The translations under genes and the position numbers were made by a program. Below, piece after piece: positions 1 to 64,000 of a stretch of DNA of 64,000 bases. The first letter of the stretch is position 1; every line of letters begins with the position of its first letter. Under the pieces are notes generated by a model that made no database searches, was not told where the DNA came from, and saw only the letters and a list, made by a program, of their open reading frames with translations. Source of the DNA: Bugula neritina (Eukaryota; Animalia; Bryozoa); NCBI GenBank assembly GCA_964035545.1, contig OZ037765.1, positions 7,946,698 through 8,010,697 on the forward strand, read 5' to 3'.

Positions 1-1
1 C

Positions 2-3000
2 CCTCCTACTATCCATGCTCATTCATCTACCGATCAGGTATTTACAATAATCATGCTAATCAGCTGGACATTTTTTTCTCTAATTATCTCACAAGTTTCA
101 AGCAATAATTATCTTCATTTGTTTCATATGTTCATTATTTTTATATAGTTTTTAATAAAAACATCTAATTTCAATGAATAAGTATTAAAGAAAGTGTTTA
201 ATATCTAAAACTGTAAAGTAAATATAGAGAGTTGAAAAGCTGGCATGAAAAACTACCACTTCAATATTATTTTTGCTCAGTTAATATTACTTAATTTTAT
301 CACCACAAATAGTATTTAATAAGCTGTTGTAATTAGTTTTTTTACTGTCAAAGTAACTTTAAATGGCAGCAGCTAAAAATTTTTCCACAGTTTTTTCAAA
401 TTATAAATTAAATTAGCAGAAAATATTTTATTGGATATTTCACAGCAGCACTTGATTTTTAAAAAAATTGATCAGTTTTTACAGCAGGCTAGTTGTATGT
501 GCTGTGTGTTTGTGTATTGATAGACGGCTGCTTCACAAACAGACTCGAAAAAGAAAGGTCTAGGTGACAGAGGAGCCAAGAAGCTATCAAAAGAGTTGAA
601 AGCTATTCCAAGGTTACATTTTGAAAATTATATAATATTACAACGTTCTTGTCAGATTTAAGCACACTGGACAAATTGCACTCTATATTTTGCATGTAAG
701 CTTGAGTATGGGCAATGGCTAAGTAAAAGTAGCTCAGCCAAACACCCTTCTCTGATCAATACAACCTGTTTAATTGTTTGCATTCCTGTCCAACTGTGAG
801 TAAACATTGTGGTTATTGTTTTGCTCAATAAAACTTGAGCTAGGTCATGATTTTATTTCAAAGCAAAGCAGATTTTGTTGGGTTCATTGAGGAAAAATTT
901 TCTTGAAGTAAAATATATTTTATTTAAGTATAATTAAAGGCTGCTACAGCAATGTAAATATGCTGTAACATTTACTATTTTTCCCATCTACAGTGAGAAA
1001 GGGATTTCTTCTGAAGTTAGGTCAGTCAGTGATGGAATTGTGTGCACTTGTGGTTACTGCAGTTCTGATACATTTAGCCCTAGATCTAGCCCACATAACC
1101 CATCAAGTATGCACCTACCGAAATCTGGTAAGCCTACATTTGTGTTGATCCAGACTGGCTCATTTGTAATACTGAATTTACAAAACTATTTTAGCCACAG
1201 TGTAGGCACAGTGCAGGAGTTGTATGTTTTGGCAAATTAATTTTACTATTCATTTTCTGAGCCGTGTCTTTAATTAACTGGCTGTCTCTCCAAATTATTA
1301 TGTTAGACTTCAAGCCAGGCTAAGTACTATGGGTACGAGCTTGCCTGCAAGTATAGAGATTCTCTTTAGGCATTTTTTTGGCTACACACCATTATTTTAT
1401 TTACCTAAACTGACATGTTACCGAGAACTACTTATATAGTATAGTCCAAGTAGTTTGCTGGTTGTGTGTTTGCGATGTTTTTAATTTAATTTTGCTACGT
1501 AGTATAAGAAGAGTGTTTTGATGCAAGCTGCAGTAACAGCAATGCCACTTGTTCAATATCAGATACTGCTATCAATTATTACAGCAGCATATTAATAAAG
1601 TAGTTGGTATGGCACTAACACTACTCAACTATCAATATAAGTACAGCTAAAATTCAAACTTGAAATTATAATGATAGATTCAATAATAGACATATTTTCT
1701 AATATATAATCATATAGTAATGATAATATATTTTTGAAACAAAACCTTCAATTACCTGAATGTTACTAAAAACAATATATATTGCCACTTCTTATGTTTC
1801 TTGAATAGCTTCACAAGTTTTACTTATGTTGCAGACTCAAGTCACCACTGTCCAAAATCATTGCATTGCAACCAAAAGGCTGGGAACACACAGGTGAGAA
1901 AACGGAGCACAACAGTATGTTGTGTGGCTAATTTTGTTGCATGAGGGAAATAATTTGATAAAGTTCATGTTATCCTTTTATATGGATTTCCAGTTATTAG
2001 CTTTGGTTGATACTTGTTTTAGAATTGGGAGTTGTCTGCTGTTGAAATCAAGCAAAGTTTATCATCACATGCCGTAGTCAATCCATCATTCAAGAGCTCA
2101 AATCGTAGTACTTCAAATGTTAGTACTTATGATGAAGGAGTGGAACAGAGCATGGGGAACTCATTGCTACCTTACCATATTCATCCATCACCATTTCCTT
2201 CCAAATCAGAACCCGGTATCACTGTTGTATCCATCAACCCTCAACTACCACCCTCACACAATGATTCATTTGCGACTAACTCTGAGCCTATCAGACACAC
2301 TGCTAACAAGTCTAACAGCAGACAGTATAATAAGGTCTCAAACCGTAAAGAGTTTCATATGCGGCAGCATGGGCCACTTCGACAGCGAAGTGAACCTGGT
2401 TTATCAAGTGCACCTGCAGGGCACAGGCAGCAAACTGTTGAGGAAATACAGATGAAATTGCGCATGAAGCAAGCAATGTCAAAGAAACAATTGGACGGCG
2501 AAGCACCAGAGGACCAATTATCAGCTAAACCTCCTGTGAATTCTCAGGTTGTCAATGAACCGCAATCCTCTCCTCAGGGTCCTAATGAGTCAGCTCAAAC
2601 GTTATCTCAGAGTGATAACAGACTTAATATGAAGTCACAAAATGCTCATTCTTTAAAATCTAAGTTACAGAAACCTCCTTTTAATAAACCTTCATCTATG
2701 AATGTTTCCCCAAATTTACCTTCAAATGCGCCCTTGCATAACATTCGTCCGATGGGACCCCCAAATTTACCGTCTGGCATGCCATCAAATTTCCTTCCAA
2801 ATATGTCACCGAATCTGCCTCCACCTCACCATTTTCCTCACAGTCCGAACATGTACAGAAGCTCTGCTCCACATAGCCCTCATTCAAATTATTCCAATCA
2901 AGTTCCTAGTCCAGGAGCATTATCTGTGCACACAGGACTTCCTCCTCAAACTTCGCTAGTCACTTCTCAACAGCTGGATAAAAGCAGTGCAGATGTGCCG

Positions 3001-5253
3001 GAAGACAGTGGGGCCAGTAAATCTGGCCATCCTGGAGTGACCAGATCCAACACCTCCCCTCAGCCCACTGTTACAGAATCTCGTGCCGGTGTGTACTACT
3101 TAAGTTATATAACTTGAAACTTGAGTTATTTGACTTGAAACATGAGTTATTTGACTTGAAACATGAGTTATTTGACTTGAAACCTGAGTTATTTTACTTT
3201 AAACTTGGGTTATTTGTCAAATGTTGGCTATAAACGGAAAGGATAATACTTGAGATGTGTTGTTGTTGTAGATGCCAGTGAGGAAACTGCTGTTGAACGT
3301 GAGTCGAGTCCAAATGGCAGTGCCAGCTCAACATCTACGTTGGTTATACAGCCTACTCCTTACATGCAACCCGCTCCTCTGGATACTTGTCAGGAACTCC
3401 ACTATTTTGCTTCTATGAATGGATATTCTAAACCATATGCTTACATTTCTCCAGACTTGGAACGACTTGGGACCCTATCATGTATAGTAACCGCTATACT
3501 TTGTATTCCATGAATATTGTGACTTCTTAGTGTAAATAGTTGTACACTTGTCTGTGCCAACTGTATGTTTCAGTTTCCTATTTCATAGCAGTGTAAGTTC
3601 TGTGTATGTCAATATATTAGCTTCATACCAACCTATTTGCACTTAATTACAGGTCCGGATGGAAACTACAATCTACCTTGTTATTGTCCGAATTGCATGC
3701 AGTATTACATATCTATAGCTGCCACACCTCAGCCAAGAAATAGCCCTTCTCTGGGAAGGACTGCTTCAGCACCACCACAAATGCCTCCCCCACAGAATGG
3801 TCTTATATATGCTGGGTGAGTATGCAATGATTAGTTGAATTGTCACCAGTCATTTCATCTTTCATTTACCTAATACACATACAAAATATTAACTTTTACG
3901 TTCAATATTATTTCGTTCAAAAAACATGGATTGGAGCTAATAAATTGACTCTATATGCAATTGAATGCAAAAAGTAGAAAATCTTTTTATTTGTTGTGTA
4001 ATGCTGTTCTTATCAGTGAAACCTTGAGTTTTGCTTATCATTCAAAACTAAGTGGTTTAGTTGAAAAACTGTTAGTTTCTAAGTTCTAAAACAAACTGCA
4101 GCTCTTATAAGTATGTTGCTGTTGCTTTTTTTGTTGCTGCATTTTTCAAAGGTCGTATAATCATTACAAGACTGTTATTTTACTTGCGAGGTTAATTCAA
4201 GAAATTGTTTTTGCTTTGCTAAAATTGAATGTAACTTTCAATAGTGAATAACAAATTTTAAGTGATTTGGTTCTGCTTGAACCTGCTGATAATTTAATGC
4301 TGCAAAATTACTTCTTGTAGATTTTCTCCTACAAGTTATTTCTTACAGATACATACGGTTTAATTATAATTGTTGGTTCAAAAATCTATTTCCTACATAA
4401 TGCTAAATGAACTTGAAAACTAAACTTGGTAGATTGTAACTATTTTTGCTCCAACAATAAAGTTAATCTTTGATCTTTGACTTTTAGAAACATTGTGATT
4501 AAAGAAGCAAGGATAGCATCAATTTTGTAGCTACTTATTTTTGTTTCAAGTAAATTGTAATTTTTCTAATAATTTATCTGTTGTAGTTTTCCTGGGGCTT
4601 TTGTGTCGACATCTAATGGTTTAATAACTCCCAGCATTCCAAACCTCAACAGATGCAACACTGCCGGCCCCAATGGTATTATACCCAGAAATGATGTGAT
4701 GTATCAGCAGCCAATGCCCTTGATGGCGCCCGGTGCTACTAGACCAAGTTACCACGCTGCTCCTGCTAATGCTGTTGGCGGTGGTCCTACTCATGTGATA
4801 TTACCTCCTACTTCATACCCAATTACACAAGGCTATCAGTTCTATACACCACCACCTGGCGCTGCGTCTAACTATCCTGTTAAAAGGAGAATACATTGTA
4901 GCAACTGTGGTCTACCTAACCATACATTTAATGAATGTCCAGAGCCTTTTGATTCTACCAGTGGCCGTAAGTGGGCTTATCATAAAAATCAGCTAGTCAT
5001 TCATATTGCCAGCTGAATAAATCTTAATGACTAAAAATATATTTGTAAAAATATAATCAGCAAAGATGTATAGTTAGTTATTTCTAATTGCATCTTTATA
5101 AATATCTTTCTATTTGTCTTCAAATTGTTGGCTGTTGTAAACATTTTGCAGAATCATGGTGTTTATTAACATGCACAAAGGGTAACTCCCTATTTTATTA
5201 TTGTAGAAGACTATCAGCTAGATTTCACTTCCCAGCCTGATCCCGAAATATAG
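2..5253 (+). CDS. ZCCHC14/ZCCHC2-like zinc-knuckle protein, 3' part (5' end lies outside the window)
   Basis: Phase-consistent exons 2-37, 524-612, 994-1127, 1835-1893, 2023-3088, 3272-~3481 (donor uncertain), 3653-3815, 4587-4966, 5207-5253. They encode a long P/S/N/Q-rich low-complexity region, Cys clusters (CTCGYC, CYCPNC), and a single C-terminal CCHC knuckle CSNCGLPNHTFNEC followed by a short tail QDYQLDF...EI*. This architecture matches the ZCCHC14/ZCCHC2 family. AATAAA at 5692 and 5831. Confidence 0.7.
3098..3217. repeat. Intronic 21-bp tandem repeat, about 5.5 copies
   Basis: Unit ACTTGAAAC(A/T/C)TGAGTTATTTG repeated directly after the splice donor at 3089. Confidence 0.9.
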
Positions 5254-6385
5254 CTGGTTACAGATCATGCCATGCCAGCTCTCTACTATAGCAATATGAG
5301 ATTCGTCATTCGCTGACTACATTTTTTATAACTTGCATAGCATTTTAGTGAAAGTTTCTTTTAAACAATGACCTTACTCTTCCTGTTTCAACTTTTTAGG
5401 ATTTAGACATAGATGGAGGTTGGTTCACCTACCTATGGAGCATTTATTTATAGTCCTGCCCATTTTGCGGTTTATTTACAATTGTATAGTCATTAGTATA
5501 TAGATAGTTTGTAATATAAAGAATCTAAATCTTCTATGTACCATATTCACTCAAGTGTTCTATTTCATGCAAATATCCATCAAAAGTTTCAACTAACTTT
5601 ATTATACAACAAGTCTAAATTCAATAGATGACTGTGTTGGTTATTTCCACATAAATATTATTTCTGTAAGATTTAAGATTGAAGCGTGTCAAATAAAATT
5701 TAGATTATAAATTCAGTAATGCTCACAGTGATGGTATTCTTGTGCAACTCTGTTGTGCTCAACTACAGTTGTTCCACCTCTATTGCTCCTTGTTCTATGG
5801 TGCTATTAGTATAAAGTTATCACTTATAGTAATAAAGTTAAATATTTTTCTCGTCTCGTCCTCCATCACTGACTTCAACATGTGAAATTTGGGAGTGTAA
5901 ATTTTATTTCTGTTATTCTAGTGTTTATTATACTTAGTCATGTATCAAAGAAATTTACTGATTGTATATATGCAGTATTACAGTTTTCTCTCTGTCGATG
6001 CAAATATTTAACATAAGACGGTGATAATTTTATTTGATACTTAACTTGTATTATTTTCTTGGTGTTTTATGCAAATGTTATGCATCATTTATACTAGAGT
6101 TGCTTTAAGCAATCAAATATGTACTTCTATAATATGTATTTAATTAAATTAAAAGTTCAAATATACTATTCAAGTAACCATTAGCAGGTCTTTTTGTGCT
6201 GTAGCAGTATTTTTCAAATAGTTTTATTCAAATCTAGATATGCAACTAGCAAGAGCTTTTATAGGACAAATGTTATAAATATATATTTGGCAGCTTTTTT
6301 CAAATTTTATTCAGGCAAGTAGGTCTATGAAGTGTCAAGGATCGTAGTTGGCAAAAGTTGATGAGGAGAATCATTCAATTATTTA

Positions 6386-6729
6386 GCCTAGGGCCACACT
6401 GTGCGTATTTTCGCATGCGAAAATTGAAATCACAAGTAGCAAAGGTGTCCACTGTAGCGTCAGTGATGCGTGATAAATAAAGCTTTCATTTTTAAATCGC
6501 ACTCGCTTTCAATAAAACGCAATTTACTGGAATGTAGCACTAAAATAAAGAAATTGGGCTCGCTGAATAACTACCAGCCAATTAGGTGACGACGACAGAG
6601 ACGATTCGCACTTGCGTTGAAAATGCAGAGCGACAAGTGCGAATGTTTTCTCAACGCGCACAGTGGACACCTTTGCTACTTGTGATTTCAATTTTCGCAT
6701 GCGAAAATACGCACAGTGTGGCCCTAGGC
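6386..6729. mobile_element. PIF/Harbinger (Tourist-like) MITE
   Basis: About 70-bp perfect terminal inverted repeats (GCCTAGGGCCACACTGTGCG...GTCCACTGT). TTA on both flanks (6383-6385 and 6730-6732). No coding capacity. Confidence 0.85.
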
Positions 6730-8120
6730 TTAATGGCTTCAACCTTCGCAAAAATGTGTAACTAGCAATAGTAATAAGAAAAGGCCTTTTAAAATGCATA
6801 AGTAATGATTCCTAAGCAGTGTTGGAACTTCTATCTATCTGCAGTACCAATCTGCGTACAGTGTTGACTAAAATGACATTCACTTCCATTGAAGTGAAAT
6901 AAATAACCATATCAGTATTTACTTCTACTGAAGACCTCTAGAGGTCAGATAGTATGTTGGTCTTGAGCGCATTTTGTAAGTAAATATTAATCAAACAAGA
7001 AGAATCTATCTTTGTGGATACTTGTACTACTTATCTTAGCTTTTACTATTGAAAACATCTTTGCGTGTTGGTAAATTGCTATACAAGACACTTTTAGCTT
7101 TATTGGTTACTGCATGTCAACTTGTATCCTATCAAAAGGTTGATAATATGCCACCTATATAATTATAGGCATTGAGGTGTAAATGAAAGTTTGTTTATAA
7201 AAACAGCTCAAATTTATTTGCTATACAACAAAAGGCATACATAATATGATGTCTTTTTGCGATAGTCCATACACCAACAGACTTAACTCAGGACCATTGA
7301 GCCCAGGTTATTGCATGGGTCAAACATCTTGTTATTAGCTAAAAGTAGATAATTTGGTCATGTACTGATCTTCATCATCATAAGTGCATAATTATGGAAA
7401 CTGTCAATTATAAGTTAAGATTACTTGGCTTTATACTCTTATTTAAACTATTTACTCGAAAATTCACCATCTAAAAGTACAAATTGACAGTTTTAGATTT
7501 GTAGTGAAAGCAGTACTTACTCCAAAGTCCAACTCTTTTATTTCCAAATAAGCAGTCTGGATCCAAAAATTTGTCATTCGTTATGACTCTGGCTTGTATG
7601 ACTACAAGTATGGCTAACAAGATTGCTAGAAACAGCTTCATCTCTGTGGTTCTGTGTGGGACTTTCTGCTAAAGATGTTAACTGAAAATGATTTGAAGTA
7701 ACTGCTGTGTTTCCAGATGTTAACATACATCATAGATAAGAGGAACACCTGTTGCTTTACCATTATAAATCATGCCATAGTAATATGGTTACTTGATCAC
7801 AATCTCCAGAACCTAGATGCATGCTACTAGTATAACAGTGTAGATTTTATATTTCCGGGGTATTAATAGAATTTAATTACAAATCTTGTGCAACATGTGA
7901 TATCTTAGTCATGTTAATAAAATTTCTACCAATATTAGTCCTACACCATACCTCATTTAAAGGGTATGGTAAATTACACCATCTAATATTCCTATGTTAA
8001 TAGTTGTTGTTACTATTGTGGCAAGAGAGTCTGTGGAAATATTGTATTACAGTTTATGTTGGCAGCTAGCTCCCTATATATAATTTTGGCAAATAAAAAT
8101 TGCATAAAGATTGTGCTGTA

Positions 8121-8230
8121 TGGAGCGCCAAATGATCAAAAATTCCCTTATTATTGCATCTCATATGCTTATAATATAATAAGCATATGAGATGCAATAA
8201 TAAGCAAATTTTTGACCATTTGGCACTCCA
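8121..8230. mobile_element. 110-bp foldback/hairpin MITE, Mutator-like
   Basis: Near-perfect palindrome TGGAGCGCCAAATG...CATTTGGCACTCCA with a loop of about 8 nt. Flanked by the direct repeat TTGTGCTGTA (8111-8120 and 8231-8240). Confidence 0.8.
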
Positions 8231-9394
8231 TTGTGCTGTATTTGCCCTTATATTTTGCCAAGTGAAGGCAAACCTACCATTTTGGCATATGAAGACTCAT
8301 TATGAAGAACAAAATAATGAAATTTGAAATAACTTCAATGTACTTTTGTATTGGTGCAATAATTTGATGATCAAATTTATTTTGCAGCTTTCTAACTATG
8401 AACTTTGCAAACAATTTCTAATTAGTCAATCAATTAGGCTATAAATTTTGGAGAATTTATTATAATATAATGAAATAAAGGCATAAATTACAGATGCTCA
8501 CAATTTAGTGTTTTCTATACTTTGCATATTAACTAATGTTCATCAGTGATAATCCAAATTCTAGCAACACATGTACATGCAATACTGTGCAAACAGCATA
8601 CATGCTAATAAGCCAACAATCTTAAGCAATTATATCATAGCAGCATGAAAAGGATCAAATATACTCCAAGGAGATGTCATCTTACACATTTATTGTCTAT
8701 GCCTTTCATAATGAGTGCAACTCTATACGCTGAGTGCCAGTCTGGTATGAAATTTTGCTGTTGAGTAAAATCAAAGGTATAGATAGATATTTCAGGCTCT
8801 TGTGTTACTGTAAACTCATCCAAATAACACCAAATTAGAATTAGGTCTGAATAGATAGATATACCTAGCAATTGTTACACTAATTAGTCCCTGGCAGGGG
8901 TACTACTATGCTATGCTATGCTAATGATTTAACAATGTACGTAACAACAAACCAAGTTGTAATATTTCATGCTGCAAGCAGGCTTTAATTGTATAAAAAA
9001 AACACCTTTAGAGCTAAATTATAATAATCATTAATTCTTTGAAAAAGTGTTTCAAGCTTATAGGTAAAACTCATGCTGATTAATTTACATTTTAAAAACT
9101 AAACTTTCTGTTTTAATACTATTGCAACTTATTGGTACTTGTTTTTTGTAATGTTGCCAATATGATACTTTGTAGTTCATTGCGATCTGTAATTTGAACT
9201 ATTTTGTAGGCCTGAGGGAAGATAACTCTAGGCACTTATACAATCTGTTTTCCTATTGGTCGAAAAGTTAAGCATCATTACATCACAATAGCTGCTAAGA
9301 AATGATGTAAGATAATTGGATATAGCATAGCAGCACTGCTGTGAAGGCACACTTGTGCAGTATTTTTAAGATGTGCAGCAAGTAATAGCGTATC

Positions 9395-12300
9395 ATGTGG
9401 CTACTGGGGTATTTGTTTCTATTGCAGCTTGCTCTCTGCCAGTCTCAATATTATCTGGAGAATCAGGTATATAATATAACTTTACTTCTATCTGCTCTGC
9501 TTAATCATTCCAGAAATGTTTTATGGTGCTTAAATTGCCTCTTCTGCTTTGGCAAAATAGTTGCTGCACCTCTATTTGTTGCTTTTTATCTAATTAATGC
9601 TGTCTTTTTGCAACAATAATTAAAATATTATGTCTATAAACAATTTCGTTTAAAGATAAATGTAGCTTTCTTTTATCTTTTCTATCTTTTTTAGCAATCA
9701 GTAGTCTTTTCCTAAATATCTTGTTGCACAGACAAAAATCTGACTTTACTCGTAAGATGCACCAAAAATATAACTTATAAACAATAATTGCAGCCTGTTA
9801 AAAAATAATCACCTATTTTAGCATATATCATGGCATGAATAAAAGTCATATAGGTCAATCATACAAGTGTAGCTACTTGTGCTGTTCAAGTCTTATAATA
9901 TAACATATACATTAGTGCAGAAAGACATAATATTATGCTATTATAGTATACTATAGTACTACCCAGCTTGAAACATTCTCAAAATTATTTCAACATATGA
10001 ATTAGTGGCTCTATAGTCTATAGAGTCATAGATCAGAATCATAGTATTTGCTGTCTTTACATAAGGCAGCATTTGCCGTAGCAATTACTATTAAAATATT
10101 TAAGCTTTATGTTAATTATATATTATACACAAATAGTTTGTTTAAATACATGAAACTGGAGATGGTGAGCCAACAATTTCGTGAATCGGGTTTGTTTGAA
10201 AAGGATTAAAATTGTTTGAAAAAAGTTTGCTTATGAGATTTATAAGCTTCAAATTAACACGTTGACTCTGGTTCGTATATAAAGGCTATTGTTAGAGGTC
10301 AATATGATATTACATGTTTTTTATATAATCTACTGCTACTACCAACCTTATATGATGCATAGTATATAGTATGTGCTCCTATACACTTGTTAGTTACTAA
10401 AATCTATAACATGAAGTACTCCCTAATTTTACAAACTACAGATTTTATATTAGTATTATTTAATTATCTTGTATCATCTAAAATTGCTTTGTTATCCATT
10501 TTGCTATATATAAACAAAACACAGTAGTTGTAAACAATGGGTTGGCTACAATTTATTTTGAAAGGGTAAAATTGTTTGTAGCTACAATTTGAGGGAGGGT
10601 TACAACGACTTGGTATTTTTAAAGCTCTAAGATCTCCAATACACTTTTATGCAATTCCCACAAAATGCTTCACTGAAACCTCAAATAAACCAAAGCTAAT
10701 AATGAGACAAAAAAGTTGCTAACTGGTTTTTTCAACAAATATGTTTGAAGCAGCTGTTTTATTATAATATATTGTCACATAGGTGATAGGGTGTGATGGT
10801 GTTATTGGATCTGGTAAAGTGGTGGACAGATGTGGAGTCTGTGGTGGTCAGAGCAACAGCTGTAGAGTCGTCAGTGGGATATTCACCAAGAAAACTAGCA
10901 AAGCAGCTTATGAATATATAACAGAAATACCAATTGGTGCCAGCAACATTAACATCACCGAAGGAAGGAACACCAGAAACTATTTAGGTGAAATGTCTAT
11001 ATAAATTTGTGTGTGTGTGTATTTGTGTGTGTGTGTTGTGTGTGTTGTGTGTGTGTTGTGTGTGTGTGTGTGTGTGTGTGTTGTGTGTGTTGTGTGTGTG
11101 TTGTGTGTGTGTTGTGTGTGTTGCAGACAACTGTATAATTGTAATAACTTGGTAAAAAGATCATTTATTTACATCATTACTGTGCACCCGTAGGATTTTT
11201 ATTGCTATTATTTCATTGTTGCTGCTTTCAGTAATGCCACCATGCTTTTGGTGACTCTACTGACCATCAGGGTTACTAGTGGACCAATGACAATGCTCTA
11301 TATTTCTTATGCACTTTGCTAAGCTTTGGTAATTTGCTTGTATTTAAGCAGCACTTAATCTTACATTTAGCCTCAAACGTTCCAAAAATAAGGAGAAAAC
11401 ATTTAGTATAAGGTTTTTCATGCGTGGGTTATTTCCAATGCCAATAGGTTCTACTGGAATTTTCTATGGCCTTAAAACTTCAACAAAAAATTGTAAGTTG
11501 CAAGAGTATGCGTGTCTATGATATAGTTAAGGCTGTCCATTTTACCTAAAACCAGAAAGGATAATTTGTTTCGTCAATTCCTGGAGTTAATTTACGTCTT
11601 GAATAAAAACGCTATCTCACAATGCTCAGCGTAAAGTCAGTACAATGACTAACTGACTAGCATGTGGCACAACTCCCAAACCGTTCATAATTATAACTGT
11701 GTTTAGATTAAAAAATGTCAATTAGTGGGTCAGTAAGAACATGTATGTAATAACGATATGTTCCCCTCCGTTGCTGTGTTTACAATGAGCCAGGCTTCTC
11801 ATAAGTATTATGGCTGTTGGAAAAGCACCAAATCATTTTTCTCCTATAAAGTTCATTCAGTAATATTAATTATGTAACAAGCAGAGCAAGAATGCAATCA
11901 ACTAGATGAGTGTAACTGTGTAAAAGTGGCATTGACATAGCACAGAAGCTGGTCTAATTTTATGCAAAGATACTTGCACTGGCCACTATAACAATACTGG
12001 CAGTAATCTAGTTATTATCCGTATTATGCAACACTATATATTTACATAGCTTTGTCTGGCCAATAAATTATATACATTATATCATCTTATTTTTGCTCCA
12101 TGTTCTCTGCTAAGCCCATGTTAACATATTAGCAGAAGGGCCTACTGTTTTATATTAATATATAGTATACTCTCCTATCTAGTGCTGTGCTAAGTATAGC
12201 AAGAATGTTACCTAGACAATGCTGTTGACTATTTGACTTAGCAATGTGGACAATAAGATTCCTTATGTTTTCCCCTTGTAAGAAAATACATGAGTACAAT

Positions 12301-15300
12301 GTACGCATAATTTACTGAAGCTTAGGATGGGGAAAACTGTGCTGCTCATTGAATTATTGATACACAAATATTTGTCAGCTTTAAATTCTGCCAATTGCCC
12401 CTCAGGCAAAATACCAACCGTTCCTTCACATAAAAAAAACAACTTTCAACAGATGAAATAATAATCAGTCAAAGCATATACCAGCCCTTCAAAGCTACCC
12501 AAACTGAGCATGTGTTATAAATAGATGTGCACAAACAAGAAACTGGAGAAGGGCTTCACCAACAATGCTTGGCAATGGTTTATTTGGTCATCGCAAGTTT
12601 ATTTAGCAATTAGCATGCAGCTTGGGCAAATAACGCATTCAATATTTTGTATATAATAGCATGTCCATCGTGTAATGTTGTTTAGTTTTATAGCCTACAT
12701 GCAATACTATTTGCTTTTGCTATGCACTTTCATCACAGATTTTTTTGCCTTGTGGATGGTTCTCATTTTTACATTCTTCAATCATCTAATGGTCTACAAG
12801 AAGATTAAAACAAACGACATATGAGAACCTATTACAAATAAAGAGTGATAACTCTTTTCACTCAACTCAAACTTGCCATTAATCAATCTAGGTTTTCACA
12901 TTTCTATAGAGTCGGTTTAAATCAAAAGATTTTTTTGTTCTTGGGGTACAAAAGCCAGCAAACATTTTTTCTTCCAACAGTAATATTTATTTATAAAGTC
13001 AGAATCCTGGATAAGATAGTACATTTTATATAATTATTGCCAAATGCTGCCCAAAACTTAAAAATTGTAGTTAAAACTTAGAGGTGTGAACAAGTTGAAA
13101 CAATGTAAATATATTGACAGCCCTAAGGTATGCCAAGGACTCTCAAGGTATTATCAATGGCAACTGGACACTGGATTGGTCTGGTGACTATCAAGCAGCA
13201 GGCTCTATTGTGAAGTACAGGAAGTCCAAACACCATCAACTACTAGGAGAGACAATTTTTGTAAAAGGACCCTTGCAAAAAGCCATACAACTACTTGTAA
13301 GTTGAAGTCACAGTTATTTATTTAATGTTTCTCAACCGTAACTCTGGGTTGCAAAAAAAAACATAACTTCTATTTGCATTTTAATAACTTCAACATTGAC
13401 TAGCTTTTACGCTGATGCAAAACTTATACTATACATTTTATGTATATAATCATAGTTCGAAACCCGGTATACAAGTTTTTTTATAACTACGAACCGAAAT
13501 TCACTCCAACTCACAACTCCACAACCTAAGCTATACATAATATCTATTATACATGATTGGTTTGTTATTCTAATGCATAAAAATCTAGTTTTAAATAAGA
13601 CCAGCTATACTATACTATACTATACAGCTACTGGCACAAACCAGGAACCCTGGTATATATTACTCCTACACATTACCTGTGGAGGGAAAAGCTGATGGGA
13701 CAAGTAAATCTTCTACAACAAAGATATCTGCTCTCACCTCCAAGACCTCTCAGGCCAGAAATGAACTGTCGAAGTACTTGGAAAACTCATTGAGTAAGTT
13801 TAAAACTGGCTTGGTGGGTTAAATAATATATATTGCAGTTTTTATTTAAACTAATAGTCGAGCAAGATATAGGCTACATACTATATCAGAGATATTTAAT
13901 TATAGTGCTAAAAGCAATAGTTTCATTGCTCAGTTGCTTGAACTTTAATAAAATTTAATAGTATATATTCTTTTACTTGGGCATTTTGAGAGTTACTGCA
14001 TTATTTGTGACAATTGTATATTTTAGGAAACAAGAATTTGGCTCAGCGTAGCACAGTAAAATATGAATGGAAAGTTATCAACACCGGAGAGTGTACCAGA
14101 GAATGTGGGGAAGGTAACTGTGTTAGCAGAAAGCATGCGGCTAAGTGTTCTAGATGACAGAAAAAGAGAAACTGAAAAATGATTTCTATTTTCCTATGTA
14201 TTAATGATAAGTAGTCCACAAAATAATTTTGTAATCTATAATTATTATAGATATGAATTTACATGCTTTAAAAACATTAGTAGCAACCTATAGAAATAAT
14301 ATTATGATGTTGTTTTTACAGGTTACAGGAAAATAGAGGTTGTGTGTATTCTTGTGTCTTCACAAGCATCAGTAACAGATGAAAACTGCATAGACAAGCT
14401 CAAACCAGAAACTCCACAAATAAAATGCAACACCCAGCCTTGTGCACCAGAGTAAGAAAATTATATTGATATTGCTGAACAAGTTAACTTAAAGAAAAAT
14501 AAAATTTCTTATGCCAAATATATGTGATGCAGCATGATTTCTGTAACAGAAATGATTTAATAGTTTATGTATAAAAATTATAAATACACTTTAAGGTGGG
14601 TAACTAGTGAATGGTCCGAGTGCAGCGCAACCTGCGGCCAAAGCACTCAGCTTAGACAGGTAACGTGTAGGCAAAGGATATCTGCTTCTCAGACTATATC
14701 AGTATACGCAAGCAACTGTAAGAATTTAATAAGGCCAAGTACAGTTCAGATGTGTGCTGAGAAAGTCTGCTACTCATGGAAACAGTCTGAGTGGTCACAG
14801 GTATATATAAGTAGCCATTATAGTGTTCAGTAAACATGAGTATCTGAAAGGTGTTTATTTTAATGCAATTTTGTGCCAGAATTTGTTTATATTGATACTA
14901 TATTTACTCCTAGTTCTACAAAATTGCACTTCCAAAATTGACAAATTTCAAACAGATGACTTTATTAACTTATGAATAGCTATATGAAGTGTATATAGGA
15001 AGAAGAAAACATTTTAAGTGAAAAAGTTGCTAGCCATTAATCAGTTGCCAGCTAGCAACCATACCAAAAACTTCAGCTAGAAGCTATGAAACCATATATA
15101 TTCAATAATTAATGCTATCATCAATGCAATGCTTCGATTGGTGCATTACAGTGCTCTGCCAAGTGTGGGGCAGGGGAAAGGCAGAGACAAGTACAGTGTG
15201 TGAATTCTGATGGCATTCAAGTGGAGGATTCAAATTGTTTGATAAATAAACCAAGGCAAACTGAAAGATGTTATTCCAGCTGCGAAGAATCCTGGTTTTA

Positions 15301-16991
15301 TGGCAAGTGGTCAACAGAGGAGGTGCATACAGTTTATTTCAGTAGCTAACTTAGCTAAGAACTGACCAGCTAGTAAATCTAATCTAACCCCCCCTTCTAA
15401 ATTCCAGTCAAAACAACATAGGGTATCAAGTAATTTAACAATACAAAAGAACTTAAAACTATGAAAGGTGATCTAGTATAAATTTGAAATAACCTTTCAC
15501 TAAAACATTTTTATAGTTTTTGATGCATGGTTAATGATGTTTCGAGAAGAAAAACCAAATTTTACAAATTTATGAAGCACACAAGGTGGCAAAATGCTAC
15601 GCCTACACATGTGTTGATCCAAGATATCATTCTCTTGTTACTTAAATCTTGTAGTGCTCTAAATCTTGCAATGTGGGGAATTCTACAAGACAGGTTTTCT
15701 GCCCAGCTGATGCTGGCTCCAACTACATGGCATATTCCAAGTGTGGAACCAAACCAGAAACAGTGAGGCCTTGTGAAGAGAGAGCAGAATGTACTAAGAG
15801 AAGCCAGTGGCTTACAGGAGAATGGTCTCAAGTAAGCATGTTTGTTTTACCTCGTCATTAAGGAAGGGAACGTGTATGGGAAGTTTCAAAGCAGCAGAAG
15901 CAGTGGCTGGTTAAGCAGTCGGCTTAAATGCGTAATTGGAAGATTATTTTCACACTTATTGCACGCAAGCAACACACATCACACACAAATATACACAACA
16001 TAAACATACATAACACACACATACACAACACACACATACACAACACACACACAACACACACATACACAACACACACATACACAACACACACATACAACAC
16101 ACACACAAACATACACAACACACACACCCACACAAACATACACAATACGCACACAACAATAGTTTTTTTGTAAGGATTGTCTTTAGTTTTATCAATTAGT
16201 ATATTTCTTCTAAAAGTATCATGTATAACCAATCAACCAAGGCAATTATAAGAATTTATGGTTAATACTATAGTGTACGGGAACATGCAGTGAAGCATAT
16301 CAGAAAAGAGAAATCTTCTGCATGGAATCTGTAGAAGGTAGGAAAGAGCTAGCCAATGACTCGAGATGTGCCATCAGAAGTAAACCTGATAATAAACAGA
16401 AATGCCGGCCAGCTGACTGTGACGTACATACCTCAGAATGGCTGGTCACTGAATGGTCACAGGTAAATATTTCCTTTATCGAAAACAATTGCTGGTTAAC
16501 TTATTCATGTAATTGAACTAAATCAGCCAAATCATGCTTTTATCTGGTCACTGGATCTTGCTAAAATCTAATTTCAATGCAGATTATGTCTAATTCTGGT
16601 AGCTAAATGCTTTTAATTTTCAATTTCAACTTGAATATAAGTTTTACTCAATCACTTGAAGTATAAAAAAGTGATATGCTCTTATTGCTAACTGTTTTAG
16701 TGCTCTGTAACATGTGGTGGTGGCTACAGCAGACGACAAATTAAATGTATAGACAAGAATCAAATTGAAAGTTACAACTGTCCGCCGTCTGATAAGCCAG
16801 TTATCACCAAGCTATGTACTATGCCGGCATGCACACAACCCTCCGTAGTAGTCGCAAACCCCAAATGTCGAGACAAATATGACACGTGTAAGGTGGTGGT
16901 ACAGGCACGACTTTGCAAACTTAGTTACTACAACAGACTGTGCTGCGAGTCTTGTGCCTATCAACAACATTCTGCAAGTCTAACTGGATAA
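9395..16991 (+). CDS. THSD4: THSD4/ADAMTSL6-like secreted ADAMTS-like protein (about 622 aa)
   Basis: Exons 9395-9466 (signal peptide MWLLGYLFLLQLALCQS), 10783-10987, 13121-13296, 13628-13793, 14027-14113, 14322-14451, 14596-14800, 15152-15322, 15655-15831, 16274-16462, 16701-16991, all phase-consistent. Domains: Cys-rich IGCDGVIGSGKVVDRCGVCGG, ADAMTS spacer (IPIGASNINI, INGNW, NPGIYYSY), six TSP1 repeats (WSECSATCG etc.), and C-terminal PLAC (CRDKYDTCKVVVQARLCKLSYYNRLCCESC). No protease domain. Confidence 0.85.
11008..11122. repeat. Compound (TG)n/TGTTG microsatellite
   Basis: Interrupted TG dinucleotide run in THSD4-like intron 2. Confidence 0.95.
15971..16158. repeat. Compound (CA)n/CAACA microsatellite
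   Basis: Interrupted CA run in THSD4-like intron 9. It produces the spurious His/Thr- and Cys/Val-rich ORFs in the track. Confidence 0.95.
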
Positions 16992-17694
16992 TTCAGGAGT
17001 GCTGTTCAGCTTGTGTTACACAAAATATTTACTATTTGCATTTTCTTTTTCATAAATATCAATTGTATATACTGTGAACAAAATAGTAAATAGATTAGTC
17101 TACTTCAATGTATAGTTTTCAAGATGATATAAAGCAAGTACCATGTAGTTTTATAACATTTATTTAGATGTTAGTGTCAATTGTTATTGTAGTTTGGTTT
17201 TTTTATTGTACTGTTGTAAAATTTTTATTATCATTATACTTCTAACCAAGTAACTACGTCATTAGTTAGGTTTCACCACTATTAATAATAAGCAAATAAA
17301 GTGGATGACAAATATATTACTGTTTCAAACATTTTTGAAAACAAAGCCTTAGTGAATCTATCATCTGAGACTTTTTATCATATTCTACTTCGATATATAC
17401 CCAACAATTTTCACTAATTGTATAAAACTTTTGAAACCTAAAGATTATTGTATTGTTTAGTATTGTATTTTTAAGTACTGCAGAGAAATTATCCTCAGTA
17501 TTACAACAGCATAATTACAAAAATTTAATTAGAAACCCACCTAACTCAAAATATCAAAGACAAGGGCAAGCTTATAATTTATTATAATATAGGAGATGAA
17601 TATTATACAAAATACAGATAAACTCATATATTAACAGACACTAGTATACTTCACAAAGTTTAAGAATTATCTGCTTTCCATCACTTGGTCAATT

Positions 17695-21788
<4,094 letters not shown>

Positions 21789-22300
21789 TTTGACTTTCTT
21801 TGTACACACTGAGGATCAAAAACATGGTTACGTATACTTAGTCTCTTCACTCAATGAATATTGTAATATTGTGTGTTTATTGAAATATTATTTAAAATAT
21901 TAAAATCAACTTTTAAAATTATTTAATTTTTTTATTATCAATTTAATTTCAAAAGTTTTTATTTTTTGGCTGTCTTTTTTAATTTTATGTTCGAAACTCC
22001 TTCTTTAAATATTAAAATCTATTTATATAGTATCGTAGCCTTCGCTCTTAAAAAATTGAATAAAAGCTAAAAACCACGATATTTTTTGACTATAAGTAAA
22101 TACCTCTAGTCATGAATGGGAATGCAGAGCTATGATAATTAGTCTGCTAGTGAAAGGAAATTCCCACTCTCTATGTCAATGTATAGTGCAAATTAATTTA
22201 CGCTTAAATCGTGTTTGTCTGCTGCAGAATTTTGAGGGTGAAAGAATGCTTTAATCTTTATTATCTGAGTTTGTAACTAATCAAGTATAATATTTATATT
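21789..22300. promoter_or_regulatory. Probable bidirectional promoter region between PSMA4 and the CSPG4-like gene
   Basis: The two genes diverge from here. There is a very AT-rich core at 21880-22020, flanked on both sides by the periodic tracts also seen at other 5' ends in this window. Transcription start sites are not determined. Confidence 0.4.
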
Positions 22301-23764
22301 TATTCCCCCTTACCGTGGCTGCAAATTTTAGTTTACTGAAAACTTAGAATAAGAATGACTGATTGAGTTTGAGTGAGAGTTGAGACTTGGGGGTGTCAAT
22401 GGCATTGCCAGTGTTGTCATAAAGTATCACTGCAGTTGAATATCAATATGACCATAGCCATCAAAAAACAGAGTGAGTATTACAAGATTGAATATCAGTA
22501 TGAACATAACTATAAGTTACTATGATTATTATGATTGTGATAATTGTAGACTTGCTCTTAGTCTTACTCTTAGAGTGTATTTTAGCTTAAAAATTAGAAT
22601 AGTAAAATTAAAAAAACTGAAAGTAATTGTAATATTTATAACTTAATTTAATTTTATAACTAATTTATTTAATATTAAAGTTAATAATAAGAAGTTGCAA
22701 ATATAAGACCAAGTGGCATAATTACTAGTTACTACATAATTGAATAAATAATATTTTATATAATAATAACAATAATCATAATATTAGCCAAGTATATAAT
22801 TTTTAGCTTATGCTGTTTTATTTGCAGTGGTTAAAAGTCACTAAATTGTATTTTTTTTTAACTTGTAAGTTGTAGTGGTTTTGCTCTCTACATAACTTTT
22901 TCATGGAATAAACCAAGCATATATCTTGGATTTAATCCCAACTTGCTAAAGCCATGAGTCACGTTAAATGTCACTGAAGTCAAGTTGATATTTAAGTTTC
23001 TAACCTTTGTTATTTATGCTGATTTACAAATAGCAGATAATTATATAACTATTAAAAATATGGTTTAAATTATACTTATTCACTGCCACCTAAGCCAGAC
23101 AGTTTACCTGTATTATATCATACATAGAAATTAAAGTGTTGAGTGGCTGCTAATTAACTAAAATTTCTTAGAGTCTCAGAGTGTTGAAAAAATAGTTACT
23201 ATATTAACTTCAATGTTGTGGCACATTTAACATCTGAAGGTTTCATTTTTGCTCAATGTTATAATTTTACTTTGAAGAGGAAAATATTGCACTCATTTAT
23301 AAACCCAAATACTCATTTCATCAAAGCCTAAAACCAAAAATTATCAGTTAATCTGTTCTTTTGTTTCACTTTTCACCATTAAATAAAACTACATATAACC
23401 TAGTGTTCATATCTAACTGTAGAAGTTATAGTTAGTGCAAAAACATTTTTCTTGCTTGCATTATCTTCAATATATAAAAAACTGACTTTATTGATCTCCA
23501 GACAAAAACTGTTGTAAGCATTTGAAGTCCTTGCCTCAATTATTATAGAATATTTCAATAAAACTTTATTCAGCCAGTATGTTTGCTGTTTGATTTTTGC
23601 ATAATTTTTGTAGAATATGTTATATATACATGTACATATATTTTACTTAAGTGTAGCTTGTCCCTTTATTTATGTGTTAATTTAGATAGCTGATGGCAAA
23701 TCTGTATGTTTCACAGCTGCTGGGTTAGTTAAATGGATGTCAACATAACTTGTCCACATCAACT

Positions 23765-26700
23765 ATGAAGTGCTTTCAAGCATCGCTGCTTTTGGCAACC
23801 TTAGCAGTCTTGTTTAATCGAATTACAAGCCAGCATAATAGTAAGTCAATTACAACAACTTAATTAACTGCCTACTTGACTAGAGTTTTAGTATATTTTT
23901 ATTATTTAGAGGAGTATTGTTATCTAAAAGTTTTCAAATTATTTTGCATTTTATATGATGATCATTGAATCTGCAGTGTGTTTTTCTTTATAATGTGTAA
24001 AAACAAACCCAATCATTTATATTCAAAATTTTAGTCTTTTTACATGGTACTGACATATTAATACAGTTTGGTCCTCGTCTAGACGCAGTGCTATTGAGCC
24101 AATAATAACCATCTTTATCAACTAAAATATGTACTTTTTGTTCCATTAAATTAAATACAACAAACAAATATGGGTTACTTTGCTTTACTTTGGAGTATAG
24201 CATGTTTTCTGTATAGTAGCTATCATGTGAAATCTCTAAATTTATTATAAAAATTTATTATAGAATAAATTTAAAAAATTAATCTGCCTGCATATTGTTT
24301 CTGTCTTAATTCAATGTGAAACATACGTATTATTTTGCAGGTAGACTGGCCACAAAAACTTTTATTTCTCATATCTATAATGTGAAGGAATCCAAGTCAG
24401 ATGTTGTGGAGTGGTCATGGAAGGCTTCACCTCAACAAGTGTGTGTACACAATCTCACGATATTTACAATTCAGGCCAGACATCATAAGCAGAAAGTAGT
24501 GTTCCAACTTGACTGTGACAGAGTAGTTTGCATCATACACCTAGACTCTTCTATAAAAGAGACCAGAATTGAGTACCCATTAAGTGGTAAGACCATCTTT
24601 AGTTTGTCTACATGTATAGGTTGATTTTAAATCATAAAACTATGAACAGTGTTCAGTTATGAGACTATGTAGTGTTTATAATTGTGTTATTTGTCTTAGA
24701 TTATAATATATAGTCACTATCCTAGTCATTGTTCAAATGTTAGTTACTATAGATTTTCATTAGTTCATCACTGCTTATACATCTATATTTGTATAGGCAA
24801 TGGGAAATTACAATCATCTAAGTGTAGAATATGCTATTCATGCATTTTTTATTAAAAGAAAAATCAATTTCTACACACATGCTGATTATATGGCTATTAT
24901 GCTGCAGGCCTAACAGTTAAAACCAGTAGCACTAAAATTCTATCTCAAGTGGCATAGTCTTAGCACTACAGGGCACTTGCCACAGTTGTCACTTGATGCA
25001 GCAACAGCCACTTGTCATTGCTTGACAATAGTATGCTGATTATAACCTACACAGCTATCTTTTGTCTCATCTTTCTTGTCTTAAAATACTTATTTTATCT
25101 CAAATTTCTAATATAAATCTCTGCCATATTTGTTATCCAAGTGTTAAGATTACATTGAATATTCCACTCAATTCCTAACATTTTATCATTATCTAAATCT
25201 GTGTTATAATTAAAAATAGCCTCTGTCTTCTCTTTTCCTTTGAAAGTAAAATTTGTACCGGTATCACTTGTTTTTCTAACAGCATTCGCTTGTCTTCAAT
25301 GCTCATATCATCATGTTATAACATATAGTTATATGTCTTTTGTTGAAAAGGATAGAATTATTTATTTACCCTATGTTGAGACTTGATTTGGCTGTAAGAA
25401 TATGTAGCACAGTTGGTTTAGTTTCTGCTTTCACTTTGCTGTGTACAATATGCTGTTCATAAATACCGTATTGTTCCATATTTATGATAGGGCAGATATT
25501 TTATATAGTTTATTTGTAACTTGTTAGTAACCTTTCCCTTCATCTGTTCAAAGGTTCAGCTGAGCTAGCAGTGTAAATAATAGTACATTCACTGCCACTT
25601 GACAATTGTGTGAATTGAAACAGACTAGCTCATGAGGCAATTATCACTCTGACGTCACCTATAGAGCGAGATCTTTTATTACATGGCTATATGGTTACAT
25701 TGGCTAGTGTGTAAAATATTCTACATACTGCTGGTTACATAACATAATCTATCCATACAAAAAAAAACAATTTCACTTCCATTATTTATATCAGATAAAG
25801 AAAATTTATGAAATTATATGATATTATTAGTTAGATGTTTGAGCCACATATACATGTACATCTGCAAATTGCATATAGTTATAAACCATACATGTGTGTA
25901 ATATTATGCCAGTTTAGCCTAAAGTGTGAACTGTAGCAAAGAAGCTTTACACACTTTTCATTATCAACTTGTACCATATGCTTAGTAATTATGACATTTT
26001 CCTACCAGCCCTCTGGGAAAGAAATTAATAGATATAATAATGTTATATTGATCAAACTATTCATTATGTAAGCAGACAGTTGGTATGCAAGCGAAAATGT
26101 AATTTGCTAAGTAAATTACTGTTAATTTGCAAGCCGTAGCTGCGTTTTATGATCACTCTAAAATATAAATTCAGATAAATTTGATTCAACAGGTTGAGTC
26201 CAGCTCGTATACATGTACAAGTTATAGAAACTAGTAGATGCGTTTTATATATTTCATCATTCATATGAAGTATTAACTAAATCCAACTCTTTATTTAGTA
26301 AAAACTAGTGCTGCAAATGTTTTTACGTTTAATAAATGACAATGAGACTACATAATCCTATATCCATCAATTATGACTTTGTTGCATAATTACAACTCAA
26401 TATTTTGTCTCAAAGATATTTGCTTACATCATTGTAATTTGGCAATACATCAAATAAGAATATATGATCAATTTCAACTCATCGTTTATTTTTTGTAACT
26501 GTGACACAAAAAACTTTTTAATTGATGGTTGGGAAAAGGTAAAAGGTTGACTGGCAATATAATATTGCGTTAGTGAAGTTATTTTCTCTTATATTTTATT
26601 GAGTAACAACAAAAATAATAGATTGTTGCACAGCGGCATAAAAGTAAAACATTAGACATACCAAGTAAAAGTAATTCAATTTTTTTTATAATATTATTAT

Positions 26701-29700
26701 TCACTAGTTATGGGTATGTTACATGATAAATACAAATATTGTAGGAAAATTTGAGAATAAAAATATTTTATTTTAATTTTGTTGTTGCACTTATTTAAAC
26801 AGTACATATGGTACAAATTTCGAATTCGAGCATTAACAAACGGCAGTTAGTTTCGAGTTGACACAAGTAACAGAAACAATTACCAAAGTCATATGGTGGA
26901 TAGCTGGTTATTATTACCACATCTTGCCATTTTAGTGTGAAAAATAATTTCTGAGGAGAACATAATTAGACTTGTATTTAAAACAGTTAATGTCACAGCT
27001 TTTCCTGTCACAGCATTGTCAGCATGCATCAGTGATGTAACCAACTCTTATAATATACTTCTCATAATATGATTATAAATAGCTGTTAGAAATCCCATCA
27101 GCTTTACTCTGTGAGAAGAGAATAGAATCAATGTCCACATGTGGTGTTAGGAAGGTCTTCTATGTATAAGCATACACAAGAAAACACAAGAAAAATCAAT
27201 AAAATGTGGTCTAGAATATTTGTGCCTTTCTTTTGCCATTATATTTACATGAGCTGAAACATTGGGACACAACTCCATATTATAGTGGAAAGTATTTGAC
27301 AAAATTTCCTTAGTTTTTATGCAGTATGTTTACTTTATGCCAATATTATTTATAATTTGATTGAATAGCATTAATATTTAGTATTAAATGGTAAACACAT
27401 TCATAAATAGGGTACAAGAAATTGGCTAATTTATTTAAAGTTGAATGAAACTAAGTTATCAAGCATGTGTACTGCTTATACTGGATACAATGTTTGTAAT
27501 ATGTAGTAGGCAGAAGGGGAAATTATATATGTGATTGAAAAAAAAATAGTAAACATTATTCAAATATTTCAGGTATTGCGGCAGGTGAACTGATCAGAGT
27601 AAAATATGAGCGCTTTATAAGGACTGTAGCCATGAGCATTCAAAACAGAGAGAAGTTGGCTGTTCGGCTAGGTGGACACAACTACCTGTTCACTCCTTGG
27701 AAGGTTACTATCTTTTATCACCCTATCATATGTCTTCATTCTCTAAGTTTCAATGGACAAGACATTTTAGGAAGGACCAATTATCCAGTTTGTACACTTG
27801 ATAAGTATTTTCAATTTACTGCTCAGAAGTTTATCACGAAAACAATTTTCGCTGATGCTGGAACTTTAATCAATATTTCCGAATTAGAATTACTTTCAAG
27901 CTATAAACAATGTTTGTTAGCGCCTATTTCTGAATTGCAATATGGCCAGTATATGCCAGGAAATGATCTAATCTACAAACTGGAATCACTGTCTATCAAC
28001 GCAACAGAAAACCTTTGGATTGATATAGGATGTGCTAGCAGTTTCCAGTTTGCAATTGTCGTTCAGTTTACCTTTGAACTTCCTATATTGACTGTTGTGC
28101 TTCAAGAACTGCTAGTGCAAGCCTGGGTGACCACAATTGATTCGAATTACATCAAAAGTTTCATTTCTGGTGTAGAAAATAATTCAGATGTGATGTTTAC
28201 TATTCAGGATTCTATCACAAATGGTGTTTTCATGTGTAATGGTACTATTCTTGGGCCGAAAAGTAATTTTAGTCAAAGAGATGTAAACCAACGTCGTGTA
28301 AGTTTTAAAGTGATTGACGGAGCTCGACCATTTCAGGAAACCATAAGGCTCATTGCACGTCGTTATGCAGTTGAATCTGTTGGTGCGTTTAGAATCCTTT
28401 ACGAACCAGTTTTGACTGTTGGTGTTAAACCTGTAACTGTTGTAGAAGGAAAGTCCTGTAACATTTCCCATGAGGCTATAAATGTGAGCTATGGTATTAG
28501 TCAATATACGAGTTTTAAAGTAATAGAATATCCAAAGCATGGGAAAATAACCGAACGTAATTCACCTTTCATTGTAGAAGAATTTACCTATCAATATTTA
28601 GTAGATAGTTTACTCATGTACACTCACGACGGAACAGAGACAACTGCTGATAGTTGGACTCTACTGGTACGACCAACAACTAGCAGTGAAGTTGAAAAAG
28701 TCATTACGTTACAAATCTTCATAACCCTAATAAATGACAATCACCCAGTAAGACAGTCGCCTCAAGTGTTGACAGTTTTCAGAAGTCGTGACACAGTTTT
28801 GACAAAGTCAGAAATCTATTACACAGATGCTGATAGTGATCAGTCAGCAAGAGATGTTAGCTTTGAATATCAGGAGATAGGTTGTGGTGAAGTGGTGCAC
28901 TTACCAACATCTACAGTGATGCGCAAGTTCACTCAGGAGGATGTAAACGCTGGGGAGCTTGTATTTCGTCATACTGCTGAAGTTGACCCCTGTCAGCTTG
29001 TCATGTGGGTCAGTGATGGTGATTATGTGTTCTCGGACATTCTCCAAATAGAAGTCATTGTACACAGCCTAGTGATAAATGGTACGCACAAGCTGTTAGT
29101 CGACCAAGGTGAGACAACTACTGTCAGCAAACAAGTGTTGCATGTATTTACTAATGCCTGGGTCTCGGCCGATGAAATAGTAATATCTGTAAATAGATTT
29201 CCTCACCATGGTAATCTAATACTGCCAACACTGTCCAAAAATTTTACTTATACTCATATATTGAATGGCACTATACGCTATGCACATCAGGGTTCACTCT
29301 CCATCACTGATACATTCAGTTTAAAAATTACTATATTTGGAGTTGTTTACTCGCAGGTTATTGATGTTTTGATCAACATAGATCCTGTGTTGTTGAAGCC
29401 TGTTGTCATATCCAACTATGCAATAGTTGGGCAAGTTGGTGAACTCATAAATTTAACTAATCAAACTCTGTTGGTTTCTCATTCCAATGCTTTACCATCA
29501 GATATACGGTACCAGGTGCCTCAGCAAAGAGAAGTTCAGTCGGAGACATTCTACATTCGACTCTTTAATAGCAGTACTAGTGCTAATGTATTTACTCAAG
29601 AAGATATCAATAACAATATAGTCAGCTACAAAGTGGCACAGAAATATGCACACATAACTATGCTAGTTTCATTTCAAAGTATCTCCACGGACTTTGTGTT

Positions 29701-32700
29701 TGCACCAGTCGTTTATTCAAACTACTTGGATGTTAAAGGAATGGACACGCTTCACATCTTAGAAAATGGTAGCCTTATTCTTGATGAATCCTTTGCAAGG
29801 CCAGTCAATTTAGCGTTAGAAAACCAGCTACTTAAAATTGTTATAACTAACCAACCTACCTGTATTGCATTTTATGATGAAAATGTTGCCACAACATCAA
29901 TATTAAGTTTCCTTTGGAGTGACTTGGCAAAATCTGCAGTTTTTCTTCAACATGACGGCTCTGAAGTCTTGACAACGCAGCTCTCATATAAAATGTCATA
30001 TCTGCACGCCGAGAGCGAAGAAAGGGAAATTACAATTAAAGTTCAACCCGTGAATGATAATCCACCGTCATTCAACTCTACAGGGGAGTTGCCCACTCTT
30101 GTGATTTATTCAGGTACGTTACTTTAGGCCTGCCATTCAGCATTTAAAAGTTGTATTTAATATTGATATATTACTGTGATTAATAGTATATAAGTGTTAT
30201 TGTGACATGCTGTTAATTTTATTTTTTATAAGTTAGCAAATATTTTTTGTATCCAATCCACATGCAAACACAAAAAATGTATGACTAGTCTATGTTGTTT
30301 ACTCTCCTGTAGCATGCCAAAAAAATTAACAAAACAAATCCACAATTATTTGTTTTATTGATGAAACATTCTGGGATTTTGTCGTGCCAACTTTATGAAA
30401 CAATGCATGAATAATATTACCTATTATTAATAGAAATCATGACATGTGACCTGCCACCATTATTTCATAAAACTTTTCCGTATCACGTATTTCGTTAGTA
30501 TTGTGTATAAACCCTTCTTCCTGCAGTTCCAACCCATGTTTAATGTTTATCATCCAGAGAAAAATGACAGTAAATGCGAATGTTTGTAGTTGCGCCTTTT
30601 TCTATTAGCAAAGACTAATTAGGTTGCTAGATCATAAGTCAGGTGTGAACTTGTTCACTAAGCTAGCCAAACCCAAATCTGTATTTAGTGGCTAATGAGA
30701 AAATCTGCAAGTTTTCGAAAAATTTGGTTTCTTTCAGTGTGAACCAGTCTAGACTCTATGTGTACCTAAACATGCTATTTTTTGTGTGGTGACACCTTTA
30801 TAATCTTTAGGTTACATCCTAGTTGTAAAAGTGCAGACAGTATTAACTGGTCAGATAAACTAATTGACTGGTAATTAAGTTGTGACCATTTCCTTTGCTT
30901 CCATGATAATTCGGAGGCTAAGCAACAATTAAGTAGGGCCTAAGTCGTATAAGGCTTCAGTGTTGCATTGTCAGTGCTGCATTGTCATATTAAATGTTGC
31001 AAATTTATGAATTGCTAATTAACCCTGCATGTCCAATACTGATAACTACAATACAAATATTGAATGAATATTTTGTTGATTTAAGTCAGTAAGTGTCCTA
31101 AATAGGGTACATTATTGATGGCATGGAATGTATATAGTGCCAATGAATTCATTTCATAAGAATGTGTGGAGAAATTTGTGCTTGGCAAAGCAAACTTAAT
31201 ATAACTTATCAGCCAGAATTTTCTGAGTATAATGGATATTGCTATAGCATAGGAACCTATAAGCTGAGTTACATGTTATTCAGGGACTAGCAGAACTCCC
31301 CTCACTAGTCAAAATCTGATGATTACGGACACTGACAGTGATACCAACACTGATATGCTTGAGTATTGGTTAAGTGTACCAGGGCCTGGCAGGGTATTGA
31401 GAAATGGGGCTCCGTGTGAATCATTCTCCCAAACAGATGTGGACGGTGGTATTGTGGTCTATGATCACCAATATTATCAAGGTAAGTGGGTACCTTTGTG
31501 CATGCACCTAATTTGAATAATTAAAGCCAGTGTCAATTAATTAAAGTAGCCATCTCAATTTTATTGTAAGCTGCAACAGCATTTAAATTTCAGTGCAGAT
31601 TAAATACATTTCAGTGTTAGATTCCAACTACATTATGCTATATTAAAACATATAGTATTTGCTCATATACTTTCCAGTTACTGCTGAAATAATACAAATA
31701 ATGGGAGTAGGTCATTTTTATACAGGTGAACATATAGCTACAACAAGCACTATTCCTATGATTATAACAGATGGTAAATTCACTGTTGAAGTCTTTCTAA
31801 ACATGGCTTTTGCTGCAACGGAAGGAAATGCTGTGTCGGTGAAAGTGCTGCAGATTACTCCTTCAGTACCGGCTGTTTTTATTTTGGATTCTGGGCTTTT
31901 TGAATATTCAGAAATTGCAAAAAGGGGGAAAGATGCTAAGTCTAAATCGCCCTCTCATGGCATTGTAAGCCGATTAAATCAGACATCGTGGATGTTTACG
32001 CCCCAGCTGTCTAACCATCTGTCTTCTAAACTTTGTAATTATATAAATAGATCTATTTCTGATAAATTTGTATTTAATTTGGCGCCCAGAAACACAAATG
32101 TGCTTATACATGTAAACATTTCTTATCTCAATATTGACCCAGACATTTTTTTAAATGCTTTATCAAATGTAAAAATAATTTCTGGGCAGTATATTTTTCT
32201 AAAAGAATTTCTTCTACCGAATTTCCAATCTAAATTGAGCCTTTTGTTTCAAAATTGTCGACGGAAAGCAGATTTTGGGTTTCAGGTGCTTTTAGTTTCC
32301 AAACATTGTGAGCTGAAAGGTTTGTCGGCTGACAACATTATGTGGTGGGAAGGGAATTGGACAGATTCCGGTCTTCTTTGTTTTTATAATAAGGAAATCG
32401 TTCTAACTGAGCAGCTGGTATTCAAAGTCGTTTTAAAACAGCACAATATCATATATGCTGGTTATAGAAAGCTTGAACTCAGTATCCCCGTGTATTCTAC
32501 GATTTCTTACAAATCCAGAATAGCTACTGGTGCAATGAGTAAAGAAAATTATAATTCTTCAACCAATTTTAAGCTGAAAAACTATATAACCAGCTACCAC
32601 AATGCTACATCAACATATGGTTTTTCGAACATAACTAGTTTCCCACTTTTACAAGGTCACTACACCGTCGCATTAACAGATAAGATTTTACAAGATATGG

Positions 32701-33839
32701 ACTTGTACTCTATAGAATCTGTGAACATCTGGCTGACCAAATATCCTCAATATGGAGACATAGTTTTGAAAGAGGAATCTGATGTTGCTATCCGAGAATT
32801 TACGATGAATGACATTATCTTGGGCAAAGTCTTTTATAGACAAAAAGAATTTTCAAAGAAAGATATATTCCAGTTGCTCATATTGAATTATATGCAATAT
32901 GTTGATATAGAGATATACACCAAGCCAAATATTGTATCAACACTTCCAATGATCGTAGAAAGTAGCACACCAAGTTTTATCACTGTCGAATCATTAGATG
33001 CCAGTCCCCTTCTTCATTTCTCGCCAACAGATCCCATCTATTATATAACCAAGCATCCATTATGTGGCCAACTAAGACACATATCTCACAACAACTCTCG
33101 TGATTTAAATATTTCGATGACGAGTTTCACCCATGCCGACATAGTCAATGAGCTAATCATGTATTACCCGCCTTCCGACATGCCAACTAGATGGAAAGAC
33201 AACTTTTCTTACACATTGATCTCTGATAACATATCACCTGCTGATGGAGTCTTTACTTTCAAATTGAGTTATTCTTTAAACAAATCCAGTGTTACATATT
33301 CTGCAGAATCTTCCTTTGATAGTTCTAAAGGATTATCTAAAACAATATTAATACTAGTAATAGTTACTTGTTCCTCAATATTTTGTGCCCTTATCTTGTT
33401 GGCTATATTTGGCTTCCAATATTTGAAAACTCAAAGAAGAAGACGAATAGTTAAGAAGGAAGTGTTGGCATCAGAACCTAAACTTGTTCTAACCAAAGAA
33501 AATGGTTCTTACAGATTACTTGTAACCAATGGGAGGAAGACATGCTCACTTGAAAGAACTCTATTAGGTTCATCTTCTAGTCAAGAAATAGCTCAGCAGC
33601 CAGAACCTACCTGTCCAGGGTCTATACTGAAAACTACTCATCTGTTAAATAAGAATGATACATGTTTTGAGTCTCATGATTATGTAAACTGTGAGGACTT
33701 GCAGCATCTAGTCTCCTGTCCACGGGACACAATTTATATAAAGCGGAGTGGGTTAACTCACGCCCCTGCGTTTGAGGACAAATCTTGTGAAAGCCTAGAC
33801 CAAATGCCAACTATTCAAAAGCCAATCTACCCTTGCTAG
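23765..33839 (+). CDS. CSPG4/NG2/kon-tiki-like type I membrane protein with CSPG (cadherin-like) repeats, about 1724 aa
   Basis: Exons 23765-23840 (signal peptide MKCFQASLLLATLAVLF), 24341-24586, 27573-30113, 31284-31481, 31726-33839, phase-consistent. Repeated CSPG motifs (FSQRDVN, FTQEDVNAG, YTHDGTETTADSW, HDGSE, PVNDNPP, FTHADI). Transmembrane segment ILILVIVTCSSIFCALILLAIFG followed by basic KTQRRRR. Additional small exons in the 3-kb second intron cannot be excluded. Confidence 0.8.
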
Positions 33840-35892
33840 TCATCTCGAAACAATAAAACATCTCGAGAAAAATGAAGTATATTTATATAAATTTATCTGT
33901 AATGTGGAGATAGTATTAGTTATTGTTAAAGTGTAACATTAATTGGATTTTTAAATAATATATATACTATTTTATATCTTTAATTTATTTATGGTGTGTT
34001 TTTTTATGGTTTTGCCATTGTGATTTATATTCCTTAAGTATTATCATGTTAGTTGTAACTCTTTTTACTACATAGAAGTGTGAATAAAATCGAAGAGTTC
34101 TTTCATTAAGAATTATTGCCATTGACTAGCTCATGAAAAACAATAATAAAGTTGTCTAGTTTATGTAGAAATATCCAGCAGTTTGAAAAATAGTATTATT
34201 TTTATATGAAAATAAACATTTCTTTTTCAAGCTATAGTGAAACAGCACAACTCTTTAGCTTAAAGCGCTTGTAATCAAAATCATAGCTAGCAGTCTTTTA
34301 TACACCTTTTTAATAGAAAGTTAGTAGTCATGCAGCTTTAATTTAGAACCTGTTAATATATTCGCTTGACTCAACTGTACTTAGAGCTTTGAACAGATAT
34401 TCTGGCACTGCGTATGTCTTTTGACACTATTCTTTTAGAGCATAACTTCCCATGTGTTTGATTATTATGCAAATGACTAGTCTTCATGCATTACAAGTGG
34501 ACTGCTGGCCTTTTTTTATAAAATAAAGTTTAGCCTAATTTAAACTTGTAGGGATGTAGAGATATCATAGTTACAGTAAAGTGTAAATTATTTTCGTAAT
34601 TTAATTCAAAAGATATTTCTTTTCAAAACATCTTTAGTCACTAAACTTTACACCAATTCAAGTCAATAATATTTGCTCATTATGGAGGCTAAAAAGCGAT
34701 TCCTATGTTATCAACTATTTTATGTTACAATAAGCAGTGAGAGCATTTCTATAGATTTTGGTAATAATGCTATAATAACCAACATACAATTCATGCATAC
34801 AAATTATTATGTCATGTTGTCTCTGAAGAACAAGCTGGTAACCTGTACTTTTGTTAGCAATACCTAAACCAAACACTATTATTTGTAGTATTCTATTCAG
34901 TACTATAGATTCATTGAGCCTATAGATTCAGTATTATGCAAATGATGCGCAACCTATACTGGTCATACAGTCATGTAGTTCATAAGTGTCTCTTGTAAAA
35001 ATGCCAAGAATTGTGTAACTATATAATATTTACCTACAATTTCTAGCATAATGTATTAATCATTTCATTACAAAGAGAATAAAAGAATACCATTATATTC
35101 TAATATTCACAATATCAGCCTTCTGTTAATCATCTTTTACATATTTAAGACCAGGTCATTCTGGAACAAATATTCCAAGTTGTTTTTAGATAAGGCATAG
35201 TAAGCCTCAATAATAATAACTATTTAATTAGTTGTGAAACTTCACACCTCAAACACCTTCGTTTTTACCTTGAGTTTGCTGAAAAACATTTGTATCTATG
35301 CATGCAGTTGTGAACATATATATTTAGTTTGAATTATCAATCAGACCGGGGATTTTAACTGCATATTAGAGAAACTTTATTGTACATAATATATACAAAT
35401 AAAAACTTATATAAATACTTGTATGTTAAATGTGAGAGAGCAACTATAATGCTTATATTGTATTACCCAAAAATATCTTTTATCTAAAAATGACTGTTAA
35501 ATAATAGTTAACAAAAAGTCATTTTCTTTATAAAGTATAGAAGAATAAAATGGGACATTCTTCACTAAATAAACCGGATTTTTGGCTAGATTAAGTTTAA
35601 TATAGTATAAATAAAGATTGGGTGATAGAGAAATGCAAAAGTCTTGAACAATACTGTGCATGTTTTATGCATTCTTTGAGAATTGCATTTAAAATATATC
35701 TACACTGATGGTTGAAAAATATTCCAAATGGGAAAGATGGTTAAAAATTATGCAAAAATAAAATAAGTTACAATGGCTAACCTTTAAAAGATAAGTTACG
35801 CGAGTCCAGTCTTCTAGATATAATAATTTTTTTACAGCAGATGGTGTAGGTTCTAATGCTTTTTAATACTATAGTTAGTCGTATCTTCTGTA

Positions 35893-36114
35893 CTACATAG
35901 TAAAAGTCTGTTCATGTGGATGGAACCAAGGCAACTGCAACTTTTGCAGAGTAGAAAATTTGCCAATTTTGTTTGTATACAGGTAGTTGTCATAGTGCGA
36001 GTAGATTGTTTTCATCCTCATCGTATCTTGTTCTAGAAATTGCGACTGAAAGGAGCTTCTTGTATCTTGAGTGTCATCATTACCACCACATTGAGATTCC
36101 TCACCGTCTGCCAT
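35893..36114 (-). CDS. Candidate orphan small protein (73 aa)
   Basis: The ORF starts 8 nt after a splice acceptor (TTATTCAG|GCAGCATTATGG, good Kozak context). An upstream non-coding exon ends at a donor CCAAG|GTAT (36475), and a TATA box plus Inr lie upstream. No family recognised. Confidence 0.5.
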   Translation of the reverse strand: MADGEESQCGGNDDTQDTRSSFQSQFLEQDTMRMKTIYSHYDNYLYTNKIGKFSTLQKLQLPWFHPHEQTFTM

Positions 36115-36509
36115 AATGCTGCCTGAATAAATATGATGAAAGTTTTTAATTTGATATCAAATACAAAAAATATATTCATGTAGGATCAGCATTTCAGATA
36201 AAGTTTACAAGTTCAGTTTTGTTTTAATCAAGCATTACAATTAGGCAACCGAGCTTATTAGTGTATATTAAAACTTTACTGTAAAATAATGTTTGCTAGC
36301 ATTATCTGTACGCACTGAATTTTATAGCCTACCAAAAAAAGTTGAAAGTCGTGATTTAATTATATTATATTGCAAAAAGGAAAAATACAAATATGCAAAG
36401 GTTATTTGAGTATATTTGTATATAAGAATAAACACAAATTTATTGCTGAATAAATAGTAAAATATGTTAAATACCTTGGAAGTTGTATGCTTGGCCCAAT
36501 ACTTTGTGA

Positions 36510-36548
36510 TAAACTGTACAGACTTATGAAATTGTTGCCTTTATATAG
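36510..36548 (-). promoter_or_regulatory. TATA box plus Inr-like core promoter of the orphan gene
   Basis: The minus strand reads CTATATAAAGG (36548-36538). TACAGTTT has its Inr-like A at 36515, 30 nt from the TATAAA hexamer. Confidence 0.55.
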
Positions 36549-38294
36549 TTGATCGTTTTGTTGAAATAATTTTACATTTTTTATATACCTGGTTTAGCAA
36601 TGCTTCAATGGGCATTATCCAGGTTTCCAGCTATTCTATCTACTGACGTATCCAAAGTGATATCTTTGGAATGCAATAAATACACAAACTAATATTGACG
36701 AAATACTACAAAAACTTGCCATTTATTTGTTTTACAACTTGTGCTATAAACTCAAAACAGGTTAAAACTTCTAGTAACGCATATTTTCAAAATTTATTAA
36801 TGTTAATAATTATGATTGATAACAGTTCACAAGTTGGTACACAATGGCGAACAACACAAATATTGACTGCAATTATATTCTTTGTAATATATTTTATTTT
36901 CTACAATACAATTCAACATATAAAAGCAGCGCTTGATATTTCTGCAAACTAATGGTTTATGTAACTTAGCACAATGATTTATATATGTAACTTTTTTTGA
37001 AGTAAAGTAAGGTTTGCGGAAAATATTTTCAACAATTTATGAATTGATACAAAACTTTATTGGATGCAGTTAGTAAATGCTTTTGCCGGAGTTTACTGGC
37101 TTCAAACAGTACTACTTACCATTGTTTACAGCTTTCTTTGTGCATAACAAAAACAGTAGCTCTTTTCACATCCAAGTTTGATTTAATTGTTAATTATTCT
37201 CACCTTTTGCTCTCAACTTTAGCAGCTTATGAAAGTCATTCCTTATTGATTACATTGTTTCTTAATGTTGTTGATAATATTAATAACCAAACCACAGTTT
37301 ACACATAAAAATTGGCCATAAAAACAAGTAAACGTTTAATAGAAATATAATTCAAGTCGTGTCATAGTTATACCATGCAGTTAAATTGGTTACTTATGGT
37401 AAGTAATACAAGAAACAATTGGTTTAGTCACCATTTGCTTAGATACAAGCTAGCAGTAACATATTATATAGAAATATTGTGAAACAATGTTGTTGACCAG
37501 GTTATTTATATTGTATGTTGTTTTGTTTTTAGCAGCAAATGCAGATGCTGGCAACATATAAAATTGTTTGGCTACAAAACACCTAAACAAGCACAAATCT
37601 GGAATTAGAAACTTGCACTTATAGTAAAAAATAAACTAATATTTCCAAAGTGAACAGCACCTAGCACCTTTTTCCACATGTACCTTTCAAAGTTGCCTAT
37701 GTTTTAATTTTAAATTTATTTCAGATTAGATGCCTTCATTCATAAAAATTTTGATGTAATTCACTTGAGTACCTGACATCCAGTATGATTTTTAATCTCA
37801 TGTTCTATGATAATTGAAAAAGTTATTACTTCAAATAAGGACAATTCCAAATTTTGTTCAAGTTGGCAAAACGGAAGTTGCATACCCTTGAATATTCACG
37901 CAAAGTAGTTTAATTACAGGGTAAGATAACTTTACATTGCAATGCTTCTTGGCTTATAACGTGCTAAATGTGCAATGACATACGTGCAATATATATTATT
38001 ATACTAAAAAGTCATCTGAATATCTGTAATGATTATTGGTTGGAGGTAAAACGTGTTGAAAGGACCACTAACAATTACTAAAATCCAATTAGTACAACAA
38101 GCAGTATTGACTTTAGCAATAGTATTTTTCCTGCTTGAGCTTTGAGCCCACCTCAAAATTTTCTCACAAGCAAAAAATTCATAGCCTCAATTAATTAAAG
38201 TTATGTAGTTATTGTAAGTTTGCTTTAAATATTGGCATAACCAGCCTGCATTAGACAATGAAGCATTGCTTAGAATTTCACACTAAAGATTTAA

Positions 38295-38640
38295 CAAGGG
38301 TTTCCAACCTTTTCAGACCGAGGGCCACTGAAAGGGAATATTCTGGTGACGAGGGCCACATCGTAAATTTCATTTTCAGTGGGGGGGAGGGGAACATCAG
38401 TGTTTTTCAAATTACTTTATTCCAAAATTTTATGAATCATTACACAATTAAGTCTCAATAGTTACTGCAGGTTGCATGTTTTGCAGCATATGTGTAGAAA
38501 TAACACATTTAAAAAGTGGTTTCCATTCTAATTCATGTATACCCGTATGAAAGCTAATTTTAGCTTTATGCCTTTGAGAACCACATAAATGTAGGCTGGG
38601 GGCCACATTCAGCCCTGGGCTCGGCTGTTGGACAGCCCTA
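38295..38640. mobile_element. Old hAT (Charlie-like) non-autonomous element
   Basis: Ends CAAGGGTTTCCAACC and GTTGGACAGCCCTA, with internal GAGGGCCAC/GGGGGCCAC subterminal motifs typical of hAT-Charlie MITEs. An 8-bp TSD is not recognisable. Confidence 0.6.
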
Positions 38641-39022
38641 CTATAGAACAAGGATGAACCACCACTAGACTAGAAAACCCTGAATAAAATTATATAAGCA
38701 GAATTTCCAAATTTATTCTTTCTATATTATTGTGAGGTATTAAACTACCCCCAATATTGCAATACTTAGACTAAGCAATTTTCAAGCTTACTAACTTATT
38801 GTGAGCAAATAGAGCTTTTCAAAGGCTCTTTTCTGGTGAAAAAATGTTGTTGGAACCGCTTGTCATCTGGTGTATAATATGGTGAGTATCTTGTCTATTA
38901 TTAGATGTGTATATTATACTTTCAAACTAGAAATAATATAATTTAGCCCTTTTATGTTGCACTTAGTTATAAAACGCAGATTTAGTCTAAGATATTATTA
39001 AAACGTAACCAAAGAGGCAACA

Positions 39023-39453
39023 GTGACACGACATTTCGAATATGATATTTGGAAAACACTTATTTGGAAAACGGACAATTCACCAATAGACAAGTGGAAA
39101 ATAGACAATTAGAAAATAGACATTCGAAAATGAAGAATATTAAACATGGACTAGTCTGAAGGGGCGTTCTGCATCTGGTCGGGTCCAAAATAGCTTTTTG
39201 TAAATATGTGCAATTTAAAATTGAAAATATTCGGTAACTTATTTTACTTTCATTATAAGCCTAACTGATTCAGACTTTATATTTATTGCTGAAAGCTATT
39301 TTGGACCTGGCCAAATTCTGACCACCCCTTCAGACTAGTCCATGTTTAATATTCTTCATTTTCCAAATGTCTATTTTCCAGTTGTCTATTGGTAAATTGT
39401 CCGTTTTCCAAATAAGTGTCTTTCAAATGACATTTTCCAATAGTCGTGGATTC
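39023..39453. mobile_element. Foldback/Mutator-like MITE with long TIRs
   Basis: About 170-bp imperfect inverted arms containing GGAAAATAGACA-type subrepeats and the shared core TAAACATGGACTAGTCTGAAGGGG. Flanks AGAGGCAACA / AGATGCAACA (9/10 identical) form a TSD. Confidence 0.8.
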
Positions 39454-39710
39454 AGATGCAACAGTTTCAAGTTAAAGAAATTGCTAATACTCAGCCTAAA
39501 AATCTACATAGTTTAAGTTCAACATCATACATAAAAGCAGTAATTATTAGAAATAAGGCTAAGCTAATAAAAGGCAAAACTTATCTGGTGTAATTTTGGA
39601 GCTAAATGCAAAATATTGATACCTTCATCTTGTCTCTGTATAAAATAATTGAACATTACAGCTGATTGATTCAATGGATAAAGTGTTGAATTTGTAAGAT
39701 GGTGTGGATA

Positions 39711-40189
39711 TAGCGTCATTCCAGATGGACACTTCCCAGTTAGACGCTAGGCTGAATTTCCCAGTTAGACGCTATTTATTTATATTGGTACAATATATAT
39801 TTTACGTGCAATTTATTTGAATATTATTTAAATATATGTATATTTGAATAAAGCACGTATTGAGCACATAAATAAAGTTTTTTGACCTGCATTAACACAT
39901 CAATTTTACATATTTTTTGTGCATTGTTTGAACAGATATTTTATTAATGAGTATTCATTATTTGAAGATAATGTTTATTATTAATATATTACTGTTTTTT
40001 GTCTCACCCAAATCTATGAAAATTAGAATATTATTCCAGATAATTCATGTTAGCCATTATAGCTATTAGCATTTTAGCTATTTAGCAATCAATGCAACAG
40101 TTATATAGGTATATTACTATATTATAATTATATGGCACCAAAATAAAAAATAGCATCCAACTGGGAAGCGTCTATCTGGAGCAAGCGTA
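39711..40189. mobile_element. MITE with imperfect TIRs and AT-rich interior
   Basis: TCCAGATGGACACTTCCCAGTTAGACGCTA (partly duplicated) on the left is the inverse of TAGCATCCAACTGGGAAGCGTCTATCTGGA on the right. Exact ends are uncertain. Confidence 0.65.
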
Positions 40190-41265
40190 ATGGCTGCTTT
40201 ATGGAGTTCTAGCTAACACCAGAACTCCTTTAAATGTCCAGGCAAAGGAGATTTGGGTTCATTAGCCAGTTTCTGTTGTTCCTAAAAGACAGCAAGTTTC
40301 ACATTCAAAGAGTTGTAAATAAGGTGTTGGTTTGAAATTATACCCCCAGGTTCATGTTTATTACCACAAAACTCCATCATAGTAAATGTCTGCCAGACTT
40401 CAAAGGGCTTTCATAAAGCTGTTACATAACACAAACAGATTAAATTATGCGTAATTGTTTTTAATTGAAACAATGCCTGCCAAATTGTGGGAAAACTGTT
40501 TTAAAATGGCTACTAATGCAAGACAAATTCATATTTTAAGTATATGGTAAATGAAACCAGACGCACTTTCTTTAGCCTGAGTAAATATTACGTATCATGG
40601 TGGATTTAGGAAGAAAAACATTAGTTTTAATACCTATTTGTGAGTAAATATGCCATAAACCCATTTGAAAACATTACAATTATTGAGGGTAGCTCTCTTA
40701 GAAATGGTGGTAGTTATAGTAATACAAGTTATCATAGTTAGATTCAAAAGAAATATTCAGTATAATTTTTATGAAGTTTGTAATTGTTTATAAAACACTA
40801 TTATGCTGTGGGACTTGTGGGTTATTGGTCCCCATCTAAAAAATTATTTGATTTACAACTAATAGCATAGGTTTCTAATATATTGAAATTATGTTGGACA
40901 ATTTTGTAGATAGACAACTTTTCATGCGGTTACCAAATATCTGTTCCTATTCGTAAAAACCTGCACGATTGAGAAATTAAAAAACCTCAATCTAGTTCAA
41001 AATTCACCAACTTCAAAAAGTGTTAGTATCTATTCATAGCTTGGAAAACTGCCAAGTTGAATCAAGCTCATGAACTTATTGTGGAAGAGAAGCTTTTAAT
41101 AATAAGTATTTATTTTAGATTTGAAAAGCTAAAATAAAGAAAAAAAACTGTTAGAAAACCAGCAAATGGGCTTTAAAACTTTTTTAACTGAGAAAGCTTC
41201 GAAATAGCCATAAAGGTGAAAGCACCAGATAGTTGAAGAATGTTTAGAGTATGCAGTAGTGAAGT

Positions 41266-41493
41266 GGTTTTAGGCAAAAATGGCACAGGTAATAATGGCA
41301 CAAATGGAAAAGTAGGAAAAAATGGCACACTGATGTTGAATTCTCCCAAACCCCAAACTCAAATCCCTATTCCCAAACCTAAACCCTCACCCTTAACACC
41401 CAGCCCCACCCCAAACCCTAATATTGAAATGTGCCATTTTTACCTACTTTGCCATTTGTGCCATTATTACCGGTGCTATTTTTACCGGACACC
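41266..41493. mobile_element. Small inverted-repeat element with an internal CCCTAA-like hexamer tract (Helentron/HINE-like or MITE)
   Basis: Arms with AAATGGCAC subrepeats and their inverse GTGCCATTT surround degenerate CCCAAA/CCTAAA/CCCTAA repeats. Confidence 0.65.
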
Positions 41494-44109
41494 AAATCCA
41501 TCAGTTCCATTTGAATCATTTAAATTTTTGAGATGAAAATTCTGCTTAAAGCCGGTTAGCAAATGATTACCTTCTTTCACGGCCAGCCAACTTCTCCTGA
41601 TAGTTATTTCTTCTAGAACTTTTGCTATTTGAAACTTAGCACCAATTTTATAAAGTTGTTCTATAAGCAACTCCGGGTTGGGTTTATTGAAACCCCAACT
41701 TCAAACTCTAGAACTCTAAAATACTGCACTCAATCACTCCGAACTCGGAGCTGCTTTTACTTCATAGTTCCAGTTTCAACTTTTAGTCATATGTTGTCAA
41801 TTCCCATGAATCATCCTCATAACTAGAAACTCAAGATTATAGAGCAACAACCTTCTCCTATTGAAGTAGAAAAATTGAGACGCTTTGACTTGAATCTCAT
41901 CAAAGTGGTAGTTATTTATTTTTACATCTTGACTGCTTCCATTTTCAGAAAGTTAAGCACCAGCTGGTAGCCAAAAGACCACTTTTCAGTTTTGCGTCTA
42001 AATTTAATGGGTTGGAAATTTAAATTGGGCTATTGTGGTTCCATACAACAGACTTTATTTGCTTGCAACACAAACCTGCTAAATCTTCAGACACTACCAA
42101 GCTTTTATAACAGCAAAACCACTTTTAATTAAACTTTATTTTGGGTAGGTGGTAAACTGGTTGTAAACTGTTTAAAATTAACCATGTACAATTTATCAAG
42201 TATTATTATAGCATTGTGTAATACTGCACAGGCAATAATAATATTAACAAACATTGTTAACTGTGAGCTAAGTATGAACTTCCTGCGCTGTGAACTGCTC
42301 AGTAAACGATGAGCAGCTACGGCCGTGTATTTTTAGAATATTTTGGCGTTTTGTAACTATAAATATCCGTGCACGCACGTGTCTTCATGAAATGACTCAC
42401 TTTAGTACAGTTGGAAAGCTTTGCTCAGCTATTCGGTGCAATTTGGATCCCTTTGGTGGCTGACGAGCGTGATGACCGCATGTTCAGAATTCCCCAAGTC
42501 CAGTTGTTTTTATATATTGTAGGACTCGCAGCGAACAAATTTACAATTATTACTGACCAACTTTATAATAGTAACTAGCATCACCCATTACTTTTGAATT
42601 GCATAATTCAAAATGGGCATTCTATAAAGCAACAATAAGTCTTTCAATGATGATTGCTGCAGCATTTATTGATATTAACAACTGCAAAAACCAATCTTTT
42701 ATAGATGACAGAGCAATTAAAAATACCATGATAATATTATTGCTGGCTGGGGCAACTAAATTCAGGTGTTGGTATATAATATCACATTATATCTTTAATA
42801 AATGTCTTAAATAGAGCAACCCTGGTGTAAAAACCTAATAATAGTCAAATAACACATTTCAAGTAGGCTTTTGTTGAGACCAATCAGTTTTAAAATTAAT
42901 GCGTGTTGAGTCCAGCACACCTGTGAACTTTGTATCAATGTGTTAATAGCAGCTACTCTGAAATCTACCACAATCAACAAGTTACGATATAATTTGCTTG
43001 CATAACAAGCAGCCAAGATAGCTGGAAGATAATGAGCAGCAACGCAATGTTAGCGGTGAGCTTTTCTGAAAGAATCAACTTCTTCAAATTTCAATATAAA
43101 AACACTCTTGAGTAGTTGAGTAAAAGTTAGTTCCAACAAAACTAACACCACAAACTCTTATCCCAATAGGGCATTGAATAAACGGGTCAGTCTAGGTACA
43201 AAAGGATCGGGCAGAAAGAATTATTGTAGTTTGCTGAGTGGATCGACTTTTTTTATTGTGTTAAAAGCTTTACATGCAATTTAATATTTCCAATTGATTA
43301 TTATCGTGCCTATAATATTTATACTAGTAAGAGTACCTAACCTCTGGTCAAACCAACAGTTGGAGTAGGATCAGAGAACTGTGAAAAACCTGAGTTCCAA
43401 CCAAAAAACTTTAAAAAGTTTAGTTTATTTTGTGAGATTTTCAGCCCTTGCTGAAATGGTTAAAAATTGAGCTAAATATTGATGTTTTTGAATTTAAACT
43501 GAGGAAAGTGCATATATTGGAGGTGCGATTTGAAAGTCAAATTTGAGCAAAGTTTATTTAGATAGTTGCACTATTGGGGGGTTGAATTTCACTCCTCCAC
43601 CATATGCTAAAACTGAAACTGGTCTTGAATGTAACAATTATTACCTCATCTTTATCCTTGCAACGATTATCCATTCTACCCGCCATATGCCCTTGAGAAA
43701 ATGAGTCTGAACCCTCAACTAAGGCAACAATTTTCAAACTTTTACAGCGAGTTGGTATTTATAAAAATGCATAATGGGTTTAAAGGGTGATAAAATTAGC
43801 CTAATGCTACGTTCGAATTTGCTGAAATTATATTTTGAAAATTTGTCAGCTTTTTATAAGAAAATGTACCCAGCTTGTAATAAAAACTCTGGTAAAAGCC
43901 TGCTTTTTGGGGATATATCATAAGGAACTATATTTCATTACTGGCAAGAAAAAATATCGATAAATCAATGCTACGTGCGATGCATATAACATCAATTTTT
44001 ATTGCTTACTATAAACTGTTAAACCAACAGCCACTTGAGGCTGGAGCAAGGGATCATGCAACCGGCTGCAATTTCGGCCAGAACTCTGCTTACCGCGTAG
44101 AAGCATTTG

Positions 44110-44255
44110 GGGACCAATAAGCAGCCGCGAAATCTCATTACATCAAAACAAACACCGGCGCCGTCCAGTAAGGTGCGGGCTGTCAACAATAGTTGATCTG
44201 ACACGCCCAATAGCATGCTCTTATATAAGACGTTATGCTACACTTGCAGTACAAC
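44110..44255 (+). promoter_or_regulatory. Putative nanos core promoter
   Basis: CCAAT at 44114 and 44207, TATATAA at 44222, and CAGT about 25 nt downstream. It lies in a locally GC/CpG-richer patch about 100 nt before the ATG. Confidence 0.55.
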
Positions 44256-44351
44256 AAATCGCGAGTGTGAACTGTTGAAAACTCTCACAGGTGTCACATT
44301 GTACTCCGCAACTGGCAACTGCAACCATCGACAGTTAATTTCGTTACAATC

Positions 44352-45992
44352 ATGGCAGCAACTCTGAATTTATTAGAATCCGCTTTAGTTTCACCTACTC
44401 CTGTACCAACTTTAGCAGATGTCTTCAAAGACTTTTGGGTAGGTTAATATTTCTATAAACCTAATTGATAAAATCTAATCGACATTGATATATTTTATTA
44501 TACTTGTAGTAGTCATTCTAATTCTCTATCTGAGACTAGTGGCAATTCTAAGCCCAATGGACATCTATTTAAAAGCTCTCAAAGTGTTGCTAAAATAGTA
44601 CCATTACTATTATCTTGGTAGTGTTACTATTGACTAGTATTCTAATATTGATAGCCTACGTTCATAGTAATATTAGCATATTGATATTTATTGAAAGTGT
44701 TACACATTGATATTGGTAACATTGGACTTGGTATTACTATTACTATTAGTATTACTATGTCTATTGTAATTGAGTATATTAGGCAAGCTGTTACAGTTGG
44801 TTTCTTAGTTAATTTTTAAATTGGAAAAGTTCTAAAGACTAATTTACATCCTGAAAACCTGTCAATGTGCAAAACTCTACCGATATGCACATAGAAGTCT
44901 CTTGAAGTTATTGTGTAATTATCAGTAATTGGCGATTTTGTGTATATTCATTAAAAAATAGTGCCATTACATTTAGTTCTATATTACGGTAATTCAAGAC
45001 CAAGTTACTCCAACAATCTGCAAAATTAAATGTAAAAGCAATATGCGACCAACCCAACAGATTGGCATTTCTGCTATTTTGCAATTTTATCTCGATATGG
45101 CACTCCCGCTAACAATTTTTTGATATGAAACCACTAGCCTATAAGTATAATATTAACTGGTATTAAATTAAAAGTAACTTTTAAATTTTTGCTCTACTCT
45201 GAAGATGTGTACGCCAGTATTTCAACAAGGCCCTTAAAAGAAGAATTGAACTTGGCGCTTAGTGTTTTAAAGTAGAACTAGTACTTCGGCCATTTAAGGC
45301 CAAAGTGCTGATGCCTGTAAACCCACCATGTTTTACTTTTAATGTAAATGGTGCATCATTTTTTTATTTTAGTCCTTGACATTTCTATTTGTAGAGCCCA
45401 AGTTTTGCAGCTTCTTATTTAAACAAGGGTGTTAGCCAACAAATACCAGGAAATCAAATGCCATCTGCTGAAAACGGCTACAGTGTGTCGAATTTCATCA
45501 TTGAACATGTCATGTCCATCCACAACAAATTCGGCATGAAAGAAGCTGAAAAGGTGGTGACTGAATTATTAGCCGACGTACCAGCAATAGAGTCGGCAAG
45601 GTGGGTACCACTCTAGTCGAGTTAGTTTAGATTATAATTAAATTGAAATTTAAAACCTAAATTTTAAAAGCCGTTTATACAACTCGTAATTTACCTTGCA
45701 TTTTAGACTAAAATGTCGCGTTATGAAGAGGGTTGAGCAACTAGCTATTAAGAAGAGAATTCAACCTTTGTGCAGCTTCTGCAGAAACAATGGCCTACCA
45801 CCCGAACTGTATATGAATCACATTTTGAAAGATTACCTCGGCCGGGTAGCCTGTCCAATCCTAAGACAATACACGTGCCCCAAGTGCGGAGCTAATGGAG
45901 ACGACGCCCACACCATGAACTATTGTCCTTATAAAATCACTGGCCTAATATCTCCACCCAGATCGAGACTGCATTCTTGTACTTCCATTTAA
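44352..45992 (+). CDS. nanos: Nanos RNA-binding protein (about 192 aa)
   Basis: Exons 44352-44438, 45395-45600, 45707-45992, phase-consistent. Tandem CCHC nanos finger CSFCRNNG...NHILKD...VACPILRQYTCPKCGANGDDAHTMNYCP. AATAAA at 46212. Confidence 0.95.
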
Positions 45993-46046
45993 AATTGAAC
46001 ACATTTTGTACCAAAAAAGAAGCATAAATGTAATTAGGCATGAACA

Positions 46047-46088
46047 TGTACATATTGGCTCATTCATTTCTTTGTTAATTTGTAAATA
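46047..46088 (+). promoter_or_regulatory. Two Pumilio-binding elements (UGUAHAUA) in the nanos 3' UTR
   Basis: TGTACATA at 46047-46054 and TGTAAATA at 46081-46088, both upstream of the polyA signal. Confidence 0.5.
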
Positions 46089-46517
46089 GTGCCACAGGGC
46101 TGTTGGTACATTTTTTTATAGTTTCCCGATATGGGCTTTTTCCCAAATGAATATTTACTCATCGACAATCTTTAATGAACAATGTTATATGAACAATTTT
46201 TTATAATGGCAAATAAAATGTTTGCGGATTGCAAAACAAAGTGTCCTTGCTCATGTTATAAATGCCAACTTGAACATGTTTCATATGCAAACTGCTGTGT
46301 AGTTTAATTTAATACAGCTTAGGATGTCCTGGCTCTTAGCATTTGCAAGCTTTAAAATGACATGGAAGTTTTTTAAATTGTACATATGGATTGTAAAGCT
46401 TATGTAAACAAACTTATGAGCTGAAACTAAAAAATTAGCTTGGGCAATGATTTACCGATATATCAATACTGGTTCAAACCAATTTCTATCTGTTACTGTA
46501 CAAAAAGCTATTTTTTG

Positions 46518-46601
46518 CTAGAATTTCAACCTGCACCCCCAAACAAAATATTGAGAGAAAAACGTGAGCCATCTCAATATCTACATTGCTGCTCCTGAAT
46601 G
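46518..46601 (+). mobile_element. Partial copy of the MITE family found in CYP51 introns 6 and 7
   Basis: AGAATTTCAACCTGCACCCCCAAAC...ATCTCAATATCTACATTGCTGCTCCTGAATG matches 50602-50692. Confidence 0.7.
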
Positions 46602-46939
46602 CTTAAATCTGCCATTTACTATTAAATTGCATTTCTACTGCATGCATTCATATTGCAATCGTGCAAAGTTATTCGAAAACATAGACCTCTGGAAGTTGAG
46701 TTGTAAAATGTGGGGGTCATGCGACATATGCACTGGCTAGTTGGCCACGGAGTTGCTCAAAAACAAGTGACACAAGTCAAGGGATGAATTATTACAATGT
46801 TATTCATGAAAGATTGGTGAAAGACAGTGGCACTGACAACTAATTAAAACATACACTTTTAAATAAATGAAAGACAAATGGCAAAAAGAGTCCTACACTA
46901 CACAACAAATATTCTTCTAGCTAACAAGTTATATCCAAG

Positions 46940-49900
46940 TCACTTTCTTTTCTCATATCGTACGACTGATTTGGATGGTGTGTGAATCATATTTTGGTAG
47001 TTGGGTTCAGGGAATTCGTCCACCGCACTGAGTTGGTACTGTTCGAGCAGGACGGACCATATCGTCTTATTCTGTAGGTAAGCAAATGACTCGCCAATAC
47101 ACCTATGCCTGCCAGCTCCGAAGGGCACGTAACAAAACTTGCTGTCTGAAGTAAGGCCATCGTTTTCCATAAACCTGTCAGAAAAAATAGTTTTGCTTCA
47201 ATTTTAGTTTGTACTGAAAAACACCTCCCCTCTCATTATAATACTTAAAACCTACTTGAAAGCATTACTGTTTCGAAATCTTCTTCAGAAACCAGAATTA
47301 TTTTAGTGACGAAGACAAAATTGGTTAAAGGACAACTGAACAACAAGTAGACCATTTTGAGCTGCAGCGAGATGTACTAACTAGCACGTTACTAAACAGA
47401 ATACTAGTCTCTACAGCCAGTAATGGTGTCATGTCTGCGAATATGTTCAATATTTTCCAAAACACAATAATAAAATTTTGCACAATCATTAACAAAAACA
47501 GAGATGTCACAAAACCTGTGAATGGTAAACCAGAACTTTTACTCCAGGACAATGCGGTCTGATGAAATACTTTATGTGGCTGTTTGGGGGTGACTAGAGT
47601 ACAAGAATATGAGATTTTGCAATTTGTCTATGCAAATCAGTTTGACCAGACCCGTAAAATAAGGTAAACAAACAAGAGAATGAGCTTAGCAGCACTGGGG
47701 TAGGTGTTAAACGCAGTAAACAAGACCAGGTTGTCAGCTGTTGTAACCATTTTTACTTGCGTATCTCATCAAGATAGATATTAAATACCTAGTTCTATTT
47801 ACAAGTAAACTTGTCAGTAATATTACTGAACGTTGCTGAGTCTTCAACATTACTTTGGTAACAAGTTTATGAAGATAATTGAGAAGTTATAAAAATGTGA
47901 AATATTTGCATTTTGAAATATATGTAATATATGTAGTATAGTTAATATATACACTATATATAATATAGCTATCAGGAGTATAATACCACGGTATAATAAC
48001 TGATACACAATTACCATTTACTAATAAATTTGCATCCAAATACCACATATGAGTGCCAACATAACTTTTAGTGTAAATGACAAATGGTTAGAAGCTACAA
48101 GTCTAAGAATATTTCAAACTTATATTCACCAATTTTTGGACAAATATGCTATTTTTTGCTAAGCATGGTTTCTGATGATTGATTTGGTGCTTGGTTAAGA
48201 CTTCTATTTAAAAGTAGAAAACTTTTAGTAGGCTATAGCAAAATATATTTCACAAAAACCCGCCTTTTTACACTGCCATCCAATAACCTAAGGTGACCAC
48301 TGTACCCTTTGTTATGTTTATTCCTACCCTACAGGCAAATTCAATGAGCAAAGGAACAAGGCATCAATGGGCAAAAAATCGACAAACCTCATTCCTATAA
48401 TCACTATTTTACCTCCAGACTGCATGTAATAGGTTGTGATCCTGAGTTTTACAAATAAAATTCCATTTACTGCTGACATACCTTTAAATGGAAGCTTAAC
48501 TATTTACATAGATTTGATGAAGATTTTAGCAGAATATTTCATAAATATTATGGCACTAAAACATTAATTGGAACAGCTGATATAATTTTACCAAAGTTAT
48601 CAATATAATATAATATATATACAAAATATCATTTTCAATAGTGCCTGCACCAATATAATATATTATATAAATAATATATATCATATATTTATATTATATA
48701 ATACATTTAATATTATATATATTTATATAATAGGTATATAATCACCTTTCAGGATTGAAGTTAGCACACTCCTCTCCCCAAATTTCGGTCAACCTTTGAT
48801 TGGCAGTTGGAGACACACAGACAGAATGGTTAGCAGGAATGGTATAGCCACACACATTCTAGAAAATTCAATATGGAAGTGATATATCCTGACTGCACAC
48901 TTCAACCATTGTAACTGTTGAATGGCTGGTGATGACCAAAGACTGGCCTTTGATGTTGGCCAATATGATGAGCAGCCAAAGCACTAGTAGTTTAGATCTG
49001 TAATACAGATTAGTGTTACCTACACCACTGGAAGACTTGAGTAAGCAAGTCTGGCATACAATAATATGTACAATGGACAGGTAAATCTTGTTCTAGGAGG
49101 CTGCAGAATGCAACTCTTGCAGAACTGAAGTTGAAATGAAAGTCAACTTTGAACTTGGGATTCAGCCATAATTGATTTTGCAAAGTACAGGATGGAGTTG
49201 CAAAGTAATAGGTAATTTGTTCAACAGAAAGCTGGAGAATATGCCATTCTCAAACGATTCAACAGAAGAATTGACATCGGTGGATATTTTTATTGCCATT
49301 GTAATGACAGCTAGGCTTATGAAGACCACAAACTTCTCCTTTGCCAAGGGGTCATCAAGCCACAAGATATTTGCTTTATAAATTTTAGACTATTTCGCAT
49401 TTCGAAACAATCAGCTAAATCCAAGAGAAACTACATTAAATAACCCAAAGGTATTAATTTTGAATGTTGCATCAATCAAGCAGTTACACTGTAAAGCAAA
49501 TCCTTTGCTGAGAAAACTATCTCGAACTAGCAAGTTATCATCAGAGAATGACTAATTTTTTAAACTCCATTATTTATAGCCCACACTGTTTGAAAGAAAT
49601 CTGGCTGGCAAGTAGTTTCAGCTAAAAATAAACTACTGAATATTATAACTTGTTCTATGCAGCTTAGTCATGTATCTTGTTTACATAGTTTTGCCATTTA
49701 CTTGCTTCCGGTAAACCTGGAATTCTACCACACGGCATTGACTGGCCAAAATTGAGTAAATAAGTGATATATTATTGATATGCAGTTGATGAGTATACAG
49801 CCTTGTAAGCGGCAGCATTCCAGCAGCGGTGCCAGTAAAAGTCATCAGCTAGAGCAAGGTGAATGACAAACCAGTGACCTTTTGCAAGCAGCAAAGACGT

Positions 49901-52900
49901 AGTAAAGTGGCTGGAGGCAGGAATAGTTTGGTGACCCTAAAGTGAGCATTAAAAAGGTTCTGATGCTGAGATAAATGGCATGCAAGGTGCACCGAGTGAC
50001 CCATACAGCCGCAGACGAACTCTTGAAGTAAACAGCTCAGATTCAGTGCAGTTCAGTTGTAACTCAGCCAACTCGTGGCAGCCTCACCAAATGTAAATTA
50101 TTGGGAGTGGACAAAATTCAATAACCATTTGGAAATGACAGCTTAACCAATGGTTGCAGTGTAAGTGACAAAGTAATTTAAATAATATTCCATAATAATT
50201 TGCAATTCATATTTAATGGTCACAATAATATGCACGAGTGAAGACATAGTAGAACTACTAATAACATTATTCTTATTGACACGACTAAGAAATTTAATTA
50301 AAAATTACCAGAGGTTTCCTGGAGTGTCTGATGATCACGTGTATAGGTGGTCGAAGTCTCAATGTCTCCCTAAAGGCATTATCCAACACACGCATGCTCT
50401 TCAACTGATCGTAATCAACAGGTTCAAATGTAGCACCTCGCACCTGCGACACACAAAATACTGAGCTCAAAATTATGACAATTTCAAGTGAAGAGTTGAA
50501 TAAGAACGTTAGGTTACCTGAAAGGTAGGTGCAGTAATGGAGAAATTGAAAAAAGCCTGTGTTCTAGATTAAAAATGTAGCAAAAGAAGTTATGTTCTCA
50601 CAAGAATTTCAACCTGCGCCCCAAACCAAAATTTAAAAAGAAATTTAAAGAATTTAGGCTATCTCAATTTCTCCACTACTGCTCCCAAATGAACATTTGA
50701 GCTTGTAAAAGTCCTGACAATCATAAAAATACATCTTAAACAATTATATGCTTTGCCCATTACTGATAATTATGGTCCATCTCTGGCCCATGTGACTAGT
50801 GACACTGCACTGTTATACCCAAAGGATAGTCAGGTGCAAACTTGCACTCAGTGATCACCATAGTGTGAAACTGTCTGCAGTGTCATACCCACCATAATAA
50901 ATTCCATCAACTCCTGAATTGAAAATTTCAAAGGGCCATTTGATTGCAAATTTATTCTTAAAATATAACTGAGAACAGGAAGATTGGTGAAATGCATTCC
51001 ATTTAATTTCTGGTGACACAAGCTATACTGTTATGCAAGTGTTTAGATTCTCCATGCACTCACACTATTTTCAATCAACACCTTTTTGTAAAGCAAAGTA
51101 AGGTTTTAGAGGCATTAATTTTGCAGAATTACAAAAAACATAGTTTTGCACCTTCTACCAGACCATAAAACCTAGCTAGTCCTACTAGGCTATGCAATGA
51201 AGCAAAATATGTTTTCCTAGGACACTCTTCTTAAGGTACATTTATACCTTCAAGATTTTCAATCAGAAATTCAATTTGGCTAGTTAAAAATTTTACCAAG
51301 ACTATTTTTCAGTAAGACTATGAAAGGGTGCTCGAATGGACGATATTGACTGAAACTCTGTATTTTTTTCAGCAAAGGTATAAATGAACCATTCAGATTT
51401 AGCTACTTTTCTGACAATAAGCCAATTTATGAGTCTGCAATTATTCTGGGTTTGAAGTCTGAAGTTGGAGGAGAGTTTAGTAATACTTTTAAGGAACATT
51501 TATGGGCAGTAATGGAAGAAAAATGTTTCAGTAGCCTATGTATTTTTAAGTAATTTTTTTATTTAAATCAAGTTGAAAATATTGATTACTCAAATATTGG
51601 TAAACTGTTTTAAATTAATTATAACAAATTATTTAGCTGGCACTAAAGCTACTAATAAGATTTGGTTGGAAGATGTTTGATGCATAATATTTTTCAGGAT
51701 TCCATTATTATAGCCAATACCTGACATTGCTCCTCATAGCACTGCCTCTGGATTTCAGTATTGTGGGCCAGAAAAACACCCAGCCAGGAGCTGGTGGAAG
51801 AGGAGGTGTGCTGACCAGCCATCAACAAGCCAATCAGCATCCCAGCTATTTCATCATCAGTCATGTACCTCCCACTCCTGCAACACCAACAGCTGTTAGT
51901 TAACTGACTGCTGCCATTCATTTAGATGCAGTAGTGAAGAAATTGAGATAGCCCAAGTTCTTTAATTTTATTATTAAATTTTGGTTCGGGATGCAGGTTG
52001 AAATTTTTATGCTGCATTTTTGATCTAGAACACAGGCTTTTCTCAATTTCTTCATTACTGCACCTACCTCCTGCCATTATAACACAGCAGCATCTATTAA
52101 TATATGAAGACAAGTTGACCATCAGTTTGCATTTAATATCCACACCCACATACTCTGAGCATGCTATTTTAGCTAGTAACAAAAATAAAGTCAAGTGGCC
52201 AATAAAAAAGAATCAGATTTAGATTAACAAGTCACCAAGTTATTGTTGCAAATGTGCTTTTCCTACACAACGTTGTTTTTGTATAAAATTGTCAGGTTTA
52301 TAAAAAAGAAGCAATCATAAATCTGAAAATGAATGCAAATTTATCAGTTGAAAAATTATTTTTTTACTGACAAGTTTGATGGCAAAAAATACTTAGTTTG
52401 TAGTTATACATACAAACAGGCTGTTAGCATATATCAACACAAAAGAACACACTTGTATGGCGTATCCAGTAGAGTCTGCAACATATCTTCTCCCTTGTTT
52501 CCAGATGCCCTGCGTTTCTCTATTGCCGCATAGAATATCTTCTTCATTTCCACATGAGCCGCATCTCTCCTCCTTAACTTTGGTACCAGGAAATGCAACC
52601 ATGAGGGGAGGAGCCATGCTTCAGGGCAGAACCCCTGATCCAGAAGGTAGTACAGGTGGGCTACTCTCTCATCCAATATGGATCTGATCTCAGGTCCTGA
52701 AACAACCCCATTCTTTCACCAATATTCAATACTCAAAACTGTCACCATTATTGCTGTGTAAACAGCAGTTTACATGTGTGAAAGTTGGGGTCATGTCTAT
52801 TTGCTAAATTTACTTCAACTAATCCATGACACATCCTAAGCTTGGCAAATAAGCAAATACAAGGCTGACACTGTGGTAAAGAAATACAATCAGCTCAGCA

Positions 52901-55900
52901 AGCATCTGGTAGTCAAAAGAGGATTTGCTGGGAGGGAGAGGGGGATTTGAAGCTCTAGTTTTGATTATAATTCTAGTTGAATATTGCTGTAATTGTTGAA
53001 TATTTTAAAAGGCTGGCACATGTTTGTATGATGTAATTCTCAAACAAACATCACTACATACTATGACAGAACCACCAGCTTTCCATGGTCTTATGCCCAT
53101 GACACACTACAGTCGAAACTCGACTGTGGCGGCCATTTTGAAGCTGCTCGCGCATACCTTCAACGTCACGTCCTACTTTTTGCTGGTCACACTACAGTTC
53201 ACTACAAACGATGAAAGCTAACTGTCTCTAGTCTCGCAGTAAACTTTTAAACCAATAGGAATGCCATAAATCAGTTTCTGCAGTATCCGCAGTAACCAAC
53301 AATTAAATTTAGCGCAATTTTTTGAGATTTACTAGCATAATTTAATAAGATTTTCTAGTTATTTTCATTCTAATTTACTAGCTTCAATTATTCAAAATTA
53401 CTAGCTTTATTTAATGATATTACTTAGCTTTATTCAAGCTCATTCACTAGCCTAAAGAACTAAATAGTACGCTAATAAAATTCAACCAAATTAGAAAAAC
53501 TAAATATGCAGATAAAATTCAGCAAAATTTATCTAATGAATACTTATTTTCATGATTTATTGAAACTTTCATACATAACTTCATCATAATTATTTTAAAA
53601 GTAAAATAATATAATTTTCGAAGAACCAAATCAAATAATAATGCTCGCTAGTAGCACGTGGAAAAAGTAAAAGCACTTAACCAATCAGGGTTTACCTGGC
53701 CAGTCAGTGATTGGCTGATCGCTCAACTTCAGCGATGACAGTTCGACATGTCGAACTTTCATCGCATCGCTAAAAACTGACAGTTGCGTTCAGAAATCAG
53801 ACAGTTGTGACGTCACAGAGGTCATCGCTTATGCCCATAACACACTACAGTCGAAACGCGACTGTGGCGGCCATTTTGGAGCTGCTTGCGCATGCCTTCA
53901 ACGTCACGTCCTACTTTTTGCTGGTCACACTACAGTTCACTACGAACGATGAAAGCTAACTGTCTCTAGTCTCGCAGTAAACTTTTAAACCAATAGGAAT
54001 GCCATAAACCAGTTTCTGCAGTATCCACAGTAACCAACAATTAATCTTAGCGCAATTTTTTGAGATTTACTAGCATAATTTAATAAGATTTTCTAGTTAT
54101 TTTTATTCTAATTTACTAGCTTCAATTATTCAAAATTACTAGCTTTATTTAATGATATTACTTAGCTTTATTCAAGCTCATTCACTAGCCTAAAGAACTA
54201 AATAGTTATAGTACGCTAATAAAATTCAACCAAATTAGAAAAACTAAATATGCAGATAAAATTTAGCAAAATTTATCTAATGAATACTTATTTTCATGAT
54301 TTATTGAAACTTTCATACATAACTTCATCATAATTATTTTAAAAGTAAATTAATATAATTTTCGAAGAACCAAATCAAATAATAATGCTCGCTAGTAGCA
54401 CGTGGAAAAAGTAAAAGCACTTAACCAATCAGGGTTTACCTGGCCAGTCAGTGATTGGCTGATCGCTCAACTTCAGCGATGACAGTTGAACATGTTGAAC
54501 TTTCATCGCATCGCGAAAAACTGACAGTTGCGTTCAGTTGTGACGTCACAGAGATCAACGCTTAGCCTCGAAAACGCGTTCAAGATGGCCGTTTTGACTG
54601 TAGTGTGGCAGCCCCATTAGCCTCGAAAACGCGTTCAAGATGGCCGTTTCGACTGTAGTGTGGCAGCCCCATTAAGGACACGAGATCGATCTGAGTTCGA
54701 TCTCCACAGACCGACCAGCTCAGATCGACTGAGATCGATTCATCGAAAGTCGGTGAAAGAAGACTACTCTTAAAGTGCCCAAAGGTGAACATGAACTGTT
54801 GATTAAAGATGTCCATCACATATGATGTTACATCCTTTCTCTAGCTGTCCACACTACAAGATATGCTGACTCGAAACTGAAAAGAATTATATCTCGTACT
54901 CAGTAAGAATTCAGTTCAGCATTTTTTGTTTACTTGTAGCAACAAATAGTCCAGTTTGTTAACACAATTCAGTAAGATCTACCAATACAATTCAGTAAGA
55001 TCTACCAATACAATTCAGTAAGATCTACCAATACAATTCAGTAAGATCTACCAACACAATTCAGTAAGATCTACCAACACAATTCAGTAAGATCTACCAA
55101 CACAATTCAGTAAGATCTACCAACACAATTCAGTAAGATCTACCAACACAATTCAGTAAGATCTACCAACACAATTCAGTAAGATCTACCAACACAATTC
55201 AGTAAGATCTACCAACACAATTCAGTAAGATCTACCAACACAATTCAGTAAGATCTACCAACACAATTCAGTAAGATCTACTAACAATTTAGTGAAATTT
55301 ACTAGCATAATTAAATCACATCTAATATGTAGTTGAGCCAAAATTTAGAACAAATTATTTATTTGCATAATTTATGTACGTGTACAAATATAATATGACT
55401 AAATTTATAATTTAACTACCATTCATTAACACAATTTAGCCAAATTCATTAAATATAAAATTTAAAGACTACTTGAGATTAATACATTGCCAATGGATAA
55501 ACCAACAATATTGGTTAGTAGCAATGGAACAAGTAGAACCCCACAGCCAAACAACACAGACCAATGGAATTTATTCACAGCTCAACCTCAAACCACTATT
55601 AAAAATAGACCCCTGAGCTTTAAAATCAGATAGCTGCAACACAGGCCATACATAGCACACAAACAACAACCAACCAGTGGAGGACCAGGCATTATATAAA
55701 TACCAAAGTAACAAGGAATAAGCCACTTACCGTGTAAACAATGGCTAGCAGTCATCACAATCATTTCTGAGAATGCTTCAAACAAATCTGAAATATCAGA
55801 AATTATTGTTGAATGACAAATCAGGGTGATAATGATGTTTTGAATATAAATGATATTTTGATAGTGATACCTAGTAAGTTTACATATGATGATGTAATAG

Positions 55901-58900
55901 AATATAATCACCTATCTCCCCTTTATCTCCCCAACGAGTGAGGTAGTCACGGACTTCTTGCTCTATTATAGGCACATACTCCTTAAACCTTGCAATATTT
56001 AAACCAGTTTTGAACATTTTCTTCTGCTCAAGAAAAATCTACAAAATAAATTACATTTATGGTAAACTGAACAAAAAAAACAAGCACATCAGATTCTAAA
56101 CTAAGCTCCGCAAATAACCAGTAACCTATTCAACCTTCCAGTCAAATGTTCTTTGCAGCAGGAAACAAACTTATACTTCCATTACAAAATACCCCAGCTC
56201 ATAAAATGACTGCATCATTCAAGACTTTTACAAGAAAAAATTAGTTGGCTTTCTTCAGGAAAGTTTCTGTTACTTTACTTAACACTAAAACTTCAAAAGA
56301 TATCATAACTTGTGGAATTTTCAGATAAAGCATTGTAAATCATGTGAAACATAAGAAACTAAGCAGATGAGCTAACTCCGTGCCTTGCTGCTAGATTTAC
56401 TAGATTTCACCTCAAAGAAATTCAATTGAAAATGAAAGTAGAAAATTTCTTCTGTAATAATATCTTTGAATAGTAAGACAAGTATGAGTGGATTCTTACA
56501 TCATTTGGCACGTCATAGGCCACGCCTTTGCCAAAAACAGGGGTGACCAGCTTAGCATACACATCTTCTGCATTCAAATCCTCATTCTTGCTGTTGAATA
56601 GGAGTGAGCTAGCCTCGTTACCCATCAAATACGTGAATTTCTTTCCAGCCATTTCAATGGTGAAGACTGGCCCATACTACAACAAGTATATTTGTTTTAA
56701 AAACTCATTAAACTTATTTTAAATAAGTGTATGAGTTGCTTTAAATCAGGACTGACAAGTTATATTTGTGTAGTATTAGAATCTGCAGATATCTTGGCTA
56801 CGATTGAAAAACAATTTTAAAGTTGTATACCCATTTGAAATTGAATTCATTCATCAGCTTGAATATGATCAGTAAAATCTACAGTACGTTATTTTGTACA
56901 CAGTTCAACATGAACGCTCTTTTTGATACTCCTATAGGGTGCTAGATAGCTGACTACTAAATTGAATAATGATTTTAATCCTAACTGTAATTACAATATT
57001 TATCCTGAATATCAATCAGTTAGAGTTTGATGAAAAAAATAAAAATTGAAGTCATCTGTATCAGTTTATATCCTAATCACACTAACGAATCAAGGCGAAT
57101 AGAATCAAACCCGATAGTTGGTTACTATATCATCAATTTGAATTTAGCACAGCAGGTGATCAGTAACTTATCATTACAATATCAGTTTATCATCATACAG
57201 TTCACAGTTGGTATTAAAATAATGTTATCACCATATATCACAACTGGTTTTTCCTATATCAACACAGGTCTTTATTGCGCGTTGAAAATAGGCTATCTCG
57301 ATTGTTTCATGTTCAATATTTTAGTAGGCAGTGACTTTTAACTTTTGATATCTGTAGTAGAGGAGGTTTAAATGTTTTCTCCCCTGGCATAACACATATA
57401 ACCCTATGTTTCAAACTGTTGCACTATTTTAGTGACCAACCAGTGCAGCAACTAGGAACAATATGTAATGAAATGAAACACCAAATTGTCATCAGCAGGT
57501 GAACTGATATTGCAGATTAAATGAGAAGAAGTGTACGCAAAAATTATTATAAAACCTATTCGCATGGGCACACAACCCTGAAGCTATTACATAATATTTC
57601 TAGGTAGTAATGCAAGTTCTATTCAGCCATTCTCTTACTAGCTTTTCTAACAATCATTTGCTTATGAAGCATATTAGCAAAACACAAGCTTCTAACTTTA
57701 CGCACTAAGTATTCCATGCTGGGAATTTTTTGTAGCAGCAGAGGCTCTGTTTCTAAAAAACAAGGCAGCTCGGAATTTTTTCAAAGTAAACTAAACTTAA
57801 TAAGAATTGTCTATTCTTATGTACATTTCATGTAAACAATTCATCAATTATTACCAATACATTATAGATATTTAATCAATGTTCAAAATAATGCATACTT
57901 TAGTAAATTAACACAGGGTGTGGTTTTGATGCACTTAAGTTTAATCAGAAGAGTAAATCTGTAAGATTAAGCAGGTGTTGAATGCAATAACCAATCATAA
58001 TGAAACTGTACACACTTACAGATGTCTATAACTTACCTGGTTTTTCATCCTAACCAAGAAATCAACAGGATTTTTATTAAACTCGATTGCTGAACCCAAA
58101 AATGGAACTTGTGATGGGATAAATGGAGGAGCATCTTTTGCCTACAAAATATGAAAGCAGGAAAATAATTACAAGTTCATATAGATGGAAAGTCAAACTT
58201 TGGCTTAAATGTCACAATATTTTATTGTGATTAATTAAGAAATATGTGCAGCTTGAAATTTTCATGGTTACATGCAAGTACATTTACTTGATTTTCTAAT
58301 TATTTTTATTTGTTGATTTGAAAATGAAAATCGAGTCCATTATGCTTTTTGTAAATAATATAAAACTGTGCTAGTTCTCTCACCCAAAGTATCACTTCAG
58401 AAATGGCAAACCAATAAATAGCATTTAACATTAGTTTACCAGACATTAGCAAAAGAGCACTACGATTAGGAAACATTGATTATGGCACACAAAACATTCA
58501 AGGATTGTAAGCAAAATTTTCAAGACTCAGTTAGTAAGAAAAATTATTGTAAAAATAAAATAAAAATGTTTTATTAATAATGTTGCTGATAAAAATTACT
58601 ATGCTCATTCACCATCATTTGTTGTTACATATAATGATCACTTTACCGGTGAGCTTGTTGTTTTCGCTAGTATAACCAAAATTATTCAGATAAAAATATG
58701 CTAAGTTTGAATTTCATAATTTAAATAATCATAATGTAATTTCAAATTCCCAGGAACTAATAATCATAATAATAGCATTGATATTAGCTTAGCCATGAGT
58801 AACCTGTAGTCACTACTTTACTTTGAAACTTGAATAAAAATGGTAATACTTTTTATCAACACTTGTAGTTCACTAATAGCAGTAGTAAAACATAAACTTA

Positions 58901-60381
58901 CCAGTACCAATAGTTATATTGGTACTATCAATAAGCATGTCATTAATTAACTGAATTGGACCAGAATAACTTGTTAAGCAGTGAAATTTTTCAAGAATTA
59001 AATCAATTACATATAAATTTATGATTAATACTACTCTAAATCCTTTTTAATTTCATGAGTTGTTTCCCACAAAAAGAGAAAATTAAATACTTTGGTTCTT
59101 GCAGTTATCACTGAAACATAAAGCTTGTCTTTTTATTGAATGTTACGGCGTTTAGGGGAGCCCATCAAGTACTTCACGAGTTACAAATTTTTAATACTAA
59201 TATGAAGTCAGTCTTCTATTTTAACCCTAACCTCTATTTTCCAAATAAAAGTAATACTGGTTGCACTTTGGTTCTTTTTCAAAACAGGAACAGTTTGCTT
59301 GACTCAATATAGATTCAATTCATTCTGGACTAGCTTTAAAATTTTCAATTTTTGACAAATATTGATTCCAACTCGAATTCTATGCCAAACATATTCATAT
59401 TGATTTCCAGAAATGAGCTAATAGTATTAGTACCACAACTATAGGTTTAACTATTACTATTCACTATACTGATATTCTACTAGTGGGTGCAGGTCATATC
59501 GTACACATTTGGTAGGTCGTTTTGTACACATCAATATTTATATATATATAGACTAACAATAAAAGACATAATTTTATATTTATTTATTATTTCATATTTG
59601 ATGAGTCATACAGTAGGGCTCACAAGTATTAGTAACTTGCACATTTCATTTCACTATGCGTTATTTATTATTGTGACATGTAGGTGTTGGGAGGGGGGCA
59701 CTGCTCTTTTCTTTTTAGTTTAGATATTGATATTGTTATCAGTAGATGGCAGCACATAGTTGATAAATATATTTTTTGCCTCAAAAACATGCTAGGAGAA
59801 AAAGAGAGGTGGGGCGCAATAAATAAGTAAGGTAGTATCATTCAAGTAGTCATCTAGTGTATTTATTATTTATTATTCAGTTTGTGTACAGAGCCACTAT
59901 TTTGTATAGGAAACGACAATAACCACTACTACTACTATTACTACTACTAGTACTAGGAGTAGTATTAACGTTTTCCAAACAGAAGTGCTATTACTAGAGT
60001 ACCATTATTAGGTCTAGTAGTAGTACTACTAGTACTAGGTCTAGTATTACTACTAGTACTGTAGTAGTACTGCCGCTACTAGTACTGTAGTTGTAGTAAA
60101 TGTAATGGTCTTCAATTGTAGTTGCCGTTGGTGTTGCACCAACTCCAACACTAGTTTTAAATTTTATATATTTTTATAATTTAACAACTAATATCAATAT
60201 GCTAACAAACCTGAATGTTTGCCCTTCTGAAAAATTTGATGTAGATGAAGACAATTCCGAGCACAGCAACGACAGTGGCGAGTTGAAATGTAGCACTAGC
60301 TGTTAAACTGAAACTAGGTGAAAAGGTAGTTTTAGTCTCAACATCAGCTTCAGCTTGGGTGTGGAATTTGTTACTTTCCAT
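46940..60381 (-). CDS. CYP51: Sterol (lanosterol) 14-alpha-demethylase, cytochrome P450 family 51, about 506 aa
   Basis: Ten phase-consistent minus-strand exons: 60381-60211, 58141-58037, 56676-56500, 56038-55912, 55787-55731, 52696-52453, 51877-51721, 50443-50309, 48858-48746, 47174-46940. Signatures: N-terminal TM anchor, [22 protein letters not shown]-helix [22 protein letters not shown], and heme loop [12 protein letters not shown]. An in-frame upstream ATG exists at 60549. Confidence 0.97.
50523..50692 (+). mobile_element. About 170-bp MITE, copy 1 (CYP51 intron 7)
   Basis: TIRs GCAGTAATGGAGAAATTGA / TCAATTTCTCCACTACTGC. Homologous to 51917-52069 in the opposite orientation. Confidence 0.8.
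51917..52069 (-). mobile_element. About 155-bp MITE, copy 2 (CYP51 intron 6)
   Basis: Its reverse complement aligns with 50523-50692 (AGGTAGGTGCAGTAATG...AGCCTGTGTTCTAGAT...TTTCAACCTGC...CTATCTCAATTTCT). Confidence 0.8.
53094..54671. mobile_element. Two nested copies of an about 790-bp PIF/Harbinger-type non-autonomous element
   Basis: Outer copy is 53094-53831 plus 54620-54671; inner copy is 53832-54616. TIR core CACACTACAGTCGAAAC...GGCCAT(T/C)TTG. TTA flanks both the outer (53091, 54672) and inner (53829, 54617) copies. Confidence 0.85.
54961..55282. repeat. 23-bp minisatellite, 14 copies
   Basis: Unit AA(C/T)ACAATTCAGTAAGATCTACC repeated head-to-tail with no spacers. Copies 2-4 carry the T variant. 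Confidence 0.97.
59925..60100. repeat. (ACT/TAG)n-rich low-complexity tract in CYP51 intron 1
   Basis: ACTACTACT/AGTAGT/TAGTACTA mosaic. Confidence 0.8.
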
Positions 60382-60599
60382 AGTACTGCTCACTATGGTA
60401 GAACTACGTTCAAATTTCTCGGCTATACATTTTGCTCCCCATATAAATAATATAATTCCAACTTTATAGACAACACTAAAATTTTGCAAAAATTGCCAAG
60501 CATAGTGAGAAAAAGAACGCATTTTTTCTCTCTTGGTGGGGAGACACATTGCTACTGATGTTGCTAACTTGCAGAAGTAGCTACGCTTTGTAAATGAAT

Positions 60600-60900
60600 G
60601 TATATTTGCTTAAAAGACTAAGTCGTTAATTTAAATTTTTAAGATATTAAAATTAATTATGTTTGAAAAAAGCCTATTATTTTATTTATTGGCAAAATTT
60701 CACTCTAAACTATTATTTTACTGAACAAATTTTATAGGCTATGCGACTTTTTTTAATGCATGGATACAACGAATTATCGGCTATTGGCTAGTTTTTAAAC
60801 ACCTGATGACCACGTGCTAAACATCTGATGCGGTTTCACTTTGTAATTTTTTTTTATTTCACTTTCAGTGATACGCGATATCAGAATCGGTATAACGATA
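60600..60900. promoter_or_regulatory. Putative bidirectional promoter shared by CYP51 and the oxidosqualene cyclase
   Basis: ATTGG (inverted CCAAT) at 60688 and 60783 and E-box CACGTG at 60811, in a CpG-richer patch. The cyclase ATG is preceded by a splice acceptor (TTTTTGTCAG, 63373), so its first exon must be upstream. Confidence 0.5.
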
Positions 60901-61019
60901 TCATTGTGATAACTGTGCGTACATATTTATGCAATTTAGAATTCATACTGTCAAATATAAATAATGTAATCATATAGCACTTTATTTGTAAAATACTTTG
61001 AACTTGGGTAAAAATTAAT

Positions 61020-61350
61020 ACTGACAGTGACACTGGCACTGTGACTGTGACACTGACAGTCACTCTCAGTCACAGTGTCACAGTAATCGTAGATCGAGAT
61101 AAAGATGTTCATGATCACTTCATGTTCAGCTTGAGTTTTACACCATCACCATGACGACACTCATACTGATACTGTCATACTGACACTGAATTTGATAGTG
61201 ATACTGGTACTCGTACTGATATTAACTATTAAGTGACACTCAGTCTCACACTGATTAGTATTACCATTGTGATTGATTCACACTGAGTTACTCATAGTGA
61301 TACTGATAGTGAAACTCATTCTGATTGTGATTGCCATGGTGATGGTGATC
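61020..61350. repeat. Degenerate 6-bp-periodic tract (CTGACA/GTGACA/CTGATA)
   Basis: Runs such as CTGACAGTGACACTGGCACTGTGACTGTGACACTGACAGTCACT. Confidence 0.7.
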
Positions 61351-61599
61351 GGCAATATGAGTAGACCTAGTTTGAATTTCAAAAAGCAATCAGTATCACA
61401 GTCAGAATGAGAATGAGTTTGACAATAAATATAGTTATAAAATTAAATGATATAAATCTGAATCACAAATAACTATAAGCATTCTGATTTTAATTTTATT
61501 TGTGGTTTGCATAATTCTTTGACTTCAACTAGGCCTATTAGTATTACCTTGTAGTTGTTTTTGATGGTGCAAGTAGCTGACTAGAAATAGAATTTTAAT

Positions 61600-62837
61600 C
61601 ATCATCATCATCATCTTGCTGTCTGCCGTGTCCGACTATGACTTCTGATGTATCATTAGTCTTCATCTGGGTCTGTCAAGTGACAGCATTTGCCATTTGC
61701 CGAGAGATATCTCCTTGTCTTTAAGGTTGCGTTTAATGGTATCTTTGTAACGGAGCCTCGGTCTGCCAATGTCACGGGAGCCTTCTGTTAGCTGTGAGTA
61801 TAAAACCTGTTTTGGGATCCTGGTGTTGTCTAATCTGTTGATATGTCCGGCCCATCTTAGATTTCTTTGAATGAGGGTGTCATATAGACTGGTAATGTTG
61901 GTTTTCTGAAGGATCTTCATATTAGATACAAAGTGCCACCATTTCACTGACAATATCTGTCTTAGTTGATTCATAAGAAAGGTATTTAGCTTGTGTGCCG
62001 TTATCTTATAGACTGTCCATAACTCCACTCCATATAGCAGTGTAGATAAAACAAAGGCTTGGTAGACTGCACATTTTGTCTTGGTTGTCAGGTCTCCGTT
62101 ATCCCAAACTCTTTCTTGTAGCCTTCCGAAAGTTTGTGACGCTTTTGACATTCTCAATTGGAGTTCTTGATCAAGTTTGTTGTTGTTTGTGATGGTTGAG
62201 CCAAGGTATTTGAAGTTCTTGACTGTGTTGAGGATTTCTCCATCTATACTAATTTTTTCTCCCTCATCATGTTCTCCTGGTGGTGGTTGACACATCGTCT
62301 CTGTTTTGGTTATATTTATCTTTAGTCCAAAGTCTTTGGCAGATTTTGCCTAACGGGTGATGATTTCTTGAGCCTGCTGATGGTAGTGGGCAACAAAGGC
62401 AGTGTCGTCAGCAAACATGAGTTCTCTGATGAGTACCTTTCTTGTTCTGGTGGAAAATTTGAACTTGATTGACATTGAACAAGTCAGCGCCAGGTCTTAA
62501 TTGAATTCATACACCCTTATCATAGCCATCAAAAGCATGGTTCATAACCATAGTGAGATAGATAGAGAACAGAGTCGGAGCCGGAACGCAGCCTTGTTTT
62601 ACACCGTTTGTGATCTTGAATGGTGCTGAGAGATCTTCTTTCAGGTTGACAGAGGCTTTCATTCCCGTATGTAGGGCTGCAATCAGGTTAGTGAACTGGT
62701 CTGGGCAGCCAAGCTTTCTTAGAACCATCCACAATGTCGATCGGTTTACTGTGTCGAATGCCTTGGTGAAATCAACAAAGATCATGTATAGAGGCATATT
62801 CTGTTCTATGCATTTTTCCTGAATCTGTCTTAGTGAG
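61600..62837 (-). mobile_element. 5'-truncated, disrupted RTE-clade non-LTR retrotransposon
   Basis: RT motifs FVDFTKAFDTV, GVKQGCVPAPTLF, ELMFADD, FKYLGS and LRWAGH...RIPKQVLY...GRPRLRYKD. Contains a frameshift and an in-frame stop. (GAT)n 3' tail at about 61600-61615. 14-bp TSD AATAGAATTTTAAT at 61586-61599 and 62838-62851. Confidence 0.93.
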
Positions 62838-63382
62838 AATAGAATTTTAATACTAATAGTAATACTCATAAACAATAGACAAACTATTAGTATTACTATT
62901 AGTTATTACTGTAAAGTGATTACTCATAAGTGGTACTAAACTGGTCACTGGGAAAATAAATTTAAAACTACAGCCTTCATATACTCCGACACAGTATATG
63001 GACCCTTACACCACTTTCACTTTGAGCTATATTATAACTAAAACGAGGTGACATTAGCTATTAGTAATACTGATTTGAATAGATGTACCTCTGCTCGCCT
63101 TTGCTGGATCCTGTGCCTACATACTCTTTTTTACGTGTTTAGTAATAATATTCACTTTCTTAGTAATCAATACTCGCCGGATCTTTTGCATTATTAATAT
63201 TTTAGAAAGCTGAAAATTGAAGAGCACAAAGTGCTATTAACTTCTTCATATTGAACCTATTTTTTAACAATTTATGAAAAAATTTGCTCTAGTCTGATTA
63301 TTTTATGTACAGGTAAAGTTTTTACAATTAAAACGGTACAGCTGTTGAAGAAAGAGTCTTATATTTTTGTCAGATTCAAAGA

Positions 63383-63830
63383 ATGCCAAAATTCAAGTAT
63401 GCAAATAATTTGCGGAGAAACAGAGGTGGTCCTTATAAGACCAAACCAGTGACTGAATTAAGAAGATGGCGTCTCCGTAATGTTGGTGGCAGGCAGACTT
63501 GGCATTATTTAGAATCTAATGAAGAATGCGAAGCATGGCCTCAGACTTTACTTGACAAACATTCATTGGGTTTATCAACAGTTAGTAATTTATTTTATGT
63601 AAAAAATTTAAAACATACATTTTGAAGTTCAAACATTATTTTTTATGTCTCATGAATAGTAAACATCATATTATTTTAATATTGCTGTCAGGATGATTTA
63701 GCACCATCCCTACCTCCTGCCACATCTGCCAAAGCATCCTCATATAATGCTCTCAAGTTTTATGCTGCTTTACAAGCTGAAGATGGTCATTGGGCTGGAG
63801 ATTATGGTGGTCCTCTATTTCTCATGCCTG
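63383..63830 (+). CDS. LSS: Oxidosqualene cyclase / lanosterol synthase, first two coding exons (continues beyond the window)
   Basis: Exon 63383-63580 encodes [21 protein letters not shown]...GRQTWHY and exon 63692-63830 encodes [29 protein letters not shown]. These match the conserved N-terminus of animal oxidosqualene cyclases. Confidence 0.93.
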
Positions 63831-64000
63831 GTAATACATTTCTTAGCTATTTATTTTTGCCCAGAAACTTGTTAGTACTGAAATACTGCAAATTTATGTG
63901 TTCTCGGGATTAGCATGAAAATATTTATTAAACTTTGTATTGATATTGTATTAAAAATGTGTTAAAATATTCAAATTAATGTTAATATGATTATATTTGT

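Follow-up and report, generated by a model that had tools for sequence, protein, structure and literature searches.

The 64,000-nucleotide stretch of Bugula neritina DNA analyzed in this study (hereafter the window) carried a sterol 14-alpha-demethylase (CYP51) gene on the minus strand and the 5' part of an oxidosqualene cyclase (lanosterol synthase, LSS) gene on the plus strand. The following features were located:

45696-45992, plus strand: nanos-type zinc-finger gene (Pfam zf-nanos, E 4.9e-24), tail to tail with CYP51 and unrelated to sterols
46940-60588, minus strand: CYP51 gene (coding 46940-60381; transcript 5' end at least at 60588)
60381-60211, 58141-58037, 56676-56500, 56038-55912 and 55787-55731, minus strand: CYP51 coding exons 1-5
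52696-52453, 51877-51721, 50443-50309, 48858-48746 and 47174-46940 (including the stop), minus strand: CYP51 coding exons 6-10
60589-63371, no strand: 2783-bp intergenic spacer separating the transcript 5' ends, presumed to hold a shared promoter or two adjacent ones
60688 and 60783, CCAAT boxes; 60811, a single CACGTG E-box; 61112, a TGATCAC heptamer: motifs in the spacer
61600-62841, minus strand: 5'-truncated LINE copy (reverse-transcriptase part), 1242 bp, between CYP51 and LSS
61663-62295, 62350-62475 and 62507-62875, minus strand: reverse-transcriptase-like open reading frames (motifs judged by eye)
63372-64000, plus strand: 5' part of the LSS gene (transcript start at approximately 63372, ATG at 63383)
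63383-63580 and 63692-63830, plus strand: LSS exons 1 and 2, from open reading frames and transcript contigs
Past the window, plus strand: the fifteen remaining LSS coding exons, to extended coordinate 69661 (contig position 8016358), 5.7 kb beyond

The first-pass annotation had described CYP51 and the cyclase as immediate divergent neighbors with ATGs approximately 3.0 kb apart, 1.24 kb of which was a LINE. The ATGs lay at 60381 and 63383, 3002 bp apart, and the LINE measured 1242 bp, in agreement with that description. Open reading frames and transcript contigs revealed no gene between the two, only the LINE fragment, and the genes are divergently oriented neighbors. The transcript 5' ends (60588 and 63372) were separated by a spacer of 2783 bp, or approximately 1.5 kb without the LINE, which is wider than the approximately 1 kb between starts that defines a bidirectional pair.

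The CYP51 model comprised 10 exons encoding 506 aa, with all 10 blocks open, all nine introns GT-AG and no internal stop. Three of its exons matched the Pfam p450 family, and the last exon, which was aligned to residues 380-452 of human CYP51, contained the heme-binding cysteine motif FxxGxRxCxG. When the exons were compared singly with the PDB, the top matches were exclusively sterol 14-alpha-demethylases (E 1e-26 and 8e-25). Exon 3 had 52 PDB matches, every one of them a CYP51 enzyme, and other P450s did not appear among the matches of exon 10 before an E value of approximately 1e-4, compared with 8e-25 for CYP51. Over a stretch of 60 residues including the B' region (the B' helix/B'-C loop signature), exon 3 shared approximately 80% identity with human CYP51, and exon 7 contained the helix I signature AGQHTS, which is likewise listed for Capitella CYP51A1 (PMC4229089). 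The gene is present in a single copy in the genome, CYP51 is its nearest P450 family, and the encoded protein is predicted from these features to have 14-alpha-demethylase activity.

The LSS gene was followed past the window; the first-pass annotation had named a disrupted downstream cyclase as grounds for rejecting the pair. The complete model contained 17 coding exons encoding 737 aa, with exclusively GT-AG introns, and was 69-72% identical to lophotrochozoan LSS proteins from end to end. Two exons matched Pfam SQHop_cyclase_C above the cut-off, and the exon with the DCTAE motif (VSDCTAEGL) was aligned to residues 440-472 of human OSC. A threonine in GTNGSQ and a cysteine and a valine in DCGWIVSDCTAE, just before DCTAE, matched T381, C449 and V453 of the human enzyme, the outcome of the product-specificity check that the first-pass annotation had proposed. 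Published mutagenesis work has tied these residues to a lanosterol rather than a cycloartenol product. The cyclase is therefore of the lanosterol-synthase type, with lanosterol as its predicted product, and no second oxidosqualene cyclase locus was found in the genome. For the sponge enzyme, the product was examined by expression in an erg7 yeast strain (PMC13483135).

Both genes were transcribed. Spliced transcript contigs from four independent studies contained the CYP51 60211/58141 junction and the LSS 63580/63692 junction, and the start of CYP51 exon 3 was also seen in contigs from four studies. Depth relative to run size ranked the four runs in the same order for CYP51 and LSS, which is weak evidence, contig depth being a poor measure that gave four values per gene. 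The LINE between them occurred at least 40 times in the genome, its nearest copies being 96-89% identical and all covering query positions 1-1242, and many repeat-derived transcript contigs lay on it; a Pfam scan of the open reading frame at 61663-62295, the one LINE frame scanned, gave no match. A recent LINE insertion has widened the putative control region from approximately 1.5 kb to 2.8 kb, with both genes still transcribed.

The arrangement was compared among animal genomes. CYP51 (minus) and LSS (plus) lay head to head in six other species from five phyla, with the following distances between the genes:

Solemya (bivalve): 0.15 kb (152 bp) between gene models, below 1 kb
Branchiostoma (amphioxus): 0.48 kb (484 bp) between gene models, below 1 kb
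Ptychodera (acorn worm): 0.6 kb (606 bp) between gene models, below 1 kb
Lingula (brachiopod): 1.4 kb
Acanthaster (starfish): 1.7 kb between gene models
Lampetra (lamprey): 1.8-2.3 kb

In each of these species, the P450 adjoining LSS was 50-76% identical to the CYP51 exons of B. neritina. The two genes were 1.9 kb apart in Trichoplax, where they stood tail to tail, and LSS adjoins CYP51 in four demosponges (Acanthella cavernosa, Geodia barretti, Halichondria panicea and Xestospongia testudinaria), as stated in a 2026 Adv Sci paper (PMC13483135). In Patella, Lineus, skate and Capsaspora, no CYP51 was located less than 10 kb from LSS. The other genes around the pair were not conserved between loci, except for a PACT-domain gene in deuterostomes. 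The pairing, which the first-pass annotation had treated as a peculiarity of this invertebrate, is not accidental but common to the six other animals, as the microsynteny comparison that it had recommended revealed. The head-to-head pair is the ancestral animal state rather than a local oddity. It was inherited from the bilaterian ancestor at least, and because sponges and Trichoplax also have the adjacency, the linkage probably dates back to the animal ancestor.

Jawed vertebrates lost the pair. The gene order in Lampetra was CYP51-LSS-KRIT1. Beside LSS in Acanthaster and Ptychodera stood a huge gene with a PACT match that was weak, partial and below the Pfam cut-off in the former and strong (E 3.5e-24) in the latter, pointing to a gene of the pericentrin/AKAP9 type. 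In skate, PCNT and LSS were neighbors without CYP51 beside them. The human genes are unlinked, as the first-pass annotation had asserted: LSS is at 21q22.3 near PCNT (PMC13723271), and CYP51A1 is at 7q21.2 with AKAP9 and KRIT1 (PMC11438911). These findings fit a split of the pair after genome duplication.

An origin of the pair in an assembly misjoin, a contaminant or horizontally acquired DNA is exceedingly improbable. The assembly does include small foreign-looking contigs with in-frame TAA/TAG inside gene matches, and transcript contigs differed from the assembly by approximately 3%. However, the region was free of N within a 35.6-Mb contig that itself had no N, 89% of the sampled words from 58001-64000 were present in one DNA run, and a misjoin is made less likely by the occurrence of this arrangement in six further species. 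Moreover, both genes were intron-rich and animal-like, as first described, with many spliceosomal introns (10 and 17 coding exons, GT-AG introns) and intact, expressed models. The proposal in the first-pass annotation that the pair might be the edge of a larger cluster did not hold up. A reading in which the pair forms the core or edge of a triterpenoid or saponin-type cluster of specialized metabolism could draw on the oat avenacin cluster, the core of which is generally known to be a cyclase beside a CYP51-family P450, and on a DHCR7-type gene that lies 175 kb downstream of the pair on its chromosome and is closer than any other sterol gene found. Nevertheless, this reading is very unlikely and largely refuted. 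The search for squalene epoxidase, DHCR and further P450 genes nearby, which had been suggested as a check, placed squalene epoxidase on a different contig (C4) and reported no strong P450 match within 1 Mb among the best candidates, which were the ones scored. The flanking genes were unrelated: an NHL-repeat gene followed LSS, and the genes beyond CYP51 were nanos, a proteasome subunit gene, and ADAMTS-like and CSPG-repeat genes. The cyclase carried lanosterol-type residues, and because CYP51 and LSS are both single copy, they must serve primary sterol synthesis. Metabolic clusters are recognized by at least three non-homologous pathway genes side by side, and only two were present here; the pair is two genes and neither the edge nor a part of a larger cluster.

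Regarding why the pair persists, the cyclase converts 2,3-oxidosqualene to lanosterol, from which CYP51 then removes the 14-alpha-methyl group. We consider it fairly probable that this is an ancestral, divergent pair of single-copy housekeeping genes for consecutive sterol steps, a two-gene unit and not a cluster, most likely kept by a shared control region. Both genes would start from one short region, the most likely cause of their retention; a breakpoint in that region would damage both promoters, and the region may keep the two enzymes expressed together. The spacer of 2.8 kb, beyond the usual limit for bidirectional promoters even at approximately 1.5 kb without the LINE, weighs against a shared promoter. 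The motif scan of intergenic regions likewise detected no shared motif above shuffled controls: the best shared word, TGATCAC, occurred in five of six species, a result equaled by shuffled sequences in 63% of trials. The canonical SRE/SREBP element (TCACNCCAC or its loose form) was absent from the intergenic regions of the six species scanned, a set that excluded Solemya, and shared regulation as the reason for conservation is accordingly something that we infer. It is also conceivable, if rather doubtful, that the adjacency is a functionless ancestral leftover, short-spaced head-to-head pairs being rarely broken, especially in slowly rearranging genomes, and that the consecutive enzymes are a historical accident. 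Besides the lack of a shared motif and the tolerance of a 1.2-kb LINE in the spacer, this explanation is favored by the generally known conservative gene order of most pair-keeping species. Patella, Lineus and skate have no CYP51 less than 10 kb from LSS, nor, according to the literature, does human, and all are sterol producers as far as is known; together with the different orientation in Trichoplax, this indicates that animals can dispense with the arrangement. By contrast, the chance of a gene adjoining its own pathway successor is approximately 1 in 1000 by our estimate (about a dozen post-squalene sterol genes among 15-20 thousand genes). The pair survives in at least five bilaterian phyla, with linkage also in placozoans and in sponges (PMC13483135), whereas the surrounding genes, the deuterostome PACT gene excepted, are not conserved.

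On the reading of a pair held by a shared control region, a broader proposal can be advanced tentatively. LSS and CYP51 may constitute a pan-animal two-gene "sterol module" that would predate the divergence of sponges from other animals and have persisted for over 550 million years through the shared control region. In jawed vertebrates, reciprocal losses following whole-genome duplication would then have broken it up, leaving one copy of the block with AKAP9-CYP51A1-KRIT1 and the other with PCNT-LSS. Animals are commonly described as having no metabolic gene clusters; if the proposal is true, the module would be one of very few ancient clusters of primary metabolism in animals. In lineages ranging from sponges and placozoans to lamprey, the genes for two consecutive sterol enzymes have remained neighbors, in most cases head to head. 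They offer a simple, testable example of function preserving gene order, the question being whether a shared promoter balances lanosterol production against lanosterol removal. The pair also provides a clean marker with which the duplication blocks of vertebrates on human 7q21 and 21q22 can be reconstructed. For B. neritina, the early sterol-synthesis genes are intact and expressed, and adjacency might be one clue to whether the sterol genes of an invertebrate belong to the animal itself.

The B. neritina pair resembles plant triterpene clusters (oat avenacin Sad1/Sad2) and bacterial sterol operons in that an oxidosqualene cyclase lies beside a CYP51-family enzyme acting on its product. The plant clusters are recent, lineage-specific sets of duplicated specialized-metabolite genes, the bacterial ones are operons, and both usually comprise at least three genes. 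In contrast to these systems, the present arrangement is ancient and consists of only two single-copy genes of primary metabolism. Compared with human, the enzymes are orthologous, and the compared exons are at least 80% identical, with no difference at the catalytic or product-specificity residues, but human LSS and CYP51A1 are unlinked; each lies near one PACT-domain paralogue (PCNT and AKAP9, respectively), with KRIT1 near CYP51A1, matching the neighborhoods of the intact pair in lamprey and ambulacrarians. The B. neritina locus is a real, ancient and conserved two-gene pair that joins a recently reported kind. The demosponge report (PMC13483135) describes the same two genes as adjacent and conserved among species, with a functionally validated lanosterol synthase; it covers sponges only, interprets the two genes as a small cluster of terpenoid metabolism, and in the text consulted is silent on bilaterians, orientation and the loss in jawed vertebrates. 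The main new result here is comparative, the pair being shared by seven bilaterian lineages (B. neritina and six others) and a placozoan. A further close parallel is provided by the metazoan microsyntenic and bidirectional pairs of Irimia et al. (2012, Genome Res, PMC3514665), unrelated head-to-head genes kept across phyla, for which that paper proposes cis-regulatory constraint, such as a shared promoter. The spacer of the present pair is 2.8 kb against the usual 1-kb definition of bidirectional pairs, and, unlike those of most ancient pairs, the products of CYP51 and LSS catalyze consecutive steps of one pathway.

The window (G000:C1:7946698-8010697, G000 being the assembly studied and C1 the contig) lies in a 35.6-Mb contig of the 216-Mb Bugula neritina assembly and contains no N. 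It carries the gene for sterol 14-alpha-demethylase (CYP51) and the beginning of that for lanosterol synthase (LSS, an oxidosqualene cyclase), arranged head to head. Bare positions refer to the window, and extended coordinates continue its numbering past 64000 on the same contig.

Features at and around the CYP51-LSS pair (L002 is the stretch beyond the window with the LSS gene, and L008 is the stretch with the DHCR7-type gene)
45696-45992: nanos (Pfam), single exon, tail to tail with CYP51, the CYP51 stop codon being about 950 bp away
46940-60381, minus strand: CYP51, 10 open blocks with P450/CYP51 sequence
61600-62841, minus strand: 5'-truncated LINE copy, reverse-transcriptase-like motifs seen by eye
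63383, plus strand: beginning of the LSS open reading frame
extended 66056-66083 (L002:2753-2780): LSS micro-exon of 28 nt
extended 69661 (C1:8016358), plus strand: LSS coding end
L002:7053-9600, opposite strand to LSS: NHL-repeat gene, the next gene, tail to tail with LSS
G000:C1:8183686-8185825 (L008:3686-5825): DHCR7-type (ERG4/ERG24 family) gene, 175 kb downstream of LSS, on the chromosome arm of the pair

We set the CYP51 exon borders from the reading frame and the GT-AG rule, and from transcript evidence where possible. The resulting model comprised 10 exons and 506 aa, with no internal stops and with GT-AG borders in 9 of 9 introns. For the database searches of both genes, single exons were used as queries, and the joined protein models served only as a reading-frame check and for the pairwise comparison of LSS. 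The PDB sequence search revealed that the top matches of single CYP51 exons were sterol 14-alpha-demethylases only; over a 60-residue stretch, exon 3 and human CYP51 shared approximately 80% identity (E 1e-26), and other P450 families appeared only from E ~1e-4. The last exon, which contains the heme motif, aligned to human CYP51 residues 380-452 (E 8e-25). CYP51 is a single-copy gene in this genome. We took the ATG at 60381 as the presumed start because the N-terminal length is then usual. Two in-frame ATGs are located 5' of it inside the transcribed leader (60522-60549, minus strand), and initiation at the first of them, ATG 60549, would lengthen the protein by 56 residues that include a second hydrophobic stretch.

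The plus-strand open reading frame encodes a typical oxidosqualene cyclase N-terminus, and the remainder of the gene follows on the same contig past the window. A junction solver guided by the LSS of Haliotis yielded a model of 17 coding exons and 737 aa in which all introns are GT-AG; the disrupted downstream cyclase that the first-pass annotation had named as a refutation of its proposal was not found. The micro-exon codes for the conserved IGLDGMKM just before GTNGSQ, and gene predictors could easily overlook it. In end-to-end alignments, LSS was 69-72% identical to lophotrochozoan, 64-69% to deuterostome, 61% to Trichoplax, and 52% to Capsaspora sequences, and was therefore closest to the lophotrochozoan sequences among the LSS proteins compared. 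The exon with DCTAE aligned to human OSC residues 440-472. At the residues separating lanosterol from cycloartenol synthases, GTNGSQ contains Thr, and DCTAE is preceded by Cys and Val, a combination that we take to be of the lanosterol rather than the cycloartenol type. Judged by these product-specificity residues, whose inspection had been proposed earlier, the enzyme is predicted to be a lanosterol synthase. A single oxidosqualene cyclase locus was found in the genome.

The ATGs of CYP51 and LSS are 3002 bp apart, and the LINE copy lies between them, in agreement with the spacing and insertion size that had been read from the sequence alone. The sole LINE open reading frame scanned (61663-62295) gave no Pfam match. 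The element has at least 40 copies in the genome, the nearest at 96-89% identity, and the insertion is therefore fairly recent. The copies fall into two tiers, one of approximately 15 with 89-96% identity and one of many with 66-70%, a distribution suggesting that one subfamily underwent a recent burst.

Public sequencing runs were compared with positions 58001-64000. One DNA run contained 89% of the sampled words of this stretch, and 13 probable RNA runs (two labelled 'symbiont metagenome') contained 8-15%, as expected if exons alone are present. Transcript contigs from four RNA runs, each from a separate study, were then placed on the same stretch. These contigs contained the splice between CYP51 exons 1 and 2 (60211|58141, a GT..AG intron on the minus strand), with exon 3 sequence continuing after exon 2, and the splice between LSS exons 1 and 2 (63580|63692). 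The CYP51 contigs measured 1.9-2.3 kb and the LSS contigs at least 2.5 kb; a 4.6-kb contig with LSS may extend into the NHL-repeat gene. The 5' limits were 60534-60588 for CYP51 and 63372, in three runs, for LSS, and the observed transcripts therefore start approximately 2.8 kb apart, or approximately 1.5 kb apart without the LINE. Contig depth relative to run size, a poor measure with only four points, ranked CYP51 and LSS alike across the four runs. The contigs of all four studies departed from the assembly at identical positions, approximately 3% in exons, which suggests that the sequenced individuals belong to another strain than the assembled animal or to a cryptic species.

The first-pass annotation had further proposed that the pair might be the edge of a larger sterol cluster. 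This proposal was not borne out, as the flanks are unrelated to sterols and squalene epoxidase is located on another contig (C4). In addition to nanos, open reading frames in the 47 kb flanking CYP51 were read by eye as genes for a CSPG-repeat protein, a proteasome subunit, and an ADAMTS-like protein. We rejected a larger cluster after a genome-wide search for SE, ERG4_ERG24, FA_hydroxylase, and p450 domains, in which the DHCR7-type gene was the only one nearby. The FA_hydroxylase genes of the same contig are megabases from the pair, and among the best-scoring candidates no strong P450 match was present within 1 Mb of it. The named relatives of the DHCR7-type gene in a homologue search were 7-dehydrocholesterol reductases; its nearest named match, in the bryozoan Watersipora subatra, shared 55% identity, versus 40-46% in molluscs, annelids, and nemerteans. 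The estimated chance of any of approximately 10 other sterol genes being that close is approximately 2%, and so loose a linkage may be due to chance.

The same search yielded other observations in the assembly. Two apparently tandem ERG4/ERG24-family genes are located at G000:C3:14096795-14102906, counted as two because profile positions 300-432 matched twice, and a further copy is at C9:8242961-8245602; possible subtypes are delta-14 reductase and LBR. Sterol reductase, FA_hydroxylase, and P450 matches on several small contigs contained many in-frame TAA/TAG codons and almost no TGA; one of these contigs, C259, carries three FA_hydroxylase copies in tandem. This pattern suggests that the assembly includes, on these small contigs, sequence from a foreign organism, for example a ciliate, in which stop codons are reassigned.

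Small contigs with TAA/TAG-rich matches
C45:72530-73663
C259:52882-55456
C244:12726-14136
C224:8138-9532
C318:29475-29837

The microsynteny comparison envisaged in the first-pass annotation showed that the head-to-head pair recurs in six other animals. We collected full-length LSS proteins from named animals and inspected the genomic loci with 10-kb flanks; Lamellibrachia was left out, as its LSS model is partial and its locus begins inside the gene, placing the upstream neighbour outside the view. The gene directly upstream of LSS is a P450 gene on the other strand in the starfish Acanthaster planci, the amphioxus Branchiostoma, the acorn worm Ptychodera flava, the lamprey Lampetra planeri, the brachiopod Lingula anatina, and the bivalve Solemya velum. 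In all six, this P450 was collinear with the CYP51 exons of B. neritina and 50-76% identical to them, far more than P450s of different families are to one another, and the gap between the two gene models was 0.15-2.3 kb. In Trichoplax sp. H2, LSS and CYP51 are adjacent tail to tail, 1.9 kb apart. In Patella, Lineus, the skate Leucoraja, and the unicellular relative Capsaspora, the 10 kb on either side of LSS contained no CYP51. In sponges, a functionally validated lanosterol synthase is reported to adjoin a CYP51, with the colocalisation kept in four demosponges (PMC13483135, August 2026). A literature search outside the supplementary material of Irimia et al., the main survey of microsynteny, returned no report of the pair in bilaterians. 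Given the pair in six animals together with Trichoplax and sponges, the simplest reading is that the linkage of LSS and CYP51 was already present in the animal ancestor, and the head-to-head form is at least as old as the bilaterian ancestor.

Our best reading of this persistence is that control sequences which the two genes share, or which closely adjoin, would keep LSS and CYP51 together and co-expressed. A serious rival is that the pair is a neutral leftover, short head-to-head spacers simply being rarely broken; in favour of this explanation, the pair has been lost several times with no obvious harm. We scanned the spacers of six species (B. neritina, Acanthaster, Branchiostoma, Ptychodera, Lampetra, and Lingula; Solemya was left out) for TCACNCCAC, looser SRE forms, the E-box, CCAAT, the GC box, and CRE. 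An SRE, either the canonical TCACNCCAC or a looser form, was present in none of the six, and no other motif was consistent; the hypothesis of control by SREBP was hence rejected. Perfect NF-Y-type CCAAT boxes occurred in the spacers of four of the six species without a consistent pattern. A de novo search for shared k-mers recovered TGATCAC, a heptamer that includes the half-site ATCAC, in five of the six spacers; its distance from the LSS gene start is 53-149 bp in three deuterostomes. This sharing does not exceed chance (63% of shuffles yield a 7-mer common to five species), and we regard TGATCAC only as a lead.

Gene orientations in the LSS and CYP51 neighbourhoods vary between lineages, and the neighbours themselves bear on the loss of the pair in jawed vertebrates. 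The gene order in the lamprey is CYP51, LSS, KRIT1. In Ptychodera, a huge gene (4784 aa) convergent with LSS ends in a strong PACT domain (E 3.5e-24), and because of this terminal domain it is a predicted pericentrin/AKAP9 homologue. The corresponding Acanthaster gene (5021 aa) gives a weak, partial PACT match below the Pfam cut-off.

Positions of these neighbour genes at the Ptychodera and Acanthaster loci
L011:28528-29768
L013:36912-41765

In B. neritina, the PACT (pericentrin/AKAP9) gene is on another contig and not beside the pair. In the skate, LSS is flanked by a PACT-domain gene and a speriolin-like gene, and CYP51 is missing from the locus. In human, as the first-pass annotation had stated, the two genes are unlinked: 7q21.2 holds AKAP9, CYP51A1, and KRIT1 together (PMC11438911), and LSS is next to SPATC1L, a few genes from PCNT, at 21q22.3 (PMC13723271). 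These arrangements fit a course in which an ancestral block would have been duplicated, with one copy then losing LSS and the other losing CYP51. Taken together, the adjacency of LSS and KRIT1 in the lamprey, the neighbour genes of Ptychodera and Acanthaster, the adjacency of PCNT and LSS in the skate, and the two human loci suggest that an old block of three or four genes was split after the vertebrate genome duplication.
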